Below, piece after piece: positions 1-19,260 of a stretch of DNA of 19,260 nucleotides. Each line of letters begins with the position of its first letter. The first letter of the stretch is position 1. The translations under genes were made by a program, and so were the position numbers. This stretch comes from Klebsiella phage 6 LV-2017: sequence record KY271400.1. The stretch is one strand, 5' to 3'. Under the pieces are notes generated by a model. The model made no database searches. It was not told the DNA's origin and saw only the letters and a program-made list of their open reading frames with translations.

Positions 1-45
1 CAGTTGAGAAGTTAAATAAAGCCTACAAGGCAATCTTCACTGACA

Positions 46-195
46 TTATCGATCTTTCAACGCCTGGCAGGAAATCTGCTTCAGCAAGCTACCTGCAATA
101 GCTCTCGACCTTATCTCCATGATGGCCAGAACGTTCTCGTCTGGCCCTTTCTCAAGTTTGCTCAGTCGAAATTCAATATTCTTTGCCTTGGTCAT
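46..195 (-). CDS. Small hypothetical protein (49 aa), translationally coupled downstream of the o-spanin
   Basis: Own translation of the reverse strand gives MTKAKNIEFRLSKLEKGPDENVLAIMEIRSRAIAGSLLKQISCQALKDR. Its ATG overlaps the o-spanin stop (ATGA). It is below the ORF-track size cutoff. Confidence 0.3.
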   Translation of the reverse strand: MTKAKNIEFRLSKLEKGPDENVLAIMEIRSRAIAGSLLKQISCQALKDR

Positions 196-422
196 CGCGT
201 AACCCTGCCGGTTAGTTGCGGGCAGTTAGCCTGCACTGATTTGTTTTGCGCCAGGATGTCACGCTTGGTCTGCTTATCCAGCACGTCGATATCGTGGTCG
301 GTCAAGTAGATGACCCTCACCCAGTTGCATGCCGTATCAACGACTACCGGGGCGGGTGAAGTGCCCACGCAGCTCGCGATCAACATCGTCATCACCCATA
401 CGCTTAACGCTCTCTTCAACAT
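192..422 (-). CDS. o-spanin (Rz1/LysC-like outer-membrane lipoprotein), overlapped architecture
   Basis: It starts at the internal Met of the 192..605 ORF, with an AAAGGGG SD 8 nt upstream. MLKRALSVWVMTMLIASC is a lipoprotein signal peptide with lipobox IAS|C. The mature part is Pro-rich (TSPAPVVVD) with C-terminal Cys residues. It is in the +1 frame relative to the i-spanin and extends past its end. Confidence 0.55.
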   Translation of the reverse strand: MLKRALSVWVMTMLIASCVGTSPAPVVVDTACNWVRVIYLTDHDIDVLDKQTKRDILAQNKSVQANCPQLTGRVTR

Positions 423-612
423 CACTAGCCCCTTTCGTGGCTTCTGCTTTACGTTCTGCCACAGCAATACTGGCGGCTGCTTTCTCTTCGGTATGGTGCT
501 GCTCGGCTTTGGCTTCTGCCTTGCTTGTTCCGCGTGCATGGCCGATGCCGAACGCGCCAGCGATCGCACCCAGGATGACAACCACCAGCCCAGCAATAAT
601 TTCAAAGCTCAT
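337..612 (-). CDS. i-spanin (Rz/LysB-like), with an N-terminal TM and an E/K/A-rich helical periplasmic part
   Basis: The N-terminal TM is MSFEIIAGLVVVILGAIAGAFG, followed by a charged helical region. It has an ATGA overlap with the upstream gene. It sits after the endolysin and the LysA-like gene. Confidence 0.5.
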   Translation of the reverse strand: MSFEIIAGLVVVILGAIAGAFGIGHARGTSKAEAKAEQHHTEEKAAASIAVAERKAEATKGASDVEESVKRMGDDDVDRELRGHFTRPGSR

Positions 613-956
613 TGCTGCGGCTCCTTCAGTTTGTCGGCCTTATCTTTCAATGCTGGCTGGCGCACGTATTGCGATAGCACGGCCAGCACCACCAGCGCAG
701 GGCTAATCAACGCAACGATGTTTGGCGGCAGGATGTTTTTGATATCCGGCGGCAGCACCGCCCAGGCGTGCAGCGCAGCATCCGGGAACGACTGCGCCCA
801 CATGCCAACCAGCGCGCCGATAGCTCCCAGCTTTACAGACCACGTTTTCAGCAGCAGGCTGGCATGCCCTACGAACTCCAGCCGGGTATATTTGCGCAGA
901 AGTAACAGAACGAGCACGGCCACCAGCACGAGCAAAGCGAAAATGATCATCTTCAC
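609..956 (-). CDS. LysA-like lysis-cassette membrane protein (2 TM)
   Basis: It has N- and C-terminal hydrophobic helices. It is coupled to the endolysin stop. Its position matches P2 lysA between the endolysin and the spanins. Confidence 0.5.
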   Translation of the reverse strand: MKMIIFALLVLVAVLVLLLLRKYTRLEFVGHASLLLKTWSVKLGAIGALVGMWAQSFPDAALHAWAVLPPDIKNILPPNIVALISPALVVLAVLSQYVRQPALKDKADKLKEPQQ

Positions 957-1492
957 AGGACACGCTCCTTAACCCAGCCGTAGAGAAAATCCTCGTTGGC
1001 TTCGCGGCCCTCCGCCAGTTCGAGATATCTGGCGCCCTGGCTGCAGTTCAGTGCTCTCAGCAGCACCTGCTCGCCTTCTTTCCCGCGGGCAGAAAGATAC
1101 CCCTTCAGAGCGGTGATAGTTCGGGGTCCAATCACGCCATCCGGGATAAGGTCGGGATAAAGCTTCCCACGCATATTCATTGCCGTCAGCCAGCGCTGAA
1201 AGAACTTACTGGCGACGCTGGGCCCCATGTTCACGCCAGTGTCGCAAAGCTCATCCGCCAGTAACGTAGATAGAGCTGCCACCTGGTCAAACCGGGGTCC
1301 GGTCCAGTAATCGCTCAGCAGGATTTGCTTTGCTGTTTCCCTGGGCAGGTTTCGCATATCACCGGTGTAGCCATGTGCGCGAGCTGTGGTTTGCGTGATG
1401 CCCCAGCGGGTTGGCCCGCCTTTATCAGAGGGATGATCGACATAACCGCCCTCTTTTCCGAGGATCCCCTCGATAATCTGGTCTGCTGTCAT
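953..1492 (-). CDS. Endolysin, GH108 N-acetylmuramidase with C-terminal PG_binding_3 domain
   Basis: EGGYVDHPSDKGGPTRWGIT is the GH108 catalytic signature. DGVIGPRTITAL is the peptidoglycan-binding motif. Confidence 0.85.
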   Translation of the reverse strand: MTADQIIEGILGKEGGYVDHPSDKGGPTRWGITQTTARAHGYTGDMRNLPRETAKQILLSDYWTGPRFDQVAALSTLLADELCDTGVNMGPSVASKFFQRWLTAMNMRGKLYPDLIPDGVIGPRTITALKGYLSARGKEGEQVLLRALNCSQGARYLELAEGREANEDFLYGWVKERVL

Positions 1493-1800
1493 TGTGCTTT
1501 CACTCCGGTGATTCGTTCCCAGAAATAGGTCAACGCTACGGAGCCCATCGCGCCGCTTATCCCCGCGGTTGCCAGAATCATGTAAATGCTCAGTCCGCTT
1601 TCAATGCTCACCAGGCCAGCAATAACGCCGGTAAACCCTGAAACCACCATTTGGGCAAGAGCATTGATCAAGCTCCATGTTGCCTTGCTCTGCTTCACAT
1701 CTATCAGGTAGCGGACAAGTCCACCCCAGCAAGCAATGATCAGCAGAACCAGCCAGGACATCCCGGCAATGCTCTCTTTGTCTTGCATACGTTTAGCCAT
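1489..1800 (-). CDS. Class I holin (3 TM) with an MAKRM dual-start motif
   Basis: It has three predicted TM helices. Two Met codons separated by K-R resemble the lambda S107/S105 antiholin/holin arrangement. It lies immediately upstream of the endolysin. Confidence 0.8.
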   Translation of the reverse strand: MAKRMQDKESIAGMSWLVLLIIACWGGLVRYLIDVKQSKATWSLINALAQMVVSGFTGVIAGLVSIESGLSIYMILATAGISGAMGSVALTYFWERITGVKAQ

Positions 1801-1901
1801 AGTTACCGCCTCCGATGAAAGATCGGGAAGCTGTGTGTGAGAAGGTCAGGGCCGTCGGGCTGATTTACCAACAAAGCGTCGAGGGTGATTCCCGGACCCT
1901 G

Positions 1902-1927
1902 AAAATAAAAAACCCGCTCAAGGCGGG
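1902..1927 (-). terminator. Intrinsic terminator about 100 nt upstream of the holin (CCCGC-CTTGA-GCGGG + UUUUUUAUUUU)
   Basis: A GC stem with a 5-nt loop is followed by a long U-tract in the minus sense. Confidence 0.6.
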
Positions 1928-2350
1928 AAGAAATACCAAGGGTAAAAAGTGACGGCGCGGTAGCCGTAATAGTCCCAAGGTAGAGGGATTTAGAAGGCTG
2001 CAGCATAACTATCACTGGTGATGCAGGATAGCCAGTTAGGGCTGCAGCTCGGTTTCGTGAGTGGTGGCCGGTGCTGATCTCCGGCTTTCTCTGGCATTAC
2101 ACGTACCCAAGACTATTCTCCAGAGATAGCGCTGTCCTCATCAAGGGGTGCCGTCTCTAGCGCATCAGCCTGCGCATTCACCACAACGGAAAGAGCACTG
2201 CCGACAATTAGGCCTTACGTCTGCGCGTATACCTACGCATTGACCAAGTGCTCTTACCTGTTGTGGGCTCCGTTTCGTGGAGCTGACGGCCAGGCGATCA
2301 ATCTGGCACCTATCAGGACTTATTTAAGCGTTAGTGCTCATGCCCGTGTC

Positions 2351-2425
2351 TGGAGCATCTGGCGGGGATCGAACCCGCATATTCTGGTTGGAAGCCAGAC
2401 GTAATTACCAAACTACGACAGATGC
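2351..2425 (-). tRNA. tRNA-Gly (anticodon UCC) with encoded CCA
   Basis: Hand-folded cloverleaf: 7-bp acceptor (GCATCTG/CAGATGC), D-stem GTAG/TTAC, anticodon stem TCTGG/CCAGA, loop CTTCCAA with U33, UCC and A37. T-arm is GCGGG-TTCGATC-CCCGC. Discriminator is U73. Confidence 0.7.
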
Positions 2426-2511
2426 AATCTGGTTCAGGGCTCTTGCGCGGCGGGTGTCGACGTGTCGTGCAGCACGTCTCTACCCAAGAGCCCTGACCAG
2501 ATCGCAGGCAT

Positions 2512-2539
2512 AGAAAAGCCCAAGGCGTTAACCTCGGGC
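2512..2539 (-). terminator. tR'-like intrinsic terminator about 75 nt downstream of the putative late promoter. It is bidirectional, with a T-run on the plus strand too.
   Basis: Minus-sense GCCCGAGG-TTAAC-GCCTTGGGC is followed by UUUUCU. Plus-sense, the same hairpin is followed by TTTAATTTTTTT. Confidence 0.5.
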
Positions 2540-2591
2540 TTTAATTTTTTTCGCCTCGGAACGACTGAACGGATTCCCAGCGTTAGAGATT

Positions 2592-2620
2592 AATCTAACC
2601 AGTTTTTCCGGCAATTGCAA
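2592..2620 (-). promoter_or_regulatory. Putative late promoter PR' (TTGCAA-17-TAGATT) immediately downstream of the Q-like gene
   Basis: The sigma70-like hexamers have a 17-bp spacer. Its position is analogous to lambda PR'/qut between Q and tR'. Confidence 0.4.
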
Positions 2621-2662
2621 TATCTATTTTCCAAAAAAAATCTTTTTTATAGAAAATACTCA

Positions 2663-3472
2663 TTATTTAGTCACCCGAGAGAGAATGACATCAGCGTATG
2701 ATTCCTGTTTGTGACATTCGGATACCAGCTCCTCGAAGAACGGTTGCAGCTGCTCATAAGCTACCGTTTTCTTAATGTCAGTCACGGCCCTTACCCCTTC
2801 CAGCACCGTCGAAAACTTCATGCGCGCATAACCTCTTCCGCTACAGCGTTCGCATACTTTCATTACCGGTATCCCAATGCGCTCGCTGGCCTCTTTATCC
2901 AGTACCTTTCCTTTCCCATTGCAGCGACACGAATTGCTGATAACACCCTTTCCGTTACAGGTTGAGCATTTAACTTTGACCACCTCGCGGGCCTCGCTCC
3001 AGCACTCCCAGTGACTTGGGAGAACTGCACGGGACATCTTTGCCCAATAAGGTGGCTTACCCCACGGATATGAGCATTTATTGGTGAATACTTGAGCTTC
3101 TGTGAAGCCAGCCCCAGCGCAACAAGAGCATTTTCTAACGCTGGCAGCACTTCGTGTGTAATCCTGGTATGCAAAAGCACACAGAACTTCGAGAACTCTT
3201 TTGCGAACGTCATGGCTGAGTTCTGAAACGATGTTAAAGCGGATTGATAATCGCTCTGCTGATTCATAAAGTAGCTCCATTGCTCGGTCAGGTGTGCTTA
3301 CCCCGATCTTTGCCAGATAGAGGTCGAAGCCGAATCCGCACTTGGCATTTACCAGCCCAAGAGCAGCCATGATGTCAGTGCCGGTTAGACCATCCGATGC
3401 AGTAGCCCGTGGCGAGTCGCTCAGCATTGGTGATTTAGGCGCGAAGTATTTGGCGATAGATTCGAGGTTCAT
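2663..3472 (-). CDS. Q-like late antiterminator with three DnaJ-type CxxCxGxG zinc-finger repeats
   Basis: It is the last gene of the nin operon, directly upstream of the PR'/tR' elements. It carries CSTCNGKG, CRCNGKGK and CERCSGRG repeats. Its size (269 aa) fits the long Q-family variants. Confidence 0.5.
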   Translation of the reverse strand: MNLESIAKYFAPKSPMLSDSPRATASDGLTGTDIMAALGLVNAKCGFGFDLYLAKIGVSTPDRAMELLYESAERLSIRFNIVSELSHDVRKRVLEVLCAFAYQDYTRSAASVRKCSCCAGAGFTEAQVFTNKCSYPWGKPPYWAKMSRAVLPSHWECWSEAREVVKVKCSTCNGKGVISNSCRCNGKGKVLDKEASERIGIPVMKVCERCSGRGYARMKFSTVLEGVRAVTDIKKTVAYEQLQPFFEELVSECHKQESYADVILSRVTK

Positions 3473-3609
3473 GCTTTCTCTCCCAGGGTCTGATAGATGC
3501 GAATGAAATTCTTGAGGATGCGGTAGTCAACCAGCACGGTGCCGCGGTGCCGGCAGAGACGGAGCTTTTGCCGGCGGTCGCGGATGCGTTCGATAACGTC
3601 ACGGCTCAT
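3469..3609 (-). CDS. NinH-like small protein (46 aa)
   Basis: Own translation gives MSRDVIERIRDRRQKLRLCRHRGTVLVDYRILKNFIRIYQTLGEKA. The LRLCRHRGTV segment resembles lambda NinH RRLKCSRGTVRKY. It has ATGA overlaps at both ends. Confidence 0.4.
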   Translation of the reverse strand: MSRDVIERIRDRRQKLRLCRHRGTVLVDYRILKNFIRIYQTLGEKA

Positions 3610-4244
3610 GCGGCCTCCTGATGGCGGGCGCGGCGCTTCTCCAGCGCGCGGGCTCTGCGGGTGAATATGGATTTGATGCGCTGCAGGTAGGGAATGTCGA
3701 ACCGGCGCGGCTCGTTATCAGCCTCAAGGCGCTCTACGCGATCCAGGCCAATGCGCTCAATCAGGTGAATGCGGTATTCAACGGCATTTCCGCTCAACTG
3801 CCGGTTGCAGCGGGTGCATGCGGAGTGGACATTGAACACGTTGAATTTCAGGTGCGACGCGGCGCCACGGGAACGGTAATGACTGGCGTCAATAGCGCTG
3901 CCGGTCAGGTAGTTTCTCTTACCGATAAGCGGGCTTCCGCAGCTGACGCAGGGCTTACCTTCGTCACGAATGCGAATGTACCGGTTAAAGGCAGACTGAG
4001 CCTCTTTATCCCATTGGGCCTTTGTCTTGAATGACTCTCGCTTGGCCCGGCGACGCTGGCGCCCTTCTTTCTCGGATTCGCGCTGGCGCTTCACCGCCCT
4101 GGCCTTCGCTGCTTCCCGGGCTTTTGCTGTCTGTTTTTTGCCGATCGCGCTGGCGCATTCAAAACTGCATACCACCTGCCCTTCCCGGGCAGGATGGAAC
4201 CATTCGCGGCAGTGGGCGCATTTACGACGTGCTGGTTTACGCAT
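3606..4244 (-). CDS. ninG: NinG/Rap recombination-promoting nuclease
   Basis: MRKPARRKCAHCREWFHP...CVSCG...DASHYRS...FNVHSACTRCN..GN.V.YRI.LIERIG closely parallels lambda NinG. Confidence 0.85.
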   Translation of the reverse strand: MRKPARRKCAHCREWFHPAREGQVVCSFECASAIGKKQTAKAREAAKARAVKRQRESEKEGRQRRRAKRESFKTKAQWDKEAQSAFNRYIRIRDEGKPCVSCGSPLIGKRNYLTGSAIDASHYRSRGAASHLKFNVFNVHSACTRCNRQLSGNAVEYRIHLIERIGLDRVERLEADNEPRRFDIPYLQRIKSIFTRRARALEKRRARHQEAA

Positions 4245-4407
4245 GTGGCCTCCTTGCTCTCAGGCGGAGCCACTTCTTATCGACCAGGCGGGCGGTATAG
4301 TCTTTCAGGGTCGGGATGTCGGAAGGCTTAACTTCGACCTTGCGCTTGCGGCGCGCCGGTACGCGGAAGATGCCGCGCTCCATTACTTTGGCGAGAAGGC
4401 TGCTCAT
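4237..4407 (-). CDS. NinE-like small basic protein (56 aa)
   Basis: Internal Met of the 4237..4485 ORF. The C-terminal YTARLVDKKWLRLRARR resembles the NinE C-terminus. It is coupled to the NinB stop. Confidence 0.4.
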   Translation of the reverse strand: MSSLLAKVMERGIFRVPARRKRKVEVKPSDIPTLKDYTARLVDKKWLRLRARRPHA

Positions 4408-4862
4408 CAGGCCTCCTGCTTTTGCTGCAGTTGCTGATATTCGCAACCGTTTGGAATGGTGAGAGCCAGACCAAACTGAGCGCACCAGGCCTCTACTTTG
4501 GTCAGGAAGATGTGCATTTCGCCGGTATCAAGATCGGAGGTATGCCGGGGCTCCCAGGTCGTTGTTTTCTCACCGGTGATGAAGTCGGTGTATGTCACCT
4601 CTTCACACCCGAGATAGGTCTTTTTGAGGTTGCGCTTAACCCACTCGGGCGTTGCGTCGGTACGTCCTGAGTTAATCAGGTATTCGCTGATTTCCGCGTA
4701 CCACATGTGACTAAGTGCGTTCTGGCTCAGGCTGCGTTTTTCGCGCCACTCTTTGACCTGCAGGCGTAGGCATTTCCCGTCAGAGAGCTGCTCCTGAAGA
4801 ATCTTGCCTATAGCGCTGAAGTTGCCGCTGTGCAGCTTGATGCCGCATTGAGGGATGTTCAT
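4407..4862 (-). CDS. ninB: NinB (Orf-family recombination mediator)
   Basis: The REKRSLSQNALSHMW motif corresponds to lambda NinB RNRSLDQNRKLW. Its position is upstream of ninG. Confidence 0.8.
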   Translation of the reverse strand: MNIPQCGIKLHSGNFSAIGKILQEQLSDGKCLRLQVKEWREKRSLSQNALSHMWYAEISEYLINSGRTDATPEWVKRNLKKTYLGCEEVTYTDFITGEKTTTWEPRHTSDLDTGEMHIFLTKVEAWCAQFGLALTIPNGCEYQQLQQKQEA

Positions 4863-5051
4863 GCTTCACCTCCGCAGAGGCTAAACGCTGAATGCAGAAA
4901 ATCGCCGGTGGCCTTCGCCATCGGTGACAGGGATTGCTGTAAGGTTTTGTGCGCCATGTGTCCCCACTTGGCGCCGGATAATCGTGTCAGTTGCTCAGGC
5001 TGACGAGGTAATTATCGCCCTTCCCGGGGATAAAAGCAAAATGAGCATATA

Positions 5052-5084
5052 CGAGAAAAACCCCTCCGGAGAGGGGTTTGATTT
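5052..5084 (-). terminator. Intrinsic (bidirectional) terminator upstream of ninB, in the tR2/nin position
   Basis: A perfect palindrome CCCCTCCGGAGAGGGG is flanked by an A-run and a T-run. The minus-sense hairpin is followed by UUUUUCUCG. Confidence 0.55.
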
Positions 5085-5114
5085 CAGCTGGAGGCTTTGC
5101 GTTCTGCGGGGGAT

Positions 5115-5300
5115 TTAGGCACCTTTCACCTCTACGCATTGAATATTATCTACGCTTGGCGAAACATCGTCCCAGGACCTCTTATCATCTGCAACTTTCA
5201 TCGCCTTAATGGCTGCTTTGCACTGCTCCATACTCTGCATGGGAACCACCTGCATATTCGATGATTGGCTGCTGATGACGAAAATCAGGAAGAAGTACGG
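5115..5300 (-). CDS. Hypothetical small protein (61 aa), hydrophobic N-terminus
   Basis: It starts at an internal Met right after the stop of the upstream gene. Sequence is MPYFFLIFVISSQSS... Confidence 0.35.
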   Translation of the reverse strand, partial: PYFFLIFVISSQSSNMQVVPMQSMEQCKAAIKAMKVADDKRSWDDVSPSVDNIQCVEVKGA

Positions 5301-5302
5301 CA

Positions 5303-5563
5303 TCACTTCACCTCCAGGCGCCAGACGGCCTGACCAATTCGGCTCTCGTGGGGACATTTGGATACCAGCCCATCTTTCGCCAGCTCGATGAGAGCTTTTC
5401 GCAGGTCTGCGCTCTTCCACTCCACTCCGGGGAATTTGCGCTCCATCGCGCATCGAATATTCCAGGTAGCCATGCGGAAAGGGTATCCGCTCCCCAGTGT
5501 CGCATCCTGCAGCGCAGCAGCGTCAGTCATCACCTGCATGATTTTGCTTTTTACGTCACTCAC
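5303..5563 (-). CDS. Hypothetical protein (86 aa), possible winged-helix
   Basis: Clean ORF with an 8-nt overlap with the upstream gene, within the coupled operon. Confidence 0.5.
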   Translation of the reverse strand: MSDVKSKIMQVMTDAAALQDATLGSGYPFRMATWNIRCAMERKFPGVEWKSADLRKALIELAKDGLVSKCPHESRIGQAVWRLEVK

Positions 5564-6197
5564 CCTTCACCTCCTGCTGGGCGGCTGGATATACACTGCC
5601 CTCCTGACCAGGCTCATTGCTTCCGGTACAGGCATCTCTATGGTCATTTGCCCGTGGGCATCTCTTATTCCCGCAATCAGGACACACCACAAAGCGCATA
5701 TCGTTCAAGGTCACAGGTCGGCATGTGAGACACCAGCAATCAGGCTTTTGCTCGCTTACCGGAATCCATTTACCCGGCACGGTGGCAGGGTCACTGCCGG
5801 GTAGCTGCGGGGCGGCTGCGAGCATGGCGGCGCGGCAGGCGTTCCAGCCTGCCTCATATGCCAGATTGCTCGGCGTAGAGACGGGGGCAACATATTCAGG
5901 CGGCACTAACGGCGCTGGCTGCACTGGCGGCATATCTGGACCTTTGCGAATAGCTTTTGCCAGCTCTATAGGGTCATCGTAAAGCCAGTCTCCGGTGTCA
6001 GGGTGATTGGCTTCTGCCAGTCGAGCGGCCCACTCCAGACCGTCTTTGTGTCCCTGCAGGTAGTCAAGAGGCAGTTCAACCGACTCGCTGCTGTCCATTG
6101 CGGCCAGCGCCATGCGGGCCAATGCCGAAGCCTCACCGCATTGCACATGGTCAGTCTCGATAATGTTGAGTAGTGTTTCTCGTGAAAATTCGCTCAT
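5556..6197 (-). CDS. Phage protein with Cys-rich DUF551-like C-terminal domain
   Basis: KWIPVSEQKPD...CPDCGNKRCP resembles the DUF551 signature of lambdoid early-region proteins. Confidence 0.5.
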   Translation of the reverse strand: MSEFSRETLLNIIETDHVQCGEASALARMALAAMDSSESVELPLDYLQGHKDGLEWAARLAEANHPDTGDWLYDDPIELAKAIRKGPDMPPVQPAPLVPPEYVAPVSTPSNLAYEAGWNACRAAMLAAAPQLPGSDPATVPGKWIPVSEQKPDCWCLTCRPVTLNDMRFVVCPDCGNKRCPRANDHRDACTGSNEPGQEGSVYPAAQQEVKGE

Positions 6198-6370
6198 TTC
6201 CGGTCCACCTTAATTTTGCTGAGCGCCTCAAAGTGCCTGCGCATGGTTTCCTGCACTTCTGGATGCTGCCAGTTGGTATGGATTCCGCCGTCTTCGTCGA
6301 TGGTGAATTTACCGGCGTTTTCTGTGAGAACCCGCTTGAGGCGTTGTTCGGAACTTTCGATTTTGAACAT
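6194..6370 (-). CDS. Small hypothetical protein (58 aa), doubly coupled (TGATG upstream, ATGA downstream)
   Basis: Own translation gives MFKIESSEQRLKRVLTENAGKFTIDEDGGIHTNWQHPEVQETMRRHFEALSKIKVDRK. Confidence 0.4.
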   Translation of the reverse strand: MFKIESSEQRLKRVLTENAGKFTIDEDGGIHTNWQHPEVQETMRRHFEALSKIKVDRK

Positions 6371-7131
6371 CACTCATCCTCCACCTTGATGCCAGCGGCA
6401 CGGTCAAGGCGCTCAATTTCCGCCAGAATTAAAGCTCCAGCCTTAACCAGGTCACGGCGGCGATTAGTTGGCTTCCACCATTCATCAGGCCACGGCCACG
6501 GTCTGGGTGGTTCACCGGCACAATCGAACAGTTCAGAGGAAAGCGCATAGCAACCGGCCGCATCGGCTAATTCGCCGTGTTCATATTCATCATCATGTCC
6601 AGGTGTCCACCCCTCAGCTGTAACCTGCCGCTTACGCTCGGCCAGTACGTCAGCGGCGGCAGCGGTGGCGGTGCGGGACTCGCTATCCAACGGCGGCAGG
6701 TCTGGGGTTTTTACGCCAAACAGCGCAGCCAACGCGCGATAGTTCTGCTCGCTGTGATAACGACCTTTGCAACGGACTAACTTCTCGGCTGCTGCACGAA
6801 TAGGTTCAATATCGTCGATATGCGCTTTGAGCTTATCAGCGCGGAACCGCTCGTTATCAAAGCTGGTACGCCAGTTCTCCCGCTCCTGCTGCGCCGCCTC
6901 AAGCTCACCGCGACGAATAGACAGGGACTCATCCTTATTCAGGAGAATTTGCTCCTGACGCGCAATGTGCTGCTGCGCCTTCTCCAGCGCCTCTACCAGC
7001 TCAGCGCCAGCCGCTTTCCAGGCGAAATACAGTTGGTCTTTGATGTATGGCCCGGTTTTGTCGGGATGAAATGACGACTTAAACCAAGCCTCGAATTTTT
7101 CTCTCTGCGCCAGTTCGGTGATATCAGTCAT
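6370..7131 (-). CDS. Hypothetical phage protein (253 aa) with possible DUF550/MazG-like C-terminal part
   Basis: Long clean ORF. The WTPGHDDEYEHGELADAAGCYA segment is reminiscent of DUF550. The assignment is uncertain. Confidence 0.5.
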   Translation of the reverse strand: MTDITELAQREKFEAWFKSSFHPDKTGPYIKDQLYFAWKAAGAELVEALEKAQQHIARQEQILLNKDESLSIRRGELEAAQQERENWRTSFDNERFRADKLKAHIDDIEPIRAAAEKLVRCKGRYHSEQNYRALAALFGVKTPDLPPLDSESRTATAAAADVLAERKRQVTAEGWTPGHDDEYEHGELADAAGCYALSSELFDCAGEPPRPWPWPDEWWKPTNRRRDLVKAGALILAEIERLDRAAGIKVEDE

Positions 7132-7387
7132 TGGCCTTTCCCTCGCTGCGGAACATCATGATTGTCAGGTCGCCTTTAGTGGCCAGGCGAACGGTAGAGC
7201 CAGGTTCCAGGCTGTTAAGTTCAAAGGCGTCATAAAACTCATTCACAGCTTTCTGGCGGCGAGATTCCTTACGACGCTTGTCCCACTGCCTCAGAGCATT
7301 TTTGGTAATCCACTGGCCTGTTTTAACCATGATGTATGCCCATCCAAGAATGGCTAAACCGGTATTGAGATAAGTAGCGAGGCTCAT
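7124..7387 (-). CDS. Small membrane protein (87 aa)
   Basis: The N-terminal TM is LATYLNTGLAILGWAYIMV. It has an ATGA overlap with the upstream gene. Confidence 0.5.
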   Translation of the reverse strand: MSLATYLNTGLAILGWAYIMVKTGQWITKNALRQWDKRRKESRRQKAVNEFYDAFELNSLEPGSTVRLATKGDLTIMMFRSEGKAND

Positions 7388-7830
7388 TTGTCTGCCCCCT
7401 CGCGCAGCTGCTTGGCGAAGTCGTCAGCAGCAAGTGCAACCCCTTTTGCTAAAGCGTCAAAAAACTGGTCATCACCAGGAATTCGAAGTTTTGCCGCGAA
7501 CTCCTCCACCCCATCAGCCTTAATCCCGGCTACGATGCGATCGGTGCCTGGGAACGGGTTTTCAGCATTAACATCGCGGGAAACGTACATGTTGATTTCT
7601 GAAACATAATCCAGCGGCACACCCGCGAACATGTAGCCTTCGCCTTCAGAGAAATATTCAACGTGGTTGTCGCTGATGTCGGTCAGCAAGCGATTCATCG
7701 TTAAATTCTCCTCAGCCAGCTGCTTAAACGCTTTCGCCAGCTTCAGGAACTTCTGCTCTCTGATCGACAGCTCGCCTGCGCTCTCCAGGGAGGTGATGAG
7801 CTCGTTTACTGCCTGTAGTGTGATAGTCAT
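7384..7830 (-). CDS. Hypothetical protein (148 aa)
   Basis: Internal Met MTITLQAV, chosen because its ATG overlaps the upstream stop (ATGA). The long form would overlap the neighbour by 60 nt. Confidence 0.45.
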   Translation of the reverse strand: MTITLQAVNELITSLESAGELSIREQKFLKLAKAFKQLAEENLTMNRLLTDISDNHVEYFSEGEGYMFAGVPLDYVSEINMYVSRDVNAENPFPGTDRIVAGIKADGVEEFAAKLRIPGDDQFFDALAKGVALAADDFAKQLREGADK

Positions 7831-8120
7831 GCTGATGTTCTCCCGTAAACAGCCAGTACCCGCTTCATCGCCGGGCTTTGCCGGCACTCGTTGAAAATCT
7901 GATTGGTGCTCTTTCTGCCTGAAATTTCTTCTTCAGTGGCCAGCCGGTAGTAAACCGTCCGCCACACCCGAGCTTCAGCTACCAGTACCCCCTGCTTTGC
8001 CAGGATATTGGCAGCCTGGTTGATGCAGGTATGCGTCATCCCGGAAGCCGCAGCCACATCTGGAGAGCTGCAGGTTTTATGCGTTTTCAGGTAGTTCAGA
8101 ATTGCGTCTTTTCCTGTCAT
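7827..8120 (-). CDS. Hypothetical winged-helix-like protein (97 aa)
   Basis: ATGA-coupled to the DnaC-like gene. Confidence 0.5.
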   Translation of the reverse strand: MTGKDAILNYLKTHKTCSSPDVAAASGMTHTCINQAANILAKQGVLVAEARVWRTVYYRLATEEEISGRKSTNQIFNECRQSPAMKRVLAVYGRTSA

Positions 8121-8986
8121 GACCGGTTCTCCCGATAGCTGTCCCAGGTAAACGAAATCGTGCAGCCGCCGCCGTCGTTCATGCGGTCGATGACGCGCTC
8201 GCCGATAAACTGCGTCAGCTCATCCTTCGGAAGGTTGCTGATCAGGATCGTCGGCTTCAGGCGCTCGTAGCGGGTGTTGATGATTTCAAACATGATCATC
8301 TTCTCGGCTTCGCTGCCAAACTGCACACCAACCTCATCGACAATGAGAAGGTCTGGCTTCGTGAAGTAGCGGATCACCTCATCCTCAGTGCGCGTGGCTG
8401 TTTTTGACCAGGTCGATTTAAACTCCCGGGCAATCTTCAGCGCCGTCGTGAAAATGACTGAGCTTTGGTGGTGCTCAATCACATGGCGGGCAATGGCCAG
8501 CGCAAGGTGGTTTTTACCGGTACCAGGCTTGCCACACATAACCAACCCACCGCCCTGCTGGAGGCGATCAGTCCATTTCGATGCGTAGGCCTGGCAGACC
8601 CGTAATGCTCGCTCAGAATCCTTCCCAACAGGCTTGTAGCTGTCCAGAGTGCACGTGGAGAAGCGCTCTGGTATGTCCAGCTGTCGAAGCAGCCTTTCTG
8701 CAGTTTGCTGGCGAACTCGCTTATCCCAGCGAACCTTTTCATCCCTCAGAAAATTCAGTTCGTCTTCCAGGCAGCCCGGGCAGCGTGTCGGCGGTGATGG
8801 CAGATTGATGATGCTGCTGGTCAGGATCCGCTTGCGCTGCTCATACTCGCCATGCTTTTCGCAACAGACGCGCTCGATAACCACCTCGCAATTCGGGATG
8901 TCTTCCGGTGGCTTACTCAGCTGATCAAGCATCCGCTCAATGGCAGTGATTTTTTCTTCCAGTTCCATGATCAGTCCCTCGCCCAT
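8117..8986 (-). CDS. DnaC/IstB-like helicase loader (replication protein P analogue) with N-terminal Cys zinc-ribbon
   Basis: Walker A is GKPGTGKNHLALAIA. Walker B is LLIVDEVG. It lies directly downstream of O. Confidence 0.85.
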   Translation of the reverse strand: MGEGLIMELEEKITAIERMLDQLSKPPEDIPNCEVVIERVCCEKHGEYEQRKRILTSSIINLPSPPTRCPGCLEDELNFLRDEKVRWDKRVRQQTAERLLRQLDIPERFSTCTLDSYKPVGKDSERALRVCQAYASKWTDRLQQGGGLVMCGKPGTGKNHLALAIARHVIEHHQSSVIFTTALKIAREFKSTWSKTATRTEDEVIRYFTKPDLLIVDEVGVQFGSEAEKMIMFEIINTRYERLKPTILISNLPKDELTQFIGERVIDRMNDGGGCTISFTWDSYRENRS

Positions 8987-9825
8987 GATGGGATTTCAGT
9001 CTGCCCGTAATCCTTCCCTGCGAAATTTTCGGCAACTCGCACCTGTTGACTTGGTTGAGGCTTGGCACCATTTGGCTCAAACAGGCCTTGCCAGCCATTG
9101 GCGATGCTGCGGTTGATAATTTCTTCGGGCGCGTAACCGTTCAGTCTGCAGCGGTCCAGCAGGTTGATAGCCTGGGTGACCGTCTGCTGAGACTTGATCG
9201 GCTTTTTCAGGTCGCGACGATATGCCACCCATGACGACCAGATTTCTGCAGAAAGCCAGTCAGGCAACTGAACAGCTAACGCATCGAACGAAACCGCCCG
9301 GGGGGATTTAGGGGGGTTATTAATATTGTCTTTATTGTCTTTTGTATGTTTGTCTTTTGTGTTTACCTGATTCGGGTAATAGGCGTTACCTGATTCGGGT
9401 AAACTTTTCTTACCTGATTCGGGTAATGTTACCTTTTTCAGGTAAGGTTTTTTTTCTGTACCTTTTACGGGTAAAGATGACCATTCGCTGACCGTTTTAT
9501 TAATCCCGATAACACGACCGGTTTGAGTTAATATCCCCCGCTTAACCAGGACGCTTTTTGCAGCTGAGCACTTATGCGGGAGAATGCCGGTCAGCTCCGA
9601 GAGCTGCTCGTTACTGACCCAGTCAGATTTCTTGTTGAAGCCGTATGTTTTGCGCATGACAGCCATGAACACCAAAAGCTGATGCTGCGACAAACCCGCA
9701 CGCATGACAGCTTCAAGGAGCTCATTGGCGATGCGCGTAAACCCATCGTCGAGATCTGCCACGCGCAGCTCCTGTAGTGCCACGACAGGCACAGGGAAAT
9801 TGATTACTTCGGCAGTATTTGCCAT
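8971..9825 (-). CDS. Replication initiator O
   Basis: An N-terminal Phage_rep_O-like domain and a low-complexity linker (KDKHTKDNKDNINN) are encoded exactly over the iteron/AT-rich ori. Confidence 0.85.
   Translation of the reverse strand: MANTAEVINFPVPVVALQELRVADLDDGFTRIANELLEAVMRAGLSQHQLLVFMAVMRKTYGFNKKSDWVSNEQLSELTGILPHKCSAAKSVLVKRGILTQTGRVIGINKTVSEWSSLPVKGTEKKPYLKKVTLPESGKKSLPESGNAYYPNQVNTKDKHTKDNKDNINNPPKSPRAVSFDALAVQLPDWLSAEIWSSWVAYRRDLKKPIKSQQTVTQAINLLDRCRLNGYAPEEIINRSIANGWQGLFEPNGAKPQPSQQVRVAENFAGKDYGQTEIPSWARD
9296..9474. repeat. Origin of replication inside the O gene: three perfect and two degenerate TTACCTGATTCGGGTAA iterons (23-24 bp period) plus an adjacent AT-rich block
   Basis: Iterons are at 9363, 9386, 9410, 9429 and 9458. 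The AT-rich stretch is 9300-9362. Confidence 0.7.
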
Positions 9826-9910
9826 AATTACTCCTGTGAATTGATCCAGTTAATTCGCGTAGAAAGCCGTTAGTGTTCCCGCACTGCGGCTTTCGCCTTT
9901 CTGTTCCCAC

Positions 9911-10132
9911 TCATGCTTCAAAATCACCTTTCTCTCCCGGCCTGTTAGAAATCAGGATGGCCAGCAGCAGCGACATGTTCGGCAGCAGACTTTCCCGCCA
10001 GCGACTAACCGTCGACTTATTCACTCCGGCCACTTTGGCGATATTCGTGGTTCCCAGTTCAGCTATCTGGCTGTGTAACCAGCTTTCTATCCTGCGAGCC
10101 TCCACTTTGTTGCGTGTCGTTGAACTCTCCAT
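9911..10132 (-). CDS. cII: CII-like transcriptional activator
   Basis: ARRIESWLHSQIAELGTTNIAKVAGVNKSTVSRWRESLLPNMSLLLAIL aligns with lambda CII ALRIESALLNKIAMLGTEKTAEAVGVDKSQISRWKRDWIPKFSMLLAVL. Confidence 0.75.
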   Translation of the reverse strand: MESSTTRNKVEARRIESWLHSQIAELGTTNIAKVAGVNKSTVSRWRESLLPNMSLLLAILISNRPGEKGDFEA

Positions 10133-10172
10133 TTGTGATACTTCCTCTGGTGTTGTTTGGAATGGCCGCCAG

Positions 10173-10400
10173 TCAGGCGGCCGGTGAATGCGCGCTCAGC
10201 AACTGAGCAAGGTCAGGCCTGATCTCTGCCGCCTTAATCTTGCCGTTGGTCGCAGACACGATTTTCATTACATAGCGAGCGTCAATTCCGCCGCCATGCA
10301 GCCAGCGCCAAACTGTCGGCTGCGCTACGCCACACAGATCGGCCAATTTTTTCTGACTGCCAGCGATATCAATTGCCTTCTGGATGGTTTTGTTCGTCAT
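10173..10400 (-). CDS. Cro-like HTH repressor (75 aa, internal start of the 10173..10442 ORF)
   Basis: HTH is KKLADLCGVAQPTVWRW. An AGGA SD lies upstream of Met15. It is divergent from cI across the operator region. Confidence 0.6.
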   Translation of the reverse strand: MTNKTIQKAIDIAGSQKKLADLCGVAQPTVWRWLHGGGIDARYVMKIVSATNGKIKAAEIRPDLAQLLSAHSPAA

Positions 10401-10511
10401 GTTCCAATTCCTATAAGTATTGGTGCAAAATAATAATAGCAATGCGTATTGGTTTTAGCAATAGCAAAACGTGTTTTGACCAGTAATACGCAAGCGTATA
10501 AATTTGAGATT
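10401..10511. promoter_or_regulatory. OR region: operator half-palindromes (TAGCAATGCGTATTGG etc.) and divergent promoters. The PRM-like promoter TTGACC-17-TAAATT starts essentially at the cI AUG.
   Basis: The -35 is at 10476-10481 and the -10 at 10499-10504, with the cI ATG at 10512 and no SD (leaderless, like lambda PRM). The operator motif is shared with OL. Confidence 0.5.
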
Positions 10512-11210
10512 ATGAAAAAAGAAACTCTTGCAGATCGTTTAAACGAGGCCATGGCTTCGGCTGGAATGTCACAAGGGGCGCTTGCGAAGGCCTCAGGTAT
10601 TGCTCAGCCAACCATTTGGCGCCTGGTGAGTGGAAACGCCAGGGGTTCAACAAAAATTGTCGAGATAGCTAATGCTTTGGGCGTCAGGTCTGAATGGTTA
10701 TCAACCGGAAATGGACCGATGCGCGATGACGGCCAGCTCCCTCGCGCTGCCCAGGTTAAAAGTCAGGATACTGATGCATTCAGGATTGATGTGCTGGACC
10801 TTATGGTTAGTGCCGGGCCGGGCATCGTGAACCAGGAGTTCGTCGAGATTCTCCGTTCTGTTGAGTATGAGCCAGCTGAAGCCCGCCACATGTTCGATGG
10901 GCGTAAGGCTGAGAACATCCGGATCATCAACGTCCGGGGTGACAGCATGTCCGGCACGATTGAGCCGGGTGATCTGCTGTTCGTCGACATCAGTGTTAAG
11001 AGCTTCGACGGCGACGGGATATACGCCTTCCTGTACGACGATACTGCTCACGTCAAGCGCCTGCAGAAGATGAAAGACAAGCTGCTGGTTATCTCAGATA
11101 ACAAGAGCTATGCAGCCTGGGACCCGATCGAGAAAGACGAGATGAATCGGGTATTGGTGTTCGGAAAGGTGATCGGCAGCATGCCGCAGACGTACAGGAA
11201 GCATGGGTAA
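10512..11210 (+). CDS. cI: CI repressor (N-terminal HTH, C-terminal S24 LexA-like peptidase domain)
   Basis: HTH is QGALAKASGIAQPTIW. The C-terminal GDSM...GD..FVD motif is the S24 autocleavage domain. The start was moved to Met22 to clear the operator. Confidence 0.85.
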   Translation: MKKETLADRLNEAMASAGMSQGALAKASGIAQPTIWRLVSGNARGSTKIVEIANALGVRSEWLSTGNGPMRDDGQLPRAAQVKSQDTDAFRIDVLDLMVSAGPGIVNQEFVEILRSVEYEPAEARHMFDGRKAENIRIINVRGDSMSGTIEPGDLLFVDISVKSFDGDGIYAFLYDDTAHVKRLQKMKDKLLVISDNKSYAAWDPIEKDEMNRVLVFGKVIGSMPQTYRKHG

Positions 11211-11249
11211 AAGATTGTTTTTAATGAAGTTAAAATGAAGGAAAATAAT

Positions 11250-11513
11250 ATGTCAGGAAAAGAATACACAATTCAGCCTAAGTTTATGTCTGCGACATCC
11301 ATACTCATTCCGCCAGATAACACACAGGCTATGATCACCTTTTATAACCATGAGTTTACACATGCTCCGGCTAATACAAACGCAGAAGGGCAGATGCAAA
11401 TAAAAGTCGACTTGGTTCCTCAGGAATCAATCATTATGACCCCAAGCCAAGCCATCCTGCTTGCTGAGTCATTAATAACCGCACTTAAAGATAGTGGCTT
11501 ATGGAAAGAATAA
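11250..11513 (+). CDS. Moron gene A (87 aa), co-transcribed with cI. Member of the candidate novel two-gene exclusion/abortive-infection module.
   Basis: An AAGGA SD lies 8 nt upstream. About 40% GC versus 55-60% in the flanks. It is in the rexA position. No recognisable family. Confidence 0.5.
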   Translation: MSGKEYTIQPKFMSATSILIPPDNTQAMITFYNHEFTHAPANTNAEGQMQIKVDLVPQESIIMTPSQAILLAESLITALKDSGLWKE

Positions 11514-12100
11514 CTCCAACTTCATCTCCATTTACCAAAACCATACCTAGTGTGGTGATTACGGCAACTCTTGTTGGAGCAGGCGTTACAGCTTATGATG
11601 GGGGCGCATTAAGTTCTTGGGAGAGTCAAAGCATTCGGTTGCCGCATGACTCATTTTCTGGATTTGATACTAAAATACACTTATCAGATGCGCCACCTAA
11701 TCATCAATCAGCGGACGTTAAAGTGAGCACTTTTACCAAAGATGAGCTGAATGCAAAGCTAGCACAAAACAAAGCCGAAGCTGATTCGGTTGCAGCTGGC
11801 ATGAAAACTGAAATGGCAAACTTCAGAACAGCTTACGTTGAGAGTTTTTCTGAAATATCAAAAACTTTAAGCCGTATTGAAGCTAAGGCAGATGCAACTG
11901 AAAAACGACTGACTCAAGCTCAGTGGATTGTGTCCCTGGTGATCAGTATTTGCGCCGTAACCTTATCTGCTGTCATATTTTTCTCGAACAAAAGTGCTCA
12001 ACGTAACGATTCGAATCACAATATGGCTAGCCAACCCACCGCAACGCTTGAACAGAGTCACCAAGGCAGTAATGCCCCCCTTCCCCCCAAGTCTTATTGA
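11501..12100 (+). CDS. Moron gene B (199 aa): predicted helical/coiled-coil protein with a C-terminal TM anchor (WIVSLVISICAVTLSAVIFF) and a possible N-terminal hydrophobic segment
   Basis: It overlaps gene A by 13 nt and is AT-rich. It sits in the rexB position and is followed by the operon terminator. Confidence 0.55.
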   Translation: MERITPTSSPFTKTIPSVVITATLVGAGVTAYDGGALSSWESQSIRLPHDSFSGFDTKIHLSDAPPNHQSADVKVSTFTKDELNAKLAQNKAEADSVAAGMKTEMANFRTAYVESFSEISKTLSRIEAKADATEKRLTQAQWIVSLVISICAVTLSAVIFFSNKSAQRNDSNHNMASQPTATLEQSHQGSNAPLPPKSY

Positions 12101-12126
12101 CCCGGCCACCGCGCCGGGTTTTTATT
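12101..12126 (+). terminator. Intrinsic terminator of the cI-moron operon (CCCGGC-CACCGC-GCCGGG + TTTTTATT)
   Basis: A 6-bp GC stem with a 6-nt loop is followed by a T-tract immediately after the stop codon at 12100. Confidence 0.65.
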
Positions 12127-12129
12127 GCC

Positions 12130-12333
12130 CTACTCTTCCCTCAGCATCAGCACATCCAGTGCCAGCTCCACAGGCAGATCTACCTGGTCACCCTGCCACA
12201 ACATCTGAATCATCTCTATCAACGCCTCTCTTGATGGCTCGCGCTTCTCAACCAGCAGCTGCATAACCGCTATCCCGATAACCTGCGCAATCTGCGGGTG
12301 CATTTCTGCGAAAAACTCATCCTCATTCGACAT
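12130..12333 (-). CDS. Small acidic helical protein (67 aa). It is convergent with the cI operon and starts about 50 bp from OL.
   Basis: Internal Met with an AAGGG SD. Sequence is MSNEDEFFAEMHPQIAQVIGIAVMQLLVEKREPSREALIEMIQMLWQGDQVDLPVELALDVLMLREE. No family recognised. Confidence 0.45.
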   Translation of the reverse strand: MSNEDEFFAEMHPQIAQVIGIAVMQLLVEKREPSREALIEMIQMLWQGDQVDLPVELALDVLMLREE

Positions 12334-12379
12334 GGCGCTACCCTTACTGATGTTTTTTTGAGCATAACAGCACAATAGA

Positions 12380-12480
12380 AAAAAATAAATTCATTTAGCT
12401 ATCAATGATTTAATAGCCATTGCTATCAATTAATATCAATACGTATTGCTATGGTTAATACTCATTGCTATTATCAACTC
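12380..12480. promoter_or_regulatory. OL/PL region. An 18-bp near-palindrome TATCAATACGTATTGCTA lies at 12434-12451, with additional ATAnnCATTGCTAT sites. Candidate PL is TTGCTA-17-TATTAT (12446-12474, plus strand).
   Basis: The same TAGCAAT/ATTGCTA half-sites recur in OR (10436-10453). The operator overlaps the -35 as in lambda OL1. Confidence 0.5.
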
Positions 12481-12553
12481 ATCCAAACAACAACGTTGGC
12501 GCCGGTAATAGGTAACAACGCTCCGTTAGCCGCGATAAGGCAAAGGTGAAGAG

Positions 12554-12670
12554 ATGATCCGCGAAGAAGATAAAACTGAGTGGTTTAAGTTTCTGGCACA
12601 CGCATTCGCCATCGTCGTATGCGTACTGGTAGCAAGCGCGTTCTGCCTGATGCCTGGTGGTTCAGCATGA
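12554..12670 (+). CDS. Small hydrophobic peptide (38 aa), first ORF of the PL operon
   Basis: A strong AAGGTGA SD lies upstream. Sequence is MIREEDKTEWFKFLAHAFAIVVCVLVASAFCLMPGGSA. One TM. It is below the ORF-track cutoff. Confidence 0.3.
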   Translation: MIREEDKTEWFKFLAHAFAIVVCVLVASAFCLMPGGSA

Positions 12671-12777
12671 GCAGAAACGGCATTCGTTCACTGATTTACT
12701 GCCTGCTGATCTGCGGCGTTATCTGGACAGCGTTGATTATCAAAATTCTGCACGTTACGGGGGTGTTCAATGGTTAG
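12667..12777 (+). CDS. Small hydrophobic peptide (36 aa), ATGA-coupled to the previous one
   Basis: Sequence is MSRNGIRSLIYCLLICGVIWTALIIKILHVTGVFNG. One TM. Confidence 0.3.
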   Translation: MSRNGIRSLIYCLLICGVIWTALIIKILHVTGVFNG

Positions 12778-12976
12778 TCATCATTACGGGACACAGACCG
12801 TTAACCGCGGCGCCGTTCTGCCAGGGATGCTCGTTAAGCATCGGGAAAGCACCTGGACAGCATCAGCAAATAAACGCGGCCGCCTGTACCTGCATCGCGG
12901 GATTGAGCGGACTTACACAACCGACTTGCTGGTTGAAGTTTATCTGAACGGGTTGGGACAAGGTCTCAGCCGGTAA
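12770..12976 (+). CDS. Small basic hypothetical protein (68 aa) upstream of gam, in the kil/cIII position
   Basis: A GGGGGTG SD lies upstream. It is preferred over the overlapping 12657..12947 frame on composition grounds. Confidence 0.3.
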   Translation: MVSHHYGTQTVNRGAVLPGMLVKHRESTWTASANKRGRLYLHRGIERTYTTDLLVEVYLNGLGQGLSR

Positions 12977-13057
12977 TCGAAACGAAGAATTTAACTGAGC
13001 TATCAGGCGGCTTTTATCGCGCCGGGGATTCTTACAACCAAATTTAAGGAGCGAGCT

Positions 13058-13342
13058 ATGAACGCATACCGCGCATATGACGTTATCGAAGAGCGTAAGT
13101 GGGCTGAACAGTTGCTCACCGAAGAGAAGGAAAAGTGGATTGAAGATCGGGCAAAAGAGGTCTTTGACAGCCTTCCAGAGGATCCTTACGCGGCACTGCG
13201 CCAGTCTGCATCGTCCAAGGCGTTTCCATATGAAGGCCTCCGTAGCGTTAAGGCTGGCGAGGTATACAACGACTTGCGCACAGCAATAGCTTATGCCCAG
13301 GCGGAATACGACTGGGATCACCGCACAGGCTGCCCGTTTTAA
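13058..13342 (+). CDS. gam: Gam (RecBCD inhibitor)
   Basis: MNAYRAYDVIEERKWAEQLLTEEKEK parallels lambda GamS [28 protein letters not shown]. An AAGGAG SD lies upstream. It sits immediately upstream of bet. Confidence 0.75.
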   Translation: MNAYRAYDVIEERKWAEQLLTEEKEKWIEDRAKEVFDSLPEDPYAALRQSASSKAFPYEGLRSVKAGEVYNDLRTAIAYAQAEYDWDHRTGCPF

Positions 13343-13357
13343 CTTTGGGGAATAGCA

Positions 13358-14203
13358 ATGGCTAACGAACTTGTGATTACAGCCAGCTCTCTCGCTGAGC
13401 GAGGCATTGACGGCGCTACCTGGAGCGCCCTCAAAAACAGTATTTACCCTGGCGCCAAGGATGAGTCAGTGATGATGGCACTGGACTACTGCCGGGCCAG
13501 AAACCTCGATCCGCTTCTGAAGCCCGTTCATCTGGTGCCAATGAGCGTTAAGGACTCGAAGTCGGGTAAAAGCGAGTGGCGCGATGTGGTTATGCCTGGC
13601 ATCGGGCTTTATCGGATTCAGGCCGATCGCTCCGGTGATTACGCTGGCGCAAAAGAACCAGAGTTCGGCCCGGACGTCACTCTGACGCTTACCGGTGTTG
13701 AGGTGACAGTCCCTCAATGGTGCAAGTACACGGTCAGCAAGCGCATGCCGAGCGGGGAGATCGTCGAATTCAGCGCGAAAGAATACTGGGTTGAAAACTA
13801 CGCCACCGCCGGCCGCGACACTACCGCGCCAAATGCTATGTGGAAAAAGCGCCCTTATGGCCAGCTGGCGAAGTGTGCCGAGGCTCAGGCTCTGCGTAAG
13901 GCATGGCCTGAAATTGGCCAGCAGCCCACTGCCGAAGAGATGGAAGGTAAAACGCTGGAAGTGGATGCGCGTGACGTGACGCCGCGCAGCACGACAGAGG
14001 CGCTTCCCCTGGTGGCCAGTGAGGAAACGTTGCAGGCAATTACTGACCTCCTGACGTCCCTGAATAAGGACTGGGAACAGGACTTCCTGCCTCTGTGCAG
14101 CAACATCTTCAAGCGAGACATTTTCCAGGCATCACAGCTCACCGAAGAAGAAGCACAGAAAGGCTTTAGCTTCCTCCAGAAAAAAGCGCAGGTGGCAGCA
14201 TGA
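13358..14203 (+). CDS. bet: Bet (RecT-family single-strand annealing protein)
   Basis: The C-terminal [25 protein letters not shown]...[12 protein letters not shown] is near-identical in pattern to lambda Bet. Confidence 0.9.
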
Positions 14204-14880
14204 CACCAGAAATTATCTTCGAACGAACTGGCATTGACGTTACCCGCGTTGAACAGGGTGATGAATCCTGGCACCGCTTACGCCTGGGCGTGATCACCGC
14301 CTCGGAAGTCCATAACGTCATTTCGAAGCCGAGATCAGGAACCAAGTGGACTGACATGAAAATGTCTTATTTCCACACGCTGCTCGCGGAGGTATGCACC
14401 GGCGCGGCGCCGGAAGTTAACGCCAAGGCGCTGGCCTGGGGGAAACAGTATGAGGCCGACGCTCGAACCCTGTTTGAGTTCACCACCGACGTGAAGGTAA
14501 CGGAGTCACCGATCCTTTTCCGTGACGAAGGTATGCGCACCGCCTGCTCTCCTGATGGCCTGTGCAGTGATGGCCGCGGCCTTGAGCTGAAATGCCCTTT
14601 CACCTCTCGCGACTTCATGAAGTTCCGGCTTGGCGGCTTCGAGGCTATCAAATCCGCCTACATGGCCCAGGTGCAATTCAGCATGTGGGTAACCGGGAAG
14701 GACGCCTGGTATTTCGCGAATTATGACCCTCGCATGAAGCGAGAAGGCATTCACCATGTGGTTGTAGAGCGCGACGACAAATACATGTCCGACTTCAACG
14801 AAATGGTGCCGGAGTTCATCAGCAAGATGGATGAATCTCTGGCGGAGATCGGTTTCACCTTCGGGGAGCAGTGGAAATGA
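14200..14880 (+). CDS. exo: Exo (lambda exonuclease, Red-alpha)
   Basis: [40 protein letters not shown] is collinear with lambda Exo over its whole length. Confidence 0.9.
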
Positions 14881-14921
14881 AACATTACCGCGACGCCATA
14901 ACCGTAGGAAAAGTGAAGTGC

Positions 14922-15035
14922 ATGTACTCCGTCCTTCATCGTGGCTGGCTAATGCCATGGGGTGAAGTGGTAAGAAACCCGTTAAAGGCTCAGCGGCTGG
15001 CTGAAGAGCTGGACACGAAAAGAGGTGCGCAATGA
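14922..15035 (+). CDS. Possible small ORF (37 aa), ATGA-coupled to the Dam MTase start
   Basis: Own translation gives MYSVLHRGWLMPWGEVVRNPLKAQRLAEELDTKRGAQ. The only evidence is the coupling and an ORF filling the exo-dam gap. Confidence 0.25.
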   Translation: MYSVLHRGWLMPWGEVVRNPLKAQRLAEELDTKRGAQ

Positions 15036-15559
15036 CTGATTATGGCGGATCGAAAACTCCAAAAAATGAACGTGACTACTGGCAAACACCGATTGAAATT
15101 TTCAACGCGCTCGACCGCGAGTTTGGCTTCTGGCTGGATGCTGCAGCCTCTGAGAGTAATGCGCTATGCGCTCACTATCTCACTGAGCTGGATGACTCGC
15201 TGAACAGCGAATGGACGTCATGCGGCTCAATATGGTGTAACCCGCCCTATTCCGATATCGGTCCATGGGTAGAAAAAGCTGCTGAGCAATCCCGGGCGCA
15301 GTCTCAGGCCGTAGTGATGTTGCTACCAGCTGACATCTCTACTGGCTGGTTTATTTCAGCCATGCAATCAGCTGATGAACTCAGGCTCATAACCGGCGGC
15401 CGTGTTCAGTTTGTTCCGGCATCCGTTACAGGAAAGCGCCAGAGCAACCCCAAAGGCTCGCTCCTGTTTATCTGGCGCCCGTACATCACCCCGCGACACA
15501 TCATCACGACCGTATCGCTGGCTGAGTTAAAGCGGATCGGGAATCTGGAGGCTGCATGA
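15032..15559 (+). CDS. Phage Dam-family DNA N6-adenine methyltransferase
   Basis: DYWQTP...FWLDAAAS...CNPPYSD are the signature motifs of the phage Dam (PF05869-type) family. Confidence 0.85.
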   Translation: MTDYGGSKTPKNERDYWQTPIEIFNALDREFGFWLDAAASESNALCAHYLTELDDSLNSEWTSCGSIWCNPPYSDIGPWVEKAAEQSRAQSQAVVMLLPADISTGWFISAMQSADELRLITGGRVQFVPASVTGKRQSNPKGSLLFIWRPYITPRHIITTVSLAELKRIGNLEAA

Positions 15560-16326
15560 GCAAAGGAACCATTATCTGCCTGTGCGATATCACTGGCGTC
15601 ATGGCTGAGCCATGGGTCGAAGCAGGTTATCGCGCCGTCCTGGTTGACCCGCAGCACCCTGAAACTTCGATCGACGGTCCTGTTGAGCGTATATCGGCAA
15701 CCATCCTTGAGGCGATGCCGCGGCTATCTCAGATCATCCGCTCTGAGAACGTCGTCATCGTCATCGGCTTCCCACCATGCACGGACGTGGCTGTTTCCGG
15801 TTCCCGCTGGTTCGAGTCCAAGCGCGCCAAAGACCCGCATTTCCAGGCCAAGGCTGCGCTGGTCGCTGAGCAATGCCGGATGGTTGGCTTGGCGGCCGGC
15901 TGCCCGTGGGCATTCGAAAACCCGGTGAGCGTGTTCAGTAGCATCTTCGGCTCGGCCGATTACACGTTCCATCCGTACCAGTTCACTGGGCTGTGCGCTG
16001 ATGACAACTACACGAAGCAGACATGCCTCTGGACGGGTAACGGCTTCAAGGCGCCGGCAGAAAATATGCACCCGATGGTTGAAGCGGCTATCGACGCCGT
16101 GAGGCTGGCCTGCGGCCGCATGGTGCCGAAGAAAAAGGCGATCGAAGCCATATCCGGGACGTCCTTTGCCAGATTGGTGACTGACTGGTATCCGGACAAC
16201 CGAATTCACGAATGTCCGCCCAGCGACGAGCGCGCCAACATTCGCAGCGCAACGCCTCTTGGATTTGCAAAGGCGGTTTTCCTTTCGAATGCACCCCATC
16301 CCAACAAGAAGCGGGAGGCAGCATGA
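15556..16326 (+). CDS. Atypical C5-cytosine-MTase-like protein (PPC and ENP motifs, degenerate SAM motif I)
   Basis: IGFPPCTDVAVSG resembles motif IV (GFPPCQ) and AFENP resembles motif VI (ENV). No F-x-G-x-G-G is present. It is ATGA-coupled to the Dam gene. Confidence 0.5.
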   Translation: MSKGTIICLCDITGVMAEPWVEAGYRAVLVDPQHPETSIDGPVERISATILEAMPRLSQIIRSENVVIVIGFPPCTDVAVSGSRWFESKRAKDPHFQAKAALVAEQCRMVGLAAGCPWAFENPVSVFSSIFGSADYTFHPYQFTGLCADDNYTKQTCLWTGNGFKAPAENMHPMVEAAIDAVRLACGRMVPKKKAIEAISGTSFARLVTDWYPDNRIHECPPSDERANIRSATPLGFAKAVFLSNAPHPNKKREAA

Positions 16327-16541
16327 CGCCAGAAGAAAAGAAAAATGCGCTCAGAAGCATCGCACGCAGGGCTAACGATGAGGTTAATGCAAAACGGCGG
16401 TCATCTCCCGCTTTAAGTTGCGACGAGATATCACGACCGATCCTCAACGGATGCATGCCGCTGATAAAGCAGCTTGGGTTAACGCCAAGCCATCTCTATG
16501 TGGAGATAGGTATTTTGAACGGATATATAAAGGAGCGCTGA
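16323..16541 (+). CDS. Hypothetical protein (72 aa)
   Basis: Internal Met of the 16212..16541 ORF whose ATG overlaps the upstream stop (ATGA). Confidence 0.45.
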   Translation: MTPEEKKNALRSIARRANDEVNAKRRSSPALSCDEISRPILNGCMPLIKQLGLTPSHLYVEIGILNGYIKER

Positions 16542-16542
16542 C

Positions 16543-16758
16543 ATGCCAGAAATCATTGATCAGGCCAACGAGTTAGAGGAACTCCAGCGGGAAGTCAGCA
16601 TTGCGAAATGTCGCATCAACCACAACGCAGTTTCGGCTACTCACTGCCGCGACTGCGGGGAAGAGATACCCGAGCGGCGCCGGGAACTGGTGGCGGGATG
16701 CCAGCGCTGTGCTGATTGTCAGGAAGACGAGGAATTACGCGGTAAGCATCGGAGGTGA
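16543..16758 (+). CDS. TraR/DksA-family C4 zinc-finger protein
   Basis: CRDCGEEIPERRR...CQRCADCQ is a C4 finger. An AAGGAG SD lies upstream. Confidence 0.75.
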   Translation: MPEIIDQANELEELQREVSIAKCRINHNAVSATHCRDCGEEIPERRRELVAGCQRCADCQEDEELRGKHRR

Positions 16759-16761
16759 TGC

Positions 16762-17007
16762 ATGCAGACAATAATCCAGATCGAGCCAAACGAATGGGTT
16801 TCAGAGGACTTGCTGATGGCAGTCACAGGTATGAAGCGCGGTACCATTACACGGGCCCGCAAATCATCCTGGCTGCTTGGGCGTGAGTATAAGCACGTTT
16901 CCCCTGAAGGAGAGCCAAAGCCAACCAGCGAATGCATGTACAACCGCAAAGCGGTAGACGCATGGATTCAGGCGCAAAAGCAACCATTGGGTGATCGGGC
17001 GGTATGA
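16762..17007 (+). CDS. xis: Excisionase-like protein (Xis)
   Basis: It lies directly upstream of int with a GGAGGTG SD. The EW...TG...I.R....W..G.....VSP.G.P pattern matches excisionase-like proteins. Confidence 0.6.
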   Translation: MQTIIQIEPNEWVSEDLLMAVTGMKRGTITRARKSSWLLGREYKHVSPEGEPKPTSECMYNRKAVDAWIQAQKQPLGDRAV

Positions 17008-17049
17008 AACAGGTAAACTTGCAACGCTCCTGGACGTCGGGAGGGATAA

Positions 17050-18309
17050 ATGAGTAAAGAATCATACCCAACGGGCGTTGAGAACCACGGAAAATCACTC
17101 CGCATATGGTTCATTTTTAAAGGTAAGCGTGTCAGGGAAAATCTCGGTGTCCCTGACACCGCTAAAAACAGGAAGGTGGCCGGGGAACTGCGAACATCAG
17201 TTTGTTTCGCTATCCGCATGGGGACCTTTGACTATGCGGCCCAATTCCCCAACTCGCCAAATCTGAAAAATTTCGGCATCGGCAAGAAAGATATCACCGT
17301 GAAAGATTTGTCTGAAAAATGGCTTGAGCTTAAACGGATGGAGATCTGCGCTAATGCCATAAACAGGTATGAATCGGTAGTGAGAAGCATGCTGCCGAAG
17401 GTTGGCGCGAAGAAGCTGGTTTCGTCTGTGACAAGAGAAGAGCTTCTCTATATCAGGAAGGATATGCTGGCGGGGGATAAAGGGTTGAGTGTGGTGACTG
17501 TAAACTACTACATGACCACGATCGCGGGTATGTTTCAGTTCGCTGTTGATAATGGCTATGTGAGTGAAAACCCGTTTAACGGCATCAAGCCGCTAAAGAG
17601 GGCCAGGATAGAACCAGATCCGCTCACACGTGATGAATTCGTTCGCTTCATAGATGCCTGCAAGCATCAGCAAACGAAAAACCTGTGGTCAATTGCGGTA
17701 TACACAGGATTACGTCACGGTGAGCTGGTATCCCTCGCATGGGAAGACATAGATCTGAAAACTGGAACGATGACCATACGCCGGAATTATACGAAACTCG
17801 GTGATTTCACTCTACCAAAAACCGAAGCCGGTACCGACAGGGTCGTTCACCTGATCAAGCCAGCCATTGACGCTTTGAGGAACCAGGCGGAAATGACCAG
17901 GTTAGGCAGGCAGTATCAGGTTGAGGTACAACTGCGGGAGTATGGCCGAACGGTCATTCACGACTGTACATTTGTGTTCAATCCTCAGTTGGTTAAAAAA
18001 AGTGGCAGCGTAGGTTACCTGTACAAAGCCGATTCAGTTGGTGACTCATGGGATGCGGCGCTTAAACGGTCAGGTTTAAGGCACCGCAAGGCGTATCAGT
18101 CGAGACACACTTACGCCTGCTGGTCGCTGTCTGCCGGGGCCAATCCGAGTTTCATTGCCAGCCAGATGGGACACTCCAGCGCCCAGATGGTTTTCAATGT
18201 TTACGGCGCCTGGATGGCCGACAGTAGCAGCGATCAGATTGCCATGCTGAACCAGAAATTATCGGACTTTGCCCCATCCATGCCCCATGGCATGGTTATA
18301 GGAATATGA
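17050..18309 (+). CDS. int: Tyrosine integrase
   Basis: The catalytic R...HxxR...Y is present (RHTYA, MGHSS, NVYGAW). A GGGAGGG SD lies upstream. It is the last phage gene before the host DNA. Confidence 0.9.
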   Translation: MSKESYPTGVENHGKSLRIWFIFKGKRVRENLGVPDTAKNRKVAGELRTSVCFAIRMGTFDYAAQFPNSPNLKNFGIGKKDITVKDLSEKWLELKRMEICANAINRYESVVRSMLPKVGAKKLVSSVTREELLYIRKDMLAGDKGLSVVTVNYYMTTIAGMFQFAVDNGYVSENPFNGIKPLKRARIEPDPLTRDEFVRFIDACKHQQTKNLWSIAVYTGLRHGELVSLAWEDIDLKTGTMTIRRNYTKLGDFTLPKTEAGTDRVVHLIKPAIDALRNQAEMTRLGRQYQVEVQLREYGRTVIHDCTFVFNPQLVKKSGSVGYLYKADSVGDSWDAALKRSGLRHRKAYQSRHTYACWSLSAGANPSFIASQMGHSSAQMVFNVYGAWMADSSSDQIAMLNQKLSDFAPSMPHGMVIGI

Positions 18310-19085
18310 GAATGATAAAAATCAGTAAGTTAGTGCATCACGCCCGCCACTTTAACTGCGTGGAGGGCAACACCACCCTGTATGCGCTACCAAAGCCGGA
18401 GATTGTCGCCCGCTGGTACGAACAGACCCACGATGACTTCCGCTTCTGCTTCAAATTCCCGGCCACCATCTCGCACCAGGCCGCCCTGCGCCATTGCGAC
18501 GAGTTAAGCAGCGAATTTTTTGCCCGCCTGGCGCCGCTGGCCTCGCGCATCGGCCAGTACTGGCTGCAGCTGCCGGCGACGTTCGGTCCTCGCGATCTCC
18601 CCGCGCTATGGCATTTTCTCGACGGACTGCCGAAGGATTTCACCTACGGCGTCGAAGTTCGTCATCCCGAGTTTTTCGCCAAAGGGGAAGCGGAACAGCA
18701 GCTCAACCGCGGGCTGCACGAGCGTAACGTCAACCGCGTGATCCTCGACAGCCGCCCGGTCCATAGCGCTGCGGCCACCAGTCCGGCGATGATCGATGCC
18801 CAACAAAAGAAACCGAAGGTGCCGGTACATGCGGTGATGACCGCCCGACAGCCAATGGTGCGGTTTATCGGCGGTGACGATATGGCCCATAACCGGGAAC
18901 TGTTTCGCGTCTGGCTTCAGACCCTGGCGAAGTGGCATCAGTCGGGGACCCCGTGGTTGTTCCTGCATACCCCGGACATTGCTTTCGCCCCGGCGCTGGT
19001 GGATACCCTGTGGGGTGACCTGCGCGCTGCCCTGCCGGCGGCAGGAAATGCGCCGTCGATTCCGCAGCAATCTTCTCTTTTCTGA
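18306..19085 (+). CDS. yecE: DUF72/YecE-like host protein whose 5' end has been replaced by phage-derived sequence (integration target)
   Basis: From ARHFNCVEGNTTLYALPKPE onward it reads as a conserved YecE-type protein. The first 12 or so codons (MRMIKISKLVHH) overlap the int stop and look phage-supplied. Confidence 0.55.
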   Translation: MRMIKISKLVHHARHFNCVEGNTTLYALPKPEIVARWYEQTHDDFRFCFKFPATISHQAALRHCDELSSEFFARLAPLASRIGQYWLQLPATFGPRDLPALWHFLDGLPKDFTYGVEVRHPEFFAKGEAEQQLNRGLHERNVNRVILDSRPVHSAAATSPAMIDAQQKKPKVPVHAVMTARQPMVRFIGGDDMAHNRELFRVWLQTLAKWHQSGTPWLFLHTPDIAFAPALVDTLWGDLRAALPAAGNAPSIPQQSSLF

Positions 19086-19137
19086 TATCCTGCTATCATA
19101 TCCGGAGCCATCTGCCAGAGTTAAAGGGAGTTTTCGT

Positions 19138-19260
19138 ATGGTCAGCGCGCTGTATGCCGTTTTAGGTGCGTTATTGTTAGTGAAGTTCTCATTTGACGTG
19201 GTGCGTCTGCGCACCCAATACCATGTAGGCTACGGTGACGGCGGCTTTAGCGAGCTGCAG
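19138..19260 (+). CDS. yecN: Start of a YecN-like MAPEG-family inner-membrane protein (partial, runs off the window)
   Basis: Sequence is MVSALYAVLGALLLVKFSFDVVRLRTQYHVGYGDGGFSELQ. It lies downstream of the yecE-like gene as in enterobacterial chromosomes. Confidence 0.45.
   Translation, partial: MVSALYAVLGALLLVKFSFDVVRLRTQYHVGYGDGGFSELQ

Follow-up and report, generated by a model that had tools for sequence, protein, structure and literature searches.

A swappable two-gene cassette downstream of cI in a Klebsiella phage belongs to the HK97 gp49-gp48 family and is a candidate phage-exclusion module

What do the two small genes do that lie directly downstream of the repressor gene cI in Klebsiella phage 6 LV-2017 (KY271400.1), in the slot where lambda carries rexA and rexB? 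A preliminary description, made from the letters of the sequence, had taken the pair for an undescribed module of prophage exclusion or abortive infection. We examined the locus within a window of 19,260 nucleotides, by which we mean the whole stretch of DNA that was analyzed. The elements on which the argument turns are the following.

10476-10504, plus strand: PRM-like promoter (TTGACC-17-TAAATT), from a consensus scan only, with its function assigned by analogy with lambda PRM
10512-11210, plus strand: cI repressor, 232 aa, HTH and Peptidase_S24, first gene of the operon
11212-12095, no strand: exchangeable cargo cassette, delimited by blastn against the sister phages L001, L002, L003 and L005
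11250-11513, plus strand: gene A, 87 aa, predicted soluble, homologue of HK97 Gp49 (phrog_26809)
11501-12100, plus strand: gene B, 199 aa, homologue of HK97 Gp48 (phrog_5820), predicted single-pass, C-terminally anchored membrane protein
11501-11513, plus strand: 13-nt overlap of the A stop and the B start, ATGGAAAGAATAA, from the junction sequences
12099-12126, plus strand: intrinsic terminator closing the cI-A-B operon, from its stem and conserved right flank
12410-12474, no strand: OL operators, three 17-nt repeats shared with OR, and a PL-like promoter

Two plus-strand ORFs follow cI in the ORF list, one of 92 aa (11235-11513) and one of 199 aa (11501-12100). An alignment of 13 homologues and independent gene calls in public assemblies both placed the start of gene A at the ATG at 11250, giving 87 aa, and this ATG is preceded by the Shine-Dalgarno sequence GAAGGA. 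The 13-nt overlap of A with B recurs in HK97 and in ST15-VIM1phi2.1, and the junction of a further homologous locus (L010) carries an identical ATGGAAGGAATAG; this conservation indicates that A and B are translationally coupled. When compared with copies 94 to 97% identical, A gave dN/dS values of 0.06 to 0.26 and B values of 0.19 to 0.25. As judged from ORFs, homologue alignment and dN/dS, which agree with the initial report of two overlapping genes of 87 and 199 aa, A and B are both real genes on which purifying selection is acting. Their GC content (0.413 for A and 0.437 for B) is lower than that of cI (0.534), the window (0.532) and the flanks (0.539 to 0.540), and GC3 amounts to 0.41 in A and 0.35 in B versus 0.63 to 0.69 in cI, recT and exo. 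The AT-rich character ascribed to the pair is thus real, but the background lies at 53 to 54% rather than at the 55 to 60% first given.

The cI product matched Peptidase_S24 (E 8.7e-18), HTH_3 and Phage_CI_repr as well as phrog_4 (E 7.5e-67), and its length of 232 aa was also obtained in an independent gene call. As the PRM-like promoter ends 7 nt upstream of the cI ATG, a cI-A-B transcript made from it would be leaderless. Downstream of B, the terminator that had been noted at 12101-12126 was located with its stem at 12099-12120 (8 pairs, 6 of them G-C), followed by TTTTATTG, and it forms part of the right flank common to the sister phages. Since no second terminator-like site was found on the plus strand from cI to 12099, we infer that cI, A and B would be cotranscribed from the PRM-like promoter in the lysogen, in line with the cI operon originally proposed. 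The OL repeats match the OR repeats at 10433-10475 and are accompanied by a promoter-like site at 12446-12474. The A/B cassette consequently sits within the immunity region, bracketed by OR and OL, with OL as the far boundary.

In blastn comparisons with the sister Klebsiella phages, homology ended at the cI stop (11211) and restarted at 12094-12100. What lies between the same flanks differs among them: RexA/RexB in one, and in others a ParA-like ATPase, a hypothetical protein of 125 aa or an A/B pair that has diverged. The RexAB case is that of Klebsiella phage ST101-KPC2phi6.1, whose genes encode genuine RexA (PADLOC E 1.7e-109) and RexB (1.3e-60). As these breakpoints show, what lies between the cI stop and the operon terminator of this Klebsiella lambdoid prophage is an AT-rich accessory cassette of two genes that is exchanged horizontally. 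Two earlier assertions, that the pair is acquired cargo and that it occupies the rexAB position, were thereby borne out, and the suggested synteny check revealed a slot whose content alternates and, in one sister phage, includes known defense genes. The cI-to-N region has been described as a mosaic hotspot in which the abortive-infection systems rexAB and bstA are found, coexpressed with the repressor (PMC8585504). The slot has already yielded RexAB and BstA, and the swap of RexAB for the pair at identical junctions is about the strongest guilt-by-association argument that sequence alone can offer. Megablast searches of 5,426 complete E. coli genomes returned no match to the cassette.

Homologues of both proteins were found next to each other in the model phage HK97. 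Gene A is 45% identical to HK97 Gp49 (NP_037734) over 95% of the query (tblastn, E 6e-19) and matches phrog_26809 (E 3.6e-23, residues 5-92), and gene B is 32% identical to HK97 Gp48 (NP_037733) over 89% of the query (tblastn, E 1e-18) and matches phrog_5820 (E 3.8e-15). The latter family was matched by all 93 sequences scanned, namely, B of the window and 92 family representatives. On these matches, the A/B pair is shown to be a member of the HK97 gp49-gp48 family, which also has members in HK225 and Lambdavirus PDP110P1. In HK97 the pair shares with ours the gene order, the 13-nt overlap, the sizes (88 and 216 aa) and the position directly after cI and before OL/PL, and Gp48 shares with B an N-terminal PS(V/I)(V/I)xSATL, the conserved helix, the C-terminal transmembrane (TM) segment and a P/Q-rich tail. 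The sequences have nevertheless strongly diverged, the host of HK97 is not Klebsiella, and Gp48 has a mid-helix repeat, EIKGEIGGLK, that B of the window lacks. Calling the pair undescribed was therefore an overstatement: HK97 Gp49 and Gp48 were sequenced in 2000 and have been placed in PHROG families. Both PHROG families are annotated as of unknown function, and our literature search found no paper on the function of HK97 gp48/gp49 or their family. With no role assigned to Gp49 and Gp48 either, the homology carries over no mechanism.

The following parts of gene B, all on the plus strand, could be distinguished.

11540-11596, plus strand: B residues 14-32, TIPSVVITATLVGAGVTAY, motif that is beta-branched and mildly hydrophobic, with a Kyte-Doolittle (KD) value of 1.46, below TM level
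11738-11923, plus strand: B residues 80-141, predicted cytoplasmic stretch of the long helix, ELNAKLAQNKAEV..MKTEMANFRT..ATEKRLTQAQW
11924-11983, plus strand: B residues 142-161, predicted transmembrane segment WIVSLVISICAVTLSAVIFF, with a KD 19-residue mean of 2.68
11984-12097, plus strand: B residues 162-199, polar Ser/Gln/Asn/Pro-rich tail, predicted to be disordered

AlphaFold2 modeled B as one helix spanning residues 80 to 169, with block pLDDT values of 79 to 92 over residues 81 to 160, whereas residues 1 to 75 and most of the tail (172 to 194) remained below 50. Since B is essentially a single helix, its structure says little on activity. Within the family, conservation is highest over residues 80 to 141, which are also the sole stretch with nucleotide homology to L010, and the core contains 20 invariant columns across 28 clusters. 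One C-terminal TM segment was predicted in 88 of 104 family representatives, and an N-terminal one in none of the 104. The topology first proposed for B, with a C-terminal anchor (KD 2.68), a polar tail and a mildly hydrophobic N-terminal stretch, agrees with these data. The "coiled-coil-like" label for its center fared less well, as a simple heptad-register test of residues 79 to 141 was not significant (18 to 20% of shuffles reached the score). The tail is probably periplasmic, although the K+R counts flanking the TM segment (3 before and 2 after) leave the topology ambiguous from charges. We also considered whether the N-terminal stretch could be a first TM segment or a signal peptide, and rejected both readings, given its KD value of 1.46, homologues with no consistent cleavage motif, and family members that do not have the stretch and yet retain the same core.

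The AlphaFold2 model of gene A is an antiparallel beta-sheet with a C-terminal helix (pLDDT 80), for which a structure search returned no significant fold match. A is small and soluble with no recognizable motif, just as had been stated, its Pfam, NCBIfam, PADLOC and fold searches being blank. In all 10 pairs examined, the window included, the B homologue is preceded by an ORF of 87 to 141 aa. Across the family, the N terminus of B and the upstream partner of about 90 aa vary together, whereas the helix-TM core stays constant. The residue 14-32 motif is common to the B proteins of the window, P0001, P0003, P0006, HK97 and ST15, and it occurs only in B proteins partnered by Gp49-type A proteins; we propose it as a putative A-binding peptide. 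The proposed contact between A and B is read from co-occurrence, which could also be a plain result of co-inheritance. An alignment of the Gp49-type partners with those of Pantoea, L012 and L013 (hhalign E 3.7e-4, probability 36%) is suggestive, not proof, of one family, and the Lonsdalea, L011 and Rahnella partners had no detectable similarity to the other upstream partners.

We compared the pair with catalogued families and with the systems that it most resembles. Neither A nor B gave a significant match in Pfam, NCBIfam or PADLOC, the best hit (DUF6377, E 0.0012) falling far below the cut-off. No family of PADLOC-DB v2.0.0 (2023) was matched at E values up to 1 by A, B or the flanking 67-aa ORF, nor did HK97 Gp48/Gp49 match that database. 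Sequence-profile searches of the PDB with the A and B families gave no match below E 0.5. The HMM searches with both proteins and the fold search with A thus returned no confident match to a family unrelated to defense. With lambda RexA/RexB, a system that excludes T4 rII among other phages and depolarizes the membrane, the pair shares the genomic slot, a two-gene operon with cI in the lysogen (in our case, inferred) and the combination of one soluble with one inner membrane protein. However, lambda RexA has 279 aa and A has 87 aa with no RexA-like fold match, and lambda RexB has about 140 aa and is polytopic, with 4 TM segments, whereas B combines a long helix with a single C-terminal TM segment. 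Neither A nor B matched the RexA models (PF15969 / PDLC02339) at E values up to 1, whereas the RexA of the sister phage did so at 1e-81 and 1.7e-109, and no match was found to the RexB models (PF15968 / PDLC02340). The pair therefore differs from RexAB in model matches, sizes and TM layout, as had been maintained from the outset. BstA of prophage BTP1 likewise lies after the prophage repressor, presumably under the repressor's promoter, and before a Rho-independent terminator, but it is a single large protein that binds DNA and comes with a self-immunity element encoded in DNA, and the pair has no homology to it (no PADLOC match). CCDC90-like / DUF1640 (PF07798) proteins resemble B in that a long helical region leads up to a lone TM segment at the C terminus. 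Among 93 distant relatives of B, 35 matched PF07798 (best E 2e-8) and 20 matched Baculo_PEP_C, but B of the window did not match PF07798 at E values up to 1, and the B-family profile found no PF07798 chain in the PDB. PF07798-type families are generic coiled-coil families whose function in bacteria is unknown, and the matches of the B relatives may be an effect of coiled-coil composition.

Taken at this level, the pair is a credible candidate for a phage-exclusion module; a role in defense or abortive infection, argued solely from position and architecture, is speculative. Our leading reading, which we hold tentatively and at somewhat less than even confidence, is that of a lysogen-expressed two-component exclusion module that would be Rex-like in action and non-homologous to Rex. 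In the lysogen, A and B would be made together with cI from the PRM-like promoter, with their translation coupled. The single C-terminal TM helix would hold B in the inner membrane. The short polar tail of B would point into the periplasm, and the long helix would lie on the cytoplasmic side together with the disordered N-terminal region. A, as a small cytoplasmic beta-sheet-plus-helix protein, would dock on the beta-prone N-terminal peptide of B, which covaries with the type of A partner. A and the B N terminus would then constitute a variable specificity or sensor module, and the helix-TM core a constant membrane effector. Exclusion of superinfecting phages would then resemble that by Rex, with the membrane perturbed and the infection aborted, or else with DNA entry blocked. 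The wider claim, that the HK97 gp49/gp48 family is a previously unrecognized prophage anti-phage system which functionally replaces RexAB and joins an exchangeable sensor (A with the N-terminal peptide of B) to a constant membrane effector, is possible, and we advance it a shade more cautiously.

Genes in this slot do not always serve defense. Lambda RexA is reported to push the switch toward lytic growth (10.1101/2021.04.19.439022), and phage 434 Hex is reported to protect the repressor, modulating its cleavage (PMC3564112). By these precedents, the pair could act in prophage self-regulation or maintenance and tune its own lysis-lysogeny switch, induction or lysis timing. It directly follows a cI-type repressor in 7 of the 10 pairs examined, a tight linkage, and in one IMG/VR locus (L015) the cassette accompanies the C-terminal domain of cI while the DNA-binding domain differs. 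The B helix with its C-terminal TM segment also weakly recalls holin or lysis-accessory proteins: over the TM segment, B matched phrog_4237 (holin) at E 0.035, which is not significant, and an Rz-like spanin at E 0.59, with no Pfam holin or XhlA match. However, the other 3 of the 10 pairs lie elsewhere, at least 2 of them among prophage tail genes: that of Pantoea (L008) is antisense within tail genes, that of L012 adjoins a tail-fiber-like gene, and L013 has no repressor in the available sequence. Moreover, the pair is dispensable for the switch, as sister phages that share this cI lack it and have RexAB or other cargo in its place. We consider a self-regulatory role unlikely. The Pantoea copy, AT-rich and with its own terminator, behaves as an autonomous moron, as far as its composition and layout tell.

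A lysogenic-conversion moron that benefits the host, in the form of a membrane complex altering the Klebsiella envelope, stress tolerance or host interaction, would fit the observation that AT-rich morons expressed by prophages often encode envelope proteins. It would also fit a membrane-anchored B with a probably periplasmic Pro/Gln-rich tail, as well as the presence of the exact B protein in many Klebsiella assemblies (57 blocks of the public assembly collection, on chromosomes of about 5.3 Mb). Yet no signal peptide, lipobox, adhesin, toxin or enzyme domain was found, and B is probably mostly cytoplasmic or disordered. Homologues span phages of very different hosts and lifestyles, from E. 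coli (HK97) to plant-associated Lonsdalea, Pantoea and Rahnella, which argues for a phage-centered rather than a niche-specific role and makes a host-fitness function improbable. The family is rare, with 118 representatives among 1.84 billion and in 1 of 185,579 species genomes, and the independent contexts are therefore few. B-family peptide patterns found only 1 locus in GTDB representative genomes and 4 in IMG/VR, a low yield that reflects either a rare family or overly narrow patterns.

Small upstream genes translationally coupled to a membrane protein gene also recall toxin-antitoxin systems. A would here restrain a membrane toxin B and stabilize the prophage, with any defense being secondary, and the cassette does move as a unit with its own terminator and combines a variable partner with a constant effector core. 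Typical membrane toxins are, however, far below 199 aa in length, the fold of A is neither a DNA-binding one nor that of a known antitoxin, and neither protein matched a toxin-antitoxin family in Pfam, NCBIfam or PADLOC, so that we give little credence to addiction. Finally, the absence of known domains and the predicted disorder of half of B might suggest decaying, non-functional hitch-hiking ORFs with no selected function, a very improbable reading that the conservation and selection data already largely refute, given the dN/dS values of 0.06 to 0.26, a pair whose order and overlap are kept from Klebsiella to E. coli HK97 at 32 to 45% identity, the invariant columns of the B core and the confident model of A.

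Should the pair not serve defense, it would still mark a conserved, selected and repressor-linked function. The exclusion module that we tentatively favor would consist of proteins with no homology to catalogued defense proteins; its architecture is simple and unusual, and a homologue exists in HK97, a phage amenable to genetics. If this reading is true, the pair would be a new exclusion system acting at the membrane and could serve as a model for such systems, and its mechanism could be approached without delay in HK97, which is a laboratory model. Given that dozens of public assemblies contain the exact B protein, phage therapy directed at K. pneumoniae lysogens would then be affected as well.

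Sequence comparison with four sister Klebsiella phages indicates that genes A and B, located 3' of cI, are a swappable cassette in a hotspot. In blastn alignments, homology to all four sisters stops at position 11211, where the cI stop codon ends, and restarts at 12094-12100, at the foot of the terminator. Between the same junctions, ST101-KPC2phi6.1 carries genuine RexA (PADLOC E = 1.7e-109, Pfam 1e-81) and RexB (PADLOC 1.3e-60, Pfam 5e-73), so that the preliminary description was right to place the pair in the rexAB slot. Synteny also confirmed that the slot is swapped among the sisters: it holds a 358-aa ParA-like AAA_31 ATPase in ST11-VIM1phi8.2 (locus L002, 3599-4675), a 125-aa hypothetical protein in RAH1 (locus L001, 3716-4093) and a diverged A/B pair in ST15-VIM1phi2.1. 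Neither the ATPase nor the hypothetical protein had a match in PADLOC, and both are further uncharacterised candidates from this hotspot. The cI-to-N interval has been described as a mosaic hotspot with the abortive-infection systems rexAB and bstA (PMC8585504).

Another locus, L015 (IMGVR_UViG_2663763389_000006), compared with window 10806-12176, has the same cassette and C-terminal (S24) domain of cI, linked to a cI N-terminal domain and a cro unrelated to those of the window. Recombination seems to have taken place inside cI at the domain boundary, and the cargo would therefore travel with the repressor cleavage domain across immunity types. In RAH1 and ST101-KPC2phi6.1, the final 29 bp of cI (window 11181-11209) are duplicated at 96.6% identity, the second copy (L001 3485-3513; ST101-KPC2phi6.1 locus L003, 3076-3104) lying past a small post-cI ORF and right before the cargo. 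This repeat may be a recombination junction for cassette exchange.

The window comes from an integrated lambdoid prophage and covers its early and immunity region; vB_Kpn_RAH1 and ST11-VIM1phi8.2 are the nearest deposited relatives.

Features of the immunity region and its surroundings (window positions)
8971-9825, minus strand: O-like replication gene
9911-10132, minus strand: cII
10173-10442, minus strand: cro
10433-10475: OR operator-like repeats
10476-10504, plus strand: PRM-like promoter, 3' end 7 nt before the cI ATG (10512)
11235-11513, plus strand: ORF A as listed (92 aa); start reset to ATG 11250, giving 87 aa
11501-12100, plus strand: ORF B, 199 aa
12410-12471: OL operator-like repeats, three 17-nt copies (TTAATAGCCATTGCTAT type)
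17050-18309, plus strand: integrase gene (Arm-DNA-bind_2 + Phage_integrase)

The minus strand also encodes a DnaC/IstB-like loader and, farther left, NinG, the Q antiterminator and tRNA-Gly; on the plus strand, cI and the pair are followed by GamL, RecT, exonuclease, Dam, integrase and DUF72 genes. The Q gene (2663-3472) lies just upstream of the phage-borne tRNA-Gly (anticodon TCC; 2351-2425, minus strand; Rfam 59.6 bits). The host-like DUF72-family gene (E = 1.2e-47) overlaps the integrase gene by 4 nt (region 17050-19085, plus strand); it looks chromosomal, and an end or attachment site of the prophage is expected near this junction.

Both ORFs are genuine, and they overlap by 13 nt. The start of A was set at ATG 11250, where both aligned homologues (13 sequences) and independent gene calls place it. 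As first noticed, the pair is AT-rich, with a GC content of 0.413 (A) and 0.437 (B) compared with 0.532 across the window, and with GC3 values of 0.41 and 0.35, respectively, against 0.63-0.69 in neighbouring genes. The proposed operon terminator was also recovered as a terminator-like hairpin (stem 12099-12120) with a T-run directly 3' of B, and no other plus-strand terminator-like site was found from cI to this hairpin. The PRM-like promoter suggests that the cI message would be leaderless, as in lambda. The OR sites match the 17-nt OL repeats, the operator/promoter sites span 10433-10504 and 12410-12474, and the PL-like and PR-like promoters have identical hexamers (TTGCTA-17-TATTAT). Since operator-like repeats lie on both sides, the pair is within the immunity region, like rexAB in lambda. 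We infer that it is expressed in the lysogen. An identical gene B protein is found in many public assemblies (chromosomes of ~5.3 Mb).

Between the cassette terminator and OL, and convergent with B, lies a 67-aa ORF (12130-12333, minus strand) that belongs to phrog_3946 (E = 1.4e-37), a family of unknown function, had no match in Pfam or PADLOC scans, and is conserved in all sister phages, whatever their cargo. The first ORF past the PL-like promoter (12619-12777, plus strand) codes for a protein of 52 aa that includes a strongly hydrophobic segment, and it is followed by a KilR-family gene in gene calls on identical contigs. No N-like antiterminator was recognised in the window phage; N is present after the cassette in HK97, Lonsdalea and locus L011.

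Neither A nor B matched Pfam, NCBIfam or PADLOC, which places them outside every catalogued defence family searched. A falls in phrog_26809 (E = 3.6e-23) and B in phrog_5820 (E = 3.8e-15), both of unknown function, and in tblastn A is 45% identical to HK97 Gp49 and B 32% identical to HK97 Gp48. The HK97 genes likewise lie directly past cI and ahead of OL/PL and N, and they share the 13-nt overlap. Each of the three defining features that we tested was present, which assigns the pair by homology to the HK97 gp49-gp48 family; further copies occur in HK225 and PDP110P1. The label "undescribed" is thus too strong for the genes, whose HK97 homologues and PHROG families were known, although we found no paper on their function. 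Since both the RexA and RexB models failed on A and B, as anticipated, and B has one transmembrane (TM) segment whereas RexB is polytopic, the pair is not a Rex system; the likeness is confined to the slot and the soluble/membrane protein pairing.

For B, AlphaFold2 predicted disorder over residues 1-75 and one continuous helix (80-169; block pLDDT 79-92 over 81-160) running into the TM segment (142-161; KD 2.68), followed by a disordered polar tail. This agrees with the helical region and C-terminal anchor proposed earlier; "coiled coil" stays a description by analogy, because a single continuous heptad register lacked statistical support. Only 118 of 1.84 billion representatives emerged as relatives in a profile search (E up to 1e-3), and all those scanned match phrog_5820. 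One C-terminal TM was found in 88 of 104 family representatives and an N-terminal TM in none (0/104). CCDC90-like/DUF1640 (Pfam; 35 of 93 scanned relatives) and Baculo_PEP_C (20/93) matches are to generic helical families. In the alignment, a constant core (approximately residues 76-165, ELNAKLAQNKAEV...MKTEMANFRT...ATEKRLTQAQW plus TM) is preceded by 40-100 hypervariable N-terminal residues and followed by a P/Q-rich tail. The AlphaFold2 model of A (mean pLDDT 80, 13-sequence alignment) has strands at 6-8, 15-19, 27-43 and 49-63 and a C-terminal helix (65-82); its family is small, with 15 clusters (90% identity) in a set of 5.8 billion sequences.

We surveyed 10 pairs, including that of the window, and a small ORF of 87-141 aa immediately precedes B in every one. 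In seven cases the pair comes after a repressor of the cI type (window, HK97, ST15-VIM1phi2.1, Lonsdalea, Rahnella and two metagenomic or Enterobacterales contigs); the other three lie amid Pantoea tail genes, beside a tail-fibre-like gene, and on a short contig whose available sequence shows no repressor. The diverged Pantoea dispersa prophage pair (L008 3722-4585; 92 and 188 aa) is antisense to the tail genes and AT-rich (0.39-0.41 versus 0.47-0.55). A terminator-like hairpin of its own, reading on both strands, comes directly past the B stop, and the pair behaves like an autonomous moron located outside the immunity region. The upstream partners are of several types. The Gp49 type occurs in the window, HK97, ST15-VIM1phi2.1 and locus L010; a second group is possibly a distant relative (hhalign E = 3.7e-4, probability 36%), and the others have no detectable similarity. 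Only B proteins with Gp49-type partners carry the beta-branched N-terminal motif (PSVVITATL...). The constant helix-TM core of B looks like the business end, and the partner together with the B N-terminus looks like an exchangeable specificity module.

For an exclusion function, which we hold tentatively at somewhat below an even chance, we infer the following. In the cytoplasm, A would bind B at its beta-prone N-terminal peptide; the C-terminal TM would anchor B, which would probably oligomerise via the long helix. An infection-derived cue would alter the A-B complex, which would then perturb the membrane, as in Rex-like abortive infection, or else block DNA entry. A role in self-regulation or induction, a host-fitness moron and a toxin-antitoxin-like addiction pair each seem unlikely. 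Junk DNA is very improbable and largely refuted by conservation: dN/dS against 94-97% identical IMG/VR copies is 0.06-0.26 for A and 0.19-0.25 for B, indicating that both are under purifying selection. Exclusion is a candidate function of the pair, a repressor-linked accessory module of two genes that is probably expressed in the lysogen. Because the pair takes the place of RexAB at exactly these junctions and HK97 is available, a long-standing unknown becomes directly testable.
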